From Haliotis rubra (Eukaryota), in contig NW_025766814.1 in the NCBI RefSeq assembly GCF_003918875.1, forward strand, positions 1,178,001 to 1,242,000: 64,000 nucleotides of DNA, written 5' to 3'. A program made the position numbers and the translations under genes. The notes beneath the pieces were generated by a model, which had not been told where the DNA came from, searched no databases, and saw only the letters and a list, made by a program, of their open reading frames with translations. Positions 1 to 64,000 of this stretch are shown piece after piece (the first letter of the stretch is position 1; every line of letters begins with the position of its first letter).

Positions 1-434
1 CTCATGATCTAGTCTAGATTGTAAAACTGGCTGCTTTTAGTAAGGATTTACTATGGATGTGGATAGGGTTTTGTTGCTTCTATTACTGTGTTCTCAGTGG
101 CTGTCTGACCCATAATAAACACTAAACAAGCTTAACCTTCTTGCGAACACCTGGTGTTTCAGTGATCCACCATATTATACGTCTGTTTTGCTTTACATCC
201 AATGGAACCTGTTTTGGTTTTAACCAGCTGTTCCCTAGTATATTACATATATTTATATTTCAAAATAGCTCTAAAAATTTTTTCTCCCACTCACTATATC
301 GTGCATGTGCAAACCTTTGAGTTCACAGATGTCACAAATGACAAAAGTACATATTTTGATGATTTCAACACTCAGAAGATATAGTATTACGTAATGGTAT
401 CGACGTAAGGAAAACTTGGAAATGAAATATTCAC

Positions 435-529
435 CAAGAACAACATGTTCTAATAACAACAAGAACAACATGTTCTAATAACAACAAGAACAACATGTTC
501 TAATAACAACAAGAACAACATGTTCTAAT
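435..529. repeat. 25-bp tandem repeat (CAAGAACAACATGTTCTAATAACAA), ~3.8 copies
   Basis: Identical units start at 435, 460, 485 and 510. Confidence 0.95.
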
Positions 530-708
530 CATGTTCAGATAAATCATTCTGTGACCCCATTTGAAGCACATTCCTCGAAACTTAAGTGTATTGGCGTTAA
601 AATGTGCTGACTATAGACAAACATAAAACCTCACAAAACAGTCTCAGTGAAACGCCACAATAATATCCATTAGGTGAAAAAGGCAAAACAGCGGCGAAAA
701 CCACATGA

Positions 709-817
709 CTCTAGGACCTACACCGAAACGTCGCTTTCACTTTAAGAAAGAAGGTGTTCATCCGTATATAGTTATCTTACTTTACCACTCCAACCTCTAA
801 GTGCCTCTAAAAGTAGT
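709..817 (+). mobile_element. 5'-truncated Penelope-like terminal fragment (partial hammerhead half)
   Basis: ...CTACACCGAAACGTCGC...AAGAAAGAAGGTGTTCATCCG...CAACCTCTAAGTGCC resembles the tail of the other PLE-like fragments. Flanked by CACATGA at 702-708 and 818-824 (candidate TSD). The CTGANGA half of the core is missing. Confidence 0.6.
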
Positions 818-3202
818 CACATGAATGAGCTACCGAAGACCAACGATGTCATCTGGTGCTTGCAACATTTATAATCAGATTCCACACACGTGCCTATGTT
901 TCATGCAAAGGTTACGCAGAAATGGTTATTTACAATCCGAAGTATAAAGGACATTTCTTTTTTCTGCAAACCTTCAGTGAAGTCATGCCTATGTTCTCTG
1001 ACCGGTTTATACGCCGTAACGATTGTCCTTAATAAAATACCGGGTTGCACAATCAGAAGCAGTTCCTCACATCATTAACTGCCTTTTCATTTTCTGCTGA
1101 TTGGATTCAAACCCCTTCAAACCAATTGCATATCGGTTATATCTCTGAACTTACTGTCCTCCAGGTGGTGAAACTTTATGAATATGGGAAGCTATTTTGA
1201 AGTCATACTTTGACGTGATAATTATGACCAGTGCGCGATAAATTACTTATCATGACATCAATATCGCACCACCGCACATTTCCTTCTACATGTTTATCTT
1301 TTCAGAGCAATACTTCAGAACGTGTTGCTGTCACGAGAACGTTGGTTTGCACGTGTAAATTTCACAAGTCAAGTCTGTCAAGGGGGAAACAGCTCAACTC
1401 TGCACCGGGGCAATTTATATAGTAAAGGCTAGGTTTATAAGTTAAATAAAACAGAGTTACATTTATCCCTTGGGGTGTTATGAGATTTATAGATTTATCG
1501 CAGGGGGAAACCTCGGGGACTAACCCCTTCGTTTTTATCCCTCATATACACGTTTTGAATAAAAAATACATAGAGAGAACTTTGACGTGCGATTTACACT
1601 TCACAAAGCTGCCCTTCTCTGTGTGTTTTTTGTTGTATACACAAACGTGATGGATGCCATATAATCCGTATGCCTACAAAATAAGTTTACAATTTGTACG
1701 ATTACAGTAAGTATTGTATTTTAGAGTATTGCAACTGATCTGAATAATTATCGGTATAGTTTCACATTCGTATAACACACACCACTATCATTACAAAATC
1801 CTGGCTCGGATCAGTTCCGGCATAAAATGTATACACATTGCTCATCCTATAAAATTTCATCCCAATATTTCATTCCTGTCTCACATCTACTTTCAATAAG
1901 CCAGAGAACATTCATCAATATTGTCAACAGATGAAACACTCCTACAGAACAAGGAGAAGGAACTTTATTTCATCACATCACCAAACCTATACCTTACCCC
2001 TGCCTTATTGTGCTACATTTCTCTCCGAATCAAGTATTGCAGTCTCAACGATTCCGACCCTTGGTACCCTAAACTTCAGATGTAAAGTAATCACAACCCT
2101 CTCGTCTTGAAGGACGAGCGGGCGACAGGTAATATATGATTACATTCATCCTCTCAAGGAAACACATGGCCTGGACGGACGACTTCTGGGTAACACTCAG
2201 GGCGGGAAATTACAAGGGCCAGCTTGATAAATATTTGATTTAATAAGCTAATAGGGGAGAGTATCTGTCTGGTCATCCGCCTTGACACAAAGGCCAAGAA
2301 GGAGGAGAGCCAAGACTGAAGACATTACGGAGTGGTGCGCATCTTTTACTGCATCCTGGACCATTCAAGGCAGAGACAGTAGTCCGACTGGCCTACAACT
2401 CTGGATATTAGTCCCACTTACTTCTTCCAAATTGCATCTGCGCTTATTAGATATCTTGTCACAATTTGATATAGTTTGCGTGTTGTAAGCAATTGTTCCT
2501 TGCCTTGGCAGCTTAAATGCAGCAGCTCTTGTCGACATTCGAACTCCAGGAGGTTAAATTGCTTGATTGGACCAGGCCCGAAAACTCCTCACATTCGCAT
2601 CTCCCAAGAATCTCACAGAAGTCAGTAATTTTCTGTATGACCCATGAGAAATGTCTCTATTTGAGAAATTGAAATGGATTGAGCAGGTGACCCCAGAAAA
2701 GTCTCAGCTCAGGCGGACATGGCTTTCGTAATTGCCGAGATGGTTCCACGAATAGCCGGCTATTACGAATGGGCCGGAACATAAGAAAACATGTCACGCT
2801 ATGTTTTGTAGGACTGATGAATTTCATGCAAACGCCACGGGCTCGTCTTACAACTTGGATTTTATGATGTATCTGGGATTTAAAAGTACAGAAAAGTTAG
2901 TTGGGAATTGGCGACATAAAAAGTTTGATGTTTGGGATTGGAACTTGAAAATGCATAAAAATATATGGACTTGGAAAATTACGTTGATATATCTCTGCGA
3001 TGATCACTTCATATTCACAAACATCCTCAGCTACTGAATGAAGATTCGTTAGTGATACTTACTAGATAAAGGTTCGCTATTGTGTGGTATCTGTAGTCTC
3101 ATTGGTATTGACACTTTTCAGTGATACAGCAGTAGGTGAGACCCGTTAGAAAGACAAATCTTCAATTGTTTGTATAATATCAATATACCACTTAACGTTA
3201 TA

Positions 3203-3685
3203 GGGTGAGGTGAGGTGAGATGAGGTTGGGTGAGGTGAGGTTGGGTGAGGTGAGGTGAGGATGGGTAAGGTGAGGATGGGTGAGGATGGGTGTGGTGAGG
3301 TCAAGTGAGGTTGGGTGAGGGTGGTGAAGTGAGGATGGGTGAGGTGAGGTGAGGTTGGGTGAGGTGAGGTTGGGTGAGGTGAGGGAGGTTGGGTGGGTGA
3401 TGGTGAGGTGAGGTCAAGTGAGGTTGGGTGAGTGAGGATGGTGAGGTGAGGTTGGGGTGAGGGGAGGAGGTCAGGTGAGTGAGGTTGGGTGAAGTGAGGG
3501 AGGAGTGAGGTGAGGTGAGTGGGTGAGGTTGGGTGAAGTGAGGATGGGTGAGGTGAGGTCAAGTGAGGTTGGGTGAGGTGAGGATGGTAGAGGTGAGGTC
3601 AAGTGAGGTTGGGTGAGGTGAGGGGAGGATGGGTGAGGTGAGGTCAAGTGAGGTTGGGTGAGGTGAGGATGGGTGAGGTGAGGTG
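3203..3685. repeat. G-rich (GGTGA)n-type pentanucleotide satellite with GGTTG/GGATG/GTCAA variants
   Basis: Continuous GTGAG-periodic tract; it generates the spurious Pro/His/Thr/Ser ORF 3146..3562. Confidence 0.95.
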
Positions 3686-3869
3686 TTTAATATAATTACA
3701 CTTATACAGCTACGTGCATGCGTATATGTGTGTGAGCGTGCGCGTGTGTGAGCGTGTACGTGTGGAAGGTGGAGGTAGGGGTTATCTGTTACTTGTCCAA
3801 CTCTGGACCAACGCCAAACTTATATCGCCAGACCACTTAGTTACCCTACCGCAGATAAAATTTAAATAA

Positions 3870-4058
3870 CCCTACTCAGATGCTGTATAATGATTCTAGG
3901 CTGACCAGGCCTTGTTTTAACCCCGTAACACCGAGCACCAAGCAGGGTAACAAGAATTACCATCGTTTAATATATTCTTGTATGGCGAGGCCTTGAATCC
4001 AACCACCTACTATCCGCTCTCCTGGCGGATACTATATCAACTAGGCCAATGAGGCGGT
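3870..4058 (-). mobile_element. Old tRNA-derived SINE (family C)
   Basis: Minus strand begins ACCGCCTCATTGGCCTAGTTG (A-box-like) ... GGTTGGATTC (B-box-like). Body is similar to 4975-5150. 3' boundary is approximate. Confidence 0.6.
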
Positions 4059-4974
4059 CATTGTCATAAGAGCTGACAAAATACATTAGGTGACTCGCAC
4101 GTTTTGACACCAGGCAAAAATGGGTTGTGACTTTGCCTGTAACTGTTACAGACGTTTCGTTTTTCACCTGTTTGTTTTGCAACATTTAGTCACCAACGCC
4201 TTATATCAAACCCAAATCCTCATTTCCTTTTGTCCTTTCCATCTGTGCGCCAATTCTATTTCTAGAAGTTGTGTACATGCCCTACCGCCCCAAGCTCTAT
4301 AGAAATATGACGCTTTAACGACAGCAGGAGCATGATATGACGAGGTGGCCTAATGGATCCGGCTGAAACATCTGGGTCAACGCATTATGGCTGCAGTGAA
4401 GTCACTCCCACACACATGTATAAATGTCCGGCATTTCAGATTTTCAGACAAAATTGACATCCACATTGGGATACGTTTCCAACCACGAACACCGTTAATG
4501 GTTGTCTAACAGCGTTAGCATGATTTATACCTCATTGCTAGTAATACATACGACAGGCCTAAAGTGCCCGATATTTTTCATGTGAGTTGTGAAAATTTAA
4601 GAGTGTCCATCACGAAAGTATGTTTCTTAAAGCCTATATAAACAATGAAAACATGACGTGGAAGAGCGAAGAAAGGGTTTCATCGACTTTTATGTCAATA
4701 GTTTCATGCTTTTGAAGGATGATTGCTGACACGAACTCAGTTTAACATTTTGTTTTGGTTACTTCAGTACTGAATCATGTATTCTACACGAAGAAACGTT
4801 TAGTCTGGCATTCCGAATTATTTCATTGTTTTCAAATTACACAGAATCCTGGCTAACGTAATAAAACCATACATAACAATTGGCTGAAAATGATGAATAT
4901 TTCATATTTACGATGGACCAGTGGGTATTTTAAAAGTTTTACCGACATTTTAACTCCTCGTTGATAACGCAGAT

Positions 4975-5150
4975 ACCCAACTCAGACACATTTTACTGGT
5001 TCTGGGTCGACCAGTCCTTTTTATATTCCATTAAAAGCCGAGTGCCAGATAGGGTAAGAAGGAGAAGAAGCATATTTTAAGATCTTTTGGTTAGCGTAGC
5101 AGCACTCTACTTACGCGTCCGGATGATCTGTCCTACTGGCCATGGGGCGA
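4975..5150 (-). mobile_element. Degenerate SINE family C copy
   Basis: Shares ACTCAGA...GACCAG(T/G)CCTT...CCGAG(T/C)(G/A)CCA...AGGGTAA with 3870-4058. Confidence 0.45.
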
Positions 5151-5174
5151 TCTTAAAGTAAACTTTACATGAAG

Positions 5175-5256
5175 AGGAACAGTTTCTTGGACAGAAACTT
5201 CTTCATTGCAATAGATGCGACGTTTCGGTGTAGATGCTAACACAGTTATGAACATA
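5175..5256 (-). mobile_element. Penelope-like terminal fragment with degenerate hammerhead
   Basis: Minus strand: GTTCATAAC-TGTGT-TAGCATCT-ACACC-GAAA-CGTC-GC...AATGAAGAAGTT. The layout matches the other PLE/hammerhead fragments but the core is mutated. Confidence 0.6.
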
Positions 5257-6119
5257 TATATCGTTCCTCGTCATCATGCCAGCTTCTCAGGGACATTAAA
5301 GAACAAATAATAGTTTATGAGTCAAGATATGAGTTTCAGTGATGATTACACAATGTGTATACCACTGTATACAAGGTCACCTTAGTCGTGTTAACTTACA
5401 TCTCTGCCTAAGAGATCTTGTAGCAAAATGTGCAAGTGTTTTAAGTGATTGTTCCCAGCCTTAATAGTTTAAATGCAGCAGCTCCTGTCGACATTCGAAA
5501 TCCAGGTCACATTGCTTGGGTGCGAGGTATTTAATCATGTAGTTTGAAATAATTCTTAGTAGATTTCATATGCCCACAAACATAACTTGAATACAGTGTA
5601 ACCTTAAATGAATAGAGCAATACATAGTGTGTATACTATCCAATGTATTGTTACTCTTCAGAATCAAATATAACCATGATGGTGAACTTCATATATGTAA
5701 CATTTTGAATAATCCCATATTCTTTCAAAATTCGTCAAAGTATACTGGTATACTAAACGTATAATATAAAGTATACTATGAACTTATTATTAAATTCTGT
5801 TCTTAAGTAGAGTCAGATATGATCATGAGATACACCTCCGTTCTGGGGTCATTATAATTACCAACATGTATTCGAAAAAATGTAAATTGTGAATGGGTGT
5901 TTATGGATTTATTGATGTTCCTATAACTCGCGTATTTACAGGTTGCGCATAAATGCACTGCTATTATTGTACACATGTACTATTGGCCTCAGGGCCACAT
6001 ATACAAATAAATATGTCTGTCTGTCTGTCTGTCCAACATGTATTCGTTATACCAACATATTACTTATTCATTCTGTGTTCGAGTGCGTTACACTAACTCT
6101 GTTAGTCACATCAATGTAT

Positions 6120-6290
6120 GGGGCGGTGGGGTAGCCTAATGGTTAAAGCGTTGGCTCGTCACGCCGAAGACCCGGGTTCGAATCCCCACATGGGTACAAT
6201 GTGTGAAGCCCATTTCTGGTGTCCCCCGCCGTGATGTTGCTGGAATATTGCTAAAAGCGGCGTAAAACCAAACTCAGTCAGTCAGTCAGA
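6120..6290 (+). mobile_element. tRNA-derived SINE (SINE-A), full length
   Basis: GGGGCGGTGGGGTAGCCTAATGG (A box), GGTTCGAATCC (B box), tail GCTGGAATATTGCTAAAAGCGGCGTAAAACC + (GTCA)n. TSD CACATCAATG(T/C)AT at 6107-6119 and 6291-6303. Confidence 0.92.
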
Positions 6291-7210
6291 CACATCAATG
6301 CATATATCAGCAATATGGGAGTCCACAATGGCAGTCGATAGACTTTGACCCTGATCCTGACATGACTTAAAATACAATCTTGCATAGCGTCACAACCCTA
6401 AGATTAGTGTCACTGTTGCAAATGTAAATGTACACATACTTTGAATATGAGAAGCAATTGCTGTATTGACAGAACTAGTTCTGATTGAGTAGTTCACCAC
6501 ACCGAGCACCAATCTGTCATGACATATCCTGTCAGGATGCACATTTTCTCCTCTGTCACACTAATTGATGCCATTGATATGACCTGCCAATCTCAATGAG
6601 TACAACTATGTCAGTGCTTGTTGTATTCACTGGTATCAACCTGTCTATTCATTCATCAATGTTAATGTATCAAGACACTGTCTATCAGGCGAGTCTGACA
6701 ATGGTATGATCATTGGTTAGCAATGACATGTAACTGACTATCTGGACATACAAACCATGAGATGCGCTATGACTAAACATTCATCAACATTAATATAACA
6801 TTGTATTGTCTGTCGGGAGACTCCTATATGGCAATTGTATAGTCATTCGTTATCAACGCCAGGTGACCGACCGTCCAGACATGCAGACTCTGAAGTGTAC
6901 ATACCCACACATTTATCATCATTTGTATAGCATGACATTGTATGTCGAGAAATGCAAGCGTTTCAATGCAATAGCTATACACTCTCATCCATCTGTCTTG
7001 GTATTGACAAGGAAGCGGGAGATCGTACACCCTATACTGATTTCCTTGTTCTCCTTTAATTACACGACCTCATATATCTTTCACTATTGGTTAATTTTAT
7101 TCATAACTTAGTCATTAAAATATTTTCATATTTACAGTTAAACCCCATAAATCTCGAATCAAGCTAGACTTTGCTGTTAGAACGAGATATCCGGACATTC
7201 ATTACATCGG

Positions 7211-7853
7211 GCATGTGTGTCTACATGTGTGGATTTGCATGTGTGTGTCTATGTGTGTGTTCATGCATGTGTGTCTGTGTGTGGGGGCATTTATGTACGT
7301 GTCTGTCTGTGTGCGGGTTTGCATGTGTGTGTACATGCATGTGTGTGTCTGTGCGTGGGGCATGCATGTGTACATCTGTCTGTGTAGGCATGTATGTGTG
7401 TGTCTATGTGTGTGTTCATGCATGTGTGTGTCTGTGTGTGGGGCATGTATATGTGTGTCTACTTGTGTGGGCATGCATGTGTGTGTCTATGTGTGTGTTC
7501 ATGCATGTGTGTGTCTGTGTGTGGGGGCATGTATGTGTGTGTCTACTTGTGTGTGTTCATGTATGTGTGTGTTCATGTATGTGTGAGTCTATGTGCGGGA
7601 ATGTATATGTGTGTCTACTTGTGTGGGTTTGTATGTGTGTCTACTTGTGTGGGCATGTATGTGTGTGTCAAATTGTGGGGGATTGTATGTGTGGGTTTAT
7701 GTGTGTGTCTACTTGTGTGGGCATGTATGTGTGTGTCTACTTTTGTGAGTTTGTATATGTGTGTCTGTGTGTGTTCATGCATGTGTGTGTGTGTGTGGGG
7801 GGGCATGCATGTGTGTGTCTGTGTGCGGGTATGTGTGAGTGTCTGTATGTATG
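7211..7853. repeat. Compound TG-rich microsatellite / low-complexity tract
   Basis: Reiterated GCATGTGTGTGTCT / GTGTGGGGCATGT motifs; source of the Cys/Val/Met ORFs. Confidence 0.95.
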
Positions 7854-8065
7854 CTCAAATGGAAACTTACGGCACAAATACTTTGTGCCATTACATCAAG
7901 TAATCACAGCCTTTGTTGACCTTGTATGATAGTGATCCACTACAAACTCTATTCCCTATCAATTACTGCATCATTTATCATATACATTGCATGTTTCAGG
8001 AAAACTGACATTAACACATATCAAGTGCATGTAGATAACACACGTCCACTAACAACTCAAATGTA

Positions 8066-8250
8066 CCAATATACTTTATGGATTTAAGCGTCTGTATTCT
8101 TTCCCACACGTTTCGGGATCATTACAGATCCCTTCATCAGGTGAAGTGATCTGTAATGATCCCGAAACGTTCTGTGGGGAAAGAAAAAGAAGCTTAAATC
8201 CATAAAATATCTTGGTCATCCATAACAACTTCTAAATGCCGCTAAAATGT
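8066..8250. mobile_element. Penelope-like mini-insertion: divergent inverted pair of terminal segments with hammerhead motifs
   Basis: Arms ~8066-8138 and ~8142-8215 are inverted repeats. Minus strand reads CAC-CTGATGA-A-GGGATC-TGTAAT-GATCCC-GAAA-CGT-GTG. 12-bp TSD AACTCAAATGTA at 8054-8065 and 8251-8262. Confidence 0.8.
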
Positions 8251-8899
8251 AACTCAAATGTAGTAACCAATACTTCATCGAGCCATGAGCGGGTAAGGAT
8301 TGATCAATAGCATGCGTATCATATCAAGACTCATGTAAAAAAGGAGCAGGAGAACATGAACCATATGAAAGCGAGTTCGAATCCCGTTTTCACTCATTGT
8401 GTCGGTACCATTTCGTTATATCCATCTACATCTGGCTCTCATGCAAACTAAGATGACCCGCTTCCATCAGTAACACTGACCCTTGTTTGTCAATTCATCT
8501 GAAGCCACAGCCAGATTAGAACCACATAACCGTTCATTTACCTTTATACAAAATATGCCAGTAGTTGATATTGTCATAAAGACTGCTGAAACGAGATCCA
8601 TGAATCTACTGACATGTTACCACTGTATATAGTAAGAAGGTATTGCATGTGAGTTACGTATAAGTCAAAGACTCCGATGTGAACGTAACTAGTGGCAACG
8701 ACAAGAGGATGTAGAACCTTTTAGCCACATTGTCTGCCCATGTGTATAAAACTTTCACGACTGACATTATTCTTCCTGTTTCATGCTATAATGTCATAAA
8801 AAGAGGATAGGCCCAGACTTAAAAACTTTGGCTTTAAAAAGCCCCAACCCTTCACTGACGTTGATATTAAACTTGAATGACTATCATGGCCTGTACATG

Positions 8900-10840
8900 C
8901 TACTTTCAATGTTTGTGATCTGCGATCACGCGAACCCAAACAATTAACATGTGAAAAATGCATGCCTCTGCGCTTCTCCTACCAGTAACTTCATACATGG
9001 TAGCAGAGTAATTAACTCTGAACAGGCCACAAAAGGCCAACTGTAAAGCGGTTTCGCTTCTGAAAGAACTCCTGTAAAGTAGTTAAGCTATCAGCATTGG
9101 CTTTGCAGACAAGCCAGTAAGTTATCGATATTTCTTGAGACACAAGGTGATGATTATAACAACTTGGACGAAGGGTCTTTGTTCGGATAGTATAAAAAAG
9201 CTACAAGGCGAGTAAACAGACGCAATTTTACTTTGGAAAAGAGAATAATATATTTATGATAAATATGTCTTTTTGTACGGTACTGGAAACATCCCAAATA
9301 TTGATTTCTGGTATATGTGCACATTCCTTTGTCAGTAAGACATTCGTTAGAATGAGGTAGTGGAAATAGATTATTTAGCTTTCAAGCTAGCTATTAATAG
9401 AGTCTCCAGGGAACCAATTCTACGACCGGAAAAAATAGTGTCTAAACCTTGCGTGAGGGTATCGCCAAGAAATTGAAATACCTAAACGATAGAGTGTGAG
9501 TATTCAAAAACAAATTGGTCCTTTTATTGGACAAAAGTGCCAACCTCTTTACTTTGTTTAATGACTGTTCTTGTACCTCTCCTAAACAGTTTGCGATATC
9601 AATAATTAAAATAAGAGCGATATGTGTAAAAAGCACTGCCAGGAACTATTACAGAAAATAATGACAGACTTGGGTTGTACGTCCCTGTATTACTGAGTAT
9701 CTCAGAACGATTCATTATTCTGTTTTACCATGTGCTCGATTTGATATCTAAGTATTTTCCCTTGGGAGCCCAATTGTTTCGCCATAAAAGCATAAATGCA
9801 AGGAACAAATCGCAAGAGATTTCTAATGATCATGAAAAGTGCTGAGGCTATTAATCTTTGAAATACTACCTGGAACTTAACAATGAATCTAAATTACACC
9901 TCTTGGCTCCTTTGGGAACCGAGGGTGACAATTGGCTAAAGCCTGCTGCCGCTTGTGCTAGGGTTTGGAGTGATTTACGTGGAACGAGGGTTGTATTCTG
10001 AGAATTACAAAATGAGTTATCATCTCGTAAACACGCTTAGAGTTAGAGGTAAACATCTAATAATATATAAATACCCCTTTCTGGCACACACAAAATAATG
10101 GTATACGTGGAATTGGCATGTTCCAAGAAACACCAGACTATTACCTATCTCGTTCATCTCAACCAATTACTGTTTCTCTTTCCTTGAGATTACATGAGTT
10201 GTATAGAGATTAAACAAAGACATGTGTAGATAATAATAGGTTCAAGATAACTGTGTCAAGACACATGGGCTTTACAAATTTTCTGCCTGATATAATTGAA
10301 ATAGCGTGTAAATAGTATGAGTAATGTACTCGAAAGAGGTCTCCGCGATGCCGGCTTGCATGAAGTTGAAATGCCTTTCAAACCTATTAACCCTTCCCAG
10401 ACGCAAGTCAGTTTCGGGTAAATACTAGTTTCTTTTAAATATACGAATGCCATAATAGTTGGAATATATTGAAACACAAAATACGGAGCTGCCAAAAGTC
10501 ATCATACTAAGACCAACTTGGTGATTTCAAGCTTCAACCCTCAGTCATTCAGATATAGCCAGAAAGACCTAAGTTACAAATTGGTATCACAGCGTCAATG
10601 CAATAATCTCACTGTGTATGCTGTCGAGCGAATACCTCAACATGTTCCAAAAGAGATGAGCCTGCTGATTGTCTTTCGAGCGGGTTATGGAGTGAGAGAT
10701 GGTATCATTGGTAGAATGCACAGACTGAAAAAGAGGAACCATTATTGGAATGAACATGTTTTGTCCCAGCCAGCCGGCATCAAAGGTCTGGCTGCCCACA
10801 TGAAACTATTCTCGTTGTACCCAATGTCAAGGCATTGAAT
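8900..10840 (+). mobile_element. Heavily decayed DIRS/Ngaro-like (tyrosine recombinase) retrotransposon relic
   Basis: Manual translation gives PAAACARVWSDLRGTRVVF (~9940-10000) and HVPRNT..DYYLSR (~10115-10155), resembling DIRS RNase H motifs. FRYSQKD..EYLNM (~10550-10645) resembles YR 'RYSKTDQ..EYL'. Many stops and frameshifts; boundaries are approximate. Confidence 0.4.
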
Positions 10841-11407
10841 AACATAACCATTATACATTAAGCATCACGACTTCAATTATTTGATCTAAGAACTTTGTAT
10901 ATGTTGTATATCAAATAAAGACACATATAAAACAAGCATGTTTACTGTCTGAAAAGCCCCGCAGAACATTGAACGCCTTCTTCTTGCATGAATTTCCAAA
11001 GCCCTACATTAATACTGGTTCTAGTTCAGAAATGTTAGAATGGTTCATGAGGTGCATTCTTAATACGATAACATTATCCCCGTCAATGGACCTGTTTGCA
11101 CTAGATATTCATTTTCAGATCATTGGAGAGTATACAAGTTGAGCTGATTTGTCAGGATCTCTAAGGTTAACGGATACAATACTACCTCATCCTCACAGGT
11201 CCAAGTGTATCGCTGGATGAACAAAAGAATAAAGTCACTTGTCTAAAGAGACACCATATGTCTCAATTTGTATCAAATTTCAAACGTACCATGACCATGT
11301 CATTAAACGATATAACACAGTGACGTGATGCTTTGAGATAACGGTACAACTACGTTATAATATAAAAGGTGAGAATTTGTGGATGTCAACTATTTTCCTG
11401 TGAGGAA

Positions 11408-11447
11408 CACGACGTTTCGGAGTATGTTCTTACTCCTTCATCAGGTG
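11408..11447 (-). ncRNA. Minimal type I hammerhead ribozyme motif (PLE-type)
   Basis: Minus strand: CAC CUGAUGA A GGAGUA AGAACA UACUCC GAAA C GUC GUG. Intact core, 6-bp stem II, CAC/GUG stem I, palindromic ACGU in place of stem III, GUC cleavage triplet. Confidence 0.8.
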
Positions 11448-11477
11448 AATACATTGGTTGGCTTAGGTAATTCACCT

Positions 11478-11519
11478 TCACCTGACGAAGGAGTAAGGAA
11501 ATACTCCGAAACGTTGTGA
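11478..11519 (+). ncRNA. Minimal type I hammerhead ribozyme motif (PLE-type)
   Basis: UCAC CUGACGA A GGAGUA AGGAAA UACUCC GAAA C GUU GUGA. Intact core, GUU triplet. Confidence 0.75.
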
Positions 11520-11564
11520 TCCTAATAATAAAGAAGTTGACATGTATATATCCTCTCGTGTTTT

Positions 11565-11778
11565 TAATTTTTTTAAATTTTATTCATTTCAGCCATTTTA
11601 CAGGTATTGCACATTTTCACACTGTTTCATGACAGTAGGGGTAGGTTCATTTTCACAATAAACAAAGCAATTTATTGTTGCAGTACTTTCGGCCATTTAC
11701 TTTTAAATTTTTGGATACTGTTGGTGTACTTGGAGATATACTCTTCAATAGATATAGTGTCCTTAAGGGTTTTCACAA
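11565..11778 (-). mobile_element. 5'-truncated L1/Tx1-type LINE 3' end
   Basis: Minus strand encodes VKTLKDTISIEEYISKYTNSIQKFKSKWPKVLQQ*, resembling an L1/Tx1 ORF2 C-terminus (E.YI...N...F..KW), then AATAAA and an A-rich tail. Perfect 15-bp TSD ATCCTCTCGTGTTTT at 11550-11564 and 11779-11793. Confidence 0.8.
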
Positions 11779-12191
11779 ATCCTCTCGTGTTTTGTGTATC
11801 ACTTCTAAATGCCGTTCAAAGGCTTAGCTGACGTTTAGAGTGTAACTTGCATTCAATATTGCCCAAAGTAGTACTACATTCCTTATTGTGAAAGGCTAGT
11901 TGATCTGCGTGTCATTCAGTTTGAAAGGCTTACTTTTCAAGATCTGTCTCTCTCTGACAGCGCCCAAAATGTTTGATGTTTATTGGAACACTCGGATAAA
12001 TGATCAGATAGCTAGAATCCATTTGTTACTTTGCAATGAATTACTCGTATATTCTCAATTTTGTGGGAGTCAATTCTCATTTTGGGGAGTCGAAGAGAAT
12101 CATGCTTCAGGTGTCTCTCTTTCTCCCAGACTGTTCCTCACTGTCTTTCATTTCCCTCTCAAACCTCCTTTTTATCCCCGGTCACATGCAT

Positions 12192-12210
12192 TCTCTCTCC
12201 CTCCCCCCCC

Positions 12211-12248
<38 letters not shown>
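12192..12248. repeat. (CT)n-(CA)n compound microsatellite
   Basis: Directly visible. Confidence 0.9.
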
Positions 12249-13349
12249 GTAATTGATACATACACATACACGCACATCTCTTCTCCAGCTTCCTATCTTT
12301 CACTGAGCACAGTGACACATATCCCTTGCATCAATTCATACTGCCCAATCCAGTTATCGCATGTACACTGAAGTTACAGCTATGATTTGATTGACATTAC
12401 TCGACGCTAGGATCTCTCCGTTTATGGACATAACTACTTGGTATGTACCTTCTGTGTATCCGTGTATGACAAACACAGCACACCATTAGTTGATAGTTTC
12501 TGATTATACGTTGATAAGAGACTGAACTTCGAAATCCGGCGACAAGGAGCACATGAACTAAGTCAGGAGGAACACGGGGGAACATTTGACCAGCGAACAC
12601 CTTTAAGACATTTCTCCTGCTGTGAATGAGTGAAAGAATACCATTTATACCTCTTTGAGTAATTTTCCAGGAACATCACTGTAGGGAACGAAGAATGAGG
12701 TGGACAAATGATTGTTCCATGGACAGACTCGAACCCAGCTCTTACAAGATTTCAAAGAGCAAGGGCTGTAACAACTAGGTTATTCCACGGACCCACTATA
12801 ATTGTACTGATACATGACATGTGGCTGAAGATGTGCTCACATCCTGCCATGCCTGCCACGACAGATTATCGACCGTGAATAAATTCTTAGTTTTATTGAC
12901 CACAAAGGGGTTCGTGTTTTGAAAGGTCCACGTATCTGAGCGTTTATAGCGTTTATTCAATATCTATAGGACCGACTGTCCACTTGGGAGGATCAAGGCT
13001 TGTCAGATATGTGATAATGCATCGTCCATGGTCGATGCTCGACCTTTGGTTTACCCGTACCGAGTCCTGGCAGATTTATTTGCACGCAAATGCCGTGAAA
13101 CGATTTTATTCACTGTATGATGGTGACGTCTGGGATTTATATTCCTCGGCCGTTGATACCAAAATTAATTCGTTTTAACGTGACAGGTGTTCGTGAAGAA
13201 ATAACGTATAAATCCACCCTAGTTTGAGTTGAGTTAGAGTTGGATAAACAATAATTGCCATGAACGATTAGGAGGGTTACAGAAACAGGGGACAGTTGGA
13301 CTGGAAACAAACAAGCTTGACTACTTTGTACAACCAACCAGTCAACACA

Positions 13350-13548
13350 TTGATTGATTGATAGTTGTTTAACGCCACACTCAGCAATATTCCATATGTA
13401 TTGCGGCGGTTTGTAAATAATCGAATTTGGACCATACAATCCAGTGATCAACACTATGATCATCGATCTGCGCCATTGGCATGTGTCAGACCACCTGATT
13501 GGGTTAGTCGTCCCTACGTCAAGATAAGATGAATTCCTGCCACGGGTC
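13350..13548 (-). mobile_element. SINE-B copy (degenerate)
   Basis: Minus strand begins GACCCGTG; matches the family body and shared tail. Confidence 0.8.
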
Positions 13549-13760
13549 AATCAGTAGATACGTAAACAGATGGACACTTTCTTTGAAAGGAAGCTAATAC
13601 CAGTCCTTAAGGGAACGCAACATACCTCAAAACATGCAATATTTTCTTCAGCCAATCAACGCATACTACAACAAATCTGTACAAACCCCAACACATGCTA
13701 CACGCTTTTTGAGTTGTGAGCTAATGCTTCAATAGATGCAACATTCTCTTTAATAGTTTG

Positions 13761-14280
13761 AACAGATTGTAGAACTTCCTTTGACCAGTCAGCCAATACC
13801 CAACAGTTGTAGAACTCCCTTTGACCAGTCAGCCAATACCCAACAGATGTAGAACTCCCTTTGACCAGTCAGCCAATACCCAACAGATGTAGAACTTCCT
13901 TTGACCAGTCAGCCAATACCCAACAGATGTAGAACTTCCTTTGACCAGTCAGCCAATACCCAACAGATGTAGAGCTTCATTTGACCAGTCAGCCAATTCC
14001 CAACAGATGTAGAACTCCTTTTGACCAGTCAGCCAATACCCAACAGATGTAGAACTCCTTTTGACCAGTCAGCCAATACCCAACAGATGTAGAACTCCCT
14101 TTGACCAGTCAGCCAATACCCAACAGATGTAGAACTCCCTTTGACAAGTCAGCCAATACCCAACAGATGTAGAACTCCCTTTGACCAGTCAGCCAATACC
14201 CAACCGATGTAGAACTTCCTTTGACCAGTCAGCCAAAATCCAACAGATATAGAACTTCCTTTGGCCTGTCAGAAATAGTT
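13761..14280. repeat. 40-bp minisatellite (CAACAGATGTAGAACTCCCTTTGACCAGTCAGCCAATACC), ~12-13 copies
   Basis: Exact 40-bp periodicity. Diverged monomers extend to about 13550 and 15230. Confidence 0.95.
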
Positions 14281-14439
14281 CAACGGATGTAGCACTTTCT
14301 TTTGAGTGGGTACTTTGTGGAAGCAAAACATTTTTGACCAGTAAGCCGATATTTTCACAGATACAACACTTTCTTTAACCAGTAAGCCAATACTCAGCAG
14401 ATGTAGCATTGTTTTGCCATGTCAGCAAGAACTTCAATA

Positions 14440-14995
14440 GCACATGTCAGTAGATGCAATAGTCTCTTTTATCTGTGAGCCAATACATCCTCAGATGAAT
14501 CACTTTCTGTGAATAGTTATTGAAATGTCCTATCACCATATGCAATGCTTTCTATTCCCAGTCAGCACATGTCAGTAGATGCAAGAGTTTCTTTTATCTG
14601 TGAGCCAGTACATCCTCAGACGAATCACTTTCTGTGAATAGTTATTGAAATGTCCTATCACCATATGCAATGCTTTCTATTCCCAGTCAGCACATGTCAG
14701 TAGATGCAAGAGTTTCTTTTATCTGTGAGCCAGTACATCCTCAGATGAATCACTTTCTGTAAATAGTTATTGAAATGTCCTATCACCATATGCAATGCTT
14801 TCTATTCCCAGTGAGCACATGTCAATAGATGCAAGAGTCTCTTTTATCTGTGAGCCAATACAGCCTCAGATGAATCACTTTCTGTAAATAGTTATTGAAA
14901 TGTCCTATCACCAAATGCAATGCTTTCTATTCCCAGTCAGCACATGTCAGTAGATGCAAGAGTTTCTTTTATCTGTGAGCCAGTACATCCTCAGA
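14440..14995. repeat. 125-bp tandem repeat (~4.4 copies), trimeric higher-order derivative of the 40-mer
   Basis: CACATGTCA starts at 14441, 14566, 14691, 14816 and 14941. Each unit contains three diverged ~41-bp subunits. Confidence 0.92.
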
Positions 14996-15682
14996 GGCAC
15001 CACTTTCTATGACTAATGATTCAGTACCCCTGCCACCATATCCAATACCTTCTATGCCCAGAAAGCAAATACTTTAGATACGACACCATCTTTAATAAGT
15101 CCACAATACTTCAACAGATACAACACTTTCTTGGACAAGTTAGCCACATTGACCAGATGCAACATTGTCTTTAAAAGGCACATACGACTGTAACCGATAC
15201 AATATCCTGTTTGATCAGTCATCCAGTAGGGTTATCCAAAAACGAGATGCTTCACATTTTCGGGTTAGGCATAGATTTATTGAATTAGAAAGCATTAATA
15301 ATTACAACATTTAAATTATTCACAGAGGTCAACAAAACATCATTAACACAAGGGCTACTGGGACATTTTCCCACAATACATGAACGTGAACATGAATAAT
15401 TTAAATATTATTGAAGCAATAATATAATTACATCTGACAAAATATTAAAACTGTCTTATTCTTATCTTTCTGTAGTTGACTATAGTATTTGTATGCACAG
15501 TGCGGCTCATGTCCTCAATCATTATTGGCAGTAATTCTAATATTATATGGCAATAGAGTCCAAATGGCAAAGAACAGAAATCGCGTTTAACGTCATTATT
15601 GTTTACTGTGAAGAATTCGTGGATCAAGTGTTCTCAGCGTTGTTTACCAATGGATGTTGTATAAGTGAGTGCTTTAAAATTA

Positions 15683-16293
15683 GGGGATAACTGTACTGTG
15701 TTTGACGAATTGGGGACGTATACCGGTGGTTATATAGCCAATTCTAATTCAACTCGTTTTACGCTGTTTTTTCGTGACAGAAATTCATTATTTAAACCAG
15801 GTCAAAGTGTTTCTAGGTCAAAGGTAAATCATATCACTCCTTGAACTTACACCATCGCCATTAAAAGTAGTTCCCTTTCAAACTTCAACACGTTTATTAT
15901 GTGCACACTGACTAATGATGAATAAATTATAGTGTTATAGCTAAAATGGACGGAATTATCATGAAACCGCCCTATAGTTATCAGAAATGAGCGGGCCGCT
16001 GCAAATGATAATAGCCCGGTGATTCCTCAACTACTGGCCACTATCTGTTCTGTTGTCAAATGACGTCACAGCAGGTGACGTCACGCTCCCTAATGACGTC
16101 ATACTTCTTGTTTCATGATCTAACACTGTTGGGTCAACAGCCCGTTGCGAGTAAGTTGTTTGAACTAACAATTAAATTTATGATACTGTTTTGTCTTTTT
16201 TAACACACATTCCATCCATTTTAGCGGAATAGGGGAGTTAAACTGACCCAGGGCTTCTGCAAATGACAATGCCCGAAAAAACAGCGTTACCCC
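15683..16293. mobile_element. Non-autonomous DNA element with asymmetric inverted repeats
   Basis: ACGCTGTTTTTTCG (15761-15774) follows a decayed palindrome, and its exact inverse CGAAAAAACAGCGT (16274-16287) lies at the far end. Internal TGACGTCA clusters. Confidence 0.5.
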
Positions 16294-17689
16294 AATAGTG
16301 TAAGGGTACATTCAAAGGTTTTGGTGAATAGGTTTTCAAATTGCGACCGTATATGCTGATTATACGGTCAGAAATTTATAGCATTGATCAATCAGAAGTC
16401 GTGCCACATACTAAGTTGAATTAGAATTCAAGTTTATGTATATGAACAACCATTTATGTCTCTTAAGTGTTGGTTTAAACTGTCATCGCATTGTAATAGT
16501 TCTAAATATTATGACATTAACTATTTTTGTGTTTTTTCTTCATTTCCATTTGAGCTTTGAAAGACATCTCTCCAAGAACATTGTGTTCTTCCACAATGAC
16601 CATAAAATATTTGATTGACCATCTAATCCGTAAAACTGAATAAACACAACAATGTGCAAGTTAATGAGTAAAAGTACATGGCATATGGTGAAGGTTTGTG
16701 TTTGAAAACGTTCACCTGCTGCAGGAGTGATTGATGACTGGGGCGCCCCTGTCGTTTGGAATAGGCCATCGATAATGTCTGCTAAAATGTCCCCACCAGC
16801 CAGGATCTAAGGTCTTGAAATAATGGGAATACATAATCCATAACCAACCATCCCCGAGCGCCAGTTTTAATCATGTTTTGTTTAACGAGCTCGGTGCTTC
16901 CGGGTACAGCGTTTAATGAATATTATGCTGCAATAAGTACCCTGGATCCTACATGCATATCCCGCTAAGAATAATGCATGTTGAAAACCTGTTCTTAGTC
17001 CTAGCCATGTTATCCATGCAGCTGCAGGTGGGTTGACAAGGCAGCACAAATGACCAGCCCGAAGAACAAGATCACTTAATCAGAAAATGGCAGCTTAGTC
17101 AATTTGGGGAATTCATTCATAACTGCCACAAAGATAACAATATTAATGTTCAGGTTTTCATTTTCTATAAGACATAGCTGCTGTAGCGTTAGATGATTGT
17201 TGAAAAATAATTGATGCATCTTGAAGTCAGTGTTTTTATCTGTGTCTCGAGACGTGACTCAGTCATACATAAAAATTAATGTGTTTGACTCTGCACTCGA
17301 CATTGATGTAGCATAAATATCGGAGACGTACGTGAATTCGGTAGTAAACGTATTTCAATACTCCAAAAACACATCAAAGGAAATTATGGCAATTTCATTG
17401 GAGTGAATTGGAGGGCATCATATTTCGGCCACTAATCAAAGGCTTTCCTTGTTTCCTTGCCCTGATTGGCACATCGATAACGCTATAAGCCCATCGTTGA
17501 ATGTTACACCAATAACAGTATCGGATCGTTAAACGAAGGGGCATCTTAACAGGTTATCTTGTTATGCGTTTATCAGAAGCAAACAAAATGAACTTGGATG
17601 AACCTTGACACAATTACCTAACGTACTGACGGAAAACGCGTATATTCACATATATATTTGTGGCATGTGTTCAAACGAAGAAATAACTC

Positions 17690-19760
17690 CCTTAACACAA
17701 TGGATACTACTTTGTAAGAAAACACTTTTTGCATGTGGAGCTGACATAAAAACATTCTGTGAGTACAGATGTGACGAATATTGTATACGCCCTCAGCGTT
17801 TAATTTGTGCAACCTATAGGCCATATTCATGAAGAATGTAGCACTATGTTGATAATGTTAATACCGAGCTTGCTCCGAGTCGGTTCAGCATGTGTACCAT
17901 ATGCACGCATCAACCACGTATTAAGACGAACATTTCTTCTTCTTCCTCAGACGAGCATACTGAGATATAATGCCCAACAAGAAGCCACATCCCTGACAAA
18001 TCAATATATTTCTATCATAGAAGCGTGTGTTGAGTGTGCTCTGGGAAATAACCCTCGGAAGTATTGTACCTCCTTTTTTCTGCGTACAAAGAACTGTTTT
18101 TATCTAATGATTAGGATAACCACATGTTTGGTACACTAGTTACTGCCGTCTTGAGCGAGGACTCATGCACACACACACACACAAGAAAGCAGATTGTAAA
18201 CCCGTGTCGAATTCTGACAAGGCGTTGCGTTGAAACGGAATTCCCAACAGAGTTATCCCCCTTGTATTACCCAACACGTGGCTGTAGTCTAATATTTAAA
18301 GAAGTCAAATCATTAATGTAAAGTTAATTTTAATTCAACAACAAGCGAATGTTAAATTACCCTTCCCCTCGAGTTTAATACTTTCAAATTGAGATAACTG
18401 TCAACGTAAGATCCAATATTTACATTAGCATGTACGCCTTATGGCGGTGAACAGAGCAGTGACCGTATAAAACTGAAGCTTGTTCTTAATAGATATATTG
18501 TGGAGAGAATACAGAAGATCGATTTCAAGCTTGTCTGACCGTCGGAATAAGCGGTCTCCATATAGCCCATACTCGCTGTCTGTACAGCGAGAGAGAGTGA
18601 CACATCTGACTTCTTGGTTGTAACTTCAATTATCAAGCTTCCCCGTCTCGTTCAACCAAACAAGGATTTGAAGAAGCACGTCGTTCTTACATCTGGCACA
18701 GAGACAACAATAATTGCCAGGAATTCCTCAAAACAATGGTTCGTCAGCTAACAGCGGTTCTAGAGACCGCAGAATACAAGATGCGTCAGACAGCCACGGT
18801 CGAATTGATCAAGTGTTCCCTGAACCCATATTGAAATATTGACAAAGCGGCACCAAACTATATCCTACATGTCTCCCATCTGAGTTCTTAATCATATTTG
18901 TAGAAGCTCCTGTGTAAAAAACCTCGATCCTGTATTTCTGGTATATAGGCCTGGCTGTCCAGTCTCCGCGATAGCTCTTGTACATGATCTGCAATGAGCC
19001 AATTGCGTTAACTCACCCCACTCCTAATCATGCAACCTGTTTACATTGTAATGTTTGTAAAAGTTCCAGCAGTGGGTAAGATATGTGCACACAATCGTAT
19101 GCAGCAGGTTACGCATCAGCGGTGACTGGACACAGACATGTGCTTAAGACACGAGACGTTACTCAAGAAGGCACTAAAAACAACCGACCTTAAGGCATGT
19201 ACTCACCTCTGGTCTTCTATCGCTTGTTTCTAGTAAAGTCCAATATAAGAACATCCAAGAATCTCAAAAGCAATAGTGTTGAGAGTACTGTTGAATAGTA
19301 GCAGCACCACGATGGAATCAAGTTGGCTTTTGTAGTGATCACGACGAAGGTTTAACGATCTTTGTTATGTGCCACCACGTGAGTGATCGATCTCGCATCC
19401 ATTGAGGAACCCATCAACAAACAGAAGGGCGTGTAAACGAGAGGTGCACGAAAGTTTGTGCAGTCGGCGCTGGGCGTAACACTAGGCAGTAGCTACAGTC
19501 ACATATGTGATACTGCGCAGAGCCTAAGCATGATACTTGTAGAGAGACAGGGCAATCTTGTGTACTCCACGCCGCTCAGGATAAGTGGCAATACACATTT
19601 CTATGCTCATGAGCTTGCCTGGCGCCTTCTCGACCATGTGGTTCAACGAAAGATTTTCTATCATATTCTTGGAATTATAAATCGGAGAAGATGATCAACA
19701 AAGCTTCAGCGTATGGTCCATAATGTTTGCTGAAGGTTTTGATTCCAGTTCGTGTCATCG
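17690..19760 (+). mobile_element. Decayed Gypsy/Ty3-like LTR-retrotransposon pol relic
   Basis: Motifs occur in pol order: TLFACGAD (protease-like), PILA...DTSD (RNase H start), TCLHCNVCK (integrase CxxC), FCSDHD, HQQTEGRV and DTAQSLSMILVERQGNL (integrase core-like). Numerous stops; no LTRs seen. Confidence 0.5.
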
Positions 19761-22700
19761 AGGAATCGGAAGTGGTACGCCTGGAGAGGTATGTTGGCTC
19801 TATATTCAACCTCGCAACTCTTACATGCATTTTTTCTCTTTCTTTGCCTTGTCAAGCCGTATTTGCAAATTCATGAGGCGTTCTTTCATAGATTAATAGA
19901 AGGAAATGGGGCGAATATAAAATCGAAGGAAACTGTTTTCAAAAATACCGCACCTCGATGTATGGAAACGTGAAGAGGCCATTTATAACCCAGCTAACGT
20001 TTCAGGCTTAACGACCTTTGATATCAGAATGAATGTTTTGACATATGGTATTAATTGTCCGCGTCTGTATTTTGTTTCCAGACATTTTAAATTTATCCCT
20101 TTGTGTTTTGACCTTCGAAATAACATTACCGTCGAGGTATCTGTGATCCAGACTAATGGCTTACCATGACATAAAATGAACGACACTTGGCAATCTATTC
20201 GGTATGAAGTGATGACTACATAGTGTTCATCATCAGCTATATACATTGCATATTAAGCGATTTGCTAACGTAAAACTGAATACGTTTATCATGTCGGTTA
20301 GATCAACTCTAATGTGATTGGATAGATCGGAAGGCTTTAAGGAAGCGACGAGACGATGATATACGCCATTTTGGAATTGTCTACTTCGTGAAGGATATTT
20401 ACCTTCAAATGAAATATTTCGTTCTTTCAGTGTAATGGGCCATATATTTCATATGATTATTAGAGCTTGATTACCGTATACTATGTACATTACAAAATGG
20501 ATACAGTACGTTTACCTTCATTCCCCCTACGTATATGAGGGATATGAATGTTGGTATTTCTATCTTCGCCTCTCTGTTTTTAAAACATAATTTAACATAT
20601 TTGCGTTTGTATTTTAGCCTTAATAGAAATCATGTTTCAATAATGATTGAACTTAACAAAACGCTTGGTTACTAACGTATTTTATATACACACCTGGATA
20701 ATAACACAAGTTCAGAGCATGTACTGGGACATAAATCTAAACGGCAAAGGCAATTAAGAAAACACTGAAAAAGTTAAAGTGAAAACGAAATACGACGCAT
20801 TTTGAGAAATGATTTGAGTTAACATGACACACATTGCAACTCCAAAGCACACTCTATGACACTGACATTGAAAAACGAATTTAAGAGATGACAAAACATA
20901 GGATAACGATGTGTGACACGAGATGAAGTAAGTTAATTGAAGCATGACAAGCTAAATACATCAACGTCGATGCAGTAAGAAAATTAAAAGATATTATGAT
21001 CTCAGTTACAATTGATAGATTAGGAAAACGACGAAAAACATGTACTTGAAATTAGGTATACTGATGCCTTGATCATACTGGTGCATGACATGCCAGGTTA
21101 AAAATGACAGAATCAATAAAGTTTGGAATACAAAAATGAAGAGCCACGTCCCTAATGCAGCAATCAAAACACATTTAGAAAACAATTATTTTTCTGTGAC
21201 AGTTCAAAACGTAAAACGAACTCTTCTTTCACAAATGATTTATAAGAAACCTAATTGTCAGAAGCTGAAACAACGGTCAGATCGCCCTTCTTTGATATCG
21301 GTCAAAGAGGATAAGAAGCCTTGGGAAACTTTCCGCTTTGTCATACCGATGAGACAAAGGATTAGGCACAACGACTTGTAATTGAATACATGAGGACGCT
21401 ATTTTAAGTCCTTCTTTCATAACTGTGTACTGTGGAACGGGACACATCCTTCAAACAGCAGTCACTTACAACGTATTTAGAAATTATAAGAAAGCTATCC
21501 AGAGTACTCAGAGGGCTGGATGAGATAATGTAACTGAAAAGCTAATTAATTTATAGCCTTTGATGAGGCTTTTAGTGTCATGTGCAATTATTAAATATGT
21601 TCTGACGCGAATTACATTACTGTATTTGTGCATAGCAGCGAGTGGTTTCATCCTTGACATTCAGCGTGATATCTCCACTTTGGGAGCTAACTGGATGACA
21701 TGAGTTATTAGTCACGTACAGCCCCCTTAACATCTCAAACATTACTAACAGGAGGCAGCTGTAACAAAGGTCTGGCCGCATGATGGCGCCTCGTTCTTTG
21801 TTTAACTTGAGATGAATAGCTGTAACGTTATTTCCTGACATAATCTATTAACTTACGTAACTACCGTCTGTTTCGTGTATACACGACTGAGAGACATTGT
21901 GAAGACAACGTAATGATGATTCTTGATGAGTGAGTGAGTTTGGTTTAACACATACTTGAGAGTTTCAATTGTTTCAAGGAATGTCAAGGAAACGTAGGAC
22001 GAAAGTGTAGCTTGTCTTAGTCCAGGCTGTACAATTGTACTGAAACGGGTCTTATGTTTACAAACCAAGAAACATAATCACAGTCATGATTCGTAAAGTA
22101 TTGCTGTGTGGACTTATCGGAGAAATTATACATTCTGAGAAGAATCTTGACAATTGTGAGGAAATAACGCTTCATTTTTACATCAAGAGGGATCAGTTAG
22201 ATTCCATTTACTTTCGTTCAGAGTCTAACAACACTGAATACAATATAAGAGTATGATTTATAGTGGTAGCGAGACAGTCGGAAAGCAGCTAAGGCGATCG
22301 ACCCCCTCGGTATAGCATGTATCTGACGTTAAATCGGACAGTCAGCCTCTAGACAGGGAGCTACTTGCACGTCTGCACATAATATTAGGATGGGAATGTA
22401 ACCAAGTACATGCAATTAGATGTTCCTTGCTGAAATCTATGTAATGGGAACAGGAGTAATTTCTACATATTATATACTTCACATTTCCTCATAGAGGCAT
22501 ACACCAAGAAATAATTTCAGCCTGGCAAAGACTAATGCTCCTGGAAAAATGATCCAAGAACAAACACATTTAAAAGCAAGCGCCATCTTGAGGTGACACA
22601 AACATGTCCCATGCGTTCAGGCCCATAACATCAGCTACAGCAAAATATAAATTGGGACGGATGGACAACAGTCTCTTAGAAATAAGGGTAGAATCTGACG

Positions 22701-24049
22701 TAATACACAGGGGATGATTTTAGTGATTGATGTATGAGCACTTCAAGAGATGTATAATGGCACACAGCCCCAAGGTCTGACATATCTATTTGCAGACAGA
22801 CACAAGTATAAAACAGAAGGCCTTAACCACCGTTTGTCTAAACCAGGTCCTATTAACACACTTGTTTCCGGCATGCCCACTGGGTGAAATTAGCTGTGGT
22901 TGCAGCCCTTGAGTTTGACGAATCCGCTTTAATCGAAATGTACCAAGGCTGTAAAAAGTGCCAACTCAGTTCTTTCGCGATATATTGGCAATCGATGTAA
23001 ATGTGTTTAAGAATAGTTTGGGGTGTTGGGGGAAGGCTTGGACGTAGCAGCACGTGGGCCGCTGGGTGGGGGCGATGGGTGGGCGGATTCAGATGGCTGT
23101 AGTGAGGTTAATCAACATTAAAGCTCACGAAAATGACACATTTCCAATTCCCACTTCAGAAACACAAGCAATGGTTGTATCGATTCTCAAATATCGATGT
23201 ACTGTCTGTCAGAGTTTTCATCATCGACGACAACTGGTATTTGCTTCACAACAGATGCCTTGGTCAGCCCATTTTGTAGCAAGAATCCGTAAATCCTTCA
23301 GATTTATCTTCAGCCAGTGATTGGAGTAGTGGAATATTATTTTTCACATTCGCTTTTTTACGACCTTATTTAATTTATTGCAATTTAAAAAGGCTAAATT
23401 GAAGTATCAAGAGTGATTTATTTCACAAGATTGTAAAGTTACGCTCAATTTCATTCGGAACAAACCTTTCTGATTAAACTTCAGAACGAAGACTTGTCGA
23501 CTTAGTTTTTGAGTGCATGTAGGAGCGAGCTTCGCTGTAGCGTAAGCAATTGCTCCAATGTGGATAATGGGATTTTTCCATAGAGTTTCGACGATGGTAT
23601 TGATTTAAATACTGCTCGGGGATTAATCTAATTTTGAGCCCGTGGCAATTTAGAATAGAGAGGAAACGTGATATCGGAAATCTGGACTTTCAAGAAAATA
23701 TTCTTCATGTGTTTTATGTATCTTCAAATATTACAACTATAAAGAGATACTTTATTAGTTCCGTTTTGTTCGAAATATTAAAGAGTCACCTGTTCTGACT
23801 TAAAAGGAATAATCGATTGGTTGATGTTATTTGGAGCCTGTATCCTGCTTATTATTGGCCATTACTTTTATCTAAAGTCTCATCGGAATTATGGGGATGA
23901 CTTTAACTCAGGCTGTTCAGATCTGTTGCAGTGACATAATGACTAATTTAAGCCACCTTTGTCACGTTTGCAAATGCCAGTGACCGAGAAGCTTTTTTTC
24001 ACGTTAAACCTGTCATTAATCACCACGCTATGATTAAACAGACATATCT

Positions 24050-24662
24050 GATGAGGCGGTAAATAACATCAAACTATTCACTTTCTCGTTGGTAGTCGGG
24101 TACGAGGCGGTCAATATCTTCAAATGTTCACTTTCGCCTCGGTTGGCGGATATGGGGCGGTAAATAACGTCAAAATATTCACCTTCTAGTTGGTAGTCGG
24201 GTACGAGGCATTCCATATCATCAAACTTTTCACTTTCTTGTTCGTAGTCGGGTACAAGGCGGTCAATAACATCAACACTATTCACTTTCTCGTCGGTAGT
24301 CGGGTACGATGCATTCCATATCATCAAACTTTTCACTTTCTTGTTCGTAGTCGGGTACAAGGCGGTCAATAACATCAACACTATTCACTTTCTCGTCGGT
24401 AGTCGGGTACGATGCATTCCATATCATCAAACTTTTCACTTTCTTGTTCGTAGTCGGGTACAAGGCGGTCAATAACATCAAACTATTCACCTTCTGGTTA
24501 ATAGTCGGGTACGAGGCTGTCAATAACATGAAACTATTCACGTTCTCGTCGGTAGAGAGGTACGAGGCGGAAATAACATGAAACTATTCACTTTCTCGTT
24601 GGTAGTCGGGTACGAGGCGGTAATAACATCAAACTTTTCACTTTCTCGTTGGTAGTCGGGTA
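24050..24662. repeat. ~51-bp minisatellite (GGTAGTCGGGTACGAGGCGGTCAATAACATCAAACTATTCACTTTCTCGTT), ~12 copies, with internal 103-bp dimer
   Basis: The GTAGTCGGG motif recurs about every 51 bp. Alternating A/B variants occur at 24243/24346/24449 and 24295/24398. Confidence 0.93.
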
Positions 24663-25787
24663 TCCATGTGCGTAAAGCGTCCGCCAGTCTAACCAATGTC
24701 CGGGTTTTGTCGAAAACCTGTGCCAGTTTTGACTTTCCGTCGACACTCACTTATATAGCTGAAATATATTTTAAAGGAAGATGAAACTCACACACTCCGG
24801 TTGAGATCGCTTTCATTTGTTTCATTTAGCTAGTGGTCATTGTGGTCAGATCGTGATGTTTAAAGCTGAATATGAAATATGAGTGGGTATATTTTGATAC
24901 ATTGTACCAAATTCTGGAATCAAACCTGGAATTTCGGGGTGATGGGCACATTACCAGAAAGGACAACAATGAAACGCGGACAACAACGAACATAAAAGAT
25001 ACATATAATGTTTAAATGTCAAGAAGATACGTTATCACACTCACGTTGAACACAACATTTTGTAGTTATCCATACGATCAGAAAATATTGTCAGTGCAAG
25101 ATCCTACGTTGAATATATGCACATTCTTAAACACAAAAACGAAACCATACTGAGTTTTCCATGTGAAGAAGGTTCCTGTCGCTCGTACGCATTCTCGAGG
25201 GAACGTATTGATGGATGACAAGAAACAGGCCGAAGGGTTTGGGAATTTCTTCTTTCAGACACTTTTTTTGATAATATAATTACTAATCCAAATAAGGTTC
25301 CAAAAGATACCACGAGGTCATTTTATATTTGTTATGGCTGGCTCATAAATAATAACATTACCCCCAGGAGGGTTAAACCTTGTAGCACTGGGAAGTGTCG
25401 GTCCTCTGCCAGTATGCAATACCATTGTTTAACATAAAACACTGCCTGAAACAGCGGATATTGTAATGTCATTTAAATGATGGAGAACGTCAACCATAGA
25501 ACACCTCCCTTGAGGACGTCCAGCCTGTCTTGTAGCCATTAGTGTTTTGATATGGTTTTAGTTCTTTTGTGTTTCCCTTGACGGAGATTTTGTGTCGTGG
25601 AAAGGACATTGTCAAGCAATACCTGCATGTAGTGGTAGGCAGAAGGCAGTTTACAGAAGGACATGAAGTGAGTGAGCTGCTCATAACGCCGCTTCAGATA
25701 GTATTCGGTTATAAATATCCTACGCGTCACGTGGGTTGAATGCTATAAGAATTTCCAAAGTGATGCTGGTCTGGCATTGGAATGGTG

Positions 25788-26154
25788 ATTTGTTTTAGTG
25801 GCATTCTAGAAGTTGGTGGTATAGGGATGACAAGACTTTATGGATGATCAACTTCTTTATTTATTTATAAGATAAAGAGATAACAATAACAAGGGTGGAA
25901 AAAAAAGCATAAAGTAAGTTACATGATGAGCTCCAATAATCATAGCACATCATAGTTATTGTAGCTCATCATATAACTTACTTTATGCTTTGTTTTTCCA
26001 CCCTTGTTATTGTGTTCTCTTTATCTTATCTTGTATATAAACTGGTGTACACCTTCATTCCCCCATATGCTTGAAAACGGTATAAGAATCTATACCAAAA
26101 CGTCGCCATTGTCAAAATGTAGAAGTTGATCATCCATAAAGTCTTGTCATCCCT
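25788..26154. mobile_element. Penelope-like inverted-pair insertion with variant hammerhead
   Basis: Long fold-back centred at ~25945. The right arm carries GC-TTGAAAA-C-GGTATA-AGAATC-TATACC-AAAA-CGTC-GC (26069-26106). 12-bp TSD ATTGGAATGGTG at 25776-25787 and 26155-26166. Confidence 0.8.
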
Positions 26155-26194
26155 ATTGGAATGGTGCTCGGCATTGTCTCCACAAACTAAGAAC

Positions 26195-29100
26195 CGAATT
26201 GTAATACTAACCGTTACGCCTAAACATTTATTATGTCGACGTACTTTTAAATGTTTGCATGATACAAATCCCTTTGTAGTCAACTGGAAGAGTTAAGAAA
26301 AATATCACATTTGAGTTCTGAAGTAGACAGCAGTCCTTTTTCAATCTTTCTGAGCTGACGTGTGTAACTGATATTTATGCAAGCCCTTCAAAGCTCAGTA
26401 TCGTTCATGCAAACACCCATAATGTCCCATGTGAGGATGACAGCCTTTGAATGTATTTGTATAACGGAATCGTTAGTTTCCATCAGCTATTGACAAAAAC
26501 GAAGAGTCGTTGGGTTCAGTAAAATGCTCCAGTTGTGTCTCACTTGGGGATGAGAAACAAGAAGACTTGTTTGCATGTGTTTGCAAGAAGCTGGCACACT
26601 TTGGGACACGGCTTTATTGCTAATGTCTGCAAAAAGACGAAATATGTTTTACCATATGTTTTTGGTTTACATAATACATCGCGTAACGTGTGAGTTTTTC
26701 TAATTTCATTTATCATGGTTTGGTCACGTGTCCATTTTTGTAAGGTTATATGATGAAACATGCACTTATTAATAACTTCTGTCTGTTTCGTGGCATTACT
26801 GCCTCCTAATGGTCATCAGGATATACTTACCTTTTTAGCAAATACCTGCTGTTATCACAAGATATAACTTTATTATCCCGGATTCTTTTTGCAAAATGAA
26901 GATAAAGTCAATTCACAAAAATATACACACGAATTACATGCACAAAGTGAATGCTGGTTACACACATATACATAATAAAACTGACGTGAGTCAATATAAT
27001 TAACCACATAGGTAAAGAGGTTGAATAATTCTAGTAGTTATCACATGATGATGATTCAAGACATTAAGTTTGTTGCATTCACGAATACTGGATGGTATGA
27101 AAGACTGTAGAGCTCTGTTTGTTTTGAGTGAAGGTAATCGAAAGCGCCGTCCAGAAGGAAGTAGTTCTTTGATATTTTACATCATATAATGACATGTATC
27201 TTTTGCACTTTGACCAAACGGACCAATGGTTGATAGCATGCGAACAATTCATGACGTAACATTACATCAGTCCAATATGTTCTGTAAGACATCGGTTAGT
27301 AGGAGTTCATCAGGAGCTAATTCCTTAGGAGCAAACAAGGTGAAATACACACTTTGAGTATCGGTTCCTATAAGTTGTTGAAGCTGTAAGATAAAAAAAG
27401 AACGAGATAACTTCTGGATTTATTTATTCTTACAGAACATAGATCAAGCTTGAAAAAACGAAACTTCGCATTGAAATAAGAAAGAAGGCAACTGGGAATT
27501 TGAATTGAGACTCCATATCTTATCAATTAGATTTTTTTCAGGCTGACAATTCCCTTTTTCCCATTGTCTCAAGCGTGATTATTTTTATGGAATTGTCTGG
27601 CATATTTTTTCCCGATAAAATCCAGGCCCAGCCTAAAACTCAAATAGTCATTCCATTAGAACACAGACACGTGATCACAGAGTATACTTCTCTTATCAGT
27701 TAGGATCACCCGAACATCACACCGTACCATAATAATAACTGACAATACATGACATTTTGAAAGGAACTATCAATTACTACTTGGCCTAAAATGCCCCAAT
27801 ATGTCCATAAACAAATATCAACGATACCCTATAACATGTGATGCTCAGGTTCGATTTTCCGTGAAGAGATTAATCTTAATTCCATGATGGAATGATGAAT
27901 TCGGTTGGAACATAATTCGACCTATATTCTCTGTTACTGCAGACCAGCAGATATACAACATTGATCATGACGGCTTGCACTGCAAGAGTTTGACCCCAAT
28001 TTTTGCGTAGACTCCCCTGGGGATGAATGTTGTCAGACTTACCTACATGTACATAAATAACTCTGACATGATGGTACCAAGCCGCTCTGCTACTGAATGT
28101 CTGTGTTTAGATTCCGAGTAATTCTATTTGAAATGGAGAATGATCCAGAACAAAGCACATTCATCAGCTTAATTGCATCAGGGTTTAAATTCTGTTATTG
28201 GAATCTGATGCAATGTAACCTTTGCTAAAAGGGAAAACCAGTACACGTAATTGTATCTGCACAGCAATTGTTACAATTACTTTGGAACGACTTTATATAC
28301 ACGTGGGATTGCAAGTGTATTATATAAGTGAAATATATAAACAAAAGTTAAATGCAATGCAATGAGACCTTTCAACAGATATAGAGCTTGTTTCAAATCT
28401 GGAAAATACTTGTGCATTGGGATTATCTAGTTTCAATTGTAACCTGCGTTTAGATGAATTTAAAAAGCTAAACGATTTGGAGCAGTCCAAGAGTGATGAT
28501 TTTGAAGCAAACATATTGTGCAATAGAAATTCTGCGTTCCTTGTGTTTTATACAGGCAGCTGACATCCAATCATTAGTGATCTTGGGTTTCTTCCCTTGT
28601 GATATAACTGAAACACTTATTCTTCAAGGCGTATACGGACATCGGGTTTAAATATCATTACGTAATCCCATTATACACCTCGCACATCAAGCACAAGTTG
28701 GACTTGGTATAAGGCCAAATAAAAAAATGTTGTGGTTCCGATTACACCTCTTTAAAATTTAGGGTAGGGAGGTTGGAATTGTTTTTTGTTTACTAAGTTA
28801 AAAAATGTTCATATGGTTCATAACTTTATCTTTATTTTTTCTCTTATGTTACTTACCGTGAAGAATTGTCTTTTGCTGTTCTTTATTGTTGTCAAATACC
28901 TTGGGGAAAAATACTGGAATTGTAATTGGCCAGAACGGCGCACGTGTGATACTGACGTTGCGCGGCGATAACTGTTCGCAGAATACATATTCTTGTCAAA
29001 TGTGCTTAATATAAACTACCGACATTGATACTATAAGTATACATGCATTGAATAGCTTGCTCTAAAAAAAGTCAACAAACAAATGTACATAAATTATTCA

Positions 29101-30043
29101 TTCACTGCAGTGGAAGTGTTTAAATTCCTGTGCAAATATGAGTTTATCTACATTTAAGAGTAATATATACTTTGCTGACCTGTATGTCTGTCTAAGCACC
29201 TGACAAGTGGATATATAGGTACATGATTTGAACTTGTTCCTTGGCAGGAATACCATGCTCACGATAACACGGTATAAATGTCATACAGTTCGGGAGTAAG
29301 ATAGGAATACTGTCTTTTCTGTCGAAACCCCTAAAATGTAAAGATGAGAGAGGTCAGCAAAAAAATTCCAAAGGTGCCTAAAACATAACGTCAATTCGCA
29401 AATGGCTTAATGTATCAAAAAGGGTAAAACATTTGAAAAACATTACAGCCTTCAAGTGTTTTCAAATGAAGGAGCATAAAATGTTACTCCCTTTGAAATC
29501 AGATCCTTTATTACGCAGTCCCGCTTGTGCATTTGATTAACATGGGGCATCTTCATCTGCCATTTCAAATTATACGATTTGGTTTATTAGAAGCGTTGTC
29601 AATCTTTTTCTCTCACAGGACATCCTTCAGTGTCAGTCAGAACCACGGGGAAATTACTTTTTGCGAATAAGACTTATTGTTTGCAGCCCATCACGTGGTA
29701 GACAACTAGAGCATTTACCAAACCCGTCGACCCTAGGGTTTATGTCAATCGCTGATGGAAACTAACGATTCCGTTATACAAATACACCCGAAGGCTACCG
29801 TCCTCACATGGGACATTATGGGTTTCCGCATGAACGATATTAACTTTGAAGGACTTGCATAAATATCAGTTACACACGTCAGCTGAGAAAGATTGGAAAA
29901 GGAGCTTGCTGTCTACTTCAGAGAGCGAATTTGACTTATTTTCTGAAGCCTTCCGGTTGACTACAAAGCAATATGTATCATGCAAACACTTAAAAATACA
30001 TTGACGTAATTTCATGATTTTTAGGCGTAACGGTTACAGTTCG
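26195..30043. mobile_element. ~3.85-kb segment bounded by ~300-bp imperfect inverted repeats (long-TIR / foldback DNA element)
   Basis: 26195-26495 is the reverse complement, with mismatches, of 29743-30043 (e.g. TGTATAACGGAATCGTTAGTTTCCATCAGC vs GCTGATGGAAACTAACGATTCCGTTATACA). No TSD identified. Confidence 0.7.
27040..27240 (-). mobile_element. Rex1/Babar (CR1-group) LINE 3' fragment
   Basis: Minus strand encodes KELLPSGRRFRLPSLKTNRALQSFIPSSIRECNK, matching the LLPSGRR...T.R...SF.P..IR..N C-terminal signature. Confidence 0.7.
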
Positions 30044-32449
30044 TTGGAAGATACGAATTTTCCTGATTCGAACGGACAGTTCAGTGAGATGTGTAACTTG
30101 GACCCTTTGTCATGGTCCCTCTACCATCATTCATTTTAGCTGCCATTAATTGCTCACAGTTTTCATCCTAAAGCTTTGAAGTCAATACGAAAATCTTTAT
30201 TGAACGTCTCCAACAAGGCATGCTGTTTTGTCAAGCAGTTCAAAGATCTAAGTGGAAAGTCCTAAGTGATAAATGTTCTCAAGCATTAGGATTTATTTCG
30301 CATTCCTTAGTGCTTAGATAAGTGCTTAAGTAAAATTGAAAATATCACAATTGCAGAGTTATAGCCCTTTGTTATTACGAAAACCTGGTCACAGTAGTTT
30401 TATTTGATTCAGCCATCGGATGTTTTCAGTATGTAGTTATCGATTAAGGTTGCGTTTGTGTGAAATTCGGATTGAAAGAAACCCCTGAAGTCTAGAACTG
30501 ACAGTGCTGTGTGATAAAAAATATACTTGCATTGTTCTCGATCGCTCTAGTATCAATCATGTCAAAATAATCATAAACCCGTGGGACTTCATGACGTACA
30601 GTCTCATTGGTGCCATGAAAGTTATGACGATATAACACAACTTTCCTTCCACTTTATTCTCCAGCAGTTCCCTGACCTAGATTCCACTGTCAGATTTTTA
30701 TGATCTAAGCCTGAACTTTACCATACAAACTTCAATAATATGATCACTCCACAAGTGTTATTCAACGGAGGCGGTATTGAATGCTTATATGGGCAATCTG
30801 TCATATGGGTCTTTGCTTTTGAGACGAAATGTCCTTGCAAGTGGTTCAGTCTACACTCCAGATATAACAGCTATAGATAAGCCCTAGTTCCCTAGACAGG
30901 CTCATTAGGCAGCACAGTGACTACAAACATACCCCAAACATTTACCCCATTTCAACCTTCATGCGAGCATTGATTGGGCGTCTTTTATCAACGATTGCAT
31001 CAATGGGAGAGCCTCTTGTCAAGAAAGCTGTGATGGAAATTGAGTTCAATAACCATAAAACTAGACAAAAAGAGTCGACAGTTTCTCAACACCAAGTGTC
31101 CCCGGTTTCCAATGGTCTTTGACAGCTCAAATCCATAACCACATTGAAACCAGTCCTTGTCCCGGTAACCAAAGATCCTTGCCATGGTTGTTAATTGATG
31201 TTTTCTACCACGTATCACTTTCGTTCTTCTTCAAGCGCCACCAAACGCTGGTGAAAAGATATAATCGGACACATTCGGCTAATGCACAACTCATCCAACA
31301 CCAGAAATCAACTATGTAAGGAATCTCAGTCGTGAGTGGGGAACAGCACGTTCTAAAGATTAGCCCAAGGCTTCCTTAGACTCTGCACCCATTGATCGAA
31401 CACAAGACAATCTTTGCACCATTTTCCAATATGTCATCCGAAGCCGAGATGGATCACTGCTTGATATTAATCAAACAAAAACAATTACTTTGCTGGTAAA
31501 CGTCAGATCACTTGTGATTCATAGAGGATATTGAATGAAAAGAGGTGGCACAGAGGGATGTCTAGACTTCTGTCCTTGCACAGACCTGGGATCACGAGCA
31601 AAGACATGGTGAACGAAAACTAGCTCTGCTTACTATACGCTCCAATAACACAGATCCCTCGTTGAGGATTATCAAGTTTATTAGGTTCCTTTGACATTTT
31701 CTCAAATGCATGATTGGTTTCCTGTCACAGTAAACTAATTTCTACTACTGACCTAACGTACCCGTGACCTGTCTTTGACACATCTTCTATGTTATCATGA
31801 TAAACATGCCCACCAGCGAACCCCTAACGATAACATGGCAAGCCCACAAAATAGGCATGGATGTCGTGGCCCAGAATGCAAAACCCTAACTTTTCTTTAG
31901 AGCTGACAGAAATTCAAACCCTGGTAGTCTTTGTGTTAATTTCAAGATTCCAGAACGATATCCAATATTATGTTCCAAGCTGATTCCGTATGACCTATTT
32001 AGAAAGTTGGCTCTTCGTTATCAGTAACTGATGCCGAAACCTAGGCTTCCTGTCTGCATCTGATATTGAAGATGTCTGAAATGTTTACCGTTGTTACATT
32101 TCTATATTTGTTGCAACTCGACGTATCAACGAACTAGTGAAATGTATATTTTAAACAGCGTCATGTTATGGTTTAATGAGGTCTGTGAATATGTTCTGCA
32201 AACAGCACATTCTAATTGAAAGGAATTCATATTTTACAGAAATCTACATTTCAGATCAATAGGCATTAATCTGTCCTTCAGTACTTGGTGTTTGAACCGA
32301 TATTATATATGTAACATGCTTTACTTGGTACCGCCACTAATGAAGTGTTACTCGTGAATATTAGCATTGATATAATTAGAGGCCCACAGGGGGGATACCT
32401 AAGAGTGCTGAATGCCTTTCTGAGTGCGTTCAGTTAGAACATGAAGTTC

Positions 32450-35400
32450 TCATTGGCAGAATCAGGAGTGAAAAGAGGAAGTAAAATTGAAATATCATTC
32501 CGTCCCATTTAGTTACCCTAGTTTGTTGTTCTCCTCACTGACAGGACGTCAAATATCATACTCGCCAGATGTAGGCATATCTACGTGATTCAGAGAAGTT
32601 CGTAAATGTGACATTTAAAAAAATACCACATATTGGACCCATTATGGTGAGTGGAAAATAAATCGGCCAAAATCGATGCGTTAGAACTATCAGCTTTTGG
32701 CCTTACTCTAAAACCTGAAGATATGTCCATTCCTCGTTGGAACGGTATTAAAACGCTCCAGGGGAAGCCGTAAAAAGAGTTCCATTTTTCTGTGTTCAGC
32801 AGATGTATCACTTAATCCCTGACCTAAAAATGACCATAATCCTGATTACAATCACACAAGAGATTTTCACAGGAATTATTTGAGAAAGTGGATTTTCAAA
32901 ACGTGTTTTGCAATCTCAGAAAACAACTAGGTTTCATTATGTCATAGGTTTGAATCTTCTACTTTGTTCCACTATCCTATAGGATAAACTTCGGCAAAAA
33001 CGTCAATTCTTGATCAATGGGGTAAAGTTCTATGATAACCATGATCACATATATAAAGATCATCCAGATGATTTCTAAAAATCAAAGCAATGGTTCTTTA
33101 AAGTTACTTAGAAACATACAATGAATCGTTAACATTTGAGAGACAACATTTAGGCAAGAGGTGGGCCACCCGTAGCCACTAGTTGACCTCTCCTGCTAAT
33201 ACGTTTCTTCATCCACAGAAGTCACAAGTTCTGGTCAGATCAAAAATGTAAGTCAGCGTCATACTTGTCCACGGTAAAGTCATAACACACCGTCATAATG
33301 AGGCCCATCCAATGAATAATTATGTTCATCATTAATAAGGGTAAGGACAAGGATTCTCGTTGTCCGTATACTCTCACGACAAACATCATGTTGCTTGGAA
33401 CATCAATGGGAACGCCGTCATGTTTTTTTTGTCCAGAAATGTCCAAAACATGTCTTGACAGATGTAAATGACAGATGTATGGAAGTTATCCATTATATGG
33501 AACATATATGCTTTGTCTTAAACTCTCTGAACTAAGGATCTCTTTCGTCCACATATGTCTGTATGTGTCCCAAAGAGCATTAAAATTTCGTTGATATATT
33601 CATAGGTAATTTCCTCTACATTTCCCCCCTGCACCAGAAAGAGCAGTGTTTCCGTACATTAATACCTTCCCAAAATGGACCGTCACGTATCTGCAGCAAA
33701 ATATCATATAGCGTTAATATATCAAGCTTTCCCATACACGACTGTTCTCTGTACACGTGATCACAGTACTTAACATCACGAAGACCCGTGATAGTCAAGG
33801 GATACTCTGGTACCGCCATCATCTTTCCCAGTTTCGGGTCATTATGACCGGGAATATAAATCAACAGTTCTTTGTCCCCATAAATCCTTAGGGAATATGC
33901 ATCAACCTTTTTTTCGAGTTTGGGTTTATGAAAGATTTTGCCGAGCATTTTAGTGTTAGTTTTAAGACGTCTTTTATTGCAGATCAGCCATTCAGCGAAA
34001 GGGATGTTTATCTCAAAAACCAGAAGTTAATATCCTCAAATGTCGCGAGATTGTGAACTTCTTTAAGATTCTACCTCATCTTTCATTCTCATGTATCTTT
34101 CTGTGACACTTCCTATTTCTCTAAAGGCCTTTACATTACCCGTTTTAGCTAAGATCTCTTTTTCTTTTAACAAAATACGTTTTTGTACTTTGGTTGCTAT
34201 GTAACGTCGCACTCAGCAAGTTTTCCAACTATATGACGGCGATCTGTAAATAACTGAGTGTAGACAGTCAGATGTTTGACATCAGCGTTGGTGTACGGAG
34301 TAGGTTTACGATGACATACATGTCACACAACCGTGTCCTCTAGCTTGACCATCCAATCCCTGTAGTCCGCCTACAACACACATGGGTTGCTGAAGAACAA
34401 GTCCAACCCTGACCATCATGCGAAGATATTTTACTATGCGTTGTAATCGTCAGTCTTAGCATATATTTTGAAACTGAATTATCACCCTTGAATGCGAAAA
34501 GCCCAAAGTATTTCCATGTTCCAATGAGATCTCTTCTGAAATCAGAGTACAAATTTACGAATTCATGAGCATGCGTTTGCGAATCGCCATATGACATAGT
34601 GATGATATCATTCGAAACGTCGAGCGCATCTTGCCCAGTATTGGCAAAAGGTTTTGGACGCCGTTGATGGAAACTAATCGCTATGCTGAAACTTATATTT
34701 TCTGTTCACACATCAACGATAATAACCGTAACTAATCTTGACCTTTTAACAGCTGGATGCCGTTGTTGATCACTGTTGGTCTGAATCTGAGAGTCCCATA
34801 AAGATAAGGTTAAAATTTGTTTCAACAACCATGCTTCTCGTAAGAGGTATCTAACGAGATTAGCCGTCAAGGTCCGGTTAGAATATTGGCCTTCAGTAAC
34901 CCATGCTTGTCCTAAGAGGCGACTAACGGGATCGGATGGTCAGGCTCGCTGACTTGGTTGACACATGTCATCGGTTCCCATTTGCGCATATCGATGCTCA
35001 TGCTGTTGATCACTGGATTGTCTGTTCCAGCCTCGATTATTACAGACCGCCGCCATATAGCTGGAATATTGCTGAGTTTGGCGTAAAACTAAACTCACTC
35101 ACTCACTCTAACGAGATAAGTTTGTCAGGAACGATGTCGTAATTGGTGCATGTCATCGTGTCCCAATTAAACTGATGGATGCAGATGATGTCATTGTCTG
35201 ATATACGCGTTGTTTTTAACAGACACCAATAATGGCTGGCTGGAATATTACGTCAGTCAAGAAACAAGCGACCTGATTACGAAAGCATGACGAGAGTTCC
35301 CAGGTATTCGTTAATGTAAGAAAGTGGAACACATGTTAGATGCAGGGCCTTCTTATTACCCGGTAGGTCGCACGGTGTTTTTGTGGCATCTGGCATCAAC

Positions 35401-36930
35401 TTAAACTTCGAAGTGTATACAGTTACCAGAATATGCTTGTAATTACAGATGCAGACTTTGACATAAAATCAATCCCTTTCGCCAAACCATGATCCCATAA
35501 TGATCTCTCAATCCATCACTTCCAAATAGATGTGATTGGAACATCAAACATCATGTCGATTGGATCGGCTACAGAATTTGATGAGTCATTGACAATAAAC
35601 TCAAATATTTACAAATCTGGAGAAATGAGTAATTTCAACGTTAAATAATACATGATGGAGTCTGAGAATATGGCCTATGGGCCGTTCAATATTAAAGTTA
35701 CTGACGATTGAATTGCACCCAATTTAACGTATCGTGTGTACAAACACATTGTCAAATTTTCAGAGGAGGTATTTGCATATAAAAACCAAAAGGCCGCAAC
35801 GACCTATCCTATTTGGATGTATTGACGAACTGAAAAAGCAATCCAAAGGCGTTTAGACAGGAATAATTGTGTAGATTCTCAAATGCGACAGAATTCATCC
35901 TTTGGTGATGAAAATAGTTTAAATACCTGGGTCGTAATCATACATTGAGATATTACGCTTTTATCTTGAAGGAAGTCTTTTCCCATCACCACACACCCAG
36001 AAGCAGAATACATGTAGTCTGAAAAAGAACTTATACATAATATAAATGTATGGTAAATGAATATCGCCGCTGATGGTGATGTCCTGACTATTGTTGATAC
36101 ATCATCACGGTGTATTGCTGCAGAGTGTATTTGTAGTTTTATTGTGTTTTATTTCACAATGAGAGCATGTTAGCTTTGCACTAGATTGACTCTGTTACTT
36201 ACTCCTCTTCAGGAAGAAGTCTTGAAGAGGACTTTGGGAGAACGTATGTCCATTCCATTTTGAATCCAACGATCAATGCAATGGGACAAATGATATAAGA
36301 ATGATATATTTATTATCATATTAAGACAATCTTAATCTTCATAAAATCGGAAATCTATCATTACTCGGAATGTCTGTACCATGTCTACCAATTTACAGTT
36401 TTAACGCTTAGTATTCAATCACACAATATATTGCATGAAGACCCTTTTCAGTTACCCAAATTTCTTCCTTCAGAATTTGAAATTGAACTTCGCCCAACGG
36501 CCATGTGAGAGGATACATATAAGTTGGCCGGATGAGTTCTTGTATTGGGATTGCTGAAACGTTTCCATATGTGTGTCTAACGTATTTATATAACCAATGG
36601 AAAGAAACCGCCACAGAGGGGAACACAAACTACCAATCTTGCAAGAACATGGCTCTGAAGAAAGGATGTGGAGAAAAATCGATGGATCAGGATTACCATT
36701 ATCTTCTCAACCCAGGCCTTTGCTTGTCAAGATTGCATGTCCAGTTAGCCATACAACTACTCTTTCAGTGATGCCACACATGATGCGTCCGTAGACAGGG
36801 CGATGTTTTGCACATGAATTTAATAATTAGCTGCATATGGGGACTTCGTGGATGATACATGTATAATGGACGATGCTCCAGCAATAGCAGGACTATCTGT
36901 AAATAATCGAATATCAACAATTGACTGAAA
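32450..36930 (-). pseudogene. Decayed coding-like region, possibly tandem NAT16/histidine N-acetyltransferase-like (GNAT) remnants
   Basis: ORF fragments 33616-33948 (SLRIYGDKELL..HNDPK..TITGLR), 33240-33446, 32590-32811 and 36408-36626. An M(M/I)F(D/V)V motif recurs near 32550, 33385 and 35550. Similarity was judged by eye only. Confidence 0.25.
34862..35106 (+). mobile_element. SINE-B copy nested inside an older SINE-B
   Basis: TSD TCTAACGAGAT at 34850-34860 and 35107-35117. The older copy runs ~34795-34860 and resumes at 35118-35265. Confidence 0.88.
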
Positions 36931-36958
36931 CCATGAGTCAAGTACCAGAGACGTGTGT

Positions 36959-37196
36959 GTGAGTGAGTGAGAGTGAGTGAGTGAGTGAGTGAGTGAGTGA
37001 GTGAGTGAGTGAGTGAGTGAGTGAGTGAGTGAGTGAGTGAGTGAGTGAATGAATGAGTGAGTATAGTTTATTCCAGCAACATAACGACGGGGGACACCAG
37101 AAATTGACTTCACACATTGTACTCATGTGGGGAATCAAACCCGGGACTTAGGCGTGACGAGCGGACGCCGAAACTACAAGATTACCCCACCACCCC
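36959..37196 (-). mobile_element. SINE-A with expanded (CTCA)n tail
   Basis: Head at 37196; tail (GAGT)n at ~36959-37062. Confidence 0.9.
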
Positions 37197-37647
37197 ATCA
37201 GGGACGAACACCTGATCCAGTATGATGACAGACAGCAAGCAGCAATGGAGTGTTAGGATCCTGTTCTTTACCTGATAGCTGGGTGAAGGTGTTGAAGAAA
37301 TGAAGGACGGGGTGTTAGGATATAAGCGTAACAGGCCTGTGGAAGTGTGGAAGGCGTTGCATCACTGTTAGGAAAGTTGTGAAGGTGTCCAGGTGGTGTT
37401 TTTGGAAAGCATGGTTTTGCAGACATGATATCAAAGTGGTTTAGAGGTTGTTTCGGGAATTAGGATTTGGTGGTGACCACTGTGACGGACGAACATGTAG
37501 GAAATGTCGAGTGAATTGTTTTTGTCTTTTAACCAGTGTAAATGCACATACAACACGGACGTCTATGCCTCTCTCTGAAATAAATTAGAAATATGTGCGT
37601 ATTTGTAATCTGACGCTGGAAATCCAACACGTCACACTGAAGAAATA

Positions 37648-38932
37648 CAGTACAACCAGAAATTATTGAGAATTTAAAGATTGTAATTTTATATATTTTT
37701 TTCACTCATTACTCACTTATTGTGAATATTAGCAGAACATAACTCCAGATTCAAAGACAGGTGAACAGTTAGTATTTTGTCAAGTCACCATGGGCAGCAA
37801 TGCAGGCTTCAATGCGGCGGGGCATACTACTGATCAAAGAAGTTAGAAAGTCGTGGTCCATGTTGTCCCAATATCGGACCACCTCTTCTTTCATTTCAGC
37901 AATATTTGTCAGATTTTTCTAACTGACACTTTCCTTCATAAGTCCCCAAACATTTTCTATTGGATTTAGGTCAGGGCTATAGCTTGGCCAATGTAATAAT
38001 GTCATATTTTGGGTCCGAAACCAGGCCTGTGAATGCTTTGAACGATGTTTTGGGCCGTTGTCCTGCTGGAAAATCCAAACATGTCCATAGAACACGTGAG
38101 CAGATGGAAGTAAATGTCCCTCGAGAATATCTGTGCACCGCTCACTGTTCATATTCCCTTCAAACACACAGAGGGGCGTTGCCCCTAACACAGATATGCC
38201 ACCCACACGTTAAATTTCGGACTGTACTTTGGGCGCTGATACAAAGGTTTGTTTGGTCCAGAATTCCAGTGTATTAGGAAACAGCCACACAGAACTTTCA
38301 TCTGAGAAAGTCACATTGTCCCAGTTACAATTTCTATGCTGTAAGCACCAGTTCAACCTTCGCTCCTTTTGTTCAGGTTTCATGATCGGTGATGGAATTC
38401 CTCGACTTTTCTGCCAACCCATTGCATGCAGCTCAGTTCTAATTGTCTACATACAGACAGCCACCGTTCCTCTATCAATCATATCCAGCCTTAAGTTTTC
38501 TAAACTCCTTCGTGTGTTTTTAGAAACAAGAATACCAAGCCGCCTCCTGTCACCGACAGTCAATTTTCTGGGCCTACCTGCGCCTCCCTGGTGCTCAATG
38601 CCATATCCATTTGTAATATTTTTCAAAACACGATAAACAGTGGACAAAGGGATGCCTGTTCTACTTGAAATCACTTTAGCTGATCTGATGTCCTTGTTAT
38701 AATACTCTAAAATCAACTTCCTCTTCTCTAAATCATCCATACTGAGGATCACTGAAAATGTCGTCTGCTAGCAAGTAAAAAAAGGGGTAACCCTTCACAA
38801 ACTAATGAAAAAGGATTAACGGAGTTGTCTTTCTTGAACGAAACCAAGCACTTGATAGCTGGTCAAGGTTGTTTATGCTAGAAATCCAATTAAACATATT
38901 CCTAAAATTCTCAATAATTTCTGGTCATACTA
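37648..38932 (-). mobile_element. Tc1-family DNA transposon, full length, inactivated
   Basis: 28-bp TIRs CAGTACAACCAGAAATTATTGAGAATTT / AAATTCTCAATAATTTCTGGTCATACTA, flanked by TA at 37646-37647 and 38933-38934. Confidence 0.95.
37769..38740 (-). pseudogene. Tc1 DD34E transposase, disrupted by stops/frameshifts
   Basis: HTH with GRPRKLT, FSDES, QQDNGPKH...SPDLNPIENVW (34 residues between D and E), ending GDLTKY*. Split over ORFs 38447-38752, 38210-38422 and 37919-38206. Confidence 0.93.
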
Positions 38933-38983
38933 TAACTTAAATACAAAGATGCACAGATGTCTATAATGTCTCTTACTGAAAAA

Positions 38984-39131
38984 GGGGCGGCGGGGTAGCC
39001 TAGTGGTTAAAGCGTTAAAGACCCGGGTTCGATTCCCCATATGTGTACAATGTGTGAAGCCCATTTTTGGTGTCCCCCGCCGTGATGTTGCTTTAATATT
39101 GCTAAATAGCGGCGAAAAAACCACTCACTCA
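38984..39131 (+). mobile_element. SINE-A copy (short deletion in head)
   Basis: TSD CTCTTACTGAAAAA at 38970-38983 and 39132-39145. Confidence 0.92.
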
Positions 39132-40030
39132 CTCTTACTGAAAAATATCGTTGTGCGTATATGGAAATCCACGTTAGCACAACATATCACACAGACATAA
39201 TAACTTCAATATATACGGCACAAAGATCTATAATATTTCTCACAGAAATAAATGCGATCTCTGCTTGGGAGTATAAGTGATCTGCCCATGGAAATCCACA
39301 ACATTCATACGGAAGAAATAACTCAAAGCAAAAACACATTTCATGGAATTGTCTCTCATTTCTATGAAGGATTATAACATGTGAAAAAGCCTTCAGTTTG
39401 AGCAGCAAAACAGACGCCATGGATTTGAATTAGATACTGTCCAAAGAGGCAAGCCGGATCACAGGATGTTCATGCATACATATTATTTAAAAAGACGTTA
39501 AAACACAAGATCTTGAATTCAACTATAATTAATCGGCCGTGGCTCACCATACTAGTATGGTGGAATAGGTTGTTCTTTAACTCTTTTGAGCGGTATATGC
39601 CATATGGACCTGAGTGAAAATCCTGGCTACACATTCGTACAGTGTGGTCTCATTTAATCAATGTGCAATACTAGATAAAAAAATGAAGATTTATTGCTTA
39701 ATCTACAAACGGAATACAACTCCATAACAATGGAATCGGATTCCTCTGAAGATGAAATTGAGAAAAAACGACGTGGAGAGCTCAGTGTTCCATACAAGAG
39801 CAGCCACGAGATCCAAGACTCTCACATCATTCCGACACATTTATGTAAAGAACAGCAAATCCATTTAATTCGAACAGAATTATGTTTCAAGTTCCGATGA
39901 AAATTGAGCCTTATTGTTAATTTGATGTCCAAATCCAATGTGCAGAGATGCCCCTTGCATCAACAAAAGTTCAAAGCTGAAGTGAAACATGAAGCATATA
40001 ATATATCGACAATAGCTAACCGTACCTCGT

Positions 40031-40183
40031 AGGTGAGGTAGTCCTGTGGTTAAAGCGTTCGTCCGTCACGCCAAATATTCGGGTTTGATTCCCAACGTGG
40101 ATACACTTAGTGAAGCCCATTTCTGGTGTCGTGATGTTGGTAGAATATAAACGTGGCGTAAAACCATTCCCATTCACTCACTC
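40031..40183 (+). mobile_element. SINE-A copy, degenerate
   Basis: GGTTAAAGCGTTCG...TGAAGCCCATTTCTGGTGTC...GGCGTAAAACC...CACTCACTC. Confidence 0.8.
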
Positions 40184-41474
40184 TAAAGTAGGAGTTGTAA
40201 CGGCCATAATGTTTCTTGGTTTGGTCTGGGTTGTGCAACATGAAGGCTGTAAATAATGGAGTCTGGACCAGATAATCCAGTGACCAACAGCATGAGCATC
40301 AATATACGCTATTGGGATACGGTTCCTTGGCACATTCAGGCTAATCTGAAAACTTCTGATTACTGGGATGAGTAGTCAATACACAATCTGTCAAAATAGA
40401 GGATGTGTTTCCATCTAACCGGTTTATATTGGATATAAGGTTTACTGTTTGATTAACAAGATATCCTAGACGCTCCCTCATCAACAGTGAACCTACTGGC
40501 AAATTAGACAAACTGTTACAACATTCATTATTCAGTTACGGCGTTTGAAAAGACTGGAGCCAAGTCTTGACTGGAGGTGGCTGCGTGTCTTTCTATCAGT
40601 GGAGGATTGGCTTGATATTGACACGGGCGAATTATCTCTTTCTGAAACGGGTATTCGTCTATAATTCGTATTGTATTCCTGCGGCTTCAACCATTGGTGT
40701 CTACATTGGTGTCTACATTGATGTGTACATTGGTGTCACAAGCTTTGCGCGTGAATTTCAAAGTACGTAATACGACTCTTGCTCAAAAAGTTTTTTAACA
40801 GGTTTACAACATTTTAGGTCTTAGTAAAGCTTCCAAAACGTTTTCCGAATAAAGAAAATTGCGTCCGTTGTAACCTCCTGTTTGGTCTTGAGCCATAATG
40901 AACGGACATTCACGTGTTTACTTGTGTGCACAATTGTTTTGCCTTTTCTTGCATTTATGAAGAGCTGAGAGAATGCTCACCTTCGTGTCTTCAGATGTTC
41001 ATACCTTAAAAAGTCTCTGTTAGTATTATGTGTTAACGAATGTACTTTGTCGCTTTATTAAAAATGTGAATATATGTATATACATAAAAAAAACATGGAC
41101 TGAGACAAATGTTGATTGCTCCTTGAAAACCGGGTTGTCGTTGTGATGTTTGTTCGAGTTTAACATATGTGTCATTTAAAAGTACCAGTTATAAACCGAA
41201 GCGTCTGGAAGTGACGGTGAACATACTGATCATTGTGGTTGCATATCCGGGATTCAAAACAACGATCACCGAGCCTGTTGACCAACATAATACATAATAC
41301 AAGCAAGGCCTGTGCTTTCCACAGATACGCAAAAGGAGCATCATTCGGCATGGAGGACAGACAGAACACGAATCTTGAATCTTTTTGTCTAAATCCATCG
41401 TCATGACTCTTGATTACAGACCGTGGGTGGGTGTTATACACTGTCAAACATAGCAGGAACAACATTCCATTGAG

Positions 41475-41722
41475 TGAGTAAGTGAGTGAGTGAGTGAGTT
41501 TAGTTTTAGTCCGCACTCAGCAACATTCCAGCTATATGGCGGCGGTCTGTAAATAATCGAGTCTGGGCCAGACAATCCAGTGATCAACAGCACGAGCATC
41601 GATCTGCGCAATTGGGAACCGATGACATGTCAGCGAGCCTGACCACCCGATCCCGTTCGTCGCCTCTTACGACATTCATGGGTTACTGAAGGCCAATATT
41701 CTAACCCGGACCTTCACGCGTC
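41475..41722 (-). mobile_element. SINE-B, full length
   Basis: TSD TTCCATTGAG at 41465-41474 and 41723-41732; (CTCA)n tail. Confidence 0.92.
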
Positions 41723-43164
41723 TTCCATTGAGACATGTAGTTTACCTTTATAACAATGTTTGCAAATTATGTAAGTCATCTTACATGTAGAAGTAAGTCG
41801 TAATTCGTGATCCATTATAATATGGTTGTTGTTGCCAAGGTGTCCAAATGAAGTCTTGGGTCACATGGATGTTGTGTGTGGGACACTGAACTCACCGTCT
41901 CAATTTCATCTTCATTTTCATGGACTGTATCATGATTTCGCGGTCCATGTATTTACGGGCTGTGGAGGCATGGCTTGATTGTGGAAGAATGTGGGATCGA
42001 ATAAACTCTCGTTGCAATGGTAACACCCAATATTTGCAAACTATATGTGTATACTCAAGAAACTAAGTAACACGACTAAATACAGTAAACTACAGGTACA
42101 CTCAAAGGGACCACTAATTATAATTCGTTTAACCATAGTTCGTCATACGCATTTCGACTGTAAAAGACAGCAAGATTTTGTATGCATGTGTATACCTCTA
42201 TGTCTGTTGTTTTTTAAGCGTGATTGGTGTATTATATACTCACAAAAACAAATGATCTGTTAACAAAAAACATCAACAAACATCCCCCCCCCTCCAAAAT
42301 AAATAAATAAATAAAATAACGTACATGTTATCATGATACGGAACAAACTCAAGCAAGAAAATTATTGTAATGTAGTCATGGAGAATTATTTAACAATTTA
42401 AAAAACGTTCAAAGCATATCGAAAAATGAAGTCAAACAGAACTTTTGGTTGAATCAAGAATGCGGCTTAGCGTGGTTGGCCGAGAAAGGCCGAAGATGGC
42501 CGAGGTCGGGCGAATATCAGCCATGCTGGAGGCAGAGGAGTTTAATAAATTTATACTGGAGTAGATTCTCGCCAGCGTCTAGACTGATTATTGAACGATG
42601 AAATTTCCAGTTTGTTTTTAGGGACGTGTCAACATTCTGTGCAAGAAAATTATATTACTTGGGAAAATAAATAGTTGTCCTCATCAGACCCATTTTCAAT
42701 ATTCGTGCGTTCACCCTGGTTGATTTTTTCTTGCGTGTTCTTGTTCTATCGATTGAACTGATGTATAAGAAAGATACGCACAGTTCATCACAAAAATGTA
42801 TTCTACGGTTTCAAAAATAGCTCTCCCATCGCATGCGGGAATTAGAAACCTTTCATTATTTTATTGGAGTAACCAGATTCCGTCGGAGTGCAGTCAAACA
42901 AGTTGTAGTGCAGACCAAATGCCATGGTGCATGCAAACATTTTACAGCACACACCCAAACACACATGATCGCGACGTCTTTTCATCTCCTTCTTATTTCC
43001 TACATGGTGAAAGTCAATAAGTCAAGGTACCGTATTTCCTCTGACGGGATATCTGAAACCTTGTTTTATTATAGAACGGCGTATACTACACAACAATTCA
43101 CAGGGATTTGAAAGTGTCCCTGTAGGAGGGTTTATGTCGTATTTCTAGTTCCTTTGGATGTTGC

Positions 43165-43255
43165 AGCCTGGTTCCCTGGGTCTGTTGCGCCTGCGCTAAC
43201 GATCCAACACTGACGGAGCGTTAGCGCAGGCGCAACAGACCCAGGGAACCAGGCT
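43165..43255. mobile_element. 91-bp GC-rich fold-back mini-element (MITE-like)
   Basis: Perfect ~37-bp inverted arms AGCCTGGTTCCCTGGGTCTGTTGCGCCTGCGCTAACG / CGTTAGCGCAGGCGCAACAGACCCAGGGAACCAGGCT. Confidence 0.8.
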
Positions 43256-43321
43256 GCTAATGTTGAAGTGTAGATATTTTTTGCTGTAAATATGAAAGTG
43301 TCAAGTTGAAATGAGCGTAAA

Positions 43322-43445
43322 GTGACTGAGTGTGGATTCACGCCGCTTTTAGCAATATTCAAGTAATATCACGATGGAGAGACTAGAAATGTGCTTACCA
43401 AATGAAGGGAACAAAACCGGTCCTTTGCCGTGACGCGCGAACGCT
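43322..43445 (-). mobile_element. SINE-A copy, degenerate
   Basis: ACGCCGCTTTTAGCAATATTC...CGTGACGCGCGAACGCT. Confidence 0.7.
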
Positions 43446-43572
43446 ACAGATGCTAAATACGCAAATACTACAGAAGTGCCAACACATGTCTGTACAGATT
43501 TGTACTTAAATGTATCTCGTGATGCATATCTCTCTTTGTAGTCACGCTTAATTCAACTGACAAAGTATGCAA

Positions 43573-43738
43573 ATGAGTGAGTGAGTATGGTTTTACGCAC
43601 ATTTTTAGCACAATTCCAACAATATCTTGGCGGGGACACCAGATATGGGTTTCACATATTCTACCCATGTGGGAAATCGAACCCGGGTCTTCGGTGTGAC
43701 GCGCGGACGCTTTAACCATCATACTGCTCCACCGCGCC
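43573..43738 (-). mobile_element. SINE-A copy
   Basis: TSD GTATGCAA at 43565-43572 and 43739-43746. Confidence 0.9.
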
Positions 43739-44599
43739 GTATGCAATATGACAACGTCCAAACGGTAATTCTCTACATACAGCGGAGTGCAGCCAGTTAG
43801 GTTTTGAATATATCAGAACTCAAATATCTGTCAAAATATCCACTCCGTCGCTGGTTTCAGTGTTCTGATCAAGTTTTGATAGGGATCGATATTCGTATTC
43901 TACCAGATGGGGACTTTCACTGAATCTGGAGATGTTACAATGACATGGAACTGGCATTTTGTAGCTTCATTAAAGGTTACGTTTAACATGGGAGCACACT
44001 TTCGTAAGTTGTTACAAAATCCACGTGAGCATTGCCACGACATGGTATGATGAAGTCCCCTAACACACGGTGGGTATGTATTTCCCAAGACGGTAGGTCT
44101 AGCCTAGTTGTTTCTGGCAATCACTCAAGTGGATCCAAGAGAGGCCGATTACCAAAATGCACGTAGAAGATGTGGAAGTATTCTGGTCATCTTTGACGAA
44201 ATTGACTTAAAGATTGTATAATGAAGCGTAGATTTTGATATTATATGTATTCTGCTGTCTTTCAGATTCTTGTTTTGTTATAATGTTTTTCTAATACTAG
44301 TATACCTTTCTTTGCCTTGTATTGAAAATTGCATTCTTCAGGTAATACCATTTATATGTTGTCGAAAGGGAAGATCGCTTTCTAGTTCCATTGTTTTCTT
44401 TTGCAAGGAAACGTTTACTAACACAGACATTCGACTTAGACAAAGCCTTTTATCGGCGTAGAGCCAAACAAACCAAATGAGTTTGTTTCTCTTTGGAGTG
44501 CATTTCAAATGTATTAATAAACTTGTAGCAATAATAAGGGCACTCCCACCTTTCAAATAGCTATTTACTAGAAATGAATGAAAACATTCTGATTGAAGC

Positions 44600-45300
44600 C
44601 TTTGGTTGTGGCTTTTACGGTATCTAATCATTCCGTGCCATTATTTCCGTAATCTCGGTAAAAATAACCATATACCATTCATGCGTTATTTTCATAACGG
44701 GGAAAAAGTAAACACAGGCAATCTCTCCTTTATGGCTGGATCCATATTGGTCATTATCAACAATCCTTGAGTTTTCTTTGTACAGTTTTAGCATCGTTGA
44801 TGATTACCATCATGGAACATTCATGCTTACTTTCATGACTTGTTTAGGATTTGTGGGTACATATAGGTTTGTCATAAAATGGTATACATGTTATGTAGGA
44901 CAATGCCATGAACTTTCCTTCACTACTCAGAGAGCCGCTACCTAAATCAAAAGGGATTACAATGAACTCACAAGACCTCCAATAGATTTCATTATAATCA
45001 CAGTGCTTCCAGAATAGTCGGAACCAGATAATGGCATTGCTGAATACCTGATTTCTGGCATTGGTATGAGGTGCTTGTTGATTCTTGGTCTAATGTCTTT
45101 GCAAAGTCCTTAAAGAAATATCGACCATGTGCCTCTCGAGAGATTTTGACCGTTAACTTTGAGAGGCAAGTTGTGATAAATACTAGTCCAGACAAATTAG
45201 CAATAAGATTGACAGAGTGTTTGGCTTGTAGCTCATAATGCTCTCTACTTCTGACGAAATCGCACAATTTGACACATGCGTCTATATGTAGTGGGTTTTT
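44600..45300 (-). mobile_element. Decayed CR1/L2-group LINE reverse-transcriptase relic
   Basis: YFFKDFAKTLDQ...SGI (resembles FLDFAKAFD..GI), followed by GSGSLS and INDAK at about the spacing expected for PQGSVL and FADD. Confidence 0.4.
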
Positions 45301-46683
45301 TAGATCTCCGGGGGAATATGAGGAGAAGAGAGGATGTTGAAAACGGTCATGTCACGGGAATCGGAAGCTAACCAGCGGTTGCCCCTGATCGTTCAATCGC
45401 CCATGTCATGCTTTAAACATAGCGTCTTTGATGTAGAACATTATGTTGGTCAACTCATTGCTTCAGTCAAACATGGACTGCCAATCTTATGTGATGTGTG
45501 GTAATTTTGGTGGCATCTGCGCAATCCTCCAAAGATGAGTACGGCGTGATTGAGGAACTAAAAGATGCCTGTAGTTTTAGAAATTAAAACCATCATGCAC
45601 ACATTTGTATTTGATTGATCTTACCGTTTGCGGAAGATTCAACTTGGATATGGCATCAACGAATTAAATCATTTTCATCCCGCGCAGAAGCAACTGTTCT
45701 TTTCTTTGAAATTCCCCGTGGGCTGAAAGAAACGGCATATTCATGGAAAGCCCACTTGGAGGGAAAGACAAGGGAGTTCGCGGCACTCACTGGTTTGATA
45801 ATTACAGTTCCAAATGACAATAAATGTTTTAAGTGTCCACGTAGGCTCTGACAGTGAAGACAATACAATTAGATGTAACATATCTATAAGATGTAACGTC
45901 GAACGCGCCTACAGTGTGCCAATTTAGAAGTCCCTGCTTTGTAACCGACTGTCGCGCTAACATGGGAATATCGACCAGGCCGCTAGACCCTTCAGATACT
46001 ATTACGTGTTCAACAATGCTTAATCCACGGCACAATCGGCACTCTATTGGATTAAGGAATGAAGGGAGTGCGAATGTGTGCTGAAGTAAATAACATTCTG
46101 GTGATTGTGTGATGCATCAATTCTTCACATATGAAACATTTTAGTTTCTTCAGGTGCAGCAACAACATGGGAAACAATAAAACGATGTTATTTGACCATC
46201 AATTTTGCTCCGAAAGGAACTGTGTTGTTGTACGCCCTTTTTACATTGACATGCATTTGGATGACGTCTCTCGTTCAAGGACGTTCTCAGACATTTATTA
46301 TTTGCACACTCTGCGTCCTCCACATAATAACAAGAAGTATTTTGCTTACTTGACAATCGAAGGGAAACAGCTGCGACAAGGCACTGCGTAACAAAGCACT
46401 ATATAACGTAAACAAAATAATGGAAAGCGTCACCAAGGTAACTGGAGCATCTTATCTAGCTGGTTACAATTATTCCAATCAAAGCATGTTTCTGGTCAGA
46501 GGCCGAACGGATCGTTTGGTCAGGTCCTGGAGATTGATGATTGCGCGTTATGATAGTAACCTGAAGAATTGCAAAACAAGTTGCCACAATATCAATCACA
46601 GGTTTGTCTGGTCGCGACGTGATTGTTTACAGACCGGTTTACATGCTCGGCTGGAATGTTTGGGAGTGTAGCTTTAAACAACA

Positions 46684-46893
46684 TGTGTTTGTTGTTTAAC
46701 GCCGCACACAACAATACACCGGTTATATGGAGCGGTTTCTAGTGATCAATAGTATGAGCATCGATATACGCAGTTGGGAACCGATGACATGTGTCAACCA
46801 AGTCAGCGAGCCTGACCACCCGATCCCGTTAGTCACCTCTCACGACAAGCATGAGTTGCTGAAGACCAATTCAAACCCAGATCTCCACGGGTC
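46684..46893 (-). mobile_element. SINE-B copy (internal deletion), tail-to-tail with an older + strand copy at ~46490-46683
   Basis: Minus strand begins GACCCGTGGAGA; family body is present. Confidence 0.85.
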
Positions 46894-47307
46894 GTTAAAC
46901 ACCAAATTCGTCAATACCGATCAATGCTAGTAACTGTAAGGACTTTATTCATTATGACACAGAAATACACTTCACAGTTTGTATCATTTTGTGGAAAGAT
47001 ATCCGTGACTATATCCAAAACTGTGTCACCCAAAAGGCTATTCTCGACAGTACACAATCTGTAATCATCTGGCTGATTATGCCTGTAAATGACAAAATTG
47101 AATTGTGAACGAGAATACCACAACCTACTTCTGACACATGAAACATACCTAATATAGTACATATTCGTCACACGTGTTAAGGTGATTCACATATACAAGG
47201 CTTTCAGCTGCCGTCATGCCAGTATCTCATTGACTATTCACTTAATGATCGTTGATTATAACAGTTTCTGGCATTTCAGTTGACGAAGAGTATGCTTTAT
47301 TGGTTTA

Positions 47308-47652
47308 GGGCGGTAGGGTAGTCTAGTGGTTAAAGCGTTCGTTCGTCATTTGGTATTATTGCCTCCAGTAGGGAGAGAACAAAGGCAGTTACATTACCTT
47401 GACCACAAGCGAACGTGGGCATTAAAATATTATACCTACTTGAGGAATAGAACTCATACATGGTCATACATGGGACCACAAAATTCTTCATATTTGCGGT
47501 GGGATAGCCTAGTGGTTAAAGCGTTCACCCGTCACGGCGAAGTTCCGGGTTCGATTCTCCACATGGGTATAATGTGTGAACCCCTTTTGTGTCCCCCGCC
47601 GTGATATTGCTTGAATATTGCTAAAAGCGGTGTAAAACTAAATTCACTCTCA
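47308..47652 (+). mobile_element. Composite: SINE-A head + ~145-bp segment paralogous to 57947-58092 + SINE-A
   Basis: Head at 47308-47349, shared segment at 47350-47494, SINE-A at 47495-47652. Confidence 0.85.
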
Positions 47653-47975
47653 TTATATGTGTTTATAAAACAGAGACATAAACATAAGCACTGCGTCTAA
47701 TTAAACAAGACCATTACTTTTCCAATTACAACCTGATACCATATTGATGAGAAATATGCAGTTTTTTGCTGTCTATAAGTTTCTTGTCTGTTTAGTAACG
47801 AGAACTAACAGCCATGTTGCCGTTGGTTGAGACAGTTGGCCATCCCTGATGAAGATAGGGACGGTTATATTACAGAATGTACGTCGCAATTACTCGTGTA
47901 TCCAGCAAACAGATCATTAAAATTCTGTAGAAGTACTGCCACGACCACGAGCACTATAGCTCACCTGTGTATATT

Positions 47976-48216
47976 GACCCGTGAAGGCCCGGGTTAGAAT
48001 GTGCCTTCAGTAACCCATGCTTGTCGTGAGAGGCGACTAAAGGGATTGAGTGGTCAGGCTCGCTGACTTGGTTGACACATGTCATCGGTTCCCAACTGTG
48101 CAGATCGATGCTCATGCTGTTGATCACTGGATTGCCTGGTCCAGACTCGATTATTTACACACCGCCGCCGTATAGCTGAAATACTGCTGGGTGCGGCGTA
48201 AAACTTAACTCACTCA
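47976..48216 (+). mobile_element. SINE-B, full length
   Basis: Starts GACCCGTGAAGG. 16-bp TSD CTCACCTGTGTATATT at 47960-47975 and 48217-48232. Confidence 0.93.
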
Positions 48217-50136
48217 CTCACCTGTGTATATTAATTCCGTCAGGGATTATGTATATTTACTGAAATTTTCAGGATATATACATGTTTACTGAAATCTACA
48301 CTGATTCATTATACATATTTACTGAAATCAAGATCTGGTCAAGAATGAAATTTCAACAAAGGTTTGTTTGCTTGTTCACTTTATTAATGTCTTGCTGGTA
48401 ACTAAAGGGACTGGTAGGTTACATTGAGCACATCCGTTTTAATTTTTACAGTCCAGCTGGATTGGCACCTGGAGTTACAGAGAACTTATACACCTGCTTG
48501 TTTGACACCTTTTACTACCAACACAGTTACATCTCACGAAACCTTGACCACCACAATTTGACTCACTTTGAACTGCAGCTCTGAGAGAAATGTCACTGTC
48601 AGTACACATGTCCCTGACGGAATCACTAATCATACATTATCACTGACAAAGTCTGTAAATATACATATATAGTGATTATACATACTTACTGACTAAAATA
48701 TAGTCAACACATTACACTGTAAACATGACGCGACTCGTTAAGAAAATTGTTAACACTAATAGGTAACGATGTGAACCAAATATGATGACATAAGGAGACA
48801 TATACGTGCAAAAGCACCATTTCTTCTCCCTGTCAGTTTCAGAGGGGACATTTACATAGCCAATATGCCTTTGGGAGAATTTAAGAGCATGGTCAAAAGT
48901 AAAAATGAAAAAGGGTTTCGTGGACTAAATTTCTAATCACACATTTGCCAATATCCTTTTACAAAAGAATTTGCTTAAGTTAGGGACGGTCATAAGAAGG
49001 TTCGGTTCAAAAGTTCAAAATTCAAATCCTGAACAAAAATTAAAGTATCATGACAGTCAAAAGATACGTGAAGAGTCTCCCCCAATAATTACACAAAACC
49101 CTTCTTGTATTCGTTTTGAGCATACATGGTTGAGAAATTGACACAGGATGTTTCAGTGGGCGACGGTCTTAGCAAACAATACTGAACAAAAGTGTATTTG
49201 ATGCATGCCTGTGGAGTACAGCTAAAGAATGCAGTTGTCTAAACAATGGTCATATAATTCTTTTTCAATATGGCCTCCGTGGCTGGGTGACCCAGCCGCT
49301 TAAGGTGCTGAAGGTCAGAGTGGACTCCCTTTGTCACTTAGAAACTTGATATCGCGTGTTCGAACCCCGTTTTTCCCCGATTATGTCTCAGTCGTGTTCA
49401 TGAGTTGCGTCAATCGAATAACGTTGAAGACCAGTTTTGTCGCTTTACTCCTACAAGAAGGTGGAGCATGATGTAACAGGAACACACTTGAAAACGGCGT
49501 TGATGAAGATGCTGGTGAAAACAATTCATTCTTGGGACGTGGCTATTTGACATCACCAAAGTAGTTGTCATTACTACCCTAAATATTAAACTGTTTCTAT
49601 CAATTAGAAGCATGTCACTGTACAAAGAAAATATCAAGGTTCCTTTACAAGAACACAATTAATGAATTATATGTGTTTAGAATTGAATGAATGTGAAAAT
49701 ACCAGTCTGCATTACGATGTGTGTCCTGTTGTGGAAATACCATATATTTTGCTTTATTCCCACCAGAAACACTGAGATATAGTTTTGATTGAACAATTCC
49801 AATTTGTTCAAAGTGACAATAGATGAAACAGACACTTGATTCCAAGATCTAGACTTATACAACAGAGTATCAGAAAGGTTTGTCATTGGGACAGACTTAT
49901 CCGTCTTAGCCCTCTCCATGATGTCAATGTACGACCAGCGGAAGATTATTTTAGAGTACAGTCATCAATCTGATCTTGTCAAATACAGAATGCCATAGTA
50001 AACGCGAAGTCCTTTGTGTTAAAACGGTTTAGAAATGTTTCGACATTGTGTGATTCGACAGTACTTCAATTTCCAGAGGGATCTTCTAGGGTATCCATTG
50101 GCATGAGAATGTCCAGCTTCCATTCAAGGAGTTGCC

Positions 50137-50354
50137 ACCCGTGAAGGTCCGGGTTAAAATTGATCTTCAGTAACCCATGCTTGTCCTAAGAGACGACTAA
50201 CGGGATCGGGTAGTCTGGCTCGCTGACTTGGTTGGCACATATCATCGTATCCCTACTGCGTATATCGAGGCTCATGCTGTTGATTATTGACATACCGCCG
50301 CCATATACCTGGAGTATTGCTGAGTGTGGCATAAAACTCAACTCACTCACTCAC
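50137..50354 (+). mobile_element. SINE-B copy (internal deletion)
   Basis: TSD TTCAA(G/T)GAGTTGCCA at 50123-50137 and 50355-50369. Confidence 0.9.
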
Positions 50355-51399
50355 TTCAATGAGTTGCCAAACAAATGACTTCTTCACTGAAACAGTGATA
50401 AAGTGCTCTTTAACCATAAATTCCAGTTCATAATGATCCTATGAGGCCATGCAAGTAATACGTTCTCGCTGGAAACACTGACGGCTAATTTCCCATTTTA
50501 ATTTTATAACTCGGAAAGATTTAGATGTGACTTCATCAAATATATGTTATTACAAAAAAATATAATATAACTTGTCATAAAGAATATTTCATCACCAGAT
50601 ATTGTAACAAATTGATACTTTATAAGATAAAGCGAAAACCTTTACTTTATTTGAGAAATGTTAATCATCACAAAAGAAAAAGTATCCCTTTTCAAGCGGA
50701 ATCTATGTTATCATCGTTCTTATATTCTTCTTTTAAAGCGTAATAAACAATATTTGCACATTGCACGCCAAATTGCTACGTCGGAAATTCCATTCCTTGA
50801 AACATGATGTGGAGGACGTTCCTTCCAGCAAGAACACTCAAAGGTCAGAGAACCACACGATTTGAATCACCTCGTAACTACTGAAAAGTTTTCTCTCTTG
50901 GTCGACATGAAAGGTCAACGGTAATTTACAGAGATACTGTTATGCCATCGGATTTTTTGCAGAGAATATTTCATTTGCATTGTATATGAACATCATTTGG
51001 TTTCTCAGAAACTAGGTCTTTGGCTGTAAATGCTGCATCGCCAGTAGTCCTGGTGTTTATTGATTCATTATCCCACGTACAACAGGAGTGTTTTATTTTG
51101 TCTTATTATCAAATTCCCGAAGGATTGAGATGGACCATTTTGCTTGATGCTTGTTCAAGTTGATTTATTTTCTTGCTTCTTTCAGTGAAGTCAACGAGAA
51201 GCTCTTTTCAATTTCCGCCTTGACTACAGGGTTGATAGAGGGCGCCCTCTGCCAAAACAACAATAGGTGCTTATTAAAGCAGGGGTCGGGAGAAAGACTG
51301 GCCTTTGTGAAACAAATGTAATTTTCGACTTGACTCAGATTTGTGTCAGGTCCCGATGTCTGATTTGCCGGCTGACTCTGAAATGTAACGTTCTGTGAC

Positions 51400-52100
51400 C
51401 CTAACTTTTTATTAACAGGGATCGATCGATTCCTGTGTAATTGGATGCTAATCCAAGATCATTTATCATATTTTTTCTCTCAGGGCGATACTAAGGGGTA
51501 TTTTCCGAAGGCACTAATTTTACTGTAATGGAAGGTTACATCGGAAGCCATAAAGCGACATCCTTTGTCTGTAAGGAACACTGTCTCTTTTGAGATTTAG
51601 AATCGTGATTTGAATGGTGTTTTGTGGTATAGAATAGATTATCATTTGTTGTTCTGACTTTTATCGATTTGAGCTTATGATGACTAAATAAAATTATTAG
51701 TGTTATATTCATGTTTAAAAACGGATTTAAGCAAAGAAACACAAAGACAACCAAGATACATTTGGTCTTACATTGGTCTTTTATCTTTGCAAAGATTAAC
51801 ATAATGGAAGAACATGAACACTGCAATATGATCCTTCCAGAGCTGGCAGCAGGAATTCCAGTTCCAATTCCATCGTACATAAGAAGAGTCATTATATCTA
51901 GAATCAAACTGAAATCAGTCATGGATGATCACAAAATTTGTTCGAAGCCCATAATCATTTTGTACAACCCTCAATTCTGATGCCAAATAACTACTTGATA
52001 ACGATCTAACGAGCCCGAACATCAGTTCAGTAAAACTTAGAACTGTCCCTTGTCATTCAAGCAATCAAATCATTTACTGAGCCCCAGCACAATGAACATT
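51400..52100 (-). mobile_element. Possible PIF/Harbinger transposase relic
   Basis: FSLILD...GIGTGIPAASSGRIIL and a later AFGK weakly resemble DDE_Tnp_4 motifs; judged by eye only. Confidence 0.22.
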
Positions 52101-52784
52101 AGAATTATTGACCCCAATATGCGTGGGAACGGCTAATACGAGATATGTAAATCTTGCTGTTATTGACCAGAATGAGCATCTTCTGTCAGAACGGGGTCAT
52201 GTAATGCTGATTTCAGTGCCAGAGTTCCCTTCATTCAGAGGAAAAATTACACCCTTCACATACTCAAATACATAGGCGCGCAGGATAGAGTCACAGGTCT
52301 AATTAAGCTGCCAGATTCTAAATGAAATAGCGATTTGCCTTCATGATCAACTGCCTATTTTCCTGACCACCAACTATATAGTTATCTAAGAACATCTCAA
52401 GAGTAATGATGTCTGTTATGGATGTCTCCTGTAGAAACGTGCAATGTATTATTCAATCTTTCTGAATTCATGCTGATTAATTGCAAGGGATCGGATTTCC
52501 TATGTACATTCAGAAAACACTGAATAATCAACTGCTTGTTCTTCTTTTCGTGCATAGCATGCCATGCTATTTATACCCAGTAACAAATGAGGGCAGTACA
52601 TTGTGGTGTTTCTGTTTATGGTGACATAGCAACGAGGGCGGTATGTTTATTGGTGTTGCATTGCAATCTCTTCTCTGTGTTATGCACATCCCTCTTAAAC
52701 TAATAATAGGGAAGGGTTAATCGCAAGTCACAAGTCGAATATGGTTGCTGGCATGGAATTCATATGAGGTTCGCCGATAAGGAT

Positions 52785-53003
52785 TCGTTTGTTGTTTGAC
52801 GCCGCACTCAGCAATATTCCAGCTATATGGCGGCGGTCTGTAAATAATCAGGTCTGGACAAGACTATCTAGTGATCAACATCATGGACATCGATCTACGC
52901 ACTCGAGATACAATGACTTGTGTCAACCAAGTCACCGAGCCTGACCACCCGATCCCGTTAGTCACCTCTGAAGACTAGCATGCGTTGCTGAACACCAATT
53001 CTC
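52785..53003 (-). mobile_element. SINE-B copy, 5' end truncated/degenerate
   Basis: Family body and shared tail present. Confidence 0.85.
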
Positions 53004-53129
53004 ACTGAGAGTGTGTTTAACTTAGCTTAGATTGTTATATCGTATTTCACCCAGGTATAGAATGCAACACTCTATTGAACTGTTCTAAAGGGTGAAGTAG
53101 ATTTCCCGTCTGTATTAAGCTGAGAGTGA

Positions 53130-54935
53130 GAGTAGGCTGTCACGCTGTATTTAAAGGAGATGTAGGCTGTCACGCTGTGTTAAACTGAAGGGTAGGCTGT
53201 CTGACTGTATTAAAAGGAGGTGTAGGCTGTCACGCTGTGTTAAACTGAAGGGTAGGCTGTCTGACTGTATTAAACTGAGGGGCAGATTGTCATACTGTAT
53301 TAAACTGAGGTGCAGGCTGTCATACTGTATTAATCTGAGGGGGAAGACTATCACGCTGTATTAAACTGAGGTGTAGGCTATGACACTATTAAACTGAGGT
53401 GTAGGCTATCATACTGTATTAAATAGAGGCGTAGGCTATCACACTGTATTAAACTGAGGTGTAGACTATCACGCTGTATTAAACTGAAGTGTAGGCTATC
53501 ACGCTGTATTAAACTGAGGCGTAGGCTATCACACTGTATTAAACTGAGGTGTAGACTATCACGCTGTATTAAACTGAAGTGTAGGCTATCACGCTGTATT
53601 AAACTGAGGCGTAGGCTATCACGCTGTATTAAACTGAGGCGTAGGCTATCACACTGTATTAAACTGAGGCGTAGGCTATCACGCTGTATTAAACTGAGGC
53701 GTAGGCTATCACACTGTATTAAACTGAGGTGTAGACTATCACGCTGTATTAAACTGAGGTGTAGGCTATCACGCTGTATTGAACTGAGGTGTAGGCTATC
53801 ACACTGTATTAAACTGAGGTGTAGGCTATCACACTGTATTAAACTGAGGTGTAGGCTATCACACTATTAAACTGAGGTGTAGGCTATCACACTGTATTAA
53901 ACAGGTGTAGGCTATCACACTGTATTAAACTGAGGTGTAGGCTATCACGCTGTATTAAACTGAGGCGTAGGCTATCACACTGTATTAAACTGAGGTGTAG
54001 ACAAACACGCTGTATTAAACTGAGGTGTAGGCTATCACGCTGTATTCAACTGTGGTGTAGGCTATCACGCTGTATTAAACTGAGGTGTAGGCTATCATAC
54101 TGTATTAAACTGAGGTGTAGGCTATCACACTGTATTAAACTGAGGTGTAGGCTATCATACTGTATTAAACTGAGGTGTAGGCTATCACGCTGTATTAAAC
54201 TGAGGCGTAGGCTATCACACTGTATTAAACTGAGGGGTAGACTATCACGCTGTATTAAACTGAGGTGTAGGCTATCATACTGTATTAAACTGAGGTGTAG
54301 GCTATCACGCTGTATTAAACTGAGGTGTAGGCTATCACACTATATTAAGCTGAGGCGTAGGCTATCACACTGTATTAAACTGAGGTGTAGGCTATCACAC
54401 TGTATTAAACTGAGGTGTAGGCTATCACACTGTATTAAACTGAGGTGTAGGCTATCACACTGTATTAAACTGAGGTGTAGGCTATCATACTGTATTAAAC
54501 TGAGGTGTAGGCTATCACACTGTATTAAACTGAGGTGTAGGCTATCACACTGTATTAAACTGAGGTGTAGGCTATCACACTGTATTAAACTGAGGTGTAG
54601 GCTATCATACTGTATTAAACTGAGGTGTAGGCTATCACACTGTATTAAACTGAGGTGTAGGCTATCACGCTGTATTAAACTGAGGTGTAGGCTATCACAC
54701 TGTATTAAACTGAGGTGTAGGCTATCACACTGTATTAAACTGAGGTGTAGGCTATCATACTGTATTAAACTGAGGTGTAGGCTATCACACTGTATTAAAC
54801 TGAGGTGTAGGCTATCACACTGTATTAAACTGAGGTGTAGGCTATCACACTGTATTAAACTGAGGTGTAGGCTATCACACTGTATTAAACTGTGGTGTAG
54901 GCTATCACACTGTATTAAACTGAGGTGTAGGCTAT
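53130..54935. repeat. 30-bp satellite (TGTATTAAACTGAGGTGTAGGCTATCACAC), ~60 copies
   Basis: Strict 30-bp periodicity; homogeneity increases toward the right. Confidence 0.97.
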
Positions 54936-56610
54936 ATAGAGATTACTAAACGAGCGTCTGTCAGATACCATTTATCTTACAACGAGTTGTTTCAAAACGT
55001 ATTTGACGAGCGAAAGCGAGTTAAATACGTTTCGAAACAACGAGTTGTAAGATAATTGGTATCTGACAGACACGAGTACAGTAATCTGTATCTTACACAC
55101 CATAAAATTGCACCATTTTATGGTCGAATAGATTCAAATTTCATATTTTCTCATCGTAGCTTCTCAATAATACACAACACAACGTTTATGGATGAGTGAC
55201 GTCACCTGGCTTCCTAATCACTACCAATCCCCATGGTGACCCTCCACAAAAAAGTTTCTGCCACCTCTTCGCAACATCAAGGCAATAGTGATAATGAAAA
55301 CTACATAACATCACAGAAAATTAATTAAACACTCTAAAACGATGATGTTACCGTGCAAATGTGGATGATTTTCATTCTTGCAAGCAAAAAATATTTGAGC
55401 GTGTGACGTCATCGTTATCGCTTGGTGGTTGTCGTCATCGGAAGATTGTTTCGGATATCTCTGCACATTGGGGATCTGTACTTGTGTACCAGTTTCTGTT
55501 CAATGTTCTCCCATAGACCGGAGCCAAAACTATTGAGTGTGTGTAATTAGGTGCACCCAATGTGCTTGAATGTGACATTGCTGAGGTTACGTTCACTGTC
55601 AATGGGGACTACTCTTCTTCGCCACATCCTTCTCGTTTTCCCGAGCCAGAAACTGCCACTTGGAATGTAACGGAATTTACGGAGTTGTCAGTATGAAATG
55701 TGAGTTGATTACATCCTGTATGTTATCAAGACATAAACTTTGCATTATCATGCGTCGGAGGAATATCTTGAGCAATGACTTATGTGTAGATCAACCGTTC
55801 CTGTACATGTTCGATTGAATAGAAAGGACGTGTGCCGCCATTTGCACTCATGAAGCCTAGCAAAACGTTCCATGTTGATACATTGTTTCAACGAGTGTGT
55901 TTTGGTTCTGATTGTCATGAGTGAATTTGATAACATTGGAATCACATAGTAGCTCGAAGTTGGAAGTGTGTCTTCATCATACTGTATCAGTGAAACATGT
56001 CATCTTCATCAATGCATCAAAGAAACAACGAGGCAAATCGATCTCACAATGGACAGGCACTGGCGTTATCGTGTCAGGTATTTTGCAAGACGATACATGA
56101 CACTTGTCGCATCTCTCCAGTAAAAGTACCAATGTTGTACATTTTGAATATTCGAAGGGAATCCCGGTCTTAATTTCTAACGGCGATTTTCACATAATTG
56201 TTTACACAGGTATCACTGATTGTTCGAGCCATTTTGAATTCATGACTGGAAATCTAAAGTGTTAATAAAAGGAATTAGAAAATAAATAGATTCGTGTTAT
56301 ATTTATTCTAATTGTGTTTCATTGTATACATACCTGTTTATGTTACAGGGGCGGTGGGGTAGCCTGTTTATGTTACAATCGTGTACAAAAATAACAGGTA
56401 GGTGTAAAGGGTTTATGTTACAATCGTGAAAATTTGTGCACGAGTAACAGGTTTCTGTTCGATTGAAGCCCAAGTAACTTATCAATGAATTTTAATCAGG
56501 AAAGCAGTCATCACCATGGAGTAGCAAATCACGAGATTAGAAATCGATCTCACACATATGAGTGATACCAGTTTTCTCACATGGGTTTCTCACCCACGGG
56601 TGTGTAAGAA
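54936..56610. mobile_element. Non-autonomous DNA element with terminal hairpin, asymmetric inverted repeats and no TSD (Crypton- or Helitron2-like)
   Basis: Splits one satellite monomer exactly (GGCTAT|CACGCTG). Hairpin at 54940-55087. TCTTACACACC at 55091-55101 is the inverse of GGTGTGTAAGA at 56599-56609. Confidence 0.8.
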
Positions 56611-56735
56611 CACGCTGTATTAAAATGAGGTGTAGGCTATCACGCTGTATTAAACTGAGGTGTAGGCTATCACACTGTATTAAACTGAGGTGTAGGCTAT
56701 CACACTGTATTAAACTGAGGGGAGGACTGTCATAC
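56611..56735. repeat. Remainder of the 30-bp satellite (~4 copies)
   Basis: Resumes in register after the insertion. Confidence 0.95.
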
Positions 56736-58092
56736 ACCATGAAACAAGGGAATCTATTTCTATACTGATGAAAAATATATTCTCATCCAAAGCGACACGG
56801 TCATGAATCAACATGAACGTCTGTGGTCGTTCTGGTTTAAATCGGCAACACTGATCAGTAAGTTTGAATACAGAAAAACTATAATGATAGAAAATGTTAT
56901 TATGAGAGCTCTGACACATTATACCTAAGGTTATCAAATGTATAGATTGAATCAAATATCAACAAACATTCATCAATGTTTCCACAGGCTTAAGGCAGCA
57001 GCCAGAAATCCATTTCTGTAATCAAATAACTCTAATCGGAGATGAAAAAGACATGTTAATACCGATAAGATTTGATATTTTCGCCTTCGACGTAAATTAA
57101 GGTGCACATGAATATGTGTATACGAAAAATAGAGTAAAGAGGCTTGTGTCCCAGTCGCACGGGTTTCCTTTGCTTTCAACTTTAACATGCTGATCATATT
57201 TAGATCACTATTCTGCCGTTACATCCTGTCCCCTGATGTGGCTTTCATTGATTTCCTGCCAAAAAACAGGACATTCTCATGAATGAAATAAAAAGGTCTT
57301 GGTGAATTGGTTGAACCCTGCTTGATCTCTCCAACTAGTTGGGTATATTAGCATACCATGTCACTTCGGTTCAGCCTAACCAGAAGTACAAATGACATGT
57401 GCAACTCATTACCAGAAGCCGTAAAGCTAAGTCTCGTCAAGTCTCGTTATTGTTATCGTACTGAGGGTCGGACTCAAGGTCAGGTTGAGATGCGAGAAGT
57501 TCTTCGATTTAAGGAGTATGTGGATTTCTGGTGAATGGTAATTGGTGTGGCGTGCATCATCTGTCACTTTTCGCAGTGCTACAGACTGTGCTGGATAATC
57601 CATATTCGTTTGAATATTTTGAATATTTCCACATCGTCACTCAGACAGTGGTCACAGTCGTTTTCTTTGACCGCATGGGAGCATGTAAATGTTGTATTTA
57701 AGTGAGGATTCGAAATTGGGTCATACATGTGACGAAAGTAATTCTGTTTTATGGTAATCGGCATCGCTGGGACCAGCTGTCAGTTTTCGTAATGCTTCAA
57801 AATATGCGGCATGATTTGTATTCAAGTCTTTGAATAACATTTAAAAGCGATATACACAAGGGTTAGAAACGTTGTGGTTCCTGGTGAAGTTGACTTCCAT
57901 ACATTCTCTATCCTATTGTCCTTATTAAATTGCAGTTTGAAAATATTTTGGTATTATTGACTCCAGTAGAGGGAGAACAAAGTCATTTACTTTATCTTGA
58001 CCACAAGCGATGAACGTGGGCATTAGAATATCATACTTACTTGAGGAATAGAACTCGATCATACATGGGACCAGACGATTCTTCATATGCGA

Positions 58093-58254
58093 GGGGCGGT
58101 GGGGTAGCCTAGTGGTTAAAGCGTTCACCCGTCACGTCGAAGGCCCGGGTTCGATTCCCCATATGGGTACAATGTGTGAAGCCCATTTCCGTTGTCCCCA
58201 ACCGTGATATTGCTGCAGTATTGCTAAAAGCGGCACAAAACCATACTCAATCAC
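58093..58254 (+). mobile_element. SINE-A, full length
   Basis: TSD TCATAT(G/A)CGA at 58083-58092 and 58255-58264. Confidence 0.92.
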
Positions 58255-59499
58255 TCATATACGACAATTCCACACCGATCGCGAACCTCTCCTTACGGGG
58301 AGCAATAGGCGTCTAACTACCATTGACACTCTTATACATGCTTACTGTTTTAATATGGATGCAGGCCAAGGTTATGACTACCCTTTGTCAGTGTCATCTC
58401 TGGTTTTGGGGAGCCTTTCGTTAAATATTCCTGACTATGTATGTTTTTTACGCCGTCTGAAATCAGAGTCTGAATAGTGTTGACGTGTGAGCTGACATGG
58501 TATGATGTAACAGTTGGACTTACTAAGTCCTGTTAAGCGCAGTCCTGGTTCGACTCACCACGTGTCTTGTTTCGTGTTGTCCCCAGTAATATATGTCCTC
58601 GAGATATGGATTGAATTAAGCTGAACTCGGACATTCATTTACTTTAAAATCCTGTAAAACCCAACGGACCTATAATTATTCGCAAACCACTCTGAAAAAG
58701 ACGGATTTACGGAGCTGATCTACTTTTACCAATTACACAATGGCGGAGAGAAAATAAGTTGCCAGTTGCCCGGTACTAAACTATATAAGTTAACTCCAAG
58801 TCTTCAGTTTTTAAACTTCTCTGAAATATGCCTCACCTATTTCAATATATATATCTATGTATCATATTTAAGCGAATCTTTCTGTGAAGGAAAAATCAAC
58901 AGGCAAAACATTTAAGTCTTGACCTTAATATAATTTAGCTTCATTAGCTCAGTACACCATTTAGCACAGTGTCCTGGTGCCGCTTGCATTCTTACTATGA
59001 GTCTGTCGTTACCATCAACAATAGCCCTAACTCAGCGAGGGCGGCTTACTGTACAATTATCTAATCAGAAAATCGACCGTGACCTATTCGAAAATCGATT
59101 CTGTAACAGCCAGTCTGTAAACAGTGTCCATCACAGATCTGGATAAACGGAGAATGGTGGTCATTTGCAGTGGTGCAGGAATCTCTGGCAGTTGAGGTAA
59201 TCAGGATTTAATCTGGACAGTAAACAAAAAGCTTGTGGTTTGGGGAAAGACAGCGACATCTATGTCTTATTACATGTATGTATTCCTGGCCCAGACTAAT
59301 CGGTATTCTGGTCACGGGATGGACCGCCTGAAGAGGACAAACATTAGCAAACTTAATATCTTCTTTAAACCTACTTTTGCGGGCGTATTCGTTTCTGAAG
59401 TAACGGTACCTCTCTGGCTGGAGAAGAGACGGAAGACCCATCAGCAGTTGCAACATTGTGTGTGCTGGAGGGTAATATCCATCAGCAATTTGCTCGCTG

Positions 59500-59950
59500 G
59501 GTAGTATTACTTGTACAGAGATCTTGGATGTAGCATCTTGTAATTTGATCGACGAATTGGAGCGGATAAGGTTATCAGCTTGGCCTCTTCAGCATCTCCA
59601 TGTGATATGGACAGCATCTTATGTTCAGTCGAAGTTTTACTACTTGAGGAAACGGACATATAAATGTTGCAATACGTTCAAATTTTTTCCATGTCTCTCA
59701 TTGCAAACAGAGGCATCATTGCACATGTACATGTTGTACCTAGACGACGATGTTCAAAATTAGCTTACTCTTTTAGTTTCATCCCAAATCCGTAATCGAT
59801 GCCAGTGGATTGGGAGGGTGGCGGGTACTACCGGTGGAGCAGGACATACCTAACCTTGGCTCTTACACCTGGTGTTATTTTCAGTGATCATAGATGTTTC
59901 ACTTGACTCTAACACCTGGTGTTATTTTCAGTGATCCATAGATGTTTCAC
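59500..59950 (+). mobile_element. Possible decayed PLE-type reverse-transcriptase 3' end with a 47-bp tandem duplication
   Basis: SKFYYLRKRTYKCCNTFKFFPCLS loosely resembles TKLYDKRDDFNF..VNFP. It is followed by GGCGGGT...GCAGGA...TAACCTT...ACACCTGG...TTTCAGTG, which also appears at ~125-170 and 63838-63920. Duplication at 59856-59950. Confidence 0.35.
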
Positions 59951-61577
59951 CTGTTTTTTTCTTTAGCACCCAGGGGATCATCGAGATGGACGTTTTCTGT
60001 ACAATAAATGTCAGTCAGTTATATCACGCGAGAGAACTTAAAATGTTGAAGGCATCCACTGACTTTGACATTCACCACTTATGAGTAAGGAGTATGGGGC
60101 AACAGACGGATGATGAAATACCATAACCAAATCCGTCGAATTACACAACCCAGCACTACGAGATGCGACTACTTGGCCGCCCGGTGTTACAAAAAATGTT
60201 TAACTGATTAGTCAAAATGAACCTTAAAGGAATTGACAACACCATGCTTCACATGATACGACAAGTATCAGTTTAATGTAAATGAATCCGGGTTTAAGCT
60301 GATACCTGACATCCTGACTTGACTATTAAAGAATCCGATATGGTCTAACCCTGGTTCTGTGACTTCTTCTAAGGCACAGTGGTTCACATCGGTTTCCAAA
60401 TCTGTCAGTGGCCTTTTACGAATTGCATTTCCGCCATTGATTTTCTGCCTAAAATCTGACCATCCCATGAATGAACCCAAATTGTATTTCTGCTTTTTTC
60501 AACAATGCTTATCACCAGTTACTGACAAAAAACATACAGCGACAACCCAATCTGACACCCTAACTTTATAGGAATATCCAGGTTACGTGAAATCAGAACA
60601 TTTGTTATCCAGAATAATTAAGACGAGCGCGTGTCTCGACAGGTCTGACGGGCTGTGTGCTTAAGAGCTGATTTATGATAGCCAATAGTGGAAGAGCGGG
60701 TTGTCCTAATGGCGTCTTAAGCCCCTGCGAACATGAGAAGTTATTGTTCTATTCTAATATGTAATTCAATATTAATATTGTCAAACATATTTCATTAATA
60801 AGTATGATGATTTTGTTTGCTTTCTTAATATACCAGCAAAACCTCACTATTCCGCATGTTCAATTTCAACAATGTCGGATACAAGTATGCTACGTTCCAA
60901 AAGAACATGCATTGGAATCTTACAGACTGCAACACGTCCAGATGGGAAAAAGGGGAAAAAGATTACCATTGAGCGTTGGGCACGATCGAAGCTGGTCTGC
61001 GGGTTCACCAGACTACTATGCTTAATGCAAGTAATGCACATCCACCAGAGGTGAACCCAGCTTTCCAAGTGTGCGTTTGTGCGATTGCCTAATACCCACT
61101 TCACAATTCGCAATTAGATCATGGTCATCCCTATCTGCATCCGATAGCGGACAAACAGTGCTCACGATCACCCGAAAAGATTACTGTCTCTGACATACGT
61201 CAGCGTTCGTTCTCACTTGCCAGAGCGTCACCTAGCAGTAACTTCCCGGAAAACAATACGAACCAGCCACAGATCTAAGTCAGCAAACATATTGCATCGG
61301 TTGTCAACGGAAACATTCAAGTGCAGGCGTTTCTTTTCGAATTAAGTATATTAATCAAAGCACACTCTTCTCTAATTAACGGATGATATTCTGTTTGTGA
61401 CACCTTGGGACTTTGCTTGCCTTGCTTGCTGTAGGAGAAGACGTATTTGGATCGGCTCATCAAACTGTATATTGAACATTGACCACATGGGACGTTTGGA
61501 ATATTCACGATTATTTACAACCCACTCGGACACTGATCACTGCAGCATTGACAACAGCCACTTACTCACTAATCCTT

Positions 61578-61660
61578 ATGTGGTAGCCAAGCGGTGAAAA
61601 CATTCGCTCGTCATGGGTTTGGTTCAAAGCATGGGTAAAATGTGTGAAGCCCATTTCTGG
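61578..61660 (+). mobile_element. Partial SINE-A
   Basis: GGTAGCCAAGCGG...TTCGCTCGTCA...ATGTGTGAAGCCCATTTCTGG. Confidence 0.7.
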
Positions 61661-61814
61661 AACCCAGACGAGAACCGTGTTTCAAATGAGCACACAATTA
61701 TATAAGTAGCAGCAAGGGAACTGCATCATACATATCGAACATTAACTAAAAGAGGACATCATAGAAAGGTTTGCCAACTCAAATCCATGTTCAAATGATT
61801 TTTTGTTGTTGTTT

Positions 61815-62053
61815 TACTTTGTTGTTTATCGCAGCACTCAGCAGTTTAGTACCTATATCACGGCGGTCTGTACATGATCGTGTCTGGACTAAGCACTATA
61901 GAGACTGATGTCATGAGCATGGATCTACACAACCGGGATACGATGATATTGCATTAACCACGTCAGAGAGTCTGACCACTTGATCCCGCCATTAGCCTCT
62001 TACGACAAGCATGGGTAGCGGGAGACCATTTCTTACCAGGACCTTGACGTGTC
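61815..62053 (-). mobile_element. Old SINE-B copy
   Basis: GCCTCTTACGACAAGCATGGG and the rest of the family body; diverged. Confidence 0.8.
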
Positions 62054-62749
62054 TGAATTAATAAAGCAAGGATACGTCTGCAGTATTTTCAAGGCTTTGC
62101 GCAAAACTTTTTAAGTCAACCCATGTCCAATTACTTTAGCAAAGATTCAGCTAAAGTCCCTTCAGTATTGTTTTCAAAATGTTATGTGAGTCATAATGAG
62201 ATTAAACCTACATTTACCTACTTCCATAAATATCCCCTTACTTCGATGTGAGTGATTCATGGATTAAGTTATAAGTTCCATTTGGGGAAAATAATCTAAT
62301 TTCTTTTTTAATGAGGCACAAATCTCGATAAAAGGAAGATCATTTAGTGACATGTTTATGTTCTTATTGGATATGACAGATTGGATTCGCAAGTAAACGT
62401 AATTAACGGGAGAGAAATATAGGTAATCTGGATAGTCCACTGTGCATTAGGAATTGACTTAAACACCATCAGCCAGATACTTTAACATACAACGCAGCCT
62501 TTAGGGGGATAGTCAGAAACGACTACACCGTGTGATCGGCTGTGCGTAAAGTTACATTAATTCGCTACTTATACATCACTCTGGCGACCAAGAAGCTATT
62601 CTGTCTTTGTAGAAATATAGATCAATGCTACCTAGATCTCATCACTCCGTTTAACCATCACAAATATATTATAGCAATATTTCCAATACCATGCCCTCTA
62701 AGCATTTGCTGTTATCGCCTGCCATAGAAATGGTGTTTGGGCTATTGCT

Positions 62750-63300
62750 GGAGATAATTAACGTAAATATATTCAAGATCTATAAAAACTACTCGTTCAT
62801 TGATACATCATTGTCAAGGAGTGGGTCCAAATAAGTGATGGAAAGACTACTTGGAATTCTTGACGCCAAGTACCACGAAGTTGTCACTTCAAGCTAGCCA
62901 ATTCTCATTCATTGCTTTCTGTTCGATCCGTTCCGATAATATCCGTTGTTCCTAGGGAGAAACAACACATTGGTGGGGTTCCAGCGAGCTTCGAATCAAT
63001 GCAAATACCGAGGCAAGATGTCCTGAAGTTATGCAGATGTAAATCAAACTTTCCTGATACCATTCACTGGTGATGTGACAACTCCGAATGTCGGTTATTA
63101 CAAATGTCATCTCCTAAGTGAAAGCCCTTTGGTCATAGATCCATATACATGTCAGAGGATGTGTGTCAAGTATTCTGCGCTTGCCGTTTAACGTAATATC
63201 TGTAACGCTGGCTGCACGAAGCCATCTTTCCGCGCTGAACGAGCCCAATTTTAAGAGACACATATAATAGGAGATTTACTTATTCATTTGTAGAGAGCGG
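62750..63300 (-). mobile_element. Decayed LINE reverse-transcriptase relic
   Basis: Minus strand reads IGLVQRGKMAS (resembles GVPQGS.LS), then CLGICIDSKL (resembles YLGV.ID.KL) and FYRS. Confidence 0.35.
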
Positions 63301-63990
63301 AATAATATCTCAGCGGTAGAAACAATATTGCACTGTAAAGTGGACCACAGAATTCTCTTAAATAGGACATATAAGGTGAATCGTTATTGCTTGGAGGAAA
63401 ATGGTAAGTATTGACCACGCTAGAGGTTGCAAATATGAGTTTTACTCCAAGATGAATCCATAACAACCCCGCATGATTGTAAAGGATGCAAGAACCGATC
63501 AGCATATGCAGATCTTGTAGTGTATGATTGAAAACAGCCTTGACAAATTGAATTCCGAGTTTCATCATACGTTTCATTGCTATCTACAAATGAAATGTCC
63601 CAGACATTAAAACAAACCTCTACAGTGCTGTAAGAAAAACCTTAACTGTTTCAAAAATGTTTCAATATACATGCAATCAACAGAATCCCTGAACGTATAT
63701 CCAGTAGTCGTAATTCAAAATGAACACCTGGAATTTCGGGTACATCGATCACTTGATTGTCTGGTTTGTTTACAAGCCACCGTAGCATGACAGGAATACT
63801 GCTGTGTGGTATTGGGCTGTAAATACTATTAATATGAACGGCGGGTGCTGCCAGCAGGGTAGGATATGCTTACCCTTTACGCGAAACTCGTGTGTCATCA
63901 ATGACTTTCAGTGGTCCATTATAAGAGTTTCAAATCTTCTTTGCCTTTACACCGAATGGAACCCCTTTTGTAGGATATTCATAATCATGA

Positions 63991-64000
63991 GACCCGTGAA
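63991..64000 (+). mobile_element. Probable start of another SINE-B at the window edge
   Basis: GACCCGTGAA matches the family's 5' end; only 10 bp are visible. Confidence 0.5.

What the first reader, a model, noticed from the sequence alone, without database searches (positions are those of the whole stretch)
54936..56610. Element without a TSD whose terminal hairpin appears built to fold as single-stranded DNA (tandem G.A pairs + GCGAAAGC mini-hairpin)
Seen: the insertion splits a satellite monomer cleanly, so the empty site is known and shows no duplication. The left end is a ~148-nt fold-back (54940-55087). Several of its 'mismatches' are the same motif: CGAG faces CGAG in three places (ACGAGC/ACGAGT, AACGAGTT/AACGAGTT, and C-GA-GC..GC-GA-G), and the apex is GCGAAAGC. 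An 11-bp repeat just inside the hairpin has its inverse at the other terminus. Established: 5'-CGAG/CGAG forms tandem sheared G.A pairs, and GCGAAGC/GCGAAAGC are exceptionally stable DNA mini-hairpins. The complementary strand would have T.C mismatches instead, so folding is strand-specific. Inference: the element is mobilised through a folded ssDNA intermediate recognised by a tyrosine recombinase (Crypton-like, analogous to integron attC) or an HUH enzyme (Helitron2-like).
Basis: partly seen in the sequence, partly recalled or inferred. Interest (0 to 1): 0.78.

Follow-up and report, generated by a model that had tools for sequence, protein, structure and literature searches.

The report
Helitron-like transposon with mismatch-marked giant hairpin
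This is one copy of a very abundant, non-coding, Helitron-like (Helentron/Helitron2-type) jumping gene of a mollusc. Its end carries an unusually long hairpin with three conserved G-A mismatch pairs, which could show which DNA strand this class of element folds when it moves.

Summary
Window 54936-56610 is a 1,675-bp non-coding insertion that splits a 30-bp satellite monomer cleanly, with no duplication or deletion. Its left 154 nt form a ~72-bp-stem palindrome. CGAG faces CGAG at three places and the apex is GCGAAAGC.

Three diverged relatives from metagenome contigs show 23 of 67 stem pairs changed on both sides. The three mismatch sites and their flanking C-G pairs stay in place. CGAG occurs 6:0, 6:0, 5:0 and 3:1 on one strand versus the other.

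The layout matches the Helitron2/Helentron (HLE2, HINE) group. A 12-nt repeat sits at one terminus and its inverse lies just inside the terminal hairpin. There is a nearby inverted repeat, no target duplication, AT-rich targets with a T at the junction, and families that share only their termini. When the ends are joined, the repeat lengthens the hairpin by 11-12 bp, so the junction lies inside a stem.

The HUH/Helitron2-like reading is supported by structure; the tyrosine-recombinase reading is not. No RepHel-encoding partner could be reached. "Strand-specific folding" is overstated, because both strands fold. The usual HLE2 polarity would put the G-A version on the strand that does not move.

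The scan met this family before on other DNA of this genome (s1-333075).

The parts
53132..54935 (.). 30-bp satellite array, left of the insertion (host target)
   Evidence: TRF: period 30, 60 copies; ends with ggctat
54936..56610 (-). Whole non-coding element (1,675 bp). The strand given is the inferred canonical HLE2 orientation: terminal repeat first, hairpin last.
   Evidence: Contigs of four organisms diverge at both ends. No ORF over 68 aa and no Pfam hit. The satellite phase is restored across the insertion.
54936..55089 (+). Terminal imperfect palindrome of about 154 nt (stem about 72 bp). It reaches to within 0-2 nt of the element end.
   Evidence: Across four homologues 96.6% of cells are paired and 23 of 67 pairs changed on both sides.
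54951..54954 (+). Outer CGAG, facing CGAG at 55073-55076 (tandem G.A / A.G)
   Evidence: Flanking C-G and G-C pairs are invariant in 4/4. L041 and L020 keep a purine-purine mismatch here.
54983..54986 (+). Middle CGAG (within ACAACGAGTTGT), facing CGAG at 55041-55044
   Evidence: Identical in window, L024 and L041. L020 has T.C plus C-G instead.
55007..55020 (+). Apex module CGAG-C-GAAA-G-CGAG; the mini-hairpin GCGAAAGC is at 55010-55017
   Evidence: Stability of d(GCGAAAGC): PMC13037366. The apex was the search pattern, so its 4/4 conservation is ascertained.
55041..55044 (+). Middle CGAG, right arm
55073..55076 (+). Outer CGAG, right arm
55090..55101 (+). Inner (subterminal) copy of the terminal inverted repeat, TTCTTACACACC in the family majority. 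This copy has A at 55090.
   Evidence: conserved in L024 and L041, diverged in L020
56335..56430 (+). Short internal direct repeats (GTTTATGTTACAATCGTG units). This copy has about 44 nt more than most of the family.
   Evidence: In one search the depth collapses at 56356-56413, and joints 56344->56388/56389 appear in all four runs.
56574..56594 (+). Two short inverted repeats (TTCTCACA and TTCTCACC) complementary to the terminal repeat, as beside the 5' subTIR of DINE-1/HINE
   Evidence: z about -2.9, modest. The same motif is in L041. HINE substructures: PMC7492417.
56599..56610 (+). Terminal inverted repeat GGTGTGTAAGAA, ending at the last base of the element
   Evidence: Contigs diverge directly behind 56610. 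The same 12-mer ends the L041 element, and L024 has one mismatch.
56611..56720 (.). 30-bp satellite array, right of the insertion
   Evidence: resumes with cacgctgtattaaa

Best explanation
The element is a non-autonomous member of the Helitron2/Helentron group of rolling-circle transposons (HLE2; its non-coding forms are called HINE or DINE-1-like).

Read on the window's minus strand, it starts with a 12-nt terminal repeat followed by short inverted repeats. It ends with the inverse copy of that repeat, followed immediately by a terminal stem-loop.

Inferred mechanism:
1. A RepHel (HUH) transposase supplied in trans nicks one strand at the repeat-first end.
2. It peels that strand off 5' to 3'.
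3. It uses the terminal hairpin as the stop and cleavage signal, as shown for the Helraiser hairpin.
4. Pairing of the terminal repeat with its inner copy stacks the two ends next to each other. The joined junction then lies in one continuous stem of about 85 bp.

The hairpin is about ten times longer than usual. It carries three conserved CGAG/CGAG sites and a GAAA apex, all with the same polarity. One strand therefore forms a continuous helix with sheared G.A pairs and a very stable mini-hairpin. The other strand forms the same helix with three pyrimidine-pyrimidine internal loops and a weak loop. I read this as a mark that lets the machinery tell the two strands apart, in the manner of IS608 hairpins or integron attC sites.

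Shown: the anatomy, the conservation, the covariation, the abundance and the lack of a TSD. Inferred: the enzyme, the single-stranded intermediate, and what the mismatches do. Which strand is read remains open. The usual HLE2 polarity puts the G.A version on the strand that is not moved.
For: Clean insertion without TSD. A second complete copy, L024 743..58, also lacks a TSD and lies between T and T in repeat-first orientation.

Layout: a 12-nt repeat at the very terminus, with its inverse directly abutting the hairpin. The same layout is in L024 and L041. [quoted passage not shown] It also matches HINE substructures (PMC4067079; PMC7492417).

Flanks: the first flanking base behind 56610 is A in the consensus of all four runs, which is T|TT in repeat-first orientation, and the flanks are AT-rich.

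Termini versus interior: L041 shares only the two termini with the window copy. In organism B the termini are far deeper than the interior.

Abundance: 1,600-3,100 contig pieces laid per run in four organisms.

Stem under constraint: 23 of 67 pairs with changes on both sides, 0/500 shuffles reaching this, 2-5 in slid controls.

Mismatch sites: they stay mismatched and the CGAG context is kept.

Joined ends: the stem is extended, -64.8 versus -50.5 kcal/mol.

Background: the HUH transposase of Helraiser cuts ssDNA only, and its hairpin acts as a terminator (PMC4778049).
Against: No RepHel-encoding relative with these termini was found or could be searched for. The window holds no RepHel or PIF1 fragment, and the three relatives are non-coding.

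This copy sits between G and A in repeat-first orientation, not between T and T.

The hairpin is far outside the usual size of HLE2 stem-loops, which are 5-10 bp stems.

Comparative support rests on only four sequences, three of them found through the apex motif itself.

The energy model cannot quantify the G.A or mini-hairpin asymmetry.

The conserved ACGAG could instead be a sequence-specific protein site rather than a pairing motif.
Confidence: 0.7

Rival explanations
1. First reader's main picture. The G.A-bearing strand (window plus strand) is the strand that is mobilised as ssDNA, so the hairpin is at the 5' end, as in 'HLE2-reverse' families. The G.A pairs and the GCGAAAGC mini-hairpin stabilise or nucleate the fold. 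They may also act as a priming site for second-strand synthesis, like the single-strand origins of rolling-circle plasmids and the phage G4 origin.
For: All four asymmetric features have the polarity that favours the plus strand. Mini-hairpins of this sequence are known at ssDNA replication origins, and the pyrimidine-loop variants are much weaker (PMC13037366). HLE2-reverse families with a 5' stem-loop upstream of the left repeat exist (PMC11417382; PMC5148889). With RNA parameters, which do score tandem GA and GNRA loops, the GA strand of L024 is 10.7 kcal/mol better.
Against: T|T flanks in L024, a T at the L041 junction, and the four-run consensus fit the canonical polarity, with the repeat-first end as 5'. 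In L041 a copy lacking the hairpin end sits upstream of a full copy in that polarity, like the 3'-truncated inner copies reported for Helitron arrays. Both strands fold.
Confidence: 0.3
2. The family is moved by a different single-strand-DNA enzyme than a Helitron RepHel. Candidates are another HUH or Rep_trans-type initiator, or a Replitron-like Rep. The HLE2-like layout would then be convergent.
For: No RepHel link was shown. The hairpin is atypical for HLE2. An unchecked scan note reports a Rep_trans-type initiator elsewhere in this genome (s1-329445).
Against: All structural hallmarks tested fit HLE2. Replitrons have short direct terminal repeats and were found in plants, algae and protists (PMC10288648); these ends are inverted, not direct.
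Confidence: 0.1
3. The asymmetry serves an RNA, not ssDNA. The plus-strand transcript would fold into a long hairpin with a GNRA tetraloop and tandem G.A pairs, both classic RNA motifs. It could be a small-RNA precursor or a structured regulatory transcript.
For: GCGAAAGC and C-GA-G tandem mismatches are also stable RNA motifs (mentions r(GCGAAAGC); my own knowledge for r(GGCGAGCC)2). RNA fold: -93.6 versus -82.9 kcal/mol.
Against: No Rfam family matches. The hairpin is flush with the element end and with the inner repeat, which points to an end-recognition role. No RNA run held the stretch (0 on record as RNA, DNA-kind search only). A hairpin that feeds silencing would not be kept by selection on the transposon.
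Confidence: 0.07
4. Composite: a fold-back MITE (54936-55089) happens to lie next to a separate TIR-bounded cut-and-paste (DDE) element (55090-56610).
For: The 12-nt inverted repeats alone would delimit 55090-56610.
Against: Hairpin plus inner repeat plus terminal repeat occur as one unit in diverged families. Contigs diverge at 54936, not at 55090. No TSD flanks 55090-56610 or 54936-55089. Both termini have similar depth in each run.
Confidence: 0.04
5. Crypton-like or other tyrosine-recombinase element whose folded end is recognised like an integron attC site.
For: No TSD. A strand-asymmetric imperfect palindrome resembles attC in principle.
Against: No YR ORF here or in relatives. The asymmetric terminal repeat plus terminal stem-loop is the HLE2 signature, not a described Crypton feature.
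Confidence: 0.03

Closest known systems
HINE / DINE-1-like non-autonomous Helentrons (mite, Drosophila, Culex; Cg_HINE of the Pacific oyster)
   Same: Non-coding and very abundant. 11-13-nt subterminal/terminal inverted repeats, a short inverted repeat beside the 5' repeat, a palindrome after the 3' repeat, no TSD, T-rich targets, internal tandem repeats, and families sharing termini only (PMC4067079, PMC7492417).
   Different: The 3' palindrome here has a stem of about 72 bp (154 nt) instead of 5-10 bp, and it reaches the very end of the element. It carries three conserved tandem G.A / C.T mismatch sites and a GCGAAAGC apex. No autonomous Helentron was linked.
Helitron2 / FoHeli elements with asymmetric terminal inverted repeats (Chlamydomonas, Fusarium)
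   Same: One repeat at the terminus and the other 20-50 bp inside the opposite end, with a hairpin between it and the terminus. A circular form with joined ends is reported for FoHeli1 (PMC5148889).
   Different: Those hairpins are short. Some of those families have hairpins at both ends or at the 5' end.
Helraiser (canonical Helitron) 3' hairpin
   Same: A terminal hairpin acts as the transposition terminator. The enzyme cuts ssDNA only, and the loop and loop-closing pair matter (PMC4778049).
   Different: Helraiser has a 19-bp palindrome 11 nt from the end, 5'-TC/CTAG-3' ends, an A-T target and no terminal inverted repeats. None of these is present here.
IS608/IS200-family imperfect palindromes and integron attC sites (own knowledge)
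   Same: Imperfect hairpins whose unpaired or mismatched bases tell the enzyme which strand is the substrate. They work like what is proposed here.
   Different: They are prokaryotic, use different enzymes (Y1 HUH TnpA; the integron integrase) and have much shorter hairpins. No homology is claimed.
d(GCGAAAGC) mini-hairpin at ssDNA phage origins; single-strand origins of rolling-circle plasmids
   Same: Identical apex sequence. These are strand-specific folded ssDNA signals (PMC13037366; plasmid sso from my own knowledge).
   Different: Those are priming sites. No such role is shown here, and under canonical polarity the motif would lie on the strand that is not moved.

Membership tests
HLE2 (Helitron2/Helentron) non-autonomous element (HINE) | Insertion without target site duplication | tested here: met
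   The window copy restores the satellite monomer exactly. L024 copy 743..58 has unrelated flanks.
HLE2 (Helitron2/Helentron) non-autonomous element (HINE) | Short (at least 11 nt) inverted repeats placed asymmetrically: one at or near the 5' terminus, the other subterminal at the 3' end | tested here: met
   11 nt exact, 12 nt in the family majority. Same in L024 and L041.
HLE2 (Helitron2/Helentron) non-autonomous element (HINE) | Stem-loop or palindrome between the 3' repeat and the 3' terminus | tested here: met
   Present and covarying, but about ten times longer than described examples.
HLE2 (Helitron2/Helentron) non-autonomous element (HINE) | Short inverted repeat complementary to the 5' repeat, close to it (DINE-1/Cg_HINE) | tested here: met
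   TTCTCACA and TTCTCACC at 56574-56594. The fold z is about -2.9 only. The same motif is in L041.
HLE2 (Helitron2/Helentron) non-autonomous element (HINE) | Insertion between T and T / T-rich target | tested here: inconclusive
   L024 is T|T. L041 has a 5' flank T. The consensus first flank base corresponds to T in four runs, with AT-rich flanks. This window's copy lies between G and A.
HLE2 (Helitron2/Helentron) non-autonomous element (HINE) | Autonomous partner with the same termini encoding RepHel (with or without endonuclease) | not testable with these tools
   No RepHel or PIF1 fragment in the window or in the relatives. The host genome outside the window cannot be searched.
Canonical Helitron (HLE1) | 5'-TC, 3'-CTRR, short hairpin about 11 nt from the 3' end, A-T target | tested here: not met
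   The ends are AT.../...GAA on the plus strand and TT.../...TAT on the minus strand. The site is T|C.
Cut-and-paste TIR element / fold-back MITE (DDE) | Symmetric terminal inverted repeats flanked by a TSD | tested here: not met
   The repeats are asymmetric and there is no TSD at either candidate boundary.
Crypton / tyrosine-recombinase element | YR-encoding copies sharing the termini | not testable with these tools
   No YR ORF in the element, the window ORFs or the relatives.
Replitron | Short direct repeats at the termini | tested here: not met
   The termini are inverted repeats, not direct ones. Features from PMC10288648.

The most novel reading that the evidence does not exclude
The three conserved CGAG/CGAG sites plus the GCGAAAGC apex form a strand code in a eukaryotic rolling-circle transposon. 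The transposase, or the host priming machinery, reads the shape of the folded end to choose the strand. Pairing of the terminal repeat with its inner copy builds the joining site inside one long stem. This would give the first sequence-level handle on how Helitron2/Helentron elements, never reconstituted experimentally as far as I could find, pick strand and ends. It could also turn out that the mobilising enzyme is not a RepHel at all.
Probability: 0.3. Interest if true: 0.7.

Novelty: new variant of a known kind. Interest (0 to 1): 0.45.

Why it matters
Helitron2/Helentron elements are among the most abundant DNA transposons of invertebrates, and they seed satellite arrays in molluscs. Their transposition has so far only been inferred by analogy with one reconstructed bat Helitron.

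This family offers a natural experiment. Its terminal hairpin is long, its stem evolves freely but stays paired, and three mismatch sites and the loop keep one polarity. Short top- and bottom-strand oligonucleotides and a cloned RepHel from the same genome could show directly which strand is folded, cut and joined. They could also show whether the asymmetric terminal repeat serves to bring the ends together.

If the mismatches turn out to be a plain protein-binding motif, the finding is simply an unusually large end hairpin in an ordinary HINE family.

Tried and rejected
- Other copies in the window: the hairpin, apex and terminal-repeat motifs occur only in this element.
- Coding capacity: there is no ORF over 68 aa and no Pfam hit in the element. 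36 window ORFs gave only a DDE_3 fragment and weak HTH hits, with no RepHel, PIF1 or YR.
- Viral contig scans: two scans for hairpin motifs gave one unrelated hit (L121) and none.
- Metagenome scan for the apex 18-mer: of 120 loci only three are relatives. The rest are unrelated, and many belong to a bacterial-looking repeat.
- Rfam on five loci: nothing.
- Strand test with DNA energies: uninformative, because the parameter set does not score the mini-hairpin.
- Satellite array: no palindromes at its borders, so it does not appear to be carried by another HINE.
- Other long palindromes in the window: unrelated in sequence.
- Literature: full-text searches found no description of tandem G.A mismatches in a transposon hairpin, nor of abalone Helitron termini.
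- Host species: not verified by me. The runs are coded, and earlier scan notes call it an abalone.
- Per-position variation at the G.A sites among the thousands of genomic copies: not readable, because one search lists only the 40 best-supported differences.
Full report
**1. The observation**

The 30-bp satellite occupies 53132-54935 and resumes at 56611-56720. The left part ends in ggctat and the right part starts with cacgctgtattaaa. Together these make an intact monomer of the kind seen many times in the array. The insertion 54936-56610 therefore has a known empty site, no target duplication and no deletion.

The boundaries are confirmed by other copies. Logan contigs of four runs from four coded organisms were laid at 80% likeness or better. 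Contigs stop matching exactly behind 56610 (24, 53, 39 and 83 contigs), and in one run before 54936 (27 contigs).

The left end is a long imperfect palindrome. Its arms, 54936-55007 and 55020-55091, are 85% complementary. The DNA fold is -50.5 kcal/mol, z = -13.7. Pairing the arms base by base shows three places where CGAG faces CGAG, each giving tandem G.A/A.G:
- 54951-54954 with 55073-55076
- 54983-54986 with 55041-55044
- 55007-55010 with 55017-55020

The apex GCGAAAGC is at 55010-55017.

The 11-nt motif just inside the hairpin (55091-55101) has its exact inverse at 56599-56609.

CGAG occurs six times on the plus strand of the 154-nt hairpin and never on the minus strand. The window average is about 1.7 per kb per strand. 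The description is correct and is not a chance pattern.

**2. What the family looks like**

The element has no ORF longer than 68 aa and no Pfam match. It is extremely abundant. Between 1,600 and 3,100 contig pieces per run were laid along its whole length in four organisms.

This copy differs from the family majority at three hairpin positions: 55005 G>A, 55056 T>A and 55090 A>T. The majority letter restores a base pair at the first two. At the third it lengthens the terminal inverted repeat to 12 nt, TTCTTACACACC / GGTGTGTAAGAA. The private changes of this copy are therefore decay. The CGAG mismatches are not.

A metagenome scan for the apex 18-mer returned 120 loci. BLAST against the element showed that three of them are relatives:
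- L024: 86% identity over the hairpin
- L041: 83% over the hairpin, plus 70% over the opposite terminus
- L020: 76% over part of the hairpin

In all three the hairpin is directly followed by the inner repeat. L041 and L024 also end in the terminal repeat. L041 shares nothing with the window copy between the two termini. In organism B the termini are much deeper than the interior. So several families share only these ends, as is usual for non-autonomous Helitron-like elements.

**3.

The four hairpins were aligned (A1) and scored against the hairpin structure, with the mismatch columns left unpaired.
- 96.6% of cells form standard pairs.
- 23 of 67 pairs changed on both sides. None of 500 shuffles reaches this, and slid controls give 2-5.

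The non-Watson-Crick positions stay where they are.
- In L024 the only departures from pairing in the main stem are the three tandem G.A sites, two G.T wobbles and a 2-nt bulge.
- L041 keeps two sites exactly. At the outer site it has A.A plus A.G.
- L020 keeps the apex, has G.A plus A.A at the outer site, and has T.C plus a C-G pair at the middle site.
- The C-G and G-C pairs flanking each tandem mismatch are invariant or nearly so.

CGAG counts on the two strands are 6:0, 6:0, 5:0 and 3:1.

Caveats: there are only four sequences, and the apex was the search pattern, so its conservation is ascertained. The conserved polarity also argues against the arms simply being copied from one another, because that would erase the mismatches.

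**4. What it is**

Read on the minus strand, the element has this order:
1. the terminal 12-nt repeat;
2. two short inverted repeats complementary to it (plus-strand 56574-56594, modest z);
3. a non-coding interior with a variable short tandem repeat (56335-56430; one search shows that most copies lack about 44 nt of it);
4. the inverse copy of the repeat;
5. immediately after that, the terminal palindrome.

This is the published architecture of the Helitron2/Helentron group. [quoted passage not shown] Its non-coding HINE/DINE-1 forms match as well, including those of the Pacific oyster (PMC4067079; PMC7492417).

Target data are partly consistent. The complete L024 copy lies between T and T in an AT-rich site without a TSD. 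The L041 junction has a T. The consensus first flanking base in all four runs corresponds to T. This window's copy, however, lies between G and A.

Other families do not fit.
- Canonical Helitron ends (5'-TC, CTRR-3', A-T target) are absent.
- A composite of a fold-back MITE and a TIR element is disfavoured. The three parts travel together in diverged families and no TSD flanks either part.
- Replitrons have direct terminal repeats (PMC10288648).
- Nothing points to a tyrosine recombinase.

The decisive membership feature could not be tested. That feature is a RepHel-encoding copy with the same termini. The window has no such fragment, the relatives are non-coding, and the rest of the host genome is out of reach.

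**5. How it probably works**

By analogy with Helraiser, the transposase cuts only ssDNA and the 3' hairpin acts as the terminator (PMC4778049). On that basis I infer the following sequence:
1. one strand is nicked at the repeat-first end;
2. it is unwound;
3. it is released at the hairpin end.

I tested an idea noted by the scan on another piece (s1-429516). When the two ends are joined, the terminal repeat pairs with its inner copy and lengthens the hairpin by 11-12 bp.
- Joined form: -64.8 kcal/mol, against -50.5 for the hairpin alone.
- With the three family-majority letters: -72.0 kcal/mol.

The junction then lies inside one continuous stem, 12 bp from its base. In L024 and L041 the hairpin runs flush to the end, so the helix would be continuous or nearly so. 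This gives the asymmetric repeat a plausible job, which is to hold the 5' and 3' ends side by side for joining. That role is inferred, not shown.

**6. The mismatches**

It is established that d(GCGAAAGC) melts at 76.5 C, and that variants with pyrimidine loops are far weaker (GCTTTTGC 33 C) (PMC13037366). From my own knowledge, tandem G.A in a C-GA-G context forms stable sheared pairs in both DNA and RNA.

All four asymmetric features favour the plus strand. The claim that folding is strand-specific is nevertheless too strong. The minus strand is predicted to fold equally well:
- window: -50.0 versus -50.5 kcal/mol
- L024: -54.8 versus -56.9 kcal/mol

That model is blind to the motif, since it gives the mini-hairpin only -0.8 kcal/mol. 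RNA parameters do score tandem GA and GNRA loops, and they give a 10.7 kcal/mol advantage to the GA strand of L024. What differs between the strands is local shape at three sites and the loop. That is enough for a protein to tell them apart, as in IS608 hairpins or attC sites (my own knowledge; an analogy only).

Which strand is read remains open. The T|T flanks point to the canonical polarity. So does the L041 arrangement, where a copy lacking the hairpin end lies upstream of a full copy (compare the 3'-truncated inner copies mentioned). In that polarity the moved strand is the minus strand, which carries C.T/T.C loops. The G.A version would then sit on the other strand.

I give it about 0.3. 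A conserved ACGAG protein-binding site, or an RNA-level fold, are further possibilities.

**7. Novelty**

Full-text searches found no description of a transposon end hairpin with tandem G.A mismatches, nor of abalone Helitron termini.

The scan itself has met this family before on other DNA of the same genome.
- s1-333075 was followed up with the same overall conclusion, and I reached mine from independent tests here.
- s1-339717 and s1-429516 are unchecked first-reader notes.

I did not verify the host species. The runs are coded and the earlier notes call it an abalone.

**Verdict:** a real and abundant non-autonomous Helitron2/Helentron-type element, with an unusually long and conserved mismatch-marked terminal hairpin. 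It is a new variant of a known kind. It is of moderate interest, because it makes strand choice in this group testable.

Noticed in passing
L001-L120 (e.g. L004 4078-4095, L012 3187-3204, L003 50-247): Most metagenome contigs holding the 18-mer AACGAGCGAAAGCGAGTT are unrelated to the mollusc element. About half share a conserved repeat of about 55 nt in which the same CGAG-GC-GAAA-GC-CGAG module is nested in a second G+C-rich stem. These are mostly soil contigs. L003 has three copies 90 nt apart. No Rfam family matches.
   Followed up: partly
window 56344-56413: This copy carries about 44 extra bases of a short internal direct repeat (GTTTATGTTACAATCGTG units). Family contigs of all four runs skip 56344->56388/56389, and the depth collapses at 56356-56413.
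   Followed up: partly
L041 1-253 and 1090-1320: Directly beyond the terminal repeat of the L041 element lies a second, ~97% identical copy of about 230 bp of the element's own interior. A copy lacking hairpin, inner repeat and about 75 nt therefore abuts a full copy head-to-tail.
   Followed up: partly
window 11364-11562, 43163-43257, 25899-25996, 8108-8170: Four other long palindromes (arms 86, 43, 41 and 29 nt). They are unrelated in sequence to the hairpin studied and lack CGAG/CGAG sites. They are probably other fold-back or MITE-like repeats.
   Followed up: no
window, one of the ORFs listed: One ORF fragment matches DDE_3 (Tc1/mariner-type transposase, E = 2e-16) and another matches an HTH_23 domain. 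These indicate a decayed cut-and-paste transposon elsewhere in the window.
   Followed up: no
window 13761-14272, 14439-15012, 24053-24662: Further short satellite-like arrays (periods 40, 125 and 51/103 nt; 95%, 95% and 79-86% matches). I did not examine whether they are carried by mobile elements.
   Followed up: no
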